Assembly (NCBI RefSeq): GCF_006345805.1 | Contig: NC_043013.1 | Location: 9,114,001 to 9,178,000 of the forward strand | Origin: Octopus sinensis | Taxonomy: Eukaryota | Direction of reading: 5' to 3' | Length of the DNA stretch: 64,000 nt | Shown here: positions 1-64,000 of the stretch, in pieces | Layout of the letters: every line of letters begins with the position of its first letter | Position numbering within the stretch: position 1 is the first letter of the stretch | The notes under the pieces: model-generated | Told to the model about the DNA's origin: nothing | The model's input: only the letters and a program-made list of their open reading frames with translations | The model's database searches: none | Translations under genes and position numbers: made by a program

Positions 1-303
1 TTTTGGGATATTATTTTTTTTTCTCTCATGTGATATTTAGTGAAGAATAGCTTGGTTTGATACAGTTCTGTAATGGATCATTCACTGGTTCACTGGATTT
101 CTAACAATGAAAGTAACAAGGGAGTGTGAGTTACCCAATATGAAACAAATATTGCAAGGCACTTCATTTGAAAAGTACCATATTTTTCAAATTTCTTTTA
201 AATAATTAAAATTTTGAGCAAAGTTCTACACACTGGCACTTATGTACATACATACATTTTGTGTATGTGTGTGTATGTGTGCATATGTATATATTATGAG
301 GAA

Positions 304-685
304 GGAAGCACTCCGTCGGTTTTGACGACGACGAGGGTTAGGTTGATCGAATCAACGGAACAGCTGGCTCGTGAAATTAACGGTAAGTGGCTGAGCATCC
401 ACAGACACGTGTACCTAACGTAGTTCTCGGGATATTAGGGACACAGAGGTGACAACGGCCGGCCCTTGAAATACAGGTACAACAAGAAAAACAGGAAAGT
501 AAGAGTGAGAGAAAGTTGTGGTGAATGTGAAAGAGTACAGCAGGGATTAACCACCAGCCCCTGCCGGAGCCTCGTGGAGCTTTAGGTGTTTTCGCTAAAA
601 ACACTCACAACGCCGGGTCTGGGAATCGAAACCGCGATCCTATGACCGCGAGTCCGCGCCTAACACTGGGCCATTGCGCCTCCAC
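304..685 (-). mobile_element. tRNA-head SINE (family E)
   Basis: Head GTGGAGGCGCAATGGCCCAGTG (A box)...GGTTTCGATTCC (B box). Second copy at 19952-20335. Confidence 0.85.
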
Positions 686-699
686 CATTTATATCTATA

Positions 700-898
700 T
701 ATAAAGTTAATCCAAACAAGAAAGCACAAACAACAACAACGTGAGGACGTGGAACAATAAGTATTATTGACGCTCAGAAAGAAGGAAAGAGGAGGGTTTA
801 AACGTTTCGAGCGGAGCTCTTCGTCGGAAACATAAAAGGAAAGATCCAGAGAAGGGAAGGACAGAGGAAAAAATCGCCAACGGTACACACAAGGTCAT
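700..898 (-). mobile_element. Penelope-like terminal fragment with degenerate minimal hammerhead
   Basis: Minus strand TTT-CCGACGA-A-GAGC-TCC-GCTC-GAAA-CGTT, resembling minimal PLE hammerheads; flanked by microsatellite. Confidence 0.45.
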
Positions 899-1304
899 AT
901 ATATATATCCATGCGAGTGTGAATGTGTGTGTGTGTATGTGTGCGTGTTTGTGTGAATGTGCATATTTATATTCCCTTCACCTATTTTTGATCCATTGCT
1001 GAATGAAGCCCCAGCATGCTGTTGCTGGCTTACCTGTAGTGTTTGTTAGCTTACCTGTCCATATTCATTAAATCTGGCTTGAACGGAAGACATCATTGGT
1101 CGAGTGATTTACCCTGATTATTGACACTGAGACAGAATTTGAACTCAATATGCAAAGAATTACAACAGATACCACAAAGCAAAGCAATCCACTGCTTTTG
1201 ACTCGTACTATTTTTTTTTCTGTAGTTTCAGCTCAGAGCTGTGACCATGCTGAGGCACCACCGTTTCGCTACCCTGTTATTATTGAGAGCCTCTTCCAAT
1301 ATGT

Positions 1305-3145
1305 GGCAGTTGGTGAAGAATGGAGTTTGAATAGCTACCCTCATTTGCACCTCTTAAAAAAGCTGTAAAATTATTTTATGAAAAAGCTGTAAAATTATGG
1401 GAAACTTGTTGGAGGGTCTACTTGAGTTGCAAAAACAGTAATAACAACAACTCAAAAAACAACAAGAACAACAACAAATGTTACTGCAACAAATGCTACA
1501 ACTAATGAAGTTGGTAACAAAACCAGAAAATACATTCTTGCCAGACCATGTAGCAAATTCAATAAATAAATTTAAATATGACCTAGAAGAAGGAGTCACC
1601 TTTGAGACATATTAGGGAAGATTTGAACTAATTTTCAAAAAAGAATGCCAAGACCGGATGGACAAAATGAAAATGCATCTAATTCTGAGGAAACTGATGA
1701 TGACAGAGCACAAGAAATACTGTGACTTTATATTGAACTAAGAAAGTTTCAGGCATAAATTTCATGGACTCAGTTGACATTTTATGTAAGATGTTCAGTG
1801 AAAAGACATTGTTATTCAACACATGTTGGAAGGGTTTGAATATGGAGAAAAGCAATGATGAAGACTTTACCACATATGCGGGTAGAGTGGACAGAGAGTG
1901 TGAGAGATTGAAACTGGATAAACTAACTCCAGACTCGTTCAAGTACCTGATTTTTGCTCAGGGACTTACTGCTAAAAAAGGACACAGAAGTCAGAATGAA
2001 AATTCTCGCAAAGCTGGAAATGAACTTGTCGGAAGAGTGTGACGTGATATTAAAAGTGAGAGGAAATCCAATGCAGAGATTGTTTACAGACAAAACCAGT
2101 GTAGAAAAGTCGGAAGACGGATAAAGTGTGTCACAAAAAAAACAGGACATGCAGCAGGAAATAAACTCAGGTATGGCATGTGGTGGTGAGTACTTGAGAA
2201 AAGGGTGTCCATTCGATAAAGCAAAGTGTTCTCGTTGTGGGAACACAGTACGCATTAAATCACACTGCAGAATAAAGATAATGAAAAATTGGACCATACA
2301 AGAAAATATAAATAGCTTGTCATTGGAGAAAAAAGTTTATACAGCAAACAGGAAAATTATCAAGGTGAGAATCAAAACCACTAGTGTCAAAATGCAATTA
2401 GACACAGGTAGTGACATCACCATCATAAATGAAGAAACATGGTGACAAATTGGTTAATCAAAATTATTTAAATCAAATGAAGCAGGAAATAAATTATATT
2501 TCATCAGCGAATGTATTTGCAATGTAACTTTTTGAGGTGAAACATAAAGGACAATCATTTATGTGTTGAAAAAAACCCCACTAAACCTATTTGGGAGAGA
2601 ATGCATGGAGTTATTTAAAATGTGGGATACCCCCATTAGTGTTCCCTGTGAAAATGTAGTTGGGATAGTTAAAAGTTTGAATGAAGTCAAACAACTGAGA
2701 CAAAAAATAAAAAAATTGTTTCCAAATGTCGTTTTGGAAGGATTAGGTTGTTACACTAAAACAAAAGTGAGGATCGTGGTAAAAGAAAAGGCAACTCCTG
2801 TTTTTGGGCCCAAATGGAATGTGCCATTTGCAACATTGGTCCAGGTCAATAAAGAGCTAGAAAGACTAGAAAGTCTAGCTATAATTGAAAAAGTCAACCA
2901 TTCAGACTGGGCAGCTCCGACGGTTTATGTAAAGAAAAAAACATAATAAACTAAGAGTTTGTGCAAACTTTTCAACTGGATTAAATGACGTTTCCTCAAA
3001 CACAACAATCCATTACTAAACCCAGAAGAAATGTTCTCAAAACTAAATGGAGGTAAAATTTTCTCAAAGTTAGACCTCTCGGAGACCTATCTACAGATAC
3101 AAGTACAGGAAGATTGTGGACACCTTTTAACAATCAATACCCACG
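1305..3145 (+). mobile_element. Decayed Ty3/Gypsy (Mag/K02A2.6-like) gag-protease-RT 5' half
   Basis: TGG PBS-like start. Gag NKFKYDLEEGVTFETY...LILRKL; protease MQLDTGSDITII; RT WAAPTVYVKK and FSKLDLSETYLQI...LLTINTH. Many stops and frameshifts. Confidence 0.9.
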
Positions 3146-4309
3146 GGAAACACCTTAAAATTTCAAACAAATTTATTTTAATATGGGGTAGGACCACCTT
3201 TGGCAGTAATTACAGCTTGAATTCTATGAAGTATAGACTCGTACAAAGTTTGAATGTTTCCAAAGGAATTTTTGTCCATTCTTCAACTAAAACAGTCTCC
3301 AGTTCTTGTAGGATATCAACTCCTTACTTGTTTTTCTAAAATGCACCATAAATGTTCAATAATATTGAGTTATGGGGACTGTGTGGCCAGATAAGATGTT
3401 TAATGTCACTAGAATATTTCTCGTGCCATTCAGTAACAACTTTAGCTGTGTGAATTGGTGCATTATCATCCTGAAAGATTGCGTTTCCCTTCGGAAACAG
3501 TTCTGCAACCGTAGGATGAATTTGATCAGATAAAATGTTTAAATAGTCTTGACTGTGAATTCTGCCATGAAGGGAAACCATTGGGTTGGCAGATTTCCAA
3601 GATATAGCTCCACCCCCGATCATCACAGATCCTCCTCTATATTTAACAGTTGGAGGAAAGCAGTCTGGGTCAAATGCTTCTTTTGGCTGTCTCCACACGT
3701 ATGACTCATCCAAGAAAATAACATTCTTCCACTGCTCTAGGGACCAATTCTGTAGGTTTTTACTCCACTCTAAATGCTTTGCAATGTTTGTTTTTGAAAG
3801 TAATGGTTTTCTGATTGCAGCCCTCCCTTGAAAACCAGCTTTGTGCAGCTCCCAGCAAACAGCTTTTGTGGAAACTGGGTTCTCGAGGTGGTAATTAAGC
3901 TCTGCAGTAATTTTGGGAGCAGTTCTTTTGTGATCCTTTCTAACAATTTGCGTAAGAGTCCGACAGTCCCTATATGATAGATTTGGTTTTCTTTGTTTCG
4001 ATGAGGAGGTTTTTTTCCCTCTTACTCAAAGGCTATCATTACTTTTGAGACTGTACCTCTTGATACAACTGCCATATGAGTACCAACAATTTGACCTCTT
4101 TGTAAGTCAAATAGACCTGTCATTTTAATGAATTTTGATTACTTTTTTCTGATGATATCTGAAAAGAAACAGCTGTTTTAGCAAAACATATTAAGCAACA
4201 TTAATAATAAATCAAAAAACATAATAATCAAACCTTTGAAGGTTTTATAGATATTTCAAAATTATGATGCTATGATGCGAGGTGTTTCCATTATTTTGTC
4301 TAACCCCTG
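3146..4309 (-). mobile_element. Decayed Tc1 transposon
   Basis: TVKYRGGSVMI...IFQDDNAPIH...WPHSP DDE segments. Right terminus CAGGGGTTAGACAAAATAATGGAAACACC followed by TA; only GGAAACACC survives at the left end. Confidence 0.88.
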
Positions 4310-4469
4310 TATGTGTGCTTGTCCTATTTTTGTTAAAACGAAATAACTAATGTCACAGCTCCCTTTTGTTATTGACTGACGGAATTCAAAGATGTCTCTT
4401 TTGTTCCCGTTGACATTTCGCAATATCAATAGGATCGGGTATAGCTATATAGTTAAGGACCTCACTTTG

Positions 4470-4599
4470 TAACCACATGGTCTTGGGTTCAATCCCATTT
4501 TGCAGAACAACTTGGGAAGGTGTCTTCTACTATAGCTCTGGGCTGACCAATGCCTTATGAAAGGATTTGGTTGTCAGAAACTGAGTGGAAGCCTGTCGT

Positions 4600-4654
<55 letters not shown>

Positions 4655-4885
4655 CGTGTGCATGTGAGTGTGTCTCTGTGCTAGTGTTCGTCCACCCCAA
4701 CACCACAACTGGTGTTAGTTTGTTTACATCCCTCAAACTTGGCAGTTTGGCAAGAGACTGATAGAATAAGTACCAGACTTCAAAATAAATACTGGGGCCA
4801 ATTTGTTCAACTAAAACCCTTCAAGGCAGTGCTCCAGCATGGTCACAACCCAATGAGTGAAACGAATAAAAGATAAAAGAGAAGA
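4470..4885 (+). mobile_element. SINE family A (tRNA head, internal TA/TG microsatellite)
   Basis: Homologous to 6897-7303, with an expanded (TG)n core. Confidence 0.8.
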
Positions 4886-4899
4886 TCATAAAAGACACA

Positions 4900-5880
4900 C
4901 ATAACATCTCTTGTTCCATGTAAGAAACTCAAAAGTCCCCCTTAAGAAACTTAAATGAAACTCAAGTCCAACTTAATGCTTTTTCTTTTTGGAGTCTGTT
5001 TGTAGGAAATCTGTGTTCTTTCTTTTTCTTCTACTTGTACACGTGGGTTCAACCACCTATAACTGTGTTGGTACCTGCAATGTGTCATACAACCATTCTG
5101 TAGGTTCTTCCAATCTGTCTGGTTCATTTTCTATGAATCTCTTCTTCAATTGGTTTCTGTGTCTTTTTTCAATACATTTTCTGCTTTTAATCCCGTACAT
5201 CATTTTCCCTATGTACTTTGTATTTTTCTTTCTGTGGTGTTAGCGGTGTTATGGGCTGTGATGAGCTATGTGGTGTTGGTGGAGAGGATGAAAAATGAGG
5301 TAGATGGAAGTAAGGCTTGCAGGGGCCGGCGGAAGAGTGAAAAGGGCGTGTGTGAGCAGGAAGCATGTGTGGTCAGCAAGCATGCGTAGTCAGTTCCAGC
5401 AAAGAGCGCAGAGCGACAAGACGTGTTGAATTCATGAGAGTGACCACTGATTTCGCCGAGGTAAGGCCTTTTGTATTTCTTTCTCCCGTTGCTTCTTTTT
5501 CTGTTGTCCTTTTCCTCCATCACACTACACTTTCTTCCCAGTATTGTTTTCCACTTTTATATGACCTTTTGTGCACCTTATCACCAATTTTGGAAAATTT
5601 TTGGTTTGTCTCTCCTGGTACTTTTCCTTTCCTCGCCATGTAACAGTTTATCAAAAACTGACTTCATCTTCCTCGAGAAACATCAGTTCTGCTGGTGAGC
5701 TTCCTGCTGGCGTATCGGGGTTCAGTGTCACCCTGTATACCCTTAGGAACTGCTGCAGAGTGACTTCGTCTGTGACTTCCTTGTCTGCTTTTCTCAAAGC
5801 TCTTTTAAAAGTGTCCACAAAATGCTCTGTCTGTCCATTTGATCTGGGATGGTAAGGCGCTATCACTATATGTTCCACTG
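4900..5880 (-). mobile_element. Decayed Gypsy integrase / 3' end
   Basis: APYHPRSNGQTEHFVDTFKRAL...SPAELMF integrase core, IGDKV and KRHRNQL C-terminal motifs, then a purine-rich tract. Confidence 0.85.
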
Positions 5881-6275
5881 CCCCGCTCCCTTATGACATT
5901 TTTATTATAGTCACAAAGCTTTATGGCCGATGCCAGCGCCGCCTTGACTGGCCTCCATGCCGGTGGCCCGTAAAAAGCACCATCCAAATCATGGCTGATG
6001 CCAGCGCCGCCTTGACTGGCTTCCGTGCCGGTGGCACATAAAATGCACCAATCTGATCATGGCCATTGCCAGCCTCGCCTGGCACCTGTGCAGGTGGCAT
6101 GTAAAAAGCACCCACTACACTCACGGAGTGGTTGGCGTTAGGAAGGGCATCCAGCTGTAGAAACACTGCCAGATCAGACTGGAGCCTGGTGCAGCCTTCT
6201 GGCTTCCCAGATCCCCAGTCGAACCATCCAACCCATGCTGGCATGGAAAACGGACGTTAAACAATGATGATGATG
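5880..6275 (+). mobile_element. RTE 3'-UTR fragment with (GAT)n tail. Other copies: 19600-19790, 28695-28945, 30540-30810, 32520-32710, 45490-45965(-), 47110-47370, 47440-47770(-), 49600-50010(-), 55180-55410(-), 58030-58537
   Basis: Same sequence as the 3' end of the RTE at 15884-17463 (GTGGCACGTAAAAAGCACC...AACCCATGCTAGCATGG...GTTAAACGATGATG). Confidence 0.85.
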
Positions 6276-6367
6276 TTTACAAGAATCTGATTTTTGGAAT
6301 ATTGTCCCTCAATAGTGCTATGCTCAAGGCTCAATTTTTTAATTCTTTCACATACTTTAAGAGCATG

Positions 6368-6715
6368 AAGACACATGGCTCAGTGATTAGAGTGTTGGGC
6401 TCACAATCATGAGGTAGTGAGTTCGATTCCCACATTGGGCTGTGTGATGTGTTCTTGAACGTGATACTTTATTTCACATTGCTCCAGTTCACTCAGCTGT
6501 AGAAATGATTTGCAACGTCACTGGTGCCAAGCTGTATCAGCCTTTGCCTTTCCCTTGGATAACATTGCTGACAGGGAGAGAGAAGGCTGGTATGCATGGG
6601 TAACTTCTGGTCTTCCATAAACAACCTTGCCCAGATTTGTGCCTTGGAGGGGAACATTCTAGGTGCAATCTCATGGTCATTCAGGAACAAAGGGCGTCTT
6701 TACCCTTTGCCTTTT
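6368..6715 (+). mobile_element. tRNA-head SINE family D. Other copies: 13900-14232(+), 31070-31300(+), 33600-33745, 53310-53545(-)
   Basis: TGGCTCAGTG A box, GAGTTCGATTCC B box, shared body GCTCCAGTTCACTCAGCTGTAG. Confidence 0.8.
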
Positions 6716-6896
6716 TATATGAAGAGCATTGACAGGGAACCTTCTGATTTATATCCATTCATCCATCTATTTTTCTTTGACACTATTCCTGGGAGAATCA
6801 TAGGGGTAGAATCTTCAGACACCTTCTCAAAAGGATCCTATCAGAAGCAAATGTAATTATATTTTTATAATTATAATTATATATAAATATAATTAT

Positions 6897-7303
6897 AAGG
6901 CGCAGGAGTGGCTGTGTGGTAAGTAGCTTGCTAACCAACCACATGGTTCCGGGTTCAGTCCCACTGCGTGGCACCTTGGGCAAGTGTCTTCTGTTATAGC
7001 CCCGGGCGACCAATGCCTTGTGAGTGGATTTGGTAGACGGAAACTGAAAGAAGCTGTCGTATATATGTATATATATATAAGTGTTGTGTATATGTTGTGT
7101 GTCTGTGTTTGTCCCCTAGCATTGCTTGACAACCGATGCTGGTGTGTTTTACATCCCCGTCACTTAGTGGTTCAGCAAAAGAGCCCGATAGAATAAGTAC
7201 TGGGCTTACAAAGAATAAATCCTGGGGTCGATTTGCTCGACTAAAGGCGGTGCTCCAGCATGGCCGCAGTCAAATGACTGAAACAAGTAAAAGAGTAAAA
7301 GAG
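6897..7303 (+). mobile_element. SINE family A, full length. Other copies: 12135-12560(-), 13420-13868(-), 14425-14824(-), 17688-18090(-), 22327-22712(+), 22805-22965(-), 24538-24957(-), 26920-27338(-), 33790-34030(-), 37100-37290(+), 38345-38610(+), 53150-53310(+), 54990-55135(+), 59455-59755(-), 60215-60530(-)
   Basis: Head AGGCGCAGGAGTGGCTGTGTGG...GGTTCAGTCCC, then CCTTGGGCAAGT, an internal microsatellite and an A-rich tail GTAAAAGAG. More than 20 mutually similar copies in the window. Confidence 0.9.
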
Positions 7304-8180
7304 ATATCCAAGTGTGACCGACTGAGACAATGGATATTATCCAACCTTCTTGTTCCTGGTCTTGTCCTAAGTCTTCTGTCAGTTGACTCAGCTTGAAGCA
7401 TCTGTCTTGTGGTCCTTCACTGCAACATGTCCATACTACCAAACATCTGACTCTCTCAATGCAGAGAAGTTGTGGCTCAACTTGGAGCAACTCCCTGATC
7501 CCGAGCTATGTACCTTGTTGAATAATGTCGTTCCATTTTACTCACTTGTATTCCTGATTTTACTCTTTGGATCATGACCTAAAATTCGTGACCATAAGTG
7601 AGGAAAGGCACAGAAACCAGATGTAAATGGCAAATTTGGGTTTTCTCTTTTTTCTTTCTTTTTGTTTAAACTCTCCTTTTTTGAGTATTGAATGCTGAAG
7701 TTGGCACATCACTGGAGAGATTCAGTTGTACCATAAAAAAAAAAGGAAAATGGAACACTCTTGAAATCCACTCTGGTTTTATGCTGTTAAGTCATTTCAT
7801 TACTGTATTTATTTTGAGATGCTCTATGTTTCTTTCAATTAATTTTAAATATAACAAAAAATTTAGTAAAATAACTTATTTATCAGTAAGCTAATGTTAG
7901 GAACACAAATTGTGACTAAGGTTTGGTGGAAGATTTTAATTCAGAGCTTTTGAAAACAAGACATTTGTACTCAGAGCCAGAGCCGGTTTCAGCCGGGTTG
8001 GTATCAAAAAGGTTAAGTCATTTCGATAATTCCCTTCACTTTTCCAACTAAATCTTCTCTGAAGTTGTTATGTTTACTTTACAAAATTGACTAGACACCT
8101 TCTGGTATACTTGTCTTCACAATTTGAGCACAGAATAGGTTATCTGCTTCCTCCAAAATTCTGCTTCATATTACTTTGGC

Positions 8181-8344
8181 TTAACCCTTTAACATTCACA
8201 TTATTCCGTCAATGTTTAGTTGTTCACATTGTTTATTTTCAGAATAATATAGAAAGTGTAAGAGGCCAGATGTGGCCAATTTGAAGATAAAACAGGGCTG
8301 AATATTTTGGCTAGATATGATCAGTTTAAATGCTAAAGAGTTAA
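8181..8344. mobile_element. piggyBac-like MITE (TTAA-CCCTTT...AAAG[AG]G-TTAA). Other copies: 10703-10930, 12730-12957, 54129-54357; related family at 51641-51855 and 7865-8016
   Basis: TTAA at both ends, short TIRs, mutually similar internal sequence. Confidence 0.75.
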
Positions 8345-9109
8345 TTTTCCAACAGCTAAATTATTGTCAAACCAAGGAGTAACTGATATAGAAGAAAGTG
8401 TACTTATAGTCTCACCTGTTCCTTCAATCAGCAAATTTACTGTCAATCCCACAAGAAAGGAATGTGACCTAAGTGTTGCTGAAACCAAGCCTAAAGAGTC
8501 ATCCCACCTTGTCTCACAAAGTATTGGTTTGAAAAACAATAAACCACCTATGACAAAAGCTATGACAACAACAATGAAAACAACAGCAACAACTCCTTAA
8601 ATGAGCCCCATTGTTTAACCTAGGTCCTTTAACTATTAGAAGACAGCACAGCACTTAATAGGATGTACTGACATTGCTTAGCTAGGCCAGAGTTTACACT
8701 ATCCCAGTAAGAAATACAAAAGAAATAAAAATAACTATCACCTAGGAGTGTTTGAGAACCCAACAGAAAGTGCTTGAAGGAATGTGAGAAGCAATAGGGT
8801 ATATGAAAAAGATTATATAGGATGGTCACAAAACTCTACCCCAATAACAGAGACAATATAAATATCCAGACGTGCATGCCTTCTCATGAATATGTAATCC
8901 TACACTTGTATTTCTGGAAATATGTAAATAAGGTGAGACAAGGCCACCGGAAATAATCTAATTATTTTTGAATGACTTTGGAGGTGTATGGAATGATTGC
9001 AGATATCAGAACAACACAACACAAAAACTAGTCTGACCTAAAAATAGAGGTGCAGATGTTGCTCACTCCAGAAAACTTACTAAGGATACTCAAACTCATT
9101 CCCCTAGAG

Positions 9110-9328
9110 CAGTGGTTTTCAACCAGGGTTCTGCGGAACCTTAGGGTTCCGCCAGTACAGTCCAGGGGTTCCGCAAAAAGTTACAAAACTGCTAAAATCG
9201 GCAGTAATTTTTAATTCTCCTGTGCAGATATGTGTGCATAAGACTATTAAATTATTGCGCAGGGGTTCCTCGAGCCAGTGGAATGTTTCCTTGGGGTTCC
9301 GCTCCAGCAAAAAGGTTCAAAAGCACTG
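9110..9328. mobile_element. hAT (Charlie/Buster-like) MITE
   Basis: TIR CAGTGGTTTTCAACC / GGTTCAAAAGCACTG; exact 8-bp TSD CCCTAGAG (9102-9109, 9329-9336). Confidence 0.88.
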
Positions 9329-10164
9329 CCCTAGAGAATGGGAATTCATAAGTTTTGAAGAAAAACAAGGCTCAAAATGCACATATATACAAGAGCAAGC
9401 CTTTTTCTTGCCCTTCTGAATTATTATCAGATGACAAAGAAAAAAAGGGGTAACCCAGAGAGTGGCAAGTGGTAAACAGAAAAGTCAAAAAAAGAAAAGG
9501 CAAAAAAACCAAAGGCACCTATGAAGAAACATAAAAATGATGGAAATCAAAGAATACAAAATAATCACCAACTAACACAGGTACCGAAACAACACCAGGA
9601 ACAAACAAAATAACAAAACTCGAAACTACTACAACCACTACCACAGCAACAACAACAACCAAACATAGGATATTGACCACAAGAACAATGGTGATAAAAC
9701 AAAAGCGCAATAGCAACAAATACACAAACAACAACAACAGCAACCAAACACAAATAGAAAACATTGACTTAGCTGTTATAAAAAAACAAGTTGACTGACT
9801 ACATAAAAAAAATACAAATTATTTTCTAGTACACAACTCAAAATTTTCAGACCAATCTTAACAGCTGAAAATAGTCAGTCAATCTATACATCAAAACAAT
9901 TTTGGAGGACCAAAAATTCCATGTGAAATGCAGTAGAATTTGGAAAAATAATGACAATATTTGAATGTTTACTCTCCATGTTTACATTATATACTCTGCT
10001 GGTTTGTATGTCAGAGTATTCAATAGCAAACAGGTGAGGACAAATTTGAGAAATTCATCCCCAAAACACTCAAAGCCAGATTATTAATAAAAATATTAAC
10101 AGGCATCTATTATGTTTTCTGGGATAATTTCTCGAGAAGTGTTGGGACTTTTAGAGATAGAATA

Positions 10165-10676
10165 CTCTAAATCCTTGAGTATAATCCGCATTTTTTCCCC
10201 AAAATTTAAAGGCCAAAATCCCTAGTGCGTACTATATATGAGGTTAAAAATGAGCACTTTTCTAAGCACTGTCCGAATCTCTATTTGCTGTCCGGCAATG
10301 TTTATTCAGAAGCATTTTGTGATGTCGGGCGCGAAAATGTCTTAAGCTAAGCCTGAAAGCAATGAAGTCATAAAAGAATCATCCATAACTTGCAGTAAGC
10401 AACATTTATTAAACATTATTACTGTTATTTCTTTATTTTCTGCAAACAAAATGCACAAAAGAGCTACACGTTTGCATTATGTTATATATATACAATAATA
10501 ATAAAGGACGTTACCGTATACAGTTTTACAAACCAAGGACGTTATATAGACCTCTTTGACTCAAGATAGAGAAGGGGTACGTATTATACACAAGGTTTAG
10601 GTTTTTCAGAGGTACAGCCCCCTAAAAATCCCCTGCGTATTATACTCAAGGGCAGACTATACTCGAGGATTTACGG
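10165..10676. mobile_element. pogo/Tigger-like MITE
   Basis: TIRs CTCTAAATCCTTGAGTATA / TATACTCGAGGATTTACGG, with TA on both sides. Confidence 0.8.
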
Positions 10677-11252
10677 TAAAGAAGACATTACTCAAGGGGT
10701 TTTTAACCCTTTAGCATTCAGATCTCTTTGTCAAACGTAACCCTTATTCATCCACATTGTTTCGAATTTAACTTGTATTAACTTGCAGCTTTGAAATTTC
10801 CCTGATGTGATTGTTTATTATTAGAATAATATTGTCAGGTAGGTGCGAGAAGTCAGATCCGGCCAGGTTGAACATAAAACAAGTAGAAAATTTTAATTGG
10901 ATATGGTCGGTTTAAATGCTAAAGAGTTAAGAGACACCTTCCTGCAAAAGGATGTGGACGATCGGTCAATGTTGATGATGGAGAATAACTTTTTCTCCAA
11001 TAGACATTGTGTCATTCAGCATAGGTTGTGTAAATATTATGTGCTCTAGGGTCAGCTCGGAAGCAGGATCATTTTGGTCAATGACCTTGGAATTTCCTTT
11101 CTTCTCATGTCTTTCCCATAGGTGTTGACTTGCTAGAATACAGGAGGATCATTTAATAGCATTGATATCACCAATATCAGAGGGGTTGTGAGGGTTATGA
11201 GCACTGGCCCTTTATCTAGACCCAGAAAGGAATAGTCAGAGTCGAGATATCC

Positions 11253-11888
11253 TCCTCTTCCTCGAACACCACCTCCTCGTCCTCCTCCTCCTTACCACCA
11301 CCCCCTCTTCCACCACCACACCTCCTCTTCCTCCACCACCACCACCACCACCACCACCACTTCCTCCTCTACCACCACCTCTTCCTCTTCCTCATCCTCC
11401 GCCCCCCCACCACCTCCTCCTCCTCCACTTCCACCACATCTCCTCCTCCCCCACCACCTCCTCCTCCTCTTCCACCACCATCTCCTCCTCCACCACACCC
11501 TCCTCCTCCTCCTCTTCCACCACCATCTCCTCCTCCACCACCATCTCTTCCTCCTCCTCCACCACATCCTCCTCCTTACCACCACCCCCTCTTCCACCAC
11601 CACACCTCCTCTTCCTCCACCACCACCACCACCACCACCACCTCCTCCTCCTCCTCTACCACCACTTCTTCCTCTTCCTCATCCCCCACCTCCTCCTCCT
11701 CCTCCACTTCCACCACATCTCCTCCTCCCCCACCACCTCCTCCTCCTCTTCCACCACCATCTCCTCCTCCACCACAACCTCCTCCTCCTCCTCTTCCACC
11801 ACCATCTCCTCCTCCACCACAACCTCCTCCTCCTCCTCTTCCACCACCATCTCCTCCTCCACCACCACCTCCTCCTCCTCCTCCTCCA
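11253..11888. repeat. Compound (CCT/CCA/CTT)n triplet minisatellite with higher-order duplication
   Basis: About 630 bp with almost no G on the plus strand; blocks are repeated. Explains the poly-E/V and poly-G/W/R ORFs. Confidence 0.95.
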
Positions 11889-13668
11889 CTGGCATGGCTG
11901 CATTTATGCGGCACCAACACGGTTGCTTTTTATGTGACACTGGCACTTGAAAGGACAAGCCTGTATGTGTAGAAGACAGCGATTCTACTTATCTTAATAC
12001 AAGTGTAAGCCTTGTGAGTGAATTTGTAAATGGAAACTGAAAGAAGCCCATTGTGTGTGTGTTTGTGTGTGTCTGTTTTTCACCCACCATCACTTGACAA
12101 CTAATGTTGGTTTCTTTACATCTTTGTATACTCTTTTACTCTTTTACATGTTTCAGTCATGTGACTGCACCCATGCTGGAGCACCGCCCTATAGTCAAGC
12201 ACATCGACCCCAGGACTTATTCTTTGTAAGCCTAGAACTTATTCTATTGGTCTCTTTTGTCAAACTGCTAAGTTATGGGGACGTAAATACACCAGTATTG
12301 GTTGTCAAGCGATGTCGGGGCGGTGGAGGAACAAACACACACACACACACACACAAAAACATATACACACACATACATATATATATATATACATATATAC
12401 GATGGGCTTCTTTCAGTTTCCGTCTACCAAATCCACTCACAAGGCTTTGGTTGACCTGAGGCTATAGTAGAAGACACTTGCCCAAGGTGCCACGCAGTGA
12501 GATTGAACCTGGAACCATGTGGTTCATAAGCAAGCTACTTACCATACGGCCACTCCTATGCCTGTATCTTAGCAGTGTGGCAAAAAAACCCACCCCCCCA
12601 AAAAAAACGATACAAAAAGTACCAGGCTTTAAAAAAAAGTACTAGTGTCAATTTGTTCGACTAAACCCTCCGTGTTGGTGCCTCAGCATGGCTGCAGTCC
12701 AATGACTAGAACAAGTAAAAGATAAAAGATTAACCCTTTAGTGTTTAAACCGGCTGTATCCAGCCCAAATATTCTACACGTTTTATGCTCAAACTGGCCA
12801 GAACATGCATCTCACACCTACCGTGCAATGTCACTCTAAAAATAAGCGAGTACATCTTTCCTATCTTGAAGCTACAAAATAATATTAGATAATTTTTTTT
12901 AAATGTGAATAAATAAGGATTACTTTTGACAAATTAATCTGAACACTAAAGGGTTAAAAGATAAAATATAGCTGTTCACTATGGAACTATGAAAACCTTT
13001 TATACACAACAAAAGGTCACTCAAAATAGTATAGTTGCAATAGAGAGGACACAGTGTTGTTGTTGTGTTTGTTATACAGAGTGTAAAAAGAAGCCTGGAG
13101 TACTCTCCAGTTAAACCATTGTGTAGGTTTCGTTTCTTTGAAGCAGTTTCACAAATACCTTTTGCTTTCATTTTTACTCAGTTTTTGAGTATGAGCTAAG
13201 CAACTGACAAAGAAAGCAGCAATTTATCTGACAAAATTTTTAATGGTTCAGCATTGAACTGGTCCAAACCAGTTCAATATTTAGATCATTTGTTTAACCT
13301 ACTTTCAATTTTCCCTCTGAATTTTTTCTCCAATTTTAGAATGTCTCTGAACTTTTATTTATTGATGACCAGTATTGATATAATTGAATTGAGCAAGTCA
13401 AATTATTCCACTGTTTTGTTTACTCTTTTACTTGTTTCAGTCATGTGACTGTGCCCATGCTGGAGCACTGCCTTTAGTCAAGCAAATCGACCCCAGGAGT
13501 TATTCTTTGTAAGCCTAGTACTTATGCTATCTGTTTCTTTTGCCAAACTGCTAAGTTACGGAGATGTAAACACACCAGCATCGGTTGTCAAGCAGATGAC
13601 ACACAAACATATACTCACACACACATACATACATACATACATACATACATACATTCATACATACATAC

Positions 13669-13705
<37 letters not shown>

Positions 13706-14103
13706 CGACAGGCTTCTTTCAGTTTCCGCCTACCAAATCCACTCACAAGGTTTTGATTGGCCCAAGGCTATAGGAGAAGACACTTGCCCAAGGTGCCATG
13801 CAGTGGGACTGAACCTGGAACGATGTTGCTGGTAAGCAAGTTACTTACCACACAGCCACTCCTGCGCCTTTTAAAATTATTTAGTGTGTGAATCATTCAG
13901 TGGCTCAGTGGTTAGAGCATTGGACTCACAATCGTGAGGTAGTGAGTTTGATTCCCGGACCAGGCTATGTGTTGTGTTAAGACACTTTATTTCAGATTGC
14001 TCCAGTTCACTCACCTGTAGAAATGAAATGCGATGTCACTGGTGCCAAGCTGCATCAGCCTTTGTTGTTCCCTTGGATAACATCGGTGGCGTGGAGAGTG
14101 GAG

Positions 14104-15883
14104 GCTGGTATGCATGGGTGACTGCTGGTCTTCCACAAACAACCGCGCCTGGACTTCTGTCTTGGTGGGTAACTTTCTAAATGCAACACCATGGTCATTC
14201 ATGATTGAAGGCGCTCTTTACCCTTTACCCTAGTGTGTGTGAACTCTGGCTTACAATGATCAACAATGGCCTTGTCATTCAAATACTCACAACTTATACA
14301 TTTATTTGTTACTTTGGCTGTTTCCATTTGATTGACTAGTGGCACTCTGTGATTGCTATGCAGGTCATGCATTCCTTTTGCAATCAGTTGATTCACAGTG
14401 ATTATGTATATATGTATATATATTATATTATACTCTTTTACTTGTTTCAGTCATTTGACTGCGGCCATGCTGGAGCACCGCCTTTAATCGAGCAACTCAA
14501 CCCCGGGACTTATTCTTTTGTAAGCCCAGTACTTATTCTATCGGTCTCTTTTGCCGAACCGCTAAGTAACGGGGACATAAACACACCAGCATCGGTTGTC
14601 AAGCAATGCTAGGGGAACAAACACAGACACACAAACACACACACGCATATATATATATATACGACGGGCTTCTTTCAGTTTCCGTCTACCAAATCCACTC
14701 ACAAGGCTTTGGTCGGCCCGAGGCTATAGTAGAAGACACTTGCCCAAGGTGCCACGCAGTGAGACTGAACCCGGAACCATGTGGTTGGTAAACAAGCTAC
14801 TTACCACACAGGCACTCCTGCGCCTATTATGTATATATTATATATATAATGCATATGTGTATATATATTATATTATATATACTACAAAATTAGAAAATGG
14901 AGAAACATACTTAAATCAATAAAACATCAACTATCAGATGATACCCAATCAATACTTTATTACACCATTACATATCAGTAAAGGCATTATACAAAGTATA
15001 AAGTAAATATAAATAGACAAGGAAATAGAAATATAAAATATAAAATATAATGTGTAATTATCTCATATCTGACAGCTGTTTCGGCAGTAAGGGCAGTCAT
15101 ACCGCATTTAACCTATAAGCCATAAAGGCAGGTATAAATGAGGCATTAACAAGGATGCCCCACGGCCTCTTCAGAGAATTTAATTTGTTATAATTGTGAA
15201 AAAAATTATTTTTCCATATACATATAAATATAAAAATATAAAAATGTAAAATATAAAAACTTGTGCATAAACTCCATAATGCTACACATATATATAATAC
15301 ACATTGGTACAATAATGCAAGGTAAACAAAACAAAATAAAACAAAATATATATCAGTGTATATATTAATATTAATAAGCACAGTTATTATACATATTTAG
15401 CTAATAGTTCCAAAAACTAACGCATAGGGAGATGTATGCGCACTACTATTTAAATTAAAATCATCCCTATACCTGAAAATAATAATAAAAAAACCATAGT
15501 TCAGTTCATAAAATTATAAACCTATAAAAGTCAATATAAATTACTATTAATATTAATAATAATAATAATAATAGATACAGTTAAGTTAGCACCAAGTACA
15601 TCCATTCAAAATCGAAATAACTATGAGTTTAGTTATCCTGTCCGCTTGATATTGATTATTCTAGATTAATTCTATATATAAGTATATGTATAAGTTGTGA
15701 GTATTTGAATGACAAGGCCATTGTTGATCATTGTAAGCCAGAGTTCACACACACTAGGGTAAAGGGTAAAGAGCGCCTTCAATCATGAATGACCATGGTG
15801 TTGCATTTAGAAAGTTACCCACCAAGACAGAAGTCCAGGCGCGGTTGTTTGTGGAAGACCAGCACTCACCCATGCATACCAGC
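14104..15883. repeat. 198-bp inverted duplication (14104-14301 vs 15686-15883), 1 mismatch
   Basis: Base-by-base comparison; covers SINE D 3' sequence plus about 70 bp of non-SINE flank. Confidence 0.95.
15068..15177 (-). ncRNA. Type I hammerhead ribozyme motif 1 (Penelope-like context)
   Basis: UCU-CUGAAGA-[stem II ~11 bp, large internal insert]-GAAA-CAGCUGUC^AGA. Palindromic stem III ACAGCUGU, GUC triplet, 3-bp stem I. Confidence 0.75.
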
Positions 15884-17463
15884 AGAAACTCTATAAGATG
15901 TACCCAGTGTAAGCTATGGACACATAAGAGGTGCAGCAATGTCAAAGGTAGGCTAACTGGGAAGATAGTTTTTGTATGTGGCAGATGCTCGGGAGCATTA
16001 ACCTCCGAAAATCTGCAGAAAACAACTTCCGTCACTTTCCAGGGGGGAAAAACTAGAAGTAGTTGATAGCTTCCGTTATCTAGGTGACCAAGTCAGTAGT
16101 GGGGGTGGGTGCGCTGAAAGTGTAACTGCTAGAATAAGAATAGCCTGGGCAAAGTTTAGGGAGCTCTTACCTCTGCTGGTGACTAAAGGCCTCTCGCTCA
16201 GAGTAAAAGGCAGACTGTATGATGCGTGTGTACGAACAGCCATGCTACATGGCAGCGAAACATGGGCCGTGACTGCTGAGGACATGCGTAAGCTCGTGAG
16301 GAATGAAGCCAGTATGCTCCGATGGATGTGTAATGTCAGTGTACATACTCGACAGAGCGTTAGCACCTTGAGAGAAATGCTGTACCTAAGAAGCATCAGT
16401 TGTGGTGTGCAAGAGAGACGATTGCGCTGGTATGGTCATGTGGCGAGAATGGATGAAGATAGGTGTGTGAGAAAGTGCCAATCCCTAGCAGTTGAGGGAA
16501 CCCGTGGAAGAGGTAGACCCAGGAAAACCTGGGACGAGGTGGTGAAGCACGACCTTCGAACTTTAGGCCTCACTGAGGAAATGACCAGAGACCGAGACCT
16601 TTGGAAATATTCTGTACGTGAGAAGACCAGGCAGGACAAGTGAGCCCAGCCCACTTATGAATGCCTTTCCTCCCTTGGACACAAAGACCGGTTGAGGCAA
16701 GCGAAGTCGATATAGAACCTCATCCGACGACAGACACCCATACCAACCCCCCATGCTTGCGAAGACATGTTGGGGCAAGCGAAATCGAAATCGAAACCGA
16801 ATTGAACCAGCCAGGATCCCTGCCTGGTGGTATGTAAAAAGCACTATCCGACTCGTGGCCGTGGCACGTAAAATACTCCAATGCGACCGTACGACAGGCA
16901 CCCATGCCAACCCCTTTGCTTGTGAGACATGTTGGGGCAAGCGAAATCGAAATCGAATTGAACCAGCCAGGATCCCTGGTCTGGTGGTACGTAAAAAGCA
17001 CTATCCGACTCGTGGCCGTGGCACGTAAAATACTCCAATGCGACCGTACGACAGGCACCCTTGCCAACCCCTTTGCTTGTGAAGACATGTTGGGGCAAGC
17101 GAAATCGAAATCGAATTGAACCAGCCAGGATCCCTGGTCTGGTGGTACGTAAAAAGCACTATCCGACTCGTGGCCGATGCCAGCACCGCCTCGACTGGCT
17201 TCCGTGCCGGTGGCACATAAAATACACCAATCTGACCGTGGCCGTTGCCAGCCCCGCCTGGCACCTGTGCGGGTGGCACGTAAAAAGCAACACCCCTACC
17301 TCACGGAGTGGTTGGCGTTAGGAAGGGCATCCAGCTGTAGAAACATTGCCAAATTAGACTGGAGGCCTGGTGCAGCCTCTGGCTTCCCAGAACCCCGTCA
17401 AACCGTCCAACCCATGCTAGCATGGAGAACGGACGTTAAACGACGATGATGATGATGATGATG
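15884..17463 (+). mobile_element. 5'-truncated RTE-clade LINE (RT C-terminus, 3' UTR, (GAT)n tail)
   Basis: DSFRYLG...VKGRLYDACVRTAMLHGSETW...LRWYGHVARM...GRGRPRKTW. Open apart from one extra G in the G6 run at 16042-16047; stop at 16643. Confidence 0.93.
16764..17170 (+). repeat. ~160-bp tandem repeat (about 2.5 units) in the RTE 3' UTR
   Basis: Units begin GACATGTTGGGGCAAGCGAAATCG at 16764, 16926 and 17084. Confidence 0.9.
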
Positions 17464-18429
17464 AATTCGATTGGCTTGTAGTTTGAAATTTGAATCACAA
17501 AAGAAATTTTACGGTTGGTTAGTCAAGAAACGCAAATACGCACACGCACATCCACAGATCAATCGCACATACATACATAATTATATGTATACACACACAC
17601 ATACACTTATACACATACACATCCACAAGCAACCTCTAGCATAAAGATAAATAAATAGGGGATATATAATGTATATATGTATATATACTCTTTTACTCTT
17701 TTACTTGTTTCAGTCATTTGACTGCGGCCATGCTGGAGCACCGCCTTTAGTCGAGCAAATCGACCCCGGGACTTATTCTTTGTAAGCCCAGTACTTATTC
17801 TATCAGTCTCTTTTGCCGAACCGCTAAGTGACGGGGACGTAAATACACTAGCATCAGTTGTCAAGCAATGCTAGGGGGACAAAAACAGACACACAAACAT
17901 ATACACATACATATATATATATATATATATGATACATATATACGATGGCCTTCTTTCAGTTTCCGTCTACCAAATCCACTCACAAGGCATTGGTCGGCCC
18001 GGGGCTATAGCAGAAGACACTTGCCCAAGGTGCCATGCAGAGGACTGAACCCGGAACCATGTGGTTGGTAAACAAGCTACTTACCACATTATATATATAT
18101 AATGTATATATGTATATCTGTATATATATTATATATATAATGTATATATGTATATATGTATATATGTATATATGTATATATATTATATATATGTAATGTG
18201 ATTATAAAATATAATTACATTATATTGGGAATGTAATATGTTTCTCTGAAAACCATTGTTAAATGATATGAATAGATGTTTGGTGTGTGTGTGTGTGTGT
18301 GTGCCTGTTTGTCTGTGTGCATGAAGGCATGTCATCTAGTAGTGCTATGAACAGCTTGCCTGTGTATGAATAGATATGCTTACTGTAAATAAACAAAACC
18401 TTGAATGAAATGTAGCCAGTATGCTCTGC

Positions 18430-18790
18430 TGGTTGTGCTTGTACAGCAAAGTGCAAAAGTGCTGTGAGAAAAATTGGGTATAAGAGGCATCAGATGCAGC
18501 GTGCAAAAGAGAAGACTGCACTGGTATGGTTATGTAATGCACAGGGATGAAGAGAGTCGCATCAGGAGGTGCCAATCTCGAACTGTAGAGGGAACATGTG
18601 TAAGGGGTAGATCCAGGAAGACATGGGACAAAATGGTGAGAATGGCTCTAGAGACATTGGGTCTTGCAGAGGGATGACAGAGGACTGAGGCTCCTGGCAG
18701 TTTGCTGTGCTTGAGAAGACACACCAAGCTAAGTAAAAGCATGGTTGTCCTTGCATACAGGATCATCCCCTGCATCCCCCTCTAGTTGAG
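18430..18790 (+). mobile_element. Older RTE 3' fragment
   Basis: KRRLHWYGYVMHRDEE...RGRSRKTWDKMV, homologous to 16400-16640. Weaker remnants at 30445-30540 and about 41560-41930. Confidence 0.85.
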
Positions 18791-19189
18791 CATTCTTAAT
18801 CTTGTGGAATCATGGATGGCTTTACATTAAATAAGTTTCAAAACTTAAATAAGAGCACAACAAAGAAACAAATAGAACAGTCGCACAAGTCATTGGAAAT
18901 GCTCTTTCCTATTCAGTTTATTATCGAAAAAAATCATAACAATTTCACACTTTTAATGATAATATTGTTTATTTTTGGTGGCATCAGCAGCGAATAGCTG
19001 CAGGGAATAATGAGCTGACATTGATGATAGTAAAAGAAACAAATATGACACAGGTATAAATGTAAATATACAAACAAAATAAAGGTTATGGGGCTCTGAA
19101 ACAAGATGACATGTAAAGGGCTTCTCTAAAAAAGTCTGGTCTCAGCTCAGAGCTGAAGAATACACTTTTCCAAGATGCCATGTTGCACC

Positions 19190-19221
<32 letters not shown>

Positions 19222-19249
19222 ACAGATTATATGTATATTGTTATATATA

Positions 19250-19303
<54 letters not shown>

Positions 19304-19402
19304 TATACACATATATATACACATATATATATGTATATATATGTATATTTTGATTTGATTTTTCCAGTTTCAGCTTATGAGCTGTGGCCATGCTGGGGCA
19401 CC

Positions 19403-19472
<70 letters not shown>

Positions 19473-19510
19473 ATATACACATATATATATGTATATATGT
19501 ATATATATAT

Positions 19511-19587
<77 letters not shown>

Positions 19588-19590
19588 GTG
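19190..19590. repeat. Long imperfect (TA)n microsatellite. Others: 22720-22810, 38695-38995, 50120-50190; (AAT)n 22128-22247; (GA)n 31527-31597
   Basis: Directly visible. Confidence 0.97.
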
Positions 19591-19951
19591 TGTATATACA
19601 CGGTGGCACGTAAAAAGCACCCACTACACTCACGGAGTGATTGGCATTAGGAAGGGCATCAAGCTGTAGAAACACTGCCAGATCAGACTGGAGCCTAGTT
19701 CAACCTCCTGGCTTCCCAGACCCCGGTCGAACTGTCCAACCCGTGCTAGCATGGAAACGGACGTTAAACGATGATGATGACGACGATGATATATATATAT
19801 AGGTGTGAAACTGAACCTGAAGCCATGTGGTTGGGAAGAAAATTTCGTAACAACACAACCACACCTGCTAGTGTTTTTGACCATGTAGCCATGCTTGTAC
19901 TCATTTTTAAACACAAAGCCATGCCTGCACCTATATGTATTCATGTGGAGT

Positions 19952-20335
19952 GGAAGCACTCCGTCAGTTACGACAACAAGGGTTCTGGTTGATCTGAATC
20001 AACGGAACAGCCTGCTCGTGAAATTAATGTGTAAGTGGCTGAGCACTCCACAGACACATGTACCCTTAACGCAGTTCTCGGGGATATTCAGCGTGACACA
20101 GAGAGTGACAAGGCCGGCCCTTTGAAATACAGGTACAACAGAAACAGGAAGTAAGAGTGAGAGAAAGTTGTGGTGAAAGAGTACAGCAGGGATCACCACC
20201 ATCCCCTGCCGGAGCCTCGTGGAGCTTTAGGTGTTTTCGCTCAATAAACACTCACAACGCCCGGTCTGGGAATTGATACCGCGATCCTACGACCGTGAGT
20301 CCGCTGCCCTAACCACTGAGCCATTGCGCCTCCAC
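19952..20335 (-). mobile_element. tRNA-head SINE (family E)
   Basis: Colinear with 304-685 over about 380 bp. Confidence 0.85.
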
Positions 20336-20399
20336 ATGTATGCATGTACACATTCACACATGTATGAACTTTGCAGTCCACCCTCATATATCTGTGCAA

Positions 20400-22030
20400 A
20401 CATATCAGGTAATTAAGAATGAAAAAATTTCCGATTTTCTTATGCACTAAGTTTGACACTCGCCAACTCTAATGTTTTATCCTGACAATTCTTCGTTTCA
20501 CAGCCTTGAAGAATTACATCATCACTTTTCGAAATGCAATTCATGGTGCCTGATTATATTGTGAGTTTCCTCTTCTTAATCAATTTTTGTGAACCCATGC
20601 ATAGATCAAAAATTCGTGTTGCTTATGAATATGAGTTCCATCATGGAACCAATGCATCCCTGACAGCTTGAAACATGAATGAGGTGTTTGGTGAAGATGT
20701 GGTGAATGAGTGAACTGTACATCGATGGTTTGAGAAGTTCCGGTCTGGTAACTTTACTCTTGAAAATCAGCCCCGTGGTAGACCTGAGACCAAAGTGAAC
20801 AATGATGAGCTGGAAACTGTAATGGAACCACATACATCTCAAACTACACCTGAGTTAGCAGCAAGGTTTGATGTCTTGATTCCAACTGTATTGGACCATC
20901 TGAAACAAATCAGCAAGGTAAAAAAACTGGACAGGTGGGCACCACACGAACTGAACGAGCATCAAATGACACGTCATCTTGAAACTTGCTGTTCTTTGCA
21001 GTCATGGCATAAAAGCAAACCATTTTTGCATCATATTGTTACGTGTGATGAAAAATGGATTCTTTTCAACAATAGCAAGTGTTCTGTATGGTGGCTGGAT
21101 AGAGAAGAAGTGCCAAAACACAATCCAAAAAAAGAATATTCACCAAAAAAAAGGTAGTGGTGTTCCAATGCTGGTGTCATCTACTACAGATTCATGAGCC
21201 CTGGTAAATCAATTACAACCAATTGGATGAAATGATGAGTGAACTTGCAATTAAACAACTGAGATTGGTCAATAGAGACAGAACAATTCTCGGATCTTTT
21301 TGATTTGAACGGCAGTTTTTTCTAGCAGTATCATATGAAATTGTCACCCATAATTATGACCCTAGTATCAATCTATTTTAGGGTTAAGGTTAGAGTTAGG
21401 GTTAGGGGTGGGGGGAAGGGTATATTTTTTCTTCACAAATGTAAATAAACCCAATCTGTTTCTTAAATGAGGGACATATTCATACGGCATAGAATATTTT
21501 TTACCTCAATAGACGTCAGTGACTGGTTGAAATTGCAGAAATTGAAGAAAAAAAACAACAAATATCTTACAAACTATAGAATTTTCTCAATAAAGCCAAG
21601 AGAAAAAGTTGTTTTATAAACACATTCTACCAGTATACGAAGTTTAAAATTTTTTAGTTACCTTTTCAAACCGAAAAGATCCCAATTCTTTTGCAAGACA
21701 ATGCTCGACCACTTGTTACACAATCAACGCTACTCAAGTTACAGGAACTGAACTTAGAAGTACTCTGTCATTCACCATATTCACCAGACCTTACACCAAT
21801 TGACTATCATGTTTTCCAGGGATTAGACAATTTTTTGCAAAGAAAAAACTTCAAATCTGAAGAATTACTAAAGCAGCCTTTAGTAATTCCATCACCTCTT
21901 GCTCTCCAGAATTCTTTGCTGCCAACATAAATAAACTACCGATAAAATGGCAAAACTGTGTTGATAATTTAGGTGCATACTTTGATTAACTGCATTGCTT
22001 TTTTGTTGAGATAAAGTGAAATAAAGAATT
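20400..22030 (+). mobile_element. Decayed mariner (DD34D) transposon interrupted by a MITE
   Basis: HIVTCDEKWILFNN...LLQDNARP...HSPYSPDLTPIDYHVFQGLDNFL, with stops and frameshifts. Confidence 0.9.
21292..21682. mobile_element. Non-autonomous DNA transposon, GGATC termini, 8-bp TSD (copy 1)
   Basis: TSD CAATTCTC / CAATTCTT. Removing the element and one TSD restores mariner RTILLQDNARP. Confidence 0.88.
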
Positions 22031-22124
22031 CCTTTCAACACAACAAACCACAGCACATACCCAAGGCACAAAGAGCTGTGCTTGGTAGTGTAGTGAAAGC
22101 ACATGATAAAAATAAGACTATTGA

Positions 22125-22202
<78 letters not shown>

Positions 22203-22210
22203 TAATAATA

Positions 22211-22241
<31 letters not shown>

Positions 22242-22499
22242 AATAAGTATGGAGATTTGTACATCTGCTATTTTACAGTTATATATAGCATATTACAATG
22301 ACTTACTTTATGTATACATATATTAATAGGCGTAGGAGTGGCTGTGTGGTAAGTAGCTTGCTTACCAACCACATGGCTCTGAGTTCAGTCCCACTGCGTG
22401 GCACCTTGGGCAAGTGTCTTCTACTATAGTTTCGGGCCGACCAAAGCCTTGTGAGTGGATTTGGTAGACAGAAACTGAAAGAAGCCCGTCGTATATATG

Positions 22500-22532
<33 letters not shown>

Positions 22533-22720
22533 TTGTGTTTGTACTTCAACATCACTTGACAACTAACGCTGTTGTGTTTACATCCCCATCACTTAGCGGT
22601 TCGGCCAAAGAGACCGATAGAATAAGTACTAGGCGCACAAAGAATAAGTCCTGGGGTCAATTTCTTCGACTAAAGGTGGTGCTCTAGTCAAATGACTGAA
22701 ACAAGTAAAAGTGTATATAT

Positions 22721-22800
<80 letters not shown>

Positions 22801-23747
22801 GTATGTATACGACAGACTTCTTTCAGTTTCTGTCTAGCAAATCTACTCACAAGGCTTTGGTTTGCTTGATGCTTTAGTAGAAGACACTTACCCATGGTAT
22901 CACACAGTGGAACTGAACCCAGAGCCATGTGGTTGGGAAGCAAGCTCTTTACCACATAGCCACATGTACTTATGGTTTGCTTTTGCTTGTTTGTTTGTTT
23001 GTTAATATACTAAAATGTAAAAGTGCTCTGAGCACCTTTATAGTTTCTTCATGAATGTCATGAGAGAGTAAACAGGTTAATACAGCAAACTCTGTGACCC
23101 ATGATATAAAAAGTAATTTGCTACATTTGTTTGTGTTGGGAGTTTATGTTAGTTATTTTTGCAACCACTCCTAATAACAGCTATTTTTTTAAGGAGACAC
23201 TACCACCCACACCCTTCATTACAGCCTTACACACTCACCTCTAACCACACTTTGACATCATTTATATATATATGCAGCCTTAAAAATTCCACGCCTCACT
23301 TATCATAGCTCTCACTCAATTGGGTCTGGTCTATTGTAAGCAACAACAGCAGCTACAATGACGACAACAACACCAACACAATTACTGGGCTTGGCTGTGA
23401 GGTAAGACAATTGCTTCGCAGCCATTTTGTTCTGTGTTCAGTCCTACTACATAACACCTCCTACTATTGAAGCATGACCTTCTACTATGGAGCATGACTT
23501 CGAAGTTTTTTTAGTCGAATGAATCGACCCCAGTAATAATTTTTGAAACCTGGTACTTATTCTATCGGTCTCTATTGCCAAACCGCTAAGTTACAGGGAT
23601 ATAAACACACCAACATCAATTATCAAGCAGTGATTGGGAGGGTGGGGGAGGACAAACAAACACAGACACAAAGACACATACACATAGATACATAAACACA
23701 CATGCATTTGGGAAGCAAGCTTCTTACCACACAGCCACTCTTTCACC

Positions 23748-23781
<34 letters not shown>

Positions 23782-23906
23782 ATTTACAAGATAAGGGCAG
23801 AAGAGAAATTCTAATGCCAGATACGCGGAAACAAAAAAATTGTCGATAACCATTAAAGTTATGCGTCTCGAAACAAGCCGATAGAAATCTCTAAAAAATT
23901 TGTTAT

Positions 23907-23965
23907 TACCGTATTGGTCCAATTTCGGGGTTAATTCACAAGAAATTTTCCCCTCTTCAGCAGCA
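23907..23965 (-). ncRNA. Type I hammerhead ribozyme motif 2
   Basis: UGCUG-CUGAAGA-GGGG..CCCC-GAAA-UUGGACCAAUA^CGGUA. Stem III AUUGG/CCAAU, AUA triplet, 5-bp stem I with two G-U pairs. Confidence 0.7.
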
Positions 23966-24164
23966 CATACGCGAGATATAAATGAAATACTTATTCATAC
24001 CCATGGAAGAAGCAAGCACCAAGTCCCGAGCAGACTTAATTACCCCAAATATATCCAAATAGAAAAATCTTAGGCGCACCTCGAGACAGGTGTGATTCGA
24101 ACTAGAAACTTTCACAGAGTGATAGAATCCGGAAGTGAAACACTAATCTATTTTATCCTATATC

Positions 24165-24206
<42 letters not shown>

Positions 24207-24291
24207 TGGTTAATAATCATTCAGAAGAAAGTAAGAAAATGCAAATATAGCATTTAATAGAAATTTATTATCTGCAAAAATCAAGCACAGT

Positions 24292-24374
24292 CCCTTACAG
24301 CTGTTTCAATTAAGCCTAAAAGATTAAATAGCAAGTATTAAAATCATTCTATTGGGCAAAATCTCTTCAAAGGG
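24292..24374 (-). ncRNA. Type I hammerhead ribozyme motif 3 (C3U core variant)
   Basis: CCCU-UUGAAGA-GAUU..AAUU-GAAA-CAGCUGUA^AGGG. Same palindromic stem III as motif 1; 4-bp stem I; AATAAA about 25 nt downstream, then (TA)n. Confidence 0.6.
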
Positions 24375-24407
24375 GTAGAAAAAAGATATACTTTTAAGTT
24401 TTTTATG

Positions 24408-24524
24408 TGTTGTGTTTTAGAATCTAATTTAAATCTAATTGAATATATATATACTTTGATACTTTGATAGTATCAAAGTATATATATATTCAATTAGAGT
24501 TAAATTAGATTCTAAAACACAACA
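24408..24524. repeat. 56-bp-arm palindrome, 5-nt loop, 1 mismatch
   Basis: Arms 24408-24463 and 24469-24524. Confidence 0.95.
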
Positions 24525-25070
24525 TATACATATATATACTCTTTTACTTGTTTCAGTCATTTGACTGTGGCCATGCTGGAGCACCACCAGTAGTCGAGCA
24601 AAACGACCCCAGGATTTATTCTTTGTAAGCCTAGTACTTATTTTATCGGCCTCTTTTGCCAAACCGCTAAGTTACAGGGACATAAACACACCAGCATCGG
24701 TTGTCAAGTGATGTTGGGGGGACAAACACAGACACGCAAACATATTCACACACATGCATATATATCTATATATATATATATATATATATATACATACATA
24801 TATACGACGGGCTTCTTTCAGTTTCCGTCTACCAAATCCACTCACCAGGCTTTGGTCGGCCCGAGGCTATAGTAGAAGACACTTGCCCAAGTTGCCACAC
24901 AGTGGGACTGAACCCGGAACCATGTGGTTCATAAGCAAGCTACTTACCACACAGCCATTTGAATCTGGTGAGTGACCTTTACTCCTAAGTGTTTTATAGG
25001 TGCAAAACCAATAGTCACTCTATGACAGTTAACTGCCTAAAAAATATATTACTGTGTTGACACTTTAGAG

Positions 25071-25354
25071 CAATAGTTCTCAAAGTGGGTGGTGGAAAGA
25101 TCCAGGGGGCTGTTGAAGAAAAATGGGGCAAGAATGGGGTGACCAAAACAGGGCAATAGATGCAAAAAAGAAGAAGACAAAAACGAAGAAAATAGATGGT
25201 TAAACTGGTTAACATTTTTTTGTGAAATATTGTTGTTTTAAATTTGCTGCAGAAAATGGTCTGTCTGTGATGGTGAGTGGCATTGGTGGAAGGACACAAG
25301 GAATGTGGCTTAGAACCAAGCGGGCGGAAGCCTGAAAAAGTTTGGAAACCACTG
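25071..25354. mobile_element. hAT (Charlie/Buster-like) MITE
   Basis: Termini CAATAGTTCTCAAA / TTTGGAAACCACTG; exact 8-bp TSD CTTTAGAG (25063-25070, 25355-25362). Confidence 0.85.
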
Positions 25355-25449
25355 CTTTAGAGTGTGCTTCTTTTTTGGGATATATGAACTACTGACATGT
25401 GTGTGTGTGTGTGTGTGCACGTGTGTGTGTGCACGTGTGTGTGTGTGTG

Positions 25450-25484
<35 letters not shown>

Positions 25485-26022
25485 TTATCTTCCACCTCCA
25501 CTCCATAGCCAGTGTTAATTTTTTCCTGCCTTGTAACTTAGCACTTTGGCAAAAGAGACTGATAAAATAAGTAACAGGCTTTAAAAAAAATATAAGTACT
25601 GGAGTCAATTTGTTCAACTAAAACCCTTCAGGACTGTGCCCCAGCATGGCCACAGTTCAATGACTGAAACAAGCAAAAGATAAACAGTATGATTTTCTTT
25701 GAAGGGAAATAATTTGATTTTGTTCTCAAAAATATTTGAGCTCAAGATTATATAGCAGCGTTATAGATTGGTGCATTCAGTTTTTGATCAGCTTAAATAC
25801 AAGGGTTGCCTCCCCTGATTTTCTTAGTAATTAATTATTCATTAACTAGACTACCCATGATTTGTGGGGTCACTGACGGTTCAGGTTAGAAAACACTGAA
25901 GCTGATTTCAACATCACATTGAAATGAAAGTGAATTTTATGATGATTCAGTTAAATATTTCAATTCGTTCATGTCATCATAGATCTGGTTTACAAGTTCA
26001 GGTTTTATGGTTTTATTGATTA

Positions 26023-26420
26023 CTAGCAGTATCGCCCGGCGTTGCTCGGGTTTGTAAGGGAAATAACTATATAAGCATTTTTAGAGAGTTATAGCCAAAA
26101 AATAGCAAAAAAATGCATTAAAAATGGAAAAAAAATTATGGTAAATTTTTTTTAAATCGTTGACTCATCGTAGACATTTTTAGAGAGTTACTTCCCTTAA
26201 TATAATAACAAAAAAAATGCATTAAAATAGAAAAAAATTATGGTAATTTTTTTTTAAATCGTAGACTCATCGTAGACGCGCACTAATACCCAGAAGGACT
26301 CGATATGAATCACGACTATAAGATACCCAGTTTTGGTTAAATTGCACTGCAAAATGTGGGAGTAGGTAGGAATCTAAATCGTAGGAGACAGACACACAAC
26401 TTCTCCTTTATATATAAAGA
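26023..26420 (-). mobile_element. Non-autonomous Helitron
   Basis: On the minus strand 5'-TC...GC-rich hairpin...CTAG-3', inserted between A and T; internal ~100-bp tandem duplication. Confidence 0.8.
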
Positions 26421-27133
26421 TTTTGCCTATTTATAAACGTACCCTGTATAAAAAACCCTGTATCTTGGGAATCTGTCATCCAATTTACACGAAACTTGTT
26501 TTATTCTATTTGTATTCACATTTCAGAGGTACCTTACTTTCAGAATACTTTCCCATTATGCACCGGTTTAGCTGTATTAAATGACAAACAAGCACGCACA
26601 CAAGCACACATGCAAGCAAGCAAGCAAGCAATTACAGAATTTTAGTAGTATATAGAGAATATTGTTTGATTATAAGGGCAGTGAACTTGCAGAATCGTTA
26701 GCAAACCAGGCAAAATGCTTGTCCATTTTTACATTCAGTTCGTATTTTGCCTGTTGTCACATTCTGGGTTCAAATGCTGTGGAGGTCAACTTTGTCTTCC
26801 ATCCTTTCAGGGTTGATAAAATAAGTACCAGTTGGGTACTGGGGTTGTTGTAATCAACTTAGCCCCTCTCTCGAAATTGCTGGCCTTATGCCAAAATTTG
26901 AAACCAGTAATATTGTTCACTCTTTTACTTGTCTCAGTCATTTGACTGTGGCCATGCTGGAGCACTGCCTTTAGTCAAGAAAATCGACCTCAGGACTTAT
27001 TCTTTGTAAGCCTAGTACTTATTCTATAGGTCTCTTTTGCTGAACCGCTAAGTTACGGTGACATAAACACACCAGTATTGGTTGTCAAGTGATGTTGGGG
27101 GGACGAACACAGACACACAAACATACACACACG

Positions 27134-27173
<40 letters not shown>

Positions 27174-27580
27174 CAAATACATATGACGGGCTTCTTTCAG
27201 TTTTTGTCTACCAAGTCCACTCACAAGGCTTTGGTCAGCCCGAGGCTGTAGTAGAAGACACTTGCTCAAAGTGCCACACAGTGGGACTGAACCCAGAACC
27301 ATGTGGTTCATAAGTAAGCTACTTACCACACAGCCACTTCTTTAAAAATAATATAGTTTCAGTCATTGGACTGCAGCTATACTAGGGCGCCATCTTTATG
27401 GGTTTAATCTACTCTAGTTCTTATTTTTAAGTTTGTTATTTATTGTATTTGCTTATTTTGTCAAACCACTATGTCATGGGAATGTAAACAAATCCACACC
27501 AGTCGGCAAGCAGTGAAGGAAGACTAACACAAAGAGATACATGCACACACACACACACACACACACATACACAGATAAAC

Positions 27581-28690
27581 ATGTTGGGTTGGTAAGAAAG
27601 TAATTTTGGTTTTGTAGTGTGAAATAAAAGTCATGTATTTTTTTTCATACAAAGAATGAACTTTAATCAATTATATATTTTCCATTTTGTTCAATGACCT
27701 TTCACCATCTTTCTGGCAACTTTGTAATTCTATGCTCATAGAACTTCTGGACCTCATCAGCCAAAAACTGAAGCAAGTGTGATTTCAGGTAATTATCATT
27801 GTTGAAATTTTTACCATTCAAGAAACTTTTGAAACTTTGAAATAAATGGTAATCTGATGTTTCAAGGTCATGGATATATGGCAGATACGACATCACTTCC
27901 CAACCAAGCTCCAATAATTTTTAATGAGTTAGCAACGATGTGTGTGGTCTAGTGTTGACATGGTGGAGCACGATTCCTTTACGATTTGCCAATTCTGGCC
28001 TTTTTTTTCTTTGATTGCTTCCTCCAGTTTCATTAGTTGTTGACAGCAAACATCTGAATTGATTGTTTGGTTCCTTGGAAGCAGCTCAAAATACACAACA
28101 CCTTTGTAATCCCACTAAATTGACAGCATGGTCTTTTTTCATGCAATTCAGCTTTCGGTGTGGTTTGTACTGATTCATTATGCTTGGACCATGATCGTTT
28201 CCGATTGATGTTATTGCAGACAATCCATTTTTCCTCACCAGTGATGATTCGTTTAAAAAAAAAAAGGTTGATTTTATGGTGTTTGAGATGCATATTGTGA
28301 ATATTGATTTGTTGTGTTAAGTGAATCTCTTTCAACTGATGTGGAATCCAAATATTGAGCTTCTTAACGAGTCCAAGACATTTTAAGTGATTTCCAATTG
28401 TTGTAGGTGATACATTTAACCTCACAGCAATCCCTCGCACAGTTATATGACAATCAGATTCAGTTAAGGCTTTGATTCGGTCATCATCAACTTCAGTAGA
28501 ATGAACAGAGTGTCAGTCATCTTTGAGTGAAAAATCTCCAGAATGGAATTTTTAAAACCATTTCTGACAAATGCGTTCAGTTAAGCAATCAACACCATGA
28601 ACTTCAAAAATCTCTTTGTGAGCCTCAGCATCTTTCTTGCCTTTACAGAAATAGAAAAGCAAAATATGATGAAAATGTTTGTTTTTGCAC
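27581..28690 (-). mobile_element. Decayed mariner (DD34D) transposon
   Basis: ICQKWF, LVKKLNIWIPHQL, RIITGEEKWI, SDYHLFQS...KLPERW; TIR-like TGTTGGGTTGGTAAGAAAGTAAT at 27581. Confidence 0.9.
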
Positions 28691-29179
28691 TCCGCCAGTG
28701 GCACGTAAAAAGCACCATCCAATCGTGGCTGTTTGCCAGCCTCGTCTGGCACCTATGCCGGTGGCACGTAAAAAGCACCCACTACACTCACGGAGTGGTT
28801 GGCGTTAGGAAGGGCATCCAGCTGTAGAAACACTGCCAGATCAGACTGGGCCTGGTACAGCCTTCTGGCTTCCGAGACCCCAGTTGAGCCGTCCAACCCA
28901 TGCTAGCATGGAAAGCGGACGTTAAACGATGATGATGATGATGAACAGCTGTGAACAAAATTATGCACAATTAGCTTCTTAGATGTCTTGCAAACAACTT
29001 GCACATACAAATGCTACCAGTCAAAAACTCCACATACCAGAAGCCAGCAAGTGTATGGGGTCATCAGGAGAGAATGCGCGGCGTTTCGAGGCCTACCTCT
29101 CGACGGCATCAAAGCGCACCAGCCCCCATCACTGATATGAAGCCCCACTTGCTAGATCAGCTGGTTATCAAATAAAGCT

Positions 29180-29370
29180 CAATATCCTTCTAGCCATTGC
29201 TCATCGTCTCTTTTTAACCAAATCCACTGTAGTTTGGATATCAGTCATGGTGGTATTGACTTTATGATGAGTTCGGCTTAACGATAACAACAGTCGTCTC
29301 ACACTGTGTCCAACAAACCCTCTACATCCGACTTCAATTGGAAAATGTTCTGCGTCCATATTATCTTACA
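29180..29370 (-). mobile_element. HERO-like non-LTR retrotransposon 3' fragment (restriction-like endonuclease)
   Basis: FPIEVGCRGFVGHSVRRLL and, after a frameshift, WIWLKR; these are characteristic HERO RLE C-terminal motifs. Confidence 0.75.
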
Positions 29371-29886
29371 CAGTAAGCTAAAAGTAATGGATATCAAATG
29401 TGAAAAGGAAAATATCATAACATTGACAAAAGTCATTTAAAAAAATCGTAACTCTATCTATTTGCAAAAAACGAAATTACTTTCTTGCCAACCCAATATA
29501 TGGTGAGCTTCCACACAATTTCTGTGTATCAAATTCACACACAAGGCATTAGTCAGCTGGAGGTTGAAGTAGAAAACACTAGCCCAACGTACTGCTTAGA
29601 GGAATTGAACTCAAAACCATGTAGTTGCAAAGCAAGCTACTTAGCCACACAACCATGTTGGCACCTTGAATTTTTCTCATTACCTGCATGTAATTTGAAT
29701 TAAGTTAAAATTTGAATTCATTAAAATTAATTAGAGAATTCATTAATACTTGCAATGAAATGAAATGAAAATTTTCAAATTTTAATTAATGATATTTAAT
29801 AGAGTGATATAATACAAAATAAAATCCATTCTGATACAGAAGAAATAAAGAACAAACAACATTGATATTCACAGAAAATATTATTT

Positions 29887-30024
29887 TTATTCAGTTTTTT
29901 TCGCAATTTTTTCTTGATGAATGTTTTCTTTTTGAATTAAATATAAACCTGATATGATGCACATAAAACCTGCAAACCATTGCAAATTCAAATGTTCAGA
30001 GAAAATTATCCACCCCAAGATGGC
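29887..30024 (-). CDS. TMEM42: TMEM42 homolog, exon 3 (45 codons + TAA)
   Basis: AILGWIIFSEHLNLQWFAGFMCIISGLYLI matches TMEM42 AFLGYVLYGE...WWGGVFLILCGLTLI. Strong TTTCAG acceptor. Spliced CDS is 471 nt, 156 aa. Confidence 0.92.
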   Translation of the reverse strand, partial: AILGWIIFSEHLNLQWFAGFMCIISGLYLIQKENIHQEKIAKKTE

Positions 30025-31522
30025 CTGAAAGAAAGAAAAAAAATAGAGAGAAAATGTTATTGAATGAAGGAGAAAAAGAGAGATAGAGAGAGAGAAAGAG
30101 AAAAATTTGTGGTTCATATGTGAAACCAAATAAACTATTTTATCGAAATATTTTTTTTCTTTTTGCTTTGTTTTTGCAACAAATGGGACAGCAGGTGCCA
30201 GTTTTCACAGAATTAAGGGTTTAAGGGATATCCCTTACCTTGATCACTGCATACAACACCAATCTATTGTAGGTTTTACAAATCAATGAAAGAAACCTCT
30301 ACAGCTCAACTTTGTAGAAATGGCAGCTAAATCACACTCAACCATCTTACAAAACAGAAAGGGCACATTTAAATCAGGTTGTTTAGATACACTATCTCTG
30401 AATAAAAGATGGAAGGGTCACAATATGAATTGTCTTTATTTATAGCTTCAGATGCTGGGCCTCACTGAGGAAATGATAAGGGGCCAGGAGTTGTGGCAAT
30501 TTGCTGTACTTGAGAAGGTGTGTCATGCTAAATAAAATCGCTGCAGGCCGTACATACAGGCTTGTCCTTTACAGGTGCCACTTCCACATAAAATGCACTT
30601 GTGCCAGTGCTGTGCAAATGCATCTGTGCCAGTGGCACATGAAAAGCACCTAGCACATTCAGTAAAGTGGTCGGTGTTGGGAAGGGTATCCAGCTGTAGA
30701 AACCATGTCACAAAAGACAACTGGAGTCTGGCCAGCTCCTGTCAAACTGTCCAACCCATGCCAGCATGGAAAATGGACATTAAACAATGATGATGATGAT
30801 GATGATGATAGCTCTACTTGACCAGAGCTGACCTGGATCTAAACAGTAACTATACATTTTGTTCATGGAAGGATTTAAGTTCAGTAATAAAAGCTAATGA
30901 AACACTAATCAACTATCATTTTCTATTAGTGCAATAGTAGAGAAAGAAAGACGAAGATAGTCTAGAATCCTTTCCAGATGCTTTAAAGAAAGAAAGAAAG
31001 ACAAAGAGACATAGTCCAGGACTTTTTATAGACTTTCAAGTAATATAGAATAAGGACATGGAAGTGCGTGGCTTAGTGGATTGGGTGTCAGCATCATGAT
31101 CGTAAGATTGTGGTTTCGATTCTTGGACCGGGTGACACATTGTGTTCTTGAGCAAAACACTTCATTTCACGTTCCTCCAGTCCACTCAGCTGGCAAAAAT
31201 GAGTAACGCTGTGATGGACTGGTGTCCCATCCAGCTGGGGAACACATACGCCATTGAAACCAGGAAACCGGGACCGTGAGCCTGGCTAGGCTTTAAAAAT
31301 AGAGACGCATTTATTTTTTTTAGAATAAGGACACAGAAGTGTGATTAATCTATTCATCCAGAATGAGATTACTGTTGGGTGCTACTGCTTAGACACTGAT
31401 GAATTGGCATGGGTGATTGGACAATCAGGCTGTTTTGGGAGGGTAAAGTACTTTTTGGTTCTAGAGGTAAACACACATTCACACAGATGTACATGCAGAA
31501 ATACACACACACACACAGAAAG

Positions 31523-31600
<78 letters not shown>

Positions 31601-32295
31601 AGATTGTTGAACACAGCGCCAAGCCCAGCCTGGGAATTGAATTCACAACCTCATGATTGTGAGCCTGACACTCTAACCACTGAGCCAGGCACCAGAAGGC
31701 AGGAACTTTCCAGGTGCAATCCCATAGTCATTCATGATGGAAGGGGGTCTCCAAAGGGGTAATTAAAAGTATTTCATATCTTTCAGTACAAAACGTACAG
31801 GAAAAAATATGCTGTTTGCAGACCAAGGTACATAATTCTTGATTTAAATATTTCATTATGATTTTATTATATAAGGTAACTAAATCAATTTGTTATAGTG
31901 ATCAAAGACATCAGGTTTGTATTACACAGCGGTTATATTCGCAAAATAAAGTTTGCAGTGCCATTAGAAGAGAAGTTTAACATTTCAGCCCAAGACCTTC
32001 ATCAGAAAAATTGGTCTTGCTTGAAACAATGTATTCTCCTCTTCTCATAGTACACACACGCACACACACACACAAACAGCTTCCATTTTAAGAACTTAAG
32101 TGAACTAAATCTCACAAATACATTTAGCTTCCACAAACTGAAGCTTGTTTTTACCTTTTACAGTGTTGAATGAAAGTAACAAATCATAAAAGCAATAACA
32201 GAAATTTATATCAGTTTATTAGAAAAACTGTTTAAAATTACTCAAAAACTCTAATCAATAAAGGAAGAAAAAAACAAATTTAAAACTAGACTCAC

Positions 32296-32445
32296 AGAAA
32301 AGAGAAAGCTAGATGCTGTATTTGTGGCCGAGGCTTCAACCGTTGAAGAGAAATACTGAAGGGCCTTGGTGAAAGTTGTCCACATTAAAACATTAAACAG
32401 AATGACAAACCCGACACAAATTGCCCATAACACATTCGTCAAAGC
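32296..32445 (-). CDS. TMEM42: TMEM42 homolog, exon 2 (50 codons)
   Basis: NVLMWTTFTKAL...ASATNTASSFLFS matches TMEM42 NSLMWTFFSRGL...ASVTVTFSNILSS. Pyrimidine tract plus CAG acceptor; GTGAGT donor; phase 0/0. Confidence 0.92.
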
Positions 32446-32797
32446 CTGGAAAACACAAAAGACATTAATATTAACCCACCAGCATTCAGATTGCTCTGTC
32501 AAATGTATTGCTTATTTATTCGCATTGTAAAACACGTAAAAAGCACTGAATCCACTCTGCAGAGTGGTTGGTGTTGGGAAGGGCATCCAGCAGTAAAAAA
32601 CCCTGCCAAAAACAGACACAGTAGCTTGGGGTAATCTTCTACCCAGCCAGTTCCTGTCAACCATCCTACCCATGCATGCATGGAAGACAAACGTTAGACA
32701 ATGATGATGATATCTTGTAGCTCCAAGACTTCAATGGTGTGTTTATTTTTAGAATGACATTGGATGGTAGGTGTGAGATGTTGGATCTGGTCAGCTT

Positions 32798-32969
32798 AAT
32801 ATTTTAGCTGTTTTATATTTATTTCTTTATTGCCCACAGGGGGCTAAACACAGAGGGGACAAACAAGGACAGACAATCGACTTAATCCGTTTGTCTGTCC
32901 TTGTTTGTCCCCTCTGTGTTTAGCCCCCCGTGGGCAATAAAGAAATAAATATAAAACAGCTAAAATATT
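32798..32969. repeat. 79-bp-arm palindrome, 14-nt loop, 1 mismatch, in TMEM42 intron 1
   Basis: Arms 32798-32876 and 32891-32969. Confidence 0.95.
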
Positions 32970-34016
32970 TGGGCTGGATATGGCTGGACTAAATGCTAAA
33001 TGGGCCAAAAACATAGAAATGAAAAGTTATGTGTTCAGGTTTTCATTTGTTACATTTTTTTTTCTCTTTTTCAGTATCTAATTGTCCATGCTTGCATGGG
33101 TCAGATGGGATTTATTGAGTCAGAGCTTTTTATGGCTATGACGTATTATAGTATGTCATAGTGTGTTGCAGTGTATCATGGTGTACAGGGTCATGCTATG
33201 ACGTAATCTTTTGTGATGTATTGTCATGTATCACAAATGTGTATGTGTGTTTTGTTGTTATTGATTTGATCCCAGTTTTCCTGAGCCTGCAGAATAAAAT
33301 AATAAAATTTTAGAGGAAACCGATTCAACTGTCAGATGTCGCACTAAAGAAAAATTTCACAACTGTTAAGTTCAAGAAGATACTGATATTTTTTCTTCAT
33401 TTAATCAAACTAGAACCAAGAGAGTTATTGTATAATATATTAATACTAGCTGGCCCCTTGCCGTCAAAAATGACGGTTAATTGTAGCATTTTATATATAA
33501 ATATGGATGGTAAATCAAATTAATACACTTGTCAATGTTCACGTACATTCACATACTTCCCTTGTACATGCACACACACTTCATCTCTTTTGGGATAATG
33601 TTAAACATATATATTATATAGGGGAGGCCAGTATGCATGGGCGACTGCTGGTCTTCCATAAACAACCTTGCCCAGACATGTGCTTCGGAGGCTAACTTTC
33701 TAGGTGCAATCCCATGGTCATTCATGACTGAAGGGGGTCGCAACAATATATATATATAAATTAGAAATAAAACAACTATTGTACTCCCCATTATTATTAT
33801 TATTATATATATACTCTTTTACTTGTTTCAGTCATTTGACTGCGGCCATGCTGGAGCACCGCCTTTAATCGAGCAACTCGACCCCGGGACTTATTCTTTT
33901 TGTAAGCCCAGTACTTATTCTATCGGTCTCTTTTTGCCGAACCGCTAAGTGACGGGGACGTAAACACACCAGCATCGGTTGTCAAGCAATGCTAGGGGGA
34001 CAAACACAGACACACA

Positions 34017-34051
<35 letters not shown>

Positions 34052-34489
34052 ATATATATATACATACATACATATTAACACGCGTGTGTGCGTGCGTACG
34101 TGTCATTGTCTATTCCTAAACTATATGAGGAAACGTCTGCAGTTATTTGTTTGTCCTCGGCTTTTTTTTTTTTTTTTTTCGTTAAGCTCTACGTCATGGA
34201 ATTTGCAAAAGTTCACGTTTCATGAAGAAAACTGAAGATCAAAACAAGACTGTGAGTGCTGCGATCCGAAGTCGAGAGATAAAGCGGGTATATGTAAATT
34301 GAGGAAAACTTATTTGGACGCCAACGTTATTAGTTTTATCCATTGTTCAAACATAAAACTTAGCCAGAGAAGGAAATGCAGAATTTTGCGACATAGAGTT
34401 ACCTCCCCTACACATGCAAACCGTGATAACGATAATCTTAGGTGGGAAGCGAGTATCTATCCCGTGTATTAACTCAGTGGTAAATAGGG

Positions 34490-34965
34490 AATAAGGCCGC
34501 TACCTGGCAGAATCGTTATCACGCCAGGTAAAATGCTTGGTGGCATTTCGCCCGTATTTTAAGGTGGCAAGATGGCTGAAACGTTAGCACGACGGGCGAA
34601 ATACGTAGCCGTATTTCGTCTGCCGTTACGTTGTGAGTTCAAATTCTGCCGAGGTCGACTTTGCCTTTCATCCTTTCGAGGTCGATTAAATAAGTACCAG
34701 TTACGAACTGGGGTCGATATAATCGACTTAATCCGTTTGTCTCCTCTGTGTTTAGCCCCTTGTGGGTAGTAAAGAAATAGGAATTTCGTCTGCCGTTACG
34801 TTCTGAGTTCAAATTCCGCCGAGGTCGACTTTGCCTTTCATGCTTTCGGGGTCGATAAATTAAGTACCAGTTACACACTGGGGTTGATATAATCGACTTA
34901 ATCCGTCTGTCTGTCCTTGTTTGTCTCCTCTGTGTTTAGCCCCTTGTGAGTAATAAAGAAATAGG
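34490..34965 (+). mobile_element. SINE family B tandem dimer. Another dimer at 37905-38295; singles at 26675-26910, 36510-36680, 54445-54655, 59985-60200(-), 61290-61505(-)
   Basis: GAGTTCAAATTCC B box, core GTCGACTTTGCCTTTCATCCTTTC..GTCGAT..AAGTACCAG, tail TTTGTCCCCTCTGTGTTTAGCCCC..GGGCAATAAAG. Confidence 0.85.
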
Positions 34966-37900
34966 GAAATATAATAGGGAATATGAGTCGGTGAGGATGA
35001 TTTTTACGTTGTCGTTCGATCTGTTAAAAATCAAAATCAAACCTCCCGTGAACCACATGCTACCGTATTTTGAATGTGAGAAAGGCGGTGGAATTCTGGT
35101 TTAAGTACTCCCTATCTCCCCCCGTAACTTTTATTTGTGTTCTGTACACATACAACGATGCAAAAAAAAAAAAAAAAATTAAACTCCCCACCTAAATATC
35201 AAAATTTCCACTTTATGCATCCATGCTCACAAAATATAGTAATTTTTTAAAAAGCGAATTAATAAACAAGGTAGATTGCTGAAAGTGATATATTTACAGA
35301 ATAGAGATTATCACCTGGAGGTTAGATTTAGAAAAAGCCTGTTTAAATTTTAAGGAGATGATGATAAAATTAACACTTTTAATAGAGAAAAAAAACCCAA
35401 TGAACCATAACTCAAATTACTCCACAACATTTTAAATGTAAAATTGTTTGATAATTTGTTGGTATTATTTTAGGTATACTTTTTCTTTAAATGAAGAAGA
35501 ATCCGTGTTTAATATAATGATGGTTGAGCTGCTGTAATTTGTCGCATCAATACATATTTCTCTAACAGAACTTCAACAAAGGCAAAGTTATTTCCCTTGA
35601 TCTCAACACATCTGCTATGAGAGATACGGTCGCTCCTCCAGCCTCCGAATTTCTTATCGGACTATTCTGTCATGTATGTGTCTCCACAAAACCCTCTCCA
35701 ATCCATATTTCATCAACTCTAGTGTATTTTCGAGTTGGATTTTATTTTTGTCTCTGTTTTTTTTTTTTCATCCTTCTGTACATATAAATAACTTCAGTCC
35801 CTTTCAACTGCACACACACACACAATATATATATATAGCTCACTTTACTCCACAGTGCCCTTTATAAATAGAGATTTTTTAAATATTTCCCAAGTGATGA
35901 CAACCTTCTCTCATTCAGCATTACCAATATACAGTTATGATAGATATCTAGGAAAAATGCATTTGACAATATATTATTTGTACTCATGAACAACACAGAG
36001 CTGAAAAAAAACCCCAAAAAATCTTCAAATTAGTAAATGATTGGTCTCACAGTCTCCCATAATGTTTGATGATGGCTGCACATCATTAATAATAATTAAT
36101 ACTATAACTTAAATTGTATCCAAAACACTACGTTTTTCCTTTAGGATCAGAAAAATACTTCATCCTTAACCCATTAAGTGCTGGGATTTGCACTTAGCTA
36201 GCATGGACTGTTGAGCACATTTTATTAAAATGAGAATGCCATGCACACATAAAAAACAAAAAAATAGTTAAAATATCTTCTTAGAATATAATGGTGCCAA
36301 GTTTTACATCATCTGAAAAGTCATTAGCTGAACTATTAGTCCTCTCACATTCTGGGGGGTATCGGAGTGTTTCAGTGACATTAGACACCAACAAACGTCC
36401 GTAAATTAAATGCATCTGGGCCACGATCGTGGCCTGTCGACCTGTTAGGGAATAAAAATTCCGGCATCACAGGGGTTCAAATTATTCTCAATGAGGAAAT
36501 ATATATTCTTAGTTGCTTAGCAGCATTTCGCCCGTCTTATCTTATCTTTCAAATTCCACCGAGGTCGACTTTGCCTTTTATCCTTTCAGGGTCGAAAAAA
36601 ATAAGTACCAGTTGAGTACTGAGGTCGATGTATTCAACTTACTCCATCCTCGAAATTGCTGGCCTTGTGCCAAAATTCGAAGCGAATATTCATTCCTAGT
36701 AAGCCACAGTACGTGTCCTTCGCCCAAACTCGAGCAACAAGCCTGTGTGTCATTGTCTCGAGACGGACGGCATGGGGGCCTGGAAGCGAGGGAGTATCAA
36801 TTTGGAACTACGTAATCGAATGTGCTTCTTTTAAAGATAGTTCTATGTAATTTGCCAATATCATCAGATTGTAAGTTCACAGACTGTCTCCTTCTTCGAA
36901 AGTATGTACTTCCTCCCATCACAGAAATAATGCCGAGTTCAACATTATAAACTCCACCCAGCCGCCAATATTCCCTCTACTTTAACACTATTGATGATTT
37001 CGTACTGAGGACTTAACTAGAAAAAGCAGCTAAATTACCTTGAAACTACACTACCATCCAACGTGGTTACTTGATCTCTTTGAGAAAAAAGAAAAAAAAG
37101 CCAGGCATGGCTATGTGGTAAGAAACTTGCTTTTCAACCACAAGGTACCTCGGGCAAATGTCTTCTACTATAGCCTCAGGCCGACCAAAGCCTTGTGAGC
37201 GGATTTGGAAGTCAGAAACTGAAAGAAGCCCGTCGTGTATATGTATATATCTATGTGTGTTTGTCCTCCGTCACCGCTTGACAACCGAAAGTATAAAGTG
37301 ATGAAACAACAGAATAAATTGTATGCTGCGAGGAGGAAAATAATTTCATTTTCTAAATGTATTTTAGTGAACATTGACTCGACTTCTCAAGTTGTTTGGC
37401 CCTAGACGAGCTCTGAGAAGCAGCAAACACAAACCAATGATCATTCGTGACGTACTCGTTTCTTTTTTTCTGTGTACAAATATAATTCCACGAGCTTATC
37501 TTCGTTTCCAAGGCCCCATGAAAATAAAAATATTTACTCTGTCAAAAATAGAGGTCTTGCCAGCCAATAAAATGAAAGATTTTTCTTTCTTTTTTTACAA
37601 AATAGTTAAATAACGGAAGTAAAACAGTGGGCATTTCGTAGAGTGACCGCTAAAATGCTAATGTGACGTTCTTATTACTAAAGCTGGATCCACCAAATAT
37701 TCAAGTTAGATTCCTAATTAACGTGTGCAAAGCATGGCTATTAACTACCCAAGAGCATTGAATGTCGAGAGAGAATGGTCAACAGTAAATGCTACTTCTG
37801 ACAAGGTAAATGCTTTCATTTATTCGAGTCAGTGTCGTCTTGCCAGCATTATACGCCCCAGGGATGAAGCAATGCATTGGAGCCTTTAATATTAGTTCTT

Positions 37901-38690
37901 AGTAGGGCGACGAGCTAGCAGAATCATTAGGAGGTCGGGCGAAATGCTTAGCGGTATTTCGTCTGCCGCTACGGTCTGAGTTCAAATTCCGCCGAGGTCA
38001 ACTTTACCTTTCATCCTTTCGCGGTCGATAAATTAAGTACCGGTTACGCACTGGGGTCGATATAATCGACTTAATTCGTTTGTCTGTCCTTGTTTGTCCC
38101 CTCTGTGAGTAGCCCCTTGTGGGCAGTAAAGAAATAGGTATTTCGTCTGTCGTTACGTTCTGAGTTCAATTTCCGCCGAGGTCGACTTTGCCTTTTATCC
38201 TTTTGGGGTCGATTAAATAAGCACCAGTAACGCAATGGGTCGACGTAATCGACTTAATCCCTCTATCTGTCCCCTCTATGTTTAGCCCCCTAATATTTAT
38301 TCTTATTTGCTTAGCAGCATTTTGCCCGTCTTAACTTTCTGAGTTGTGGTAAGAAACTTGCTTTTCAACCACATGGTACCTTGGGCAAGTGTCTTCTACT
38401 ATAGCCTCAGGCCGACCAAAGCCTTGTGAGTGGATCTGGAAGTCAGAAACTGAAAGAAGCCCGCCGTGTATATGTATATATCTATGTGTGTCTGTCCCCC
38501 GTCACCGCTTGACAACCTGCGTTGGTATGTTTACGTATCTGTATCTTAGCGGTTCGGCAATAGAGACAGATAGAATAAGTACTACAGAAAAAATCCTGGG
38601 GTCGATTTCTTTAACCGCAGGAATGATTATAAATAAAATGCATTTAATCATAGGTCGGCTTGATCAAAGTTGACCTGGAGTTTAAGTCAG

Positions 38691-38723
<33 letters not shown>

Positions 38724-38853
38724 CACACACATATATGTATATATACACACACATATGTATATATACATATATATATATATACACACACACATATGTATAT
38801 ATACATATATATATACACACACATACACACATATATGTATATGTATATATATA

Positions 38854-38892
<39 letters not shown>

Positions 38893-38895
38893 TGT

Positions 38896-38937
<42 letters not shown>

Positions 38938-38951
38938 ACATATATGTGTAT

Positions 38952-38994
<43 letters not shown>

Positions 38995-39108
38995 CAGGAT
39001 GTCATAGTTGAAATTTGAAAAACCTTTGATCACCGGTCTGTTTTGCTGAATCACATGGCTCAAGTAACCAAGGGTTCAACAACAACAAATTAGAAAAGGT
39101 AAGCTTAC

Positions 39109-39291
39109 TTCAGAGCAGATAATCGATTGAAATAATGCGATGCTGCTGGAAGATGAGACTAATTGACAGAACTGTTGTACGATGTCGGTATTAAATACAA
39201 GTTTGGCCGATGTCGATGCTAATGCCGCGAAGAGACCAGAAAAAACTGCCAAAAATGCTCCATAATTGATCACCTCCTTCCAGTTCTTCAT
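39109..39291 (-). CDS. TMEM42: TMEM42 homolog, exon 1 (61 codons, MKNWKEVINYG...SIICSE)
   Basis: GAFLAVFSGLFAALASTSAKLVF matches the TMEM42 N-terminal helix (GAFGALAAASAKLAF). In-frame ATG at 39291; phase-0 GTAAGC donor after 39109. The ORF-track start at 39315 is a TTG. Confidence 0.9.
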
Positions 39292-39780
39292 TTTAATCTG
39301 TTGACATGTTTCCAATAAATCCTGATTTTTTTTTTTTTTTTTGTATTAAGATGAAAATACTTTGTTAGCTATATTACATAAAAATAACAACATGTAAAAT
39401 ATTAATAATAAAGAAGTAAAATAAAGTATTGATAATAAGGAAACAAAATAAAATAAAATAATATCTGAAATTTGTTTTTTGTAATAGTTTATTAGTAGAA
39501 TCGAAACTGCGGCTTAGAATGATTCGTTCGCGTTTTTTCTTTCTCTCTTTGCAGTGAAGGGAAACTCACAAGCTGATTAGATAATTTTCTCAAATAATAA
39601 ATATCTTCAAAATATTCAATCATTAGCCATAGATATATTAACAAAATAAAATAATATAAAATGACGTGTTTTTAAATGTCAGGTAACGAACAAAATAAAA
39701 TTGTTATAGCGAATCCTTCTTCTCATTATATATACGGTCTTCACCCATGCTTTGCAGATTCGCAGTGAAAGTAATCCACT
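39292..39780. promoter_or_regulatory. Candidate bidirectional promoter / 5' UTR region between TMEM42 and EMC8/9
   Basis: Divergent start codons about 490 bp apart with no recognisable repeat between them. TSS positions are not visible. Confidence 0.6.
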
Positions 39781-39987
39781 ATGGTGGACTATAATGTCAG
39801 TCTTCAGGCTTACTGTAAAATATTATCTCATGCAGCCAAGTATCCTCATAGTTCCGTCAACGGAGTTCTTCTCGCCGAGGATACTAAGGTGAAGGATTCC
39901 AATAAATGCCTGAAAATGGTGGACACTATCCCTTTGTTTCATGTCTGCTTAGGACTCACGCCGATGCTCGAATTCGCCCTGACGCTG
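39781..39987 (+). CDS. EMC8: ER membrane protein complex subunit 8/9, exon 1 (69 codons)
   Basis: AYCKILSHAAKYPHSSVNGVLL...VDTIPLFH...LTPMLEFALTL is the EMC8/9 (UPF0172) N-terminus. Phase-0 GT donor at 39988. Confidence 0.95.
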
Positions 39988-42062
39988 GTTCGTATCCACA
40001 TAACATCATATTTCCCTACCTTTTTCAATTATTCTTACTGTTTATTCTCTTTTGTCAGTATTCATCTTTCCCCCACTTAATCCCCTGGTTGTGAAATCTA
40101 AGGGATTAACTGACAGACTTAGATTACTGATTTTAATTTGGTTTCGAAACCGTAAAGCGACAAACTCGTGCTTGAAAGTTCCGAGGATTTAATTGGAAAA
40201 AAACCTTATTTCCCCCCAAAAAAGATAAAAAGGAATTTTATTTCTAACAGTTGCTTATTTAAGAAAAACGCATTTAAGTAATTTATGTAGAAAGCTCTAT
40301 GATACATTAAAGTTTTGTAGCTGAAACTTGATGTCTTCTAAGAAAGTATTGTATTATTAGAAAATGGTTATCTATATATGGTGTTCAATGAATGAGTCTG
40401 CTATTTGCATGTCATGCCTTCTTTTTTTCCCCCTCCTCCACATAGGTATACAATTCTTACAGATACAGACTAGTCAAAGCGCAAGTGCAAATATCCTATT
40501 CGTTTTCTATTTCATTATTTGCTGGAAAAATATAAATTTCAACTTATGTTGGAGATTTTAATTTTGATTTGTTCTATATTTGGATTTAACACCATTTCAT
40601 TTCTATTCTATGAAAACGTTTCTTCAGTTGCTGTTGTTTAGCCCCCAAACCAGCCCTGATCGAGCAAACTTATTAAGGGAGTTCCAGTTGTGAGCATACC
40701 GTCTGGACTATGTCCTTCCCAAATTAAGGTGGTAGGGCGTGCTTTGATGGTGAACGGGTTATTATTTCATGCAGGCTGATCGGCCAGCCATTCGCTCGTT
40801 GGCTCGAGTGAAAACTCTTTAATTGTTGTTTAGAAATGATTGGGACTAAAAATTTATCAACGCCGCTCCCTTTTGTCTGTATGATTTTTGAGTAATTACT
40901 AAACGGATTAAGTTACACTTTAACGGTGCTAAGGTACTTAATTATTGAGGTAGGTTTCAATGTATTTCACATTGCAGGGGATAATAAGCAGATTAAATTA
41001 ACTACAGAGCCAAGAGCAATAAGTAGATTGCATCCTGTAGATTATCAATGCAGCAGGCAGATTATTCGGAATGTTAAGGGTACCTGTACAACAGATTGCA
41101 GGAAACTGATGATCAAATATATTCTGTGGTTGGCAGTAATAACCAGTTGATTAATTAGGATCAAGTTAAACCGTCATTAACTCAGCAGTTTGAACCCTGT
41201 TTTAAGATATTACTGAGTTGTGCTCCCACAATTCTCAGGATTTAGCATATTAAAAAAAAACACATTACATTTAATTAACTCTTTCATAACTGAGATACAT
41301 TACCTGTGTCTCCATTAATTTTGAAAATAATCAACTTGGCCATTTTTAAGTTGATAGTTGGAACATATGTAAAAAAAATGAATGCTTTCAAAACATGTTT
41401 TTATTGTTTTGTTTTATGGTGTCAGAATTTAGTATAAAAAGAGATAACCATGGATTGAACATCTTTGATCAGTGGTTTGCCAAATCTCAACTCGGGCCTG
41501 ACCTGGGCTAAACAGCACTACCAACAAAGGAATAAGTCTGCTGTTAGAAGTGCAATACTAGGGAACCGAAACTCAAGCTGTTTCACACCCGAGATTAGAA
41601 ACAGTTTTGAGTTGAATGAGCCGAGTACAGTTTGATTTGGTATGGAATGCTAAAACTGTAAGAAAGACTAAGCCCAGTTGAACTATTATCAATGAGTATT
41701 GAAAACGTTTGCAGATGTTTTGCAAACTGGAGGTTGCACTGAGTTGAACAGGTGATGCAGATGGCATGAAATAAGTCAGCAGTTTGAAATTGCCATAAGA
41801 GAAGCAGCTAAGAACTTTACTGTAGAACTGGCCCGAGACCGATAAGACCTGTGGAAGGCTGCTGTATTTCAAATCTGTCCAAACCACACCAGCATGGGAA
41901 AGCTGATAATAATAATAATAATAATAATAATGACAGTCATGACACCATCATCACTATCAACACTATTCACTAATTATTTTTGTTATTCCCTTATTAAAGA
42001 TACTTACTGTGGCTACTTTTATTTATTCTGCTGAACCTGCTGTTTTTGTTGTTGTTTTTCAG

Positions 42063-42139
42063 ATAGATATATATTGTAAAAGTAAAGGTTTGGTCATTGG
42101 TGGATATTACCAAGCCAATGAAAACTATTGCAATTCAAA
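42063..42139 (+). CDS. EMC8: EMC8/9 exon 2 (77 nt; IDIYCKSKGLVIGGYYQANENYCNS)
   Basis: TTTTTCAG acceptor, GYYQANE motif, GTAAGT donor; phase 0/2. Not in the ORF track; read manually. Confidence 0.95.
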
Positions 42140-42164
42140 GTAAGTTGTTATGAATTTTATTACA

Positions 42165-42565
42165 TTTTTAAAAAATTGTTTTGGTCATTTGACTGCAGCC
42201 ATGTTGCAGCACCACTTTTTCAGTCAAGTAAGTCGACCCCAGGACTTATTCTTTGTAAGCCGAGTACTTATTCCATCGGTCTCTTTTGTTGGCCCACTTA
42301 GTTACGGGGACATAAACACACAAGCATCGGTTGTCAAGCAATGTGAGGGGACACACAGACACACAAACATATGTATATGTATATATATACACACACACAC
42401 ATGGCGGGCTTCTTTCGGTTTCCATCTACCAAATCCACTCACAAGGCTTTGGTCAGCCTGAGGCTATAGAAGAAGACACTTGCCCTAGGTGCCCCTCAGT
42501 GGGACTGAACCCAGAACCATGTGGTTGGTAAACAAGCTACTTACCACACAGCCACTCCTGTGCCT
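42165..42565 (-). mobile_element. SINE family A fused downstream of the U6 copy
   Basis: Full-length family A homology; head lies 5-7 nt after the U6 terminal TTTT. Confidence 0.9.
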
Positions 42566-42572
42566 ATGTAGG

Positions 42573-42672
42573 AAAATATGGAATGTTTCACGAATTTGCA
42601 TGTCAACCTTGTGTAGGGGCCATGCTAATCTTCTCTATATCGTTTCAATTTTAGAATATGTACTGCCGTAGC
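42573..42672 (-). pseudogene. U6: U6 snRNA retro-pseudogene
   Basis: Reverse complement reads GCTACGGCAGTACATATTCTAAAATTGAAACGATATAGAGAAGATTAGCATGGCCCCTACACAAGGTTGACATGCAAATTCGTGAAACATTCCATATTTT. By eye about 11 differences per 100 nt from vertebrate U6; first 6 nt missing; ACAGAGA box mutated to ATAGAGA; no room for a snRNA promoter. Confidence 0.95.
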
Positions 42673-42696
42673 TAGTTGTTATGAATTTTATTATCA

Positions 42697-45470
42697 GTGC
42701 AGAATCATTAGTGTTGGACAAAGTGTCTTGCTGTATTTTTTCTGGTTCTTTATGTCTTGATTTCAAATCTAGCTGAGGTCAGCTTTGTGTTCCATCCCGC
42801 TGGTGTTAGTAAAATAAAGTACCAGTCAAGTATTGGGGTCAGTAGTGACCAACTAGCCATTTCCCCTCCAAACTGTTGCCCTTGTGCCTAACTCAGAAAA
42901 CATTATTATTTAGTCAGTGAACTGGCAGAATTGTTAGCATGCCAGACGAAATGCTTAATGGTATTTCCTCTGTCTTTACATTCTGAGTTCAAATTCTGCT
43001 GAGGTCGACCTTGCCTTTCATCCTTTCAGGGTTGGTAAAATATATACCAGTTGAGTACTGGGGTCGATGTAATCGACTAGCCATTCCTCAAAATTTCAGG
43101 CCCTGTGCCTATAGTAGAAAGAATTATTATTATTATATCAGGGTGGCCAAACTCACCCAGAAATGGGCCGAGAGGAAGCTGTCTCTGAAAGGTTGAGTGG
43201 AGGCGGCGAATGCGTACATCGTATCCGTCATCTATTACCGCTTGACCATCGTCCCTTGTCCCAACCGCTGGTTGGCCAAGCTGGTATGTCTGCTCTTCGA
43301 CTTTTTGTGGAAGGGTCAGGTACCACTGGTCAGGCGATCCATCTGCTGTCAACGACCGCTAAACGGAGGCCTTGGCATGCCGTGGTTACTGATGCGCAGA
43401 CATGCGCTCAGGCTATAACGTCTCAAGCGTTTCCTAGACGGTGAACAGGTGTAGTCATCTTTTGTCAGACGCGACTTTCCGCAGCTCGTCTCTTTGACAG
43501 AGCTGCAGACCTGGATCAAACGTAGACCGAGAAAGGGCGCTTGGCACCTCGAGTGCCGTCAAGCTCTCTCTGGCCTCTGCCAGGCGGGCAATGCGATCAG
43601 TTTTAGTTCCACTCTAGCATTCTATAGAGGGTTAGTGGAGGAAAAATGCGATGATGTTCTTGGGGAAACTAGGCGTTGATGATAACGAACTGAGCGGTCT
43701 GTTCGTAAGGACTTTCGGGCCGGGGCCAATGGATAATTTCCAAAGGTCCCTCGCCTGGCAGTGCTACCGAGGGGCTCTGCCTGTTCGGGATAAACTCTAC
43801 CGGCACGGAAGTGCCATCAGCCGGGCCTGCCCGAGGTGTTGCCAGGACACCGAAACTGTTCTGCACGCACTCGTCCAGTGCCCAAGTATTGCTGAACTAT
43901 GGGTTTATGTCGAACCGCTACTGTCACGTATAGGACGAATCCGGCTGTCAGCTGAATCCATAGTGAAGATTGCCCCCCCTACCTCCTTCAACAAGGAGGG
44001 CAAAGCCATTTTCCTGTGCCTAGTGGTTGTATGGTGGGCCTGTTTGAAAGGGCTAAAGTTAGACACTTTCCTCTTTGGTCAAGGCCTCATCAACTTTTTC
44101 AAGTTTCTCTTGAAAAGGAAGATGAGGTTAGAGAGGAGAGTGCTGTCTGATAGCAAGTTTTCTGAAAGATGGGTGAATTGTGCAAGAATGGCCAGTATAA
44201 ACGGACCAATTCTCAGGTTTCGCCTGTAATTGAAAAGGGTATTATAAAAGGAGAAAGGGGCTCTCTACCCCCCTTTTTGACCAGGCTCCCGTGGCTTTTA
44301 TGGGTTTTTCCATGTGAGACCTTTTCTTTTTTCGAAGTGTCTCCTCTATTGGGAGTTTTTCATTGTTATACTGCTTTTTACTAGATGTTTTCACAAACAG
44401 ACAAAACCTTTTGTAACCTTTCGTCCTGTTTTGTCCCTTTATGTTTTCTAATCATATTTGTCAGCCCTTTGAGGCCAATAAAAAAGAATTAATTATTATT
44501 ATTGTCGAGGTGGTGAGCTGGCAGAATCATTAGCATGCTGGGCAAAATACTTGGCAGCATTTCATTCGTCTTTACATTCTGTGTTCAAATTCTGTTGATG
44601 TCAACTTTGCCTTTTCATCCTTTCTGGATTGATAAATTAAGTAGCAGTGAAAAACTGGGGTCAACGTAATTGACTTTTCCTCTCCTCCCAAATTGCTGGA
44701 CCTTGTGCCAAAATTTGAAATCAGTATTATTATTATTGTCAAAAATGTGGCGAGCTGGCAGAACCGTTGACATGCTTGACAAAATGCTGATAAACATTTT
44801 GTCTGTCTTTACATTCTGGGTTCAAACTCCACTGAAGTCAACTATGCCTTTCATCTTTTCAGGGTCAGTAAGTAAGTACCAGTCAAACACTGGGGTTGAT
44901 GTAATCAACTTGCCCCCTCCCCTCAAAAACTGGTTGCCATATGCCAAAATTTGAAGCCATTATTATTATTATCATTATTATTATTACCAAGCTGGCAGAA
45001 TTGTTAGTGTGTTGGACAAAATACTTAGCTTTACTTCCAGCTCCTTCTGTTCTGAGTTCCTGTCCTGCTGAAGTTGACTTCATCTTTCATTCCCTTGGGA
45101 GCAATAAAGTACCAGTCAAGTATAGGGGTTCAATGTATTAGAATCTTCCTAAAATTGCTGGCCATGTGCTAAAACTTGAAATCATAATAATTCTTATGGC
45201 AGGAAGCTGACTGAATTGGTAAGCATGAGGGGCAAAATGCTTTGCAGTATTTCGTCCATCTTTACGTTCTGAGTTAAAATTTTTCAGGGCCGATAAATTA
45301 AATACCAGTAAAACACTGGGGTTAGTGTAATCAACTAGTTCCCACCCACAAAATTTCAGGCCTTGTGTCTTTAGTAGAAAGGATTATTATTATTATCATT
45401 GGCTGGTAGAATTGTTGGCATGTCAAACAAAGTACTTTGCAGCATTTCTTCTCTTTTCACTTTTTACATT
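42697..45470 (+). mobile_element. Head-to-tail array of about 7 SINE B copies separated by (ATT)n and split by a Tx1 insertion
   Basis: Units at about 42697, 42915, 44505, 44745, 44990, 45198 and 45402 (partial). Confidence 0.8.
43137..44482 (+). mobile_element. 5'-truncated Tx1/L1-clade LINE
   Basis: KLSLKGR...FDFLWKG...GGLGMP, plus a CCHC zinc finger AWQCYRGALPV...CPRCCQDTETVLHALVQCP; ends in AATAAA; candidate TSD AAAGAATT(A)ATTATTATTAT. Confidence 0.9.
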
Positions 45471-46154
45471 CTTACAGAATGTGCTGCATACATCATCATC
45501 ATCATCATCGTTTAACATCCGTTTTCTGTGCTAGCATGGGTTGGATGGTTCGACCAGGGTCTGGGAAGCCAGGAGGCTGCACCAGGCTCCAGTCTGATCT
45601 GGCAGTGTTTCTACAGCTGGATGCCCTGCCTTACGTCAACCACTCTGTTAGTGTAGTGGGTGCTTTTTACGTGCTACCGGCACAGGTGCCAGGGGAGGTT
45701 GGAAGCAGCCACGATCGGTTGCTGCTCTTTACGTGCCACCAACACAGAAGCCAGTCATCAGCCACATTCGGTGCTTTTTTACGTACCACCGGTACAGGTA
45801 TCACAACTACAATTTCCATTTGATATTTATTTTGATGTTGATGTACTTGACTCAATAGGTCTCCTCAAGCACAGCAGGTCCTGTGCTACCGGCACAGAAG
45901 CCAGTCAAGGTGGCGCTGGCATCGGCCACGTTCGGATGGTGCTTTTTATGTGCCGCTGGCACCTATGTATTTTTTTGTGGTAAGACTGAATTAGCAGAAG
46001 ACGTCTACAATTTGTGTAGATTTTTCTAACCATTTTCTTGGCTTTTAGAAATTTAAATCATTCTATGTGCAATTTTTTTTTTTACTCCATTATTTTGATT
46101 TGTACTTGGAAAAGTTATAAATAATGGTTAAGAATAAAAAAAAATTGTCTAAGC

Positions 46155-46820
46155 AGGTGCAGGAGTGGCTGTGTGGTAAGAAGTTTGCTTCCCAACCACA
46201 TGGTTCTGGGTTCAGTCCCATTGCATGGCACCTTGGGCAAGTGTCTACTACTATGGCCTCGGGCTGACCAAAGCGTTGTGAGTGGATTTGGTAGACGGAA
46301 ACTGAAAGAAGCCCGTTGTATGTATCATCATCATCATCGTTTAACGTCCGTTCTCCATGCTAGCATGGGTTGGACGGTTCGACCAGGGTTCTGGGAAGCC
46401 AGAAGGCTGCACCAGGCCCAGTCTGATCTGGCAATGTTTCTACGGTTGGATGCCCTTCCTAATGCCAACCACTCCGTGAGTGTAGTGGGTGCTTTTTATG
46501 TGCCACCGGCACCACAGTCGAATGGTGCTTTTTATGTGCCACCAGCACAGGGGCCAGGCGAGGCTGGCAACAGCCACGATCGGATGGTGCTTTTTACGTG
46601 CCACCGGCACAATGATGATATATATATAAGTCCATGTGTGTTTGTCTCCCATCACAGCTTGACACCAGTGTTGATTTGTTTATATCTATAACTTAGTGGT
46701 TCAGCAAAAGATACCAACAGTATAAATACTAGACCTGAAACATAAGTACTGGGCTAGATTTGACTAAACCTTTGGAGGGAGTGCCCCTGCATTGCCACGG
46801 TCCTATGACTGAAATAAGTG
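46155..46820 (+). mobile_element. SINE family A interrupted by an antisense RTE 3' fragment (46325-46610)
   Basis: Head and body at 46155-46322, a (CAT)n-tailed RTE fragment at the microsatellite position, then the SINE 3' half resumes at about 46620. Confidence 0.8.
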
Positions 46821-48743
46821 AAAATATAAAATACTTTCAATGATTGAATTAAATGAATAGTAATTATTTTAGAATTGTCAAAACTGTCATTACAGGTAAC
46901 TATGGATACATTTGTCTTTACTACAAGAAAAAATATCTGGTCTAAAACCAGGTTTTTTTTTCTTTTACATCTATTGTTGTGGACAAGGTGTTTGATTAGA
47001 TCACATTTCTTGCTGTAGATTGGACATCCACGTGGGCATCAGATCAAACTATACATTTGTTTTCAGCTCCTTTGCAAAACATAATGTTGCTAGCCTTCAT
47101 TTACTCACCCTGTGCTGGTGGCATGTGTAAAAAGATTCGAGTGAGGTCGTTGCCAGTACCTCCTGACTGGCCCCCGTGCCGGTGGCGCGTAAAAAGCACC
47201 CACTACACTCTCGGAGTGGTTGGCATTAGGAAGGGCATCCAGCTGTAGAAATTCTACCAAATCAAGATTGGAGCCTGGTGCAGCCATCTGGTTCGCCAGC
47301 CCTCAGTCAAAATCGTCCAACCCTTGCTAGCATGGAAAGCGGACGTTAAACAATGATGATGATGATGATAAGTGATAGGCAATAGGAAATATTTTCAACT
47401 ATGAAAATAATTCTTGCAACAACACCACCACCACCATCATCATCATCATTTAACATCTGTTTTCCATGCTGGCATGGGTTGGACAGATTGACAGGAGCTG
47501 CCTGAGCTCCATATCTGTTTTGGCATGGTTTCTACAGCTGGATGCCCTAATACCAGCCACTTTACAAAGTGTAGTGGGTGCTTTTATGCAGCACTGGCAC
47601 AGGTATTTTTTCGTGGTACTAGTACAGGTGCTGTTTCCATGGCATCAGCACCCACAAGCCCTCAAGATTAGGAACACTCGGATGGAGAGGGATGCCGGGG
47701 GACATGCCTGTATGCAAAGACAACCACAATTTTACTCAACTTGACATGTCTTTTCAAGCACAGCGAACAGATGTCCACCAATTTATAAAAGTTAAACTGG
47801 AAACAAAATAGTGAATGTTATGACATGATAAATAAGAAGTCTAAAGTGTTATTGATGTTAGATATACCGTTAGATGAAAAAAATTGAAATTTGCGATCAC
47901 TCCTTATAACTGATTTCAGCTTTCCTCTATTCATGTGTCTTTGGTGACCTGATAAAAACAGGATTGGGTAGATATGAGGAGAGTTTCCGTTACATATACA
48001 ATGCAGTTGGTGTAAGAATTAGAATTGCTAAAATATAAGCCAATAATAGTGACTATCAGCTACTGATGAGTCACAGTAGCTAAGTATTGCAAAAAGGAAG
48101 TAGGTATACAAGATGTAGAATGGAATATCAGTTAGATCTCCAATTAACTTTTTTTTTTTTATATAATTAAATGTCATGACTGCTGATTGTTCTTTGATAA
48201 TGGTGACCTACTTAGGGATATTTGACCTAATTATCATAACTAGGTCAAACAGTTTGGCTTGGTTCCTATTTATGGCATTTTTCAAAGGCTTTATTGGATG
48301 CATGTTTTAATATGTGTTAGTAGGTCAGTGTAGTAAGAATAGAAATATAGGCAATTAAAACAAATAGCTGTCTGCTGGTAGAGAAATATCTGTGATTTGG
48401 TGGTTAAATAATGTGAACTTTATAGAGAAAAAGTGAATCCAGAAAATGTTGAAGTTCAGGAGACAAGAAAAGAAAGTCTTACAACTCGGTCTTTCAGATT
48501 TGAATTTGACCAAATATTTTTGTCTAGTTTGGCTTGGTTTCTATCGCTGGTTGCCTTACTTAATGCTAACCACTCCAAGAGTGTAGTGGGTGCCTTTTAC
48601 ATCACTGGCACTGGTTATAACGATTACACTTGGCTTGACGTGTCTTAAACACAGCAAGCTCAATCACTTGTCATCACCACCATGCATTATCTTGTAGCCT
48701 CAAGCTTTTGATATTGTGATTGTTTATTTTTACAATGACATTG

Positions 48744-49152
48744 GGATCTTTTCAGTTTGAACGGCAGTTTTTTCTAGCGGTGTCATATGAAATTGTCACC
48801 CATAATTATGACCCTAGAATCGATCTATTGCATTTCACTCTCTTTTAGGGTTAGGGATGGGGGAAGGGTATCTTTTTGTCTTCACAAATGTAAATAAACC
48901 GAATCTGTTTCTTAAACGAGGGACATATTCATACTGCACAGAATGCTTTTTAACTCAATAGACATTTGATTGGTTGAAATTGCAGAAATTGAAGAAAAAA
49001 ACAACAAATATCTTAAAAAAACTATAGAATTTTCTCAATAAAGCCAAGAGAAAAAGATGTTTTATAAACACATTCTACCAGTATACGAAGTTTAAAATTT
49101 TTTAGTTACCTAGAAATTATGTTAAAAACTGCTGTTCAAACCGAAAAGATCC
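48744..49152. mobile_element. Non-autonomous DNA transposon, GGATC termini, 8-bp TSD (copy 2)
   Basis: 29-bp TIR GGATCTTTTC(A/G)GTTTGAAC(G/A)GCAGTTTTT; exact TSD TGACATTG (48736-48743, 49153-49160). Confidence 0.9.
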
Positions 49153-50128
49153 TGACATTGTAATGTAGGTGTTGGGGGAGGTGCTGATCTGACCAGTTTT
49201 GAACATTAAAACATGTAGAATATTTTAGCTTGATTTCTTTTCTGCATTTTTTTTTTTTGGCTAGAGCCCCTAAGAAAGAATTATTCCATTCATCATGCAA
49301 ATTATAGAACTTTTTAACTATTTTTAAGTGGTTGCTATTTAACACAAGAGACTTAGGCCGCTCTGGAAATTTCTTCCTACTGTCAAACTTCAATGCAGAT
49401 TTAAAGCACACACTCTTCAGCATAGGTGCTATGGACATTGAAACACTGTATAAGTGCTGCTGCATTTTATTTGAGTATTATAAAGGCAAATGTGTGGCTG
49501 AGTGGTGAGAAGTTTGCTTCCCAGTCACTCGGTTTTGGGTTTTGGCCCAATGTGTGGTACCTTACGCAAATGCCTTCTATTATAGCCTGTTGTGCATGCA
49601 TATCATCATCATCATCGTTTAGCACCCGAATTCCATGCTAGCATGGGTTGGATGGTTCAACTGGGGTCTGGGAAGCCAGAAGGCTGCACCAGGCCCAGTC
49701 TGATTTGGCAATGTTTCTACAGCTGGATGCCCTTCCTAACGCCAACCACTCCGTGAGTGTAGTGGGTGCTTTTTATGTGCCACTGGCACAGGTGCCAGAC
49801 GAGGCCGGCAAACGGCCACGATCAGATGGTGCTTTTTTACGTGCCACCGGCATGGGAGCCAGGCGAGGCTGGCAATGGCCACGATCGGATGGTGCTTTTT
49901 ACGTGCCACCGGCACGAGGCCAGTCGGGGCAGTGCTGGCAATGGCCACGTTCGGATGGTATCACAGCTGCAATTTCCATTGATGTTGATCGATTTCGATT
50001 TTCATTTGCCTCATAAATATATATATATATATGTTGTTGTTGGCATCCTTTTTGTCTCGGGAGACAATGGAGTTGCGCATAAAATAGTCTAGTCCGGCTT
50101 TTACATTTCATGTCCTGATACATTATAT

Positions 50129-50170
<42 letters not shown>

Positions 50171-50309
50171 ATATATATATTATATATATTAGTTCAAATT
50201 TCAGGAGATGGGCTAAGTTGATCACATCAACCCCAGTAATCAAATGATATTTGTTGTCTAAGTATTTTAAATTACTGAGTAACAGTTAGTTTTGATAAAT
50301 TTTTAATTT

Positions 50310-50518
50310 TACTCTTTTACTTGTTTCAGTCATTTGACTGCGGCCATGCTGGAGCACCACCTTTAGATGAGCAAATCGACCCCAGGACTTATTCTTTGGA
50401 AGCCTAGTACTTATTCTATCATTTTCTTTTGCTGAACCGCTAAGTGACGGGGACGTAAATACACTAGCATCAGTTGTCAAGCAATGCTAGGGGGACAAAC
50501 ACAGACACACAAACATAT

Positions 50519-50557
<39 letters not shown>

Positions 50558-51015
50558 TACGATGGCCTTCTTTCAGTAAACACACCAGCATCAGTTGTCA
50601 AGCAATGTTGGGGGGACAGACACACAAACACACACACACAAGTTTATATATATATATACGATGAGCTTTTTTCAGTTTCCATCTACCAAATCCACTCACA
50701 AGGCTTTGGTTGTCCCAAGGTTATAGTAGAAGACACTTGCCCAAGGTGCCATGCAGTGGGAATGAACCTGGAACCATGTTTATATTTATATATGTATGTG
50801 TGTTTGCGTTTGTGTCTCCGACCCCTTACTGCTTGACAGCCGGTGTTGGTGTGATTACATTCCAGTAGCTTAGCGATTTGGCAAAAGAGACCAATAGAAT
50901 AAGTACTAGGCTTAAACAAAGATAAGTCCTGGATTTGATTTGTTTAACTAAAAACCCTTCAAGTGGGTGCTCCAGCATGGCCACTGTCAAATGACTGAAG
51001 CAAGTAAAAGAATAA
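50310..51015. mobile_element. SINE A (-) with internal tandem duplication, abutting an inverted SINE A 3' half (+)
   Basis: The segment TAAACACACCAGCATC..CTTTCAGT occurs twice within 50455-50680; 50790-51015 is complementary to 50310-50520. Confidence 0.8.
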
Positions 51016-51184
51016 GAAAATACTTACCTGTTGTAATCTGAATGGTAATTGGTTAAAAATTGGTTGAATATTTAGCTATAATCTCTGAAAATTATTAGTG
51101 ACAAATATTTATACTTCACAGTGTTTTTGTTCATAATTCTCTGTAATCATAATCAACCTTTTTTCTTTTTTTCTATATTTGCAG

Positions 51185-51254
51185 ACCTGATAATGTTGCC
51201 TATTTAATTGGCAAGAAGATACAGGAATATTTTGCAGATTCATGTATATTTATG
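51185..51254 (+). CDS. EMC8: EMC8/9 exon 3 (70 nt; PDNVAYLIGKKIQEYFADSCIFM)
   Basis: Long pyrimidine tract plus GCAG acceptor, GTTAGT donor; phase 2/0. Aligns with EMC8 [23 protein letters not shown]. Confidence 0.92.
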
Positions 51255-52052
51255 GTTAGTATATCATTTTATCACATTTTAAAAGGATTCTGCCACCCCC
51301 TTGTCCCCACAATCAAATAAATAGTTTGCTTGGCCAACCTATTTATTTGATTTTTCTTGAGTATTCACTCCTAAATTCCTTGAGCCGCCGACAACCTTCG
51401 AATGTCTAAACAAGAAGTTGTAGAAATTACGGCCTTTCTTCTTGGAGGAAGCTACCCTGTATCATTAAAAAGTACAAGTTAAGAGAGTTCTAATGGGAGA
51501 AAGCTTCAATGACCAGTGGGTGGTCTTTGCTAAGCAGGTAACTGGCAGCAGATAACTCAACTGTTTCCAGCTGTTGTTAGCATTTTGATTCTTGCCAAAA
51601 ATATCACATTTAATTTCACTGAATCCTTCGACATAGCTGTTTAACCCTTTCATTACCAACCCGGCCGAAACCGCCTCTGGCTCTGTTGTACAAATGTCTT
51701 GTTTTCAAAAGTTTTGAATTAAAATCTTCCACCAAACCTTAGTCACAATTTATGTTACTGACTCTAAGTTATTTTACTAAATTCTTTGTTTTACTTAAAA
51801 TAATTGAAAGAAACACAGAGCATCTCAAAATAAATACAGTAATGAAAGGAGTTAAATTGTTCTATAAGTAATGAATTATTCCTCTTCTATGGCACCTTTT
51901 CTCAGCTAGTGGAATGGGCTGTTGGAGATTTTTACTAATCTCGATCATGACCAAAACATGAACAATAGCTTCCTTAGTCACACAATTATCCACACTTTCC
52001 TATAAACAATAGCCTTTCAGGCAAAGCCACCAAATTCCCTGTTTATTTTATA

Positions 52053-52809
52053 CTAGCAGTATTGTCCGGCTTGTGCGTTCTATGCACGCGCGAATTAAGC
52101 TAAACTTGGATGGAGTTCAATCAAAATTCAATTATTTTGGTTTTAAAATCAAGCATTTAATGCCCTCTATTTCCTCAGTAGGAAGTATGTAGAAGCATTT
52201 CATAAATTTTTGTTGATCAAATAATTGCATTGTTGAATTATTCTTTTAGATCAGTATTTCTCAACAGGGATTTCAGGGGAGAGTTTCAGGGAGTCGCTGG
52301 CGATGTATCGTGATGATCTAAAATCCGGCCTGCTAAAAGTGATTCAAACTGCAGACTCAACGCAAAATGGTCACATTTAATTCAAAGCGTTAAAAATGTT
52401 ATGAAAACAATTGGTATGTGTTCACAAAGTCCAAACGATTAATACGAAAAAACCCTCCAGACTACATCCCGAAAATTCATTTCTTTGCCGAATTTCTACA
52501 ATGTTTTGTATCTTGATTTTTTATTTTTCATGCAATTTACGCATGCTTACACATGTGGTGAACACAGTTCATGTCAAACAGCTGACTGAGTAAAGTTCAC
52601 TATTCAATGCATGGGATAAGGCCTAAACAAACACATTATCGAGTTTTGCACTTGCGAGATGAATTTCGGAACAGAAATAGCGCAGTTCAATTTTCATTCG
52701 CCTAAACTTTAAGTGATCCATTTTTGGTGGTTCTATGATTTGTTGGCTAGGAGATGTACCGGGAAGTTAAACACACAGATACACACAAGTTGAGTTGTAT
52801 ATATATAGA
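52053..52809 (-). mobile_element. Non-autonomous Helitron
   Basis: Same 3' terminus (TACTAGCAGTAT on plus) and a TC 5' end in A|T context. Confidence 0.7.
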
Positions 52810-52981
52810 TCTCTACCTCTTCCTCCTAGACACACTTTACCACTTTATACTCAGGGCTGCTAAAGATCAACATGGTGAATTCATTTTGAAAATGCTTTGC
52901 TACCACATTGGACTCTAACCTTCACCAACTTTTGTAACATTTGGACAATATTTAATGTTTAATTTGTGTTCTATTTCATAG

Positions 52982-53073
52982 GTGAATAATAACAAAGTAT
53001 CACCTCAGTGTGTATCAGAAGCTTACAAAATTTATCTTTATAAAGACAACATGTGGAAAGAAGCTGACAAAAA
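52982..53073 (+). CDS. EMC8: EMC8/9 exon 4 (92 nt; VNNNKVSPQCVSEAYKIYLYKDNMWKEADK)
   Basis: TTTCATAG acceptor, GTAAGT donor; phase 0/2. Aligns with EMC8 VDNTKF...IHVYEHHENRWR. Confidence 0.9.
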
Positions 53074-56000
53074 GTAAGTGTTCCTTTCTGTTTCATCAAA
53101 GTTTGGAATCATCACTACATTTAAAATACACTACATGTAAAATATGTGCACATGAAGCTTGCTTCCCAACCACATGGTTTCAGGTTCAGTCCCTCTTCAT
53201 GATACCTTGGGCAAATGTCTGCTATCATAACCCTGGACCCACCAACAAAACCTTGTGAGTAGATTTGACGGTAAATGAAAACTGAAAGAAGCCTGTTGTG
53301 TCTATGTGTGTAAGGGACCCCCTTTGGTCATGAATACTAGCTTCCCATCTCCATGCCACTGATGTTATCCAAAGGCTGATACAGCTTGGCACCAGTGACG
53401 TTGCAACTAATTTCTACAGTTGAGTGAACTGGAGCAACATTGAATAAAGTGTCTTGCCAAAAACACAACACACAACCCGGCCCAGGAATCGAACTCACTA
53501 CCTCATGATTGTGAGCCTGACACTCTAACCACTGAGCCATGCCTCAGAAGTAAATGCACACTATTTTTGAAGGATTTGTTTCTGGAAACAAAATAATGTC
53601 ATTTGATGCATTGAAGTACTTAATCTAATATTCGGTTGACCTACTTTGTGCAAAATACATCAACATTGTTTGATGCACCAGGTAGTCTCCGCATAGATAA
53701 AGTAGTATAATGAATGATATCTGTCTATTTTAGAGTTATCTATGTGTGTGTGTGTGTGTATAAATGTATACCCATGTACGTGTGTATTACTTTATTTGGA
53801 AGCAGATAAGTCTTGGCAACAGGAATGTCATCAAGCTGTAGAAAAATCTGCTTCAGCAAATTCTATCTGACCCATGCAAGTGTGGAAAGGTAGATGTTAA
53901 ATGATGATGATGAGTACAAGTATAGAATGATATCTATTTTTCTATGTCCAAATGCAATATCATGATCATTTGTGATGAGATTTCTCTATCAGTGTATGAT
54001 CAATCCTGTTTACTTTTTTTTACATAAAATCTACTTCCTAACATTAAGTTGGATCAGTGCATGTAGAATACAGTAACACAACAAAATAACTGCTGTGAAT
54101 TTAATCTCGCATCCCTTGAGCTGTCAATTTAACCCTTCAGTATTCACATTATTCTGTTGAAAGCAATACTTATTTATTCACTTTGTTTTTTATTAATCAT
54201 GCTTTATCTTGTAGTTTTAAGATTTTGATGAAATAACTGTTAATTTTTAGAATAATATTGTAGGGCTGGTGCGAGAAGCTAGATCTAGACAATTTGAACA
54301 TAAAGCAAGTGGAATATTTTGGCCAGATGTGGCTGGTTTACAATGCTAAAGGGTTAAAATATCTTTCTATGTATCCAGAATTATCATTTAATGTCCATAT
54401 TCCATATTGGCATGGGTTGGACAGTTTGGCAGAATCTGAATGAAGGTGGCAAGCTGGCAGAAACGTTAGCACGCCGGGCGAAATGCTTTGTGGTATTTTA
54501 TCTGCTGTTACGTTCTGAGTTTGAATTCCGCCAAGGTCAATTTTGCCCTTCATCCTTTCGCGATCGATAAATTATGTACCAGTTACGCACTGGGGTCGTT
54601 GTAATCAACTTAATACCTTTGTCCTTGTTTAGCCCCTTGTGGACAATAAAGAAATAAGAATCTGACCTGTCTGAGGACTAAGTTAGCCCTCGTCTTTGCT
54701 TTGTACTTTCTAAAGCTGAATACAAGAGAAAATAGGGGTAAGGAAATTTGGAGTAGGCAATTTTACACAAATGTGAGAAGAGACTAACAGATGGGTAGTG
54801 GTGAAATTTTCTCTGATAGTATTTCCTTTTGCAAAAATTCTTTTTCATGGCTGTAAAGTGGCTGGTGTTAGGAAGGGCATCCAGCCAAAAAGACCATAAC
54901 AAATCAGACTGGAGCCTGGTGCAGCTCTGACCAAATTGACCAACCCATGCCATCCTGGAAAAGGGATGTGAAAGGATGATAACGATAGTTGAGTTTTAAG
55001 AAGTTTGCTTCCCAACCCCACGGCTCTGGGCTTAGTCCCACTGTGTGGCACCTTGGGCAAGTGTCTTCTACTGTAGCCCCAGGCTGAACAAAGCTTTGTG
55101 AGTGGATTTGGTGCATGAAACTGAAAGTAGTCCATTAAATGTTTGTGTGCATATTCTTGTCTCCTTATCTTAACATACATCATCATCATCATCGTTTAAC
55201 GTCCGCTTTCCATGCTAGCATGGGTTGGACGATTTTGACTGAGGGCTGATGAACCAGATGGCTGCACCAGGCTCCAGTCTTGATTTGGCAGAGTTTCTAC
55301 AGCTGGATGCCCTTCCTAACGCCAACCACTCCAAGAGTGTAGTGGGTGCTTTTACGTGCCACCGGCACGGGGGCCAGTCAGGCGGTACTGGCAACGACCT
55401 TGCTCGAATCCAGTACCGCCTGACTGGATTACACTAGCTGTAAATGAGTTTCAGTGTTGTAAAAGTGGTACCTGTCATTTCCAGTCACGTGAAAACATGT
55501 CCACCAAAGTGAAAATACCTTACTTGGAAACCAAGTGATGATTGGTGACAAGAAGGGCATCTGGCCATAGAAAATCTGTCTCAACAAATTGTCTGATCCA
55601 TGGAAAACTGGACTTGAAGGCAATGATGATATTGTGCTTTAAGTGCGTGATACATCTGGTTGTTATTTTTAGAAGATAAAGCAACCATATGGAGGCTTTC
55701 TCTCATGTGGATTTCATTATAGTCTTTGAAATTGTAATTAGCCATTAAAATTTTTGAGGCTCGTTTATATTAGCAGACAAAGTGTCTTGTATACTTGTTC
55801 TCACTGTTTAAGTTCTGAGTCCAAATCTCACTGAGGCCAACCTTGCTTTACATTGTTCTGGGGTTAATAAAATAAAACAATACAAGACAGTGGATTGGCA
55901 GAATTCTTTGAGCGTTGGATAAAATGATTTGCAGTATTTCTAACAGCTCTTTACATCCTGAGTACCCAAGCAGATATCGTGAACTTGTCCATACCTAGAC

Positions 56001-56277
56001 AACAAGTTGATGTCTTGTAAAAGAAAGATATTCAGAGGCAAGATGAAACCAATTTTGTATTTTCGATGTCAGACACATAGCAACTGTTAAGGACAGCACC
56101 AGGGGTTGTTTGCCAATAGGAAATTCGGGTCATGGTACCCTTTCGATTTTCTACAAAGTTCCCTCATGTTTGCCAAGATGTTCAGTAACATCTCATGCAG
56201 CATTTTTTTTTTAATGTCACCTTCATGTCTGTCGTCGTTATTAACACACTTCTAACTTTAGAATTGCTTTCTTGCAG

Positions 56278-56452
56278 ACAAACAGTTGAAGAAGAGACCC
56301 TTCTCACTGCATCCCAAGTACTGGAGACACCAGCAATATATCGCAAACTCATGGATTTTGATAACCACTTTGACGATATCAAAAATGATTGGCGAAATAT
56401 AGAGCTAAATGAAATATTAACTAACAAGGAAATTTTGAAGAATTATCTCTAG
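56278..56452 (+). CDS. EMC8: EMC8/9 exon 5 (terminal; ...YRKLMDFDNHFDDIKNDWRNIELN...)
   Basis: TTGCAG acceptor; DFDNHxDD..DW.N is the family C-terminal motif; TAG stop at 56452. Spliced CDS is 621 nt, 206 aa. Candidate AATAAA at 57542. Confidence 0.95.
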
Positions 56453-59400
56453 TATTTTTTATTTTTTACAGTCAGTGAGGAAAGAACTAATGCTTGCATC
56501 TGTGTGATTACATTATGAAAATGATATTGACAAAGTCTTACCAATTTTCAACTTTGGAATGAGTTCTTTCTGTTACATTATTTCAACCCCCAGCTCTCTC
56601 ATTTTGTTATTTTATCAGTCTTTAAAACAATCAGATGTTATTTCATCTCAACGCATTTTTATTTAATGTTTTTTTTTTCCTTTACTATTATTTTTCCACC
56701 AGAAACAAAAAAGGCAACATTTTACTTTTAAAAAAATTGAGAAAACGGATTATTCCTGTTTTATAATTTTTCCCAGTTCATTAATTAATTAATTATCTAT
56801 CATGAATTCTAATAATACAAATGGTATGGTTGTCTAAAATTAACGCCTGTGTTTTTATTTTATTTTCCTTTATTTATTTTTTTTTTTAAATGATTCTCAA
56901 ATGTTCCCAGTTTTAAGAGCAAGCTATTTAGAGCAGGAATGGTGACTTGAGATTTTAGTATTGCTGGCTAAATCAAAAGTCAACAAAAGAGGTGTCACTC
57001 TAGCCTTATATGAGTGTCTACTAAAAACCCTCCAAGATGAAACTTCTAAATTAACGAAAGAAAGAAAGAAAAAAAAAAACAATAATACCTCCTCACTTTG
57101 TACTGCTTCTTTATACTTTGTTTTTGTTTTTTTTTGTTATTATTATTATTATTATTATTTCATTTCATCAATGCAGTGTTTCTATATCTTTGATCTGTGA
57201 TCTGTGAAAGTCTGCCATTCACAAGTTCATTTTTGTTTTCTGTCTTTTGTTCTTTTAGTTAATAAGTCCATCAAGATAACTCTAATACAAAAAGAAAAAG
57301 AAGTTTTTTAATTACTCAGTGACTCTTGGTATACATTTTATATTTACAGCTATCAGGGTTTTTCCATAAACTGGACCTAAATTCTTATTTAATATTAATG
57401 CTTTGTGTTTATATATACATACATATTATATATATATATATATCATTGCTGTTATTAATTTATTGTCACACCACACAGATAAGGAGAAACTTCATTCACA
57501 TTATTTTAAATACACAGCTGTACTTTCTACTATTCAGAATGAATAAATAAATTGATATAATAATCAAACATATGTAGATAGTTGTGGTATTGGTTGATAT
57601 TTCCTTTGATTGCCAATAGTTTCAATAGAAATTATAACCAGCATAACAAGATACGGTGTCCCTACAGGTCATTAATATTTACGTACCAGCTTCCAGGAAT
57701 GTGTTTAATATGTAAAATTGGTGTATATCCAATAACGCTACGCCACTGTATTTTGTGGCTATTTAAGCAATGTGTTCATAGATGTTTTATAAATTGGATG
57801 GGAGTTGATAAAGGAGCAAAAACTCCTGAAATATGACATGTTATGCCTGTTACCCATTTTTCATCTTCAATCTCATTGTTGTTTGTGTCTGGCATCTTGA
57901 ACACAAAATTTCGTAATGAAATCAGTGCTGGCTATAATTTCTAAAGAAAATCTGTAAAGAAAACCGTGACAAATGATGTGATAGCACTGCTAACACAGTA
58001 TTGACTTACAAAAACATTTAATATACTCGATGACGGGCACGAGCACCATACGAGCGTGATCGTTGACAGAGCGGCTAACCGGCTTCTGTGCCAGTGGCAC
58101 ATAAAAGGCACTATTCGAGTGTGATCGTTACCGGCTTCGCCTTACTGGCACCTGTGCCCCGTGCTAGTAGGGTGCTAAGAGCACCATCCGAGTGTGATCG
58201 TTGCCAGAGTGGCTAACCGGCTTCCGTGCTGGTGGCATGTAGGAGGCACCATTTGAGCAGGATCGTTACCAGCATCGCTTTACTGGCACCTGTGCCGTTG
58301 GCATGTGTAAAAAGATTCGAGCAAGGTCGTTGCCAGTACTGCCTGACTGGCCCCTGTGCCGGTGGCATGTAAAAGCACCCAGTACACTCTCGGAGTTGTT
58401 GGCATTAGGAAGGACATCCAGCTGTAGAAACTCTGCCACATTTTGACTGGAGCCTGGTGCAGCCATCTGGTTCGCCAGCCCTCAGTCATACCGTCCAACC
58501 CATGCTAGCATGGAACGCGGTCGTTAAACGATGATGTAGTATAATAGGGTTGCATAAAATATGGTGTCCCTACCAGCTGCATAAAATATGGTGTCCCTAC
58601 CATGTCCTTGCATTCTAAACTGCGCACTTCTATTTTCACAAGACAGATCATTTGGCAATTTTAGTTTTACATTTTATATTGATCTTTAAAATTTATATTT
58701 GTTAAAAAGCGCACAGTTCCTTGTCAAGAATAATTTTTAAAACGGTCATTTGTGTGAGTAGATTTATGTATAAGACAACAATGAAGGAAGAGGAGGCAAG
58801 AAAGAGAAAAGGATTAATGTTGAGTATGACAGGGAGTAAGAAGGGACAGAGGAGAAACCTTAAAGGAGTCCATCATATATGTGTATTTGTGTGTTACTGT
58901 CTCCTTAATTTGGTATCACATGATAATTGTGGATGAGTGTCACTGTCATCCAAACGGTGCCCTTCATTTACGGTGTTCCATGAAAACGTACCTGATCATG
59001 GAGAGATATTACCTGACTTGGAAACAGGTGAGAGTTGATGACAGGAAGGGCATCCACCTGTAGAAAATCCACCTCAGCAACTTCTGTTCAACTCATGTGA
59101 GCATGAAAAAGGGGATGTCAAAATGATAACGATAGGTCAACAATGTAAGTATCCAAATTCATGGTAGACATTTGATGGATGTCAGGCCATTGTCATAGAA
59201 ATATCCAGGCATACAGGTAGAAGAGTGTACAATTGTAATCAATGATGATAAACAGTTTCATTGGTTCATGTGTTTAACCCTTCAGTATTTTAATTTACCA
59301 TATCTGGCCCAAATATTTTGTGTGTTTTATGCTCCAGTTGACCACATCAGGTCTTTCACACCTACCCTACAATGTCGTTCTCAAAATAGTCATACCAAAA

Positions 59401-61514
59401 TCTTGCAGCTATGAGATAATATATGAATTAATTCAAAGCAATGTGAATAAATAGTTGAGCAAATCAACCCCAGGACTTATTCTTTGTAAGCCTAGTACTT
59501 ATTCTATCAGTCTCTCTTGCCAAACCACTAAGTGGCGGGGATGTAAACACACCAGCATCAGTTGTTAAGCAATGCTGGGGGCACAAACACACACACACAA
59601 ACATATATATATGACGTGCTTCTTTCAGTTTCCGTCTACCAAATCCACTCACAAGGCTATAGTAGAAGACGCTTGCCCAAGGTTCCATGCAATGGGAATG
59701 AACCCGGAACCATGTGGTTGGTAAGTAAGCTACTTACCACACAGCCACTCCTGCACCTACTATTGAAGGAAGTGAAAGTATGTTAAAGGGATATGAACAG
59801 GTGTCTTGCTAAGGAAGAGAATATGGGGCTTCCCTATTTGGAAAGAGAGAAAGTGGGATATGGTGACAGTACTTTTGTGGTACAAAGTGAATATAAGAGG
59901 AAATAGAAAAACAGGAAGGATGACTGATTTATTAGTGATGATAATGCACACACCAACACATCTTGCATCTTTTTTTTATTTCTTTATTGCCCACAAGGGG
60001 CTAAACATAGAGGGGACAAACAAGGACAGACAAAGGGATTAAGTCGATTACATCTACCCCAGTGCATAACTGGTACTTAATTTATCAACCCCGAAAGGAT
60101 GAAAGATAAAGTCGACCTCAGTGGAATTTGAACTCAGAATGTAACAGCAGGCGAAATACTGCTAAGCATTTCGCCCGGCATGCTAACGTTTCTGTCAGCT
60201 CACTGCCATCTTTTTCTTGTTTCAGTTACTGGGGTGTGGCCATACTGGGGCACCACCTTGACAGGTTTAGTTGAACAAAACAGTACTTATTCTTTATTAA
60301 GCCTGATACCTCTGCTATTGGTCTCTTTTGCCAAACTACTAAATTACTGGATGTAAACAAACCAACATTGGTTTTTGAGCAGTGGTGGGACATGCATGCA
60401 CACACACACACACAAACATAAACAATAGGCTTTTTTCAGTTTCCATCTGCCAAATCCACTCGCAAATCTCTGATCAACCCACAACTTGTGGAAGATACTT
60501 GCCTAGAATCATGCGGTTGAAAAGCAAACTTCTTTCTAGCTAGACAGATTCTATACATTTGAAATTCATATAAAAATTCTCTTGCCTATAGTTTCTTCCA
60601 TCTAACCTAATACTCTACTTTTCAACACAACAATTAAAATAGCTTAAATAGATGTTAGCAGTTCCAGGTCTTATCAAGAAATATTTCATACCCTGACGTT
60701 TGAGGTTGTTTACTGGTGCCTGTGTCTACTTGAATAATGATAAGCAGCTTGTTTATCTCAAGTACCTGCTGTTCTCCCGTGACAGCTTCATAAGGTTGTC
60801 TATTCTCCAATTGTCTTCAACTAGCTTCTTTACATGGTAGTAGACAGGTCAGTACAAGAATAATTTTGTTATATATTCTACTTTATATTTGTGTTTCTGT
60901 ATTGGCAGATGATACAAAATAGAACTGGAGACAAATTGTAAATTTTATACAATGCAGAGGATATTGCTAAAATCTTGATAGTATCTGGGTAGTGAAACCA
61001 GTAACTAGATTAATTCAGTTGGCAGTGTGGACATCTTTAGACAAAGTCTGTAGATTGATATAGTGGTTAACATTAATCATGATAATAATAATGATTTGAA
61101 ATTTTAGTTTAAGGCCAGCAATTTCAGTAGAAGGAGTAAATTGGTTACATCAACCCCAGTACTCAGCTGATATTTTATATTAACCCCAAAAGGATGAATG
61201 GTGGAGCTGACCTTGACAGAATTTGAACTCAGAATGTGAAGACAGGCAGATTGCCACTAAGCATTGTGCCCAGTGTGCTAATGAGTTATTTCTTTATTGC
61301 CCACAAGGGGCTAAACATAGAGGAGACAGACAAAGGGATTAAATCGATTACATCGACCTCAGTGCGTAACTGGTATTTAATTTATTGACCCCGAAAGGAT
61401 GAAAGGCAAAGTCAACCTCGGCGGAATTTGAACTCAGAACATAACGGCAGACAAAATACCACTAAGCATTTTGTCCGGCGTGCTAACGATTCTGCCAGCT
61501 CACTGCTCTAATCA

Positions 61515-61895
61515 TGATGATCATAATAACCAGAGCATTCAGAGAGCACAAGCCTCTGCTCTGCCAAGGCAACACCAGCATCCTCTCAATGATTAGCAAG
61601 AGATGATTTTTTTAAATGAGAATATCTGAAATAAACTCAATCGCTCTCACAAAAGAGAACACTAAAAATGAATCTGACCGCTCTCAAACATTAAGGAAAC
61701 AGGAAAAATAATCCAGAATCCTTGTCCAGTTCTGGATCAATCCCAAAATTTAATCAGTTTGTGCCAGTCGCGGGGCCAAACATCCCTGAAAGTTTCATCC
61801 GAATCCATCCATTGCTTCTTGAGATAGTTTGTCCACAGACAACAAACAAATACAACTGGAAACAATACCTCGGCCTTTGCTAAGGTGGAGGTAAT
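61515..61895 (+). mobile_element. Helentron-associated (HINE-like) element
   Basis: 3' hairpin ACCTCGGCCTT-TGCT-AAGGTGGAGGT with a related subterminal motif near the 5' end. Confidence 0.55.
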
Positions 61896-62194
61896 AATCC
61901 TTTCTACTATAGGCACAAGGCCTAAAATTTTGTGGGAGGGGACACAGAATGTAAAGATGGACAAAATTCCACTAAGCATTTTGCCCGGCATGCTAATAAT
62001 TCTGCCAGCTCACTGCTCTAATCATGATCATATTAATAAATCTTTGTACTATAAAGCACAAAGCCTGAAATTTTTGGAGAGGGAGCTAGTTTATTACATC
62101 AACCCCAGTACTCTACTGCTATTTATTTCATTGATAAGGCAAAGTTGATCTCAGTGAAATTTGAACATATCGGCCAAGCATTTACACACTGCTG

Positions 62195-62390
62195 AGGAGA
62201 GCACAAGTCAGGTGGTTAGGCCACTTTGATCGAATGCCTGACACACAATTCCCCAAGAGATTGTTTTATGGCGAACTGGCAGAATGCAAGCACAAGCAAA
62301 GTGGACAGAAAAGACACTTCGAAGAGAGTCACTCAAGGCTTCAGAGAAGAGCTTTGAGATCAACCCGATGCCTGGGAAATGTAAGTATAT
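62195..62390 (+). mobile_element. RTE/BovB-like 3' fragment
   Basis: LRRAQVRWLGHFDRMPDTQFPKRLFYGEL...GQKRHF. Confidence 0.8.
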
Positions 62391-62489
62391 GACTGTCTTG
62401 CCTGACCACCTCCTAGAATCAGAATAAGTTTTGCAGGAGCACAAACAAAATGTGAACAATACAAACAATAACTCCGAGCACCTTTTCAA

Positions 62490-62830
62490 ACTACACCCGT
62501 GGACATATTTACAAAGTCAGAAAACAGCCCAGCTCCCATGACATTCGGAAACATTTTTTTTTATGGTAAGAGTTGCTGAAGCATGGAACAAACTGCCGGC
62601 ATCAGTTGTTAGTTGTCGGAGCACTGCATCCTTCAAAACTTCCATGCTTCCTGAGATTCGCCAACACTACACCTGATTTTCTCCCCTCCATACACACGCA
62701 AGCATGTATCTGACTCATACACTGTTCACTTGCCAGACATTTGTACATTACTGCATATGCTTTATACGCACTTTCTGACAAGTTGTGGTGCACCTGAGCA
62801 CTATATACAATAATTTCATTATTATTATTA
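62490..62830 (+). mobile_element. CR1-clade LINE 3' end with (ATT)n tail
   Basis: RGHIYKVRK...RKHFFMVRVAEAWNKLPASVV...SFK. Confidence 0.85.
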
Positions 62831-63034
62831 TAATAGAGACAATGCCATTGAGCAATTTGTCCAGCATGGTAACGATTCAGCCAGCTCACCACCTTATTAA
62901 TACTAATAATGTTTTTATTAACCACTAAGGGTTCACAAAAGTCATTGGAGATGTTACAGGACAGTATAATGTGGGGTTACGTATGAACATGTAATAAGTA
63001 AAAATCGGTAACAATATAAAATAATGAATATTTC

Positions 63035-63960
63035 AGGTGTAGGAGTGGCTGTGTGGTAAGTAGCTTGCTTACGAACCACATGGTTCCGGGTTCAGTCCCA
63101 CTGCATGGCACTTTGGGCAAGTGTCTTCTACTAAAGCCTTGTGAGTGGATTTGGTAGACGGAAACTGAAAGAAGCCCGTTGTATATATGTATGTTAGTGT
63201 GTCTGTGTTTGTACCCCCAACAATGCTGGTGTGTTTACATCCCCGTAACTTAGTGGGTCGGTAAAAGAGACTGATAGAATAAGTACTAGGCTTGCAAAGA
63301 ATAAGTCCTGGGGTCGATTTGCTTGACTAAAGGCGGTGCTCCAGCATAGCCACAGTCAAAATGACTGAAACAAGTAAAAGAGTAATTCCCCAAGTGTGAG
63401 ACTTCCCAGGGCTGCCAGTGAGGACCCCACAAAACCATGGTTGCCCTGACCACTAGGGCAAGTGCACCCTCCACTTTCCTCTTTCAACCTATAGGTGCCT
63501 GCTTAGAGAAGGCCTGTTTAAAGGTCTCCAGTTTTAGTGAGAGGAGATTAGTCAATCACATCAATCCCAAAGCTTGACTCTCTTTTACTTCTTTCAGTCA
63601 TTTGACTGGCCAGGCTGGAGCACCGCATTTAGTCAAGCAAATCAACCCCCAGGACTTATTCTTTGTAAGCCTAGTACTTATTCTATCGGTCTCTTTTGCT
63701 GAACCACTAAGTGACGAGGATGTAAACACACCAGCATCGGTTGTCAAGTGATGTTGTGGGGACAAACACAGACGCACAAACATATATATACATATATACG
63801 ACGGGCTTATTTCAGTTTCCATCTACCAAATCCACTCAAGACTTTGGTCGGCCCAAGGCTATAGTAGAAGACACTTGTCCAAAGTGCCACATAGCGGGAC
63901 TGAACTCGGAACCATGTGGTTGGTAAGCAAGCTACTTAGCACACAGCCACTCCTGCGCCT
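63035..63960. mobile_element. Inverted pair of SINE A copies (63035-63385 +, 63578-63960 -)
   Basis: Family A homology on opposite strands, about 190 bp apart. Confidence 0.85.
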
Positions 63961-64000
63961 ATGGTACTGGTACTTTATTTTATTAATCCCTAAAGGATAA

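What the first reader, a model, noticed from the sequence alone, without database searches (positions are those of the whole stretch)
42143..42693. U6 snRNA-SINE chimeric retrocopy with an exact 20-bp target-site duplication at the EMC8 exon-2 donor
Seen: on the minus strand a near-full-length U6 copy ending in TTTT is followed, after 5-7 nt, by a full-length family A SINE. The whole composite is bracketed by AGTTGTTATGAATTTTATTA at 42143-42162 and 42674-42693. The SINE has no TSD of its own, and the left repeat begins at intron position +4. Established: U6/L1 and U6/Alu chimeras arise in vertebrates by template switching or RNA ligation during LINE reverse transcription. Inference: a single U6-SINE chimeric retroposition in a cephalopod. 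I know of no such report, but could not check.
Basis: partly seen in the sequence, partly recalled or inferred. Interest (0 to 1): 0.82.

Follow-up and report, generated by a model that had tools for sequence, protein, structure and literature searches.

The report
U6–SINE chimeric retrocopy in octopus
A decayed copy of the U6 spliceosomal RNA joined head-to-tail to an octopus SINE sits inside one 20-bp target duplication in an EMC8 intron. It is most likely one retrotransposition event, of a kind already known from vertebrates and apparently not yet reported from a cephalopod.

Summary
On the minus strand the order is: 20-bp repeat (42693-42674), a 101-nt U6 pseudogene ending in TTTT (42673-42573; Rfam U6, 89 bits), a 7-nt linker CCTACAT, a full-length 390-nt SINE (42565-42176), a tail remnant, and the same 20-mer (42162-42143). 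That last copy starts at position +4 of the intron after EMC8 coding exon 2. Neither part has its own target-site duplication (TSD).

The window is Octopus sinensis. O. vulgaris carries the identical composite. O. bimaculoides has the same SINE 3' part against the same target sequence, so the insertion predates that split. A 5.1-kb deletion there removed the SINE head, the U6 and the other repeat, so no empty or U6-less site could be recovered.

U6 and SINE are about equally diverged from their sources (about 9% and 7.6% at non-CpG sites).

The best reading is a single LINE-mediated event in which reverse transcriptase copied a SINE RNA to its 5' end and then switched to U6 snRNA.

U6/SINE chimeras made by L1, L2 and RTE-type LINEs are already described in human, platypus and lizard. 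This is a new member of a known kind. No genome-wide census was possible.

The parts
42674..42693 (-). Upstream (5') copy of the 20-bp target-site duplication. It reads TAATAAAATTCATAACAACT in element orientation.
   Evidence: Exact duplicate of 42143-42162 and only two copies in the window. Also exact in O. vulgaris. Absent from O. bimaculoides.
42573..42673 (-). U6 snRNA retropseudogene of 101 nt. It lacks about the first 4-6 nt and ends in TTTT. ACAGAGA is mutated to ATAGAGA.
   Evidence: Rfam RF00026, 89.4 bits, E 1.5e-21. 8/88 non-CpG and 3/12 CpG-site differences from canonical U6. O. vulgaris ortholog scores 92.2 bits.
42566..42572 (-). 7-nt linker CCTACAT between the U6 T-tract and the SINE head. 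The last 1-2 nt could belong to the SINE 5' end.
   Evidence: Read from the sequence. Identical in O. vulgaris. Not part of the SINE consensus.
42176..42565 (-). Full-length SINE of 390 nt. It has a tRNA-like head with box A/B-like motifs, a CORE-like segment and an internal (TA/TG)n microsatellite.
   Evidence: About 11 other full-length copies in the window at 71-85% identity. 23/303 non-CpG differences from the local consensus. ARAGORN folds the consensus head as a tRNA only at a relaxed threshold.
42163..42175 (-). Degenerate SINE 3' tail (TTTTTTAAAAATG). The family tail is (GTAAAAGA)n, and the O. bimaculoides ortholog still reads GTAAAAAAAGG.
   Evidence: Family alignment. Three-species alignment.
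42143..42162 (-). Downstream (3') copy of the 20-bp target-site duplication. It occupies intron positions +4 to +23.
   Evidence: Present once in O. bimaculoides with a 3-bp AAC insertion.
42063..42139 (+). EMC8 coding exon 2. The donor GTAAGT at 42140-42145 is left intact by the insertion.
   Evidence: tblastn and translation. Identical to O. sinensis EMC8, P0001.

Best explanation
This is a single target-primed reverse transcription event by the LINE that mobilises this SINE family. The LINE endonuclease nicked the antisense strand of EMC8 intron 2 at ...TTTTATTA^TCAG. The freed T/A-rich 3' end primed on the (GUAAAAGA)n tail of a Pol III SINE transcript, and the RT copied the SINE to its very 5' end. 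It then added, or copied, 5-7 extra nucleotides and jumped to the 3' U-tract of a mature U6 snRNA, which it copied almost to the 5' end. Second-strand cleavage 20 bp away produced the 20-bp TSD around the bipartite cDNA. The event happened in an ancestor of O. sinensis, O. vulgaris and O. bimaculoides, and the copy has decayed neutrally since. Shown: the anatomy, the single TSD, the shared ancestry and the similar age of both halves. Inferred: the order of copying, the template switch and the identity of the enzyme.
For: One exact 20-bp TSD flanks U6+SINE, and neither part has its own. U6 is 5' and the SINE 3', in one orientation. U6 stops at TTTT, the length of the mature RNA 3' end, and the SINE starts at the family's consensus first base. 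The SINE tail abuts TSD2 directly in O. sinensis and in O. bimaculoides, so the SINE 3' end was the primed end. The target start TAATAAAA resembles the tail unit GTAAAAGA, so microhomology is available for priming. Non-CpG divergence is 9% for U6 and 7.6% for the SINE. Both exceed about half of the 6.5-7% pairwise non-CpG O. sinensis-O. bimaculoides divergence in the flanking unique sequence, which fits both halves predating that split. None of about 11 other full-length SINE copies has U6 upstream, and no other U6 fragment exists in about 128 kb of octopod (Octopus and Argonauta) sequence, so the adjacency is not a family feature. The same architecture and mechanism are documented for U6/L1, U6/L2, U6/RTE, U6/Mon-1, U6/AnolisSINE2 and U6/Alu (PMC4476161).
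Against: No empty site or intermediate state could be examined. O. bimaculoides deleted the U6-bearing half, and Argonauta is too divergent. This is one locus only, and no genome-wide tally was possible. The partner LINE was not identified in the window. A 7-nt linker is long for non-templated addition. An untouched pair of 20-mers is mildly unexpected at this age: P is about 0.03-0.1 by a simple Poisson estimate. That is eased by the repeat having no CpG and lying next to a splice donor.
Confidence: 0.6

Rival explanations
1. The chimera formed at the RNA level before reverse transcription. U6 snRNA carrying a 2',3'-cyclic phosphate was ligated (RtcB-type) to a 5'-OH RNA containing the SINE, and the fused RNA was retrotransposed through the SINE tail.
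For: It gives the same final architecture. The mechanism has been demonstrated for U6/L1 in human cells (PMC6789731). U6 ends at U4, as expected for the cyclic-phosphate form.
Against: A primary Pol III SINE transcript has a 5' triphosphate, not a 5'-OH. Ligation would therefore need cleavage of a longer SINE-containing RNA only 5-7 nt upstream of the exact SINE start, which is a coincidence that template switching does not need (inference).
Confidence: 0.12
2. Co-transcription from a source locus (5' transduction), or a copy of a pre-existing composite. A SINE lay a few bp downstream of a U6 gene or pseudogene. Pol III read through the weak T4 terminator, and the U6-spacer-SINE RNA was retrotransposed as one unit.
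For: It explains the 7-nt spacer as genomic sequence and the near-exact U6 5' end. A comparable U6-T7-A-SINE juxtaposition was seen in an unrelated marine eukaryote scaffold (L005).
Against: Only four T follow U6, which matches mature U6 rather than typical U6 gene terminators of 5 or more T (established knowledge). No second copy of the junction occurs in the available octopod sequence. About 11 other SINE copies lack U6.
Confidence: 0.13
3. Two sequential insertions. The SINE inserted first and made the 20-bp TSD. U6 cDNA was captured later exactly between the upstream repeat and the SINE head, without making a TSD, for example by endonuclease-independent repair.
For: It cannot be excluded without an ortholog that has the SINE plus both repeats but no U6.
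Against: It needs an insertion within about 7 bp of a SINE head, in the right order and orientation. From the window's SINE density the chance is about 1e-3 (inference). U6 shows no poly(A), no own TSD and no truncation signature. U6 divergence (7-8/88 non-CpG) is higher than expected for an insertion after the O. bimaculoides split and equals that of the SINE. The reverse order (U6 first) is excluded, because the SINE tail abuts the outer TSD directly.
Confidence: 0.1

Closest known systems
U6/SINE chimeric retrocopies of vertebrates: U6/Mon-1 in platypus, U6/AnolisSINE2 in lizard, rare U6/Alu in human (Doucet et al. 2015, PMC4476161; Buzdin et al. 2003)
   Same: U6 lies 5' of a SINE in the same orientation. 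One TSD surrounds both. The chimeras are attributed to template switching by the SINE's partner LINE, and are made by 'stringent' non-L1 LINEs whose tails are simple repeats.
   Different: The host is a cephalopod mollusc. The SINE is a different family, with a (GTAAAAGA)n tail. The U6 is nearly full length, whereas platypus copies are mostly 5'-truncated. The TSD is 20 bp, against 1-9 bp for platypus L2 chimeras. There is a 7-nt linker.
U6/L1 chimeric pseudogenes of mammals (Buzdin 2002; Garcia-Perez 2007; Moldovan 2019, PMC6789731)
   Same: Full-length U6 ending in its U-tract is fused to the 3' part of a retroelement and flanked by one TSD.
   Different: The 3' partner here is a complete SINE, not a 5'-truncated L1. 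There is no poly(A) tail. The enzyme is unlikely to be an L1-type relaxed RT.
Bipartite/tripartite chimeric retrogenes of Magnaporthe grisea (MINE LINE; PMC2104539)
   Same: They show that LINE template jumping onto small cellular RNAs also occurs outside vertebrates.
   Different: A fungal LINE and a different small RNA (WEIRD, not U6).
SINEU, SINEs with U1/U2 snRNA-derived heads (Kojima 2015, PMC4494074)
   Same: An snRNA sequence is fused upstream of a LINE-tailed module. Such fusions are thought to start as template-switch chimeras.
   Different: SINEU are multi-copy, self-propagating families. Here only one copy is seen, and U6's promoter is external, so the composite should not be autonomously transcribed.

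Membership tests
Bipartite snRNA/retroelement chimeric retrocopy (U6/LINE, U6/SINE type) | The 5' module is a (near) full-length small nuclear RNA copy ending at its natural 3' end. | tested here: met
   Rfam U6, 89.4 bits, model positions 1-105. The copy ends CCATATTTT and lacks only about 4-6 nt at the 5' end.
Bipartite snRNA/retroelement chimeric retrocopy (U6/LINE, U6/SINE type) | The 3' module is a LINE 3' part or a SINE, with its tail, in the same orientation. | tested here: met
   A full-length SINE on the same strand. Its tail remnant abuts TSD2, and the tail is clearer in O. bimaculoides.
Bipartite snRNA/retroelement chimeric retrocopy (U6/LINE, U6/SINE type) | A single TSD flanks the whole composite, with no TSD around either module. 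| tested here: met
   Exact 20-bp repeat at the outer boundaries only. The best internal repeats are 4-6 nt and not at the boundaries.
Bipartite snRNA/retroelement chimeric retrocopy (U6/LINE, U6/SINE type) | A pre-integration (empty) site with one copy of the target in an outgroup, and no intermediate with one module only. | tested here: inconclusive
   O. vulgaris carries the composite. O. bimaculoides keeps the SINE 3' part and TSD2 but has a 5.1-kb deletion over the SINE head, U6 and TSD1. The Argonauta intron is unalignable.
Bipartite snRNA/retroelement chimeric retrocopy (U6/LINE, U6/SINE type) | Recurrence: independent chimeras with different junctions in the same genome. | not testable with these tools
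   No octopus genome is in the searchable collections. There is no other U6 fragment in about 128 kb of octopod sequence held.
snRNA-headed SINE family (SINEU-like) | Many copies share the same snRNA-body junction. | tested here: not met
   About 11 other full-length copies of the SINE in the window have unrelated 5' flanks and no U6. This is limited to the window.
Functional U6 snRNA gene | Intact catalytic ACAGAGA box and overall sequence conservation; own upstream promoter outside any TSD. | tested here: not met
   ACAGAGA is mutated to ATAGAGA. There are 11 differences from canonical U6 (8 at non-CpG and 3 at CpG sites). The copy lies inside a TSD in an intron, and the 5' end is incomplete.
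tRNA-derived CORE-type SINE (possibly related to octopus OR1) | tRNA-like head with box A/B, a conserved core, a LINE-type tail, and multiple copies. | tested here: inconclusive
   Multi-copy status and the (GTAAAAGA)n tail are shown. ARAGORN and Rfam do not call a tRNA at default settings, and ARAGORN does so only at a relaxed threshold. The CORE similarity (CCTTGGGCAAGT...GCCTC) is recalled from memory.

The most novel reading that the evidence does not exclude
The LINE that drives this very abundant octopus SINE family switches templates onto spliceosomal snRNAs routinely. Octopod genomes would then hold a whole population of U6 (and other snRNA)-SINE/LINE chimeras, or even a propagating U6-headed composite family. 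That would give a direct view of how new SINE heads are recruited in an invertebrate with massive SINE expansion.
Probability: 0.12. Interest if true: 0.55.

Novelty: new member of a known kind. Interest (0 to 1): 0.3.

Why it matters
It extends a well-described by-product of LINE reverse transcription, template jumping onto U6 snRNA, to a cephalopod and to a non-poly(A), repeat-tailed SINE/LINE system. That supports the view that template switching is a general property of non-LTR retrotransposon RTs and a route to new composite SINEs. The insertion is also a clean shared-derived marker for the O. sinensis/O. vulgaris/O. bimaculoides lineage. It shows that a 511-bp insertion (531 bp with the duplicated target) 3 bp from a splice donor is tolerated when the TSD regenerates the donor consensus. 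It is a single, old, decayed locus with no sign of function, so its weight is modest.

Tried and rejected
- **Argonauta hians as an empty-site outgroup:** the exon aligns but the intron does not.
- **O. bimaculoides as outgroup:** it is informative only for the SINE 3' part, because a 5.1-kb deletion removes the rest. There is no N gap at the junction, so this is not an assembly gap.
- **Finding other U6-SINE junctions or other octopod loci through translated ORFs:** the junction ORF and the exon-2 ORF gave no candidates in the word-indexed protein search.
- **The exhaustive representative search:** it returned 455 U6-antisense ORFs. Those inspected were from mammals and other eukaryotes, and none had the octopus SINE head.
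- **Scanning JGI metagenome contigs for the junction pattern, then for the SINE head:** both gave 0 hits, so the collection holds no exact match to the SINE head and the negative result is uninformative.
- **Looking for the partner LINE in the window:** a zf-RVT LINE fragment (43651-44229) and another putative LINE 3' ORF (16179-16643) do not end in the SINE tail.
- **tRNA origin of the SINE head:** not detected at default thresholds.
- **Functional U6 gene:** rejected, as set out in the membership test.
- **Chance repeat:** rejected.
- **'U6 first, SINE second':** rejected, because the SINE tail abuts the outer TSD.

Full report
**What is there.** The window is Octopus sinensis chromosome CM016875.1. 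The locus fetched through the O. sinensis EMC8 protein is 100% identical to it. EMC8 lies on the + strand. Coding exon 1 starts at 39781. Coding exon 2 is 42063-42139 and encodes IDIYCKSKGLVIGGYYQANENYCNSK. The donor GTAAGT starts at 42140.

Read on the minus strand, the flagged interval contains these parts in order:

- the 20-mer TAATAAAATTCATAACAACT (42693-42674)
- a 101-nt U6 copy, from AGCTACGGCAGTAC to CCATATTTT (42673-42573)
- CCTACAT (42572-42566)
- a 390-nt SINE, from AGGCACAGGAGTGGCTGTGTGG to AAATGACCAAAACAA (42565-42176)
- TTTTTTAAAAATG (42175-42163)
- the same 20-mer again (42162-42143)

**Checks on each part.** The 20-mer occurs exactly twice in the window even when three mismatches are allowed, and no shuffle gave two matches. 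The U6 call is the only Rfam gathering-level hit in 64 kb: RF00026, 89.4 bits against a threshold of 44. The SINE belongs to a family with about 11 further near-full-length copies in the window, at 71-85% identity. These define its first base (AGGCGCAGG...) and its normal 3' end...GACTGAAACAAG(TAAAAGAG)n. None of them has U6 upstream. A search for direct repeats around U6 alone or around the SINE alone finds only 4-6-mers away from the boundaries. The 20-mer is the best repeat around the composite. The one nuance is that U6 lacks its first 4-6 nt, or overlaps the repeat by 2-3 nt.

**Comparative evidence.**

- **O. vulgaris (L002).** It is collinear with the window at about 97-98% identity. 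It carries the same composite with both 20-mers exact and only two substitutions, both in U6.
- **O. bimaculoides (L004).** At the same donor it has one copy of the target (with a 3-bp AAC insertion), directly followed by the SINE tail and the 3' 330 nt of the same SINE. This copy shares private substitutions such as GTGGGCC and GACC[A/G]AAAC. Its tail there reads GTAAAAAAAGG, closer to the family tail. The SINE insertion therefore predates the O. sinensis/O. bimaculoides split, and the SINE 3' end is what was joined to the target. That rules out the order 'U6 first, SINE later'.
- **The O. bimaculoides deletion.** The alignment jumps from window 42507 to 47621 with a few bases of microhomology and no N gap. 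The second 20-mer is absent. A 5.1-kb deletion has removed the SINE head, U6 and the upstream repeat.
- **Argonauta hians.** It aligns only in the exon.

No empty or intermediate allele could therefore be recovered.

**Age.** Against canonical U6, the copy differs at 8/88 non-CpG and 3/12 CpG-context sites. One or two of these may be native to octopus, for example the UACG loop. The SINE differs from the local consensus at 23/303 non-CpG and 13/36 CpG sites. The two halves are indistinguishable in age. Both are more diverged than about half of the 6.5-7% pairwise non-CpG divergence between O. sinensis and O. bimaculoides in the flanking unique sequence. This fits both halves predating that split. 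Survival of both 20-mers without a change is mildly unlikely (about 0.03-0.1). It is plausible for an AT-rich, CpG-free sequence of which one copy adjoins a splice donor.

**Mechanism.** The anatomy is that of the bipartite chimeric retrocopies described for U6/L1, and for U6 with L2, RTE, Mon-1, AnolisSINE2 and Alu (PMC4476161; PMC6789731). I favour template switching, for three reasons:

- The SINE is complete to its consensus first base, as expected if RT ran off the 5' end of a Pol III transcript.
- U6 stops at four T, the mature RNA end.
- The SINE tail, not U6, is joined to the target, and the target's start (TAATAAAA) offers microhomology to the tail unit.

The 7-nt linker would be non-templated addition or extra 5' bases of the donor transcript. 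RNA ligation before reverse transcription gives the same product. It needs a 5'-OH only 5-7 nt upstream of the SINE start, which makes it less likely. Read-through from a U6 locus with a SINE just downstream, or copying of an existing composite, cannot be excluded without the genome. Sequential insertion of U6 precisely at the repeat/SINE boundary without a TSD is improbable: about 1e-3 from SINE density, plus the age argument. The enzyme is unidentified. The two LINE fragments checked in the window do not share the SINE tail. RTE-class LINEs are reported as the active LINEs in octopus (PMC9115989).

**Function.** None is apparent. The U6 copy has a mutated ACAGAGA box and lies inside a TSD, antisense in an intron. 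The TSD regenerates the donor (GTA|AGT), so the EMC8 5' splice site is unchanged.

**Novelty.** Full-text searches found no paper linking U6 chimeric retrocopies with cephalopods. The phenomenon, including U6/SINE chimeras made by non-L1 LINEs, is established in vertebrates and, with another small RNA, in a fungus. I rate this a new member of a known kind, of modest interest.

Noticed in passing
window 42508-47620 versus L004 5723/5720: O. bimaculoides lacks 5.1 kb of EMC8 intron 2 that is present in O. sinensis and O. vulgaris. The breakpoint lies inside the SINE (…CAGTGGGA|GTGCAGG…), with short microhomology and no assembly gap. The whole gene is 8.7 kb in O. bimaculoides against 16.7 kb in O. 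sinensis.
   Followed up: partly
L005 1590-1940 (minus strand; TARA metagenome scaffold_73264, sample SAMEA6045696): In an unidentified marine eukaryote, a U6 pseudogene (Rfam 96 bits, ACAGAGA also mutated to ATAGAGA, loop CTACGG as in octopus) is followed after T7+A by a tRNA-derived SINE (GGAGCAATGGCCTAGTGGTTAAGG...). It may be a second U6-SINE chimera outside vertebrates. An 11-nt repeat (AAAGTTTTTCA) lies 47 nt upstream of U6 and right after the SINE, so the TSD is unclear.
   Followed up: partly
window 39906-40094 (+) and L002: The O. vulgaris protein model CAI9735620.1 (P0014, 163 aa) starts with MPENGGHYPFVSCLLRTHADARIRPDA. That is the out-of-frame ORF 39906.. inside EMC8 exon 1, so the deposited model appears to mis-frame exon 1. 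The O. sinensis and O. bimaculoides models are the normal 206 aa.
   Followed up: partly
window 43651-44229 (+): An ORF with a zinc-binding reverse-transcriptase C-terminal domain (Pfam zf-RVT, E 5.8e-9), which is a LINE 3' fragment about 1 kb from the composite. Its 3' end does not match the SINE tail.
   Followed up: partly
window 42357-42415 and the equivalent position in other SINE copies: The SINE family carries an internal (TA)n/(TG)n microsatellite of very variable length. Sub-threshold Rfam hits to mir-297 and mir-1277 there are caused by this simple repeat.
   Followed up: yes
window 39076-39315 (-), L001 1-2511: An EamA-domain membrane protein gene is transcribed divergently from EMC8. 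The two start codons are about 470 bp apart, which suggests a shared bidirectional promoter region.
   Followed up: no
window 42659-42664; L005 1924-1929: Both U6 pseudogenes read CUACGG (a UACG tetraloop) where vertebrate U6 has CUUCGG. This may be the native invertebrate U6 sequence rather than a mutation, which would slightly lower the divergence estimate.
   Followed up: no
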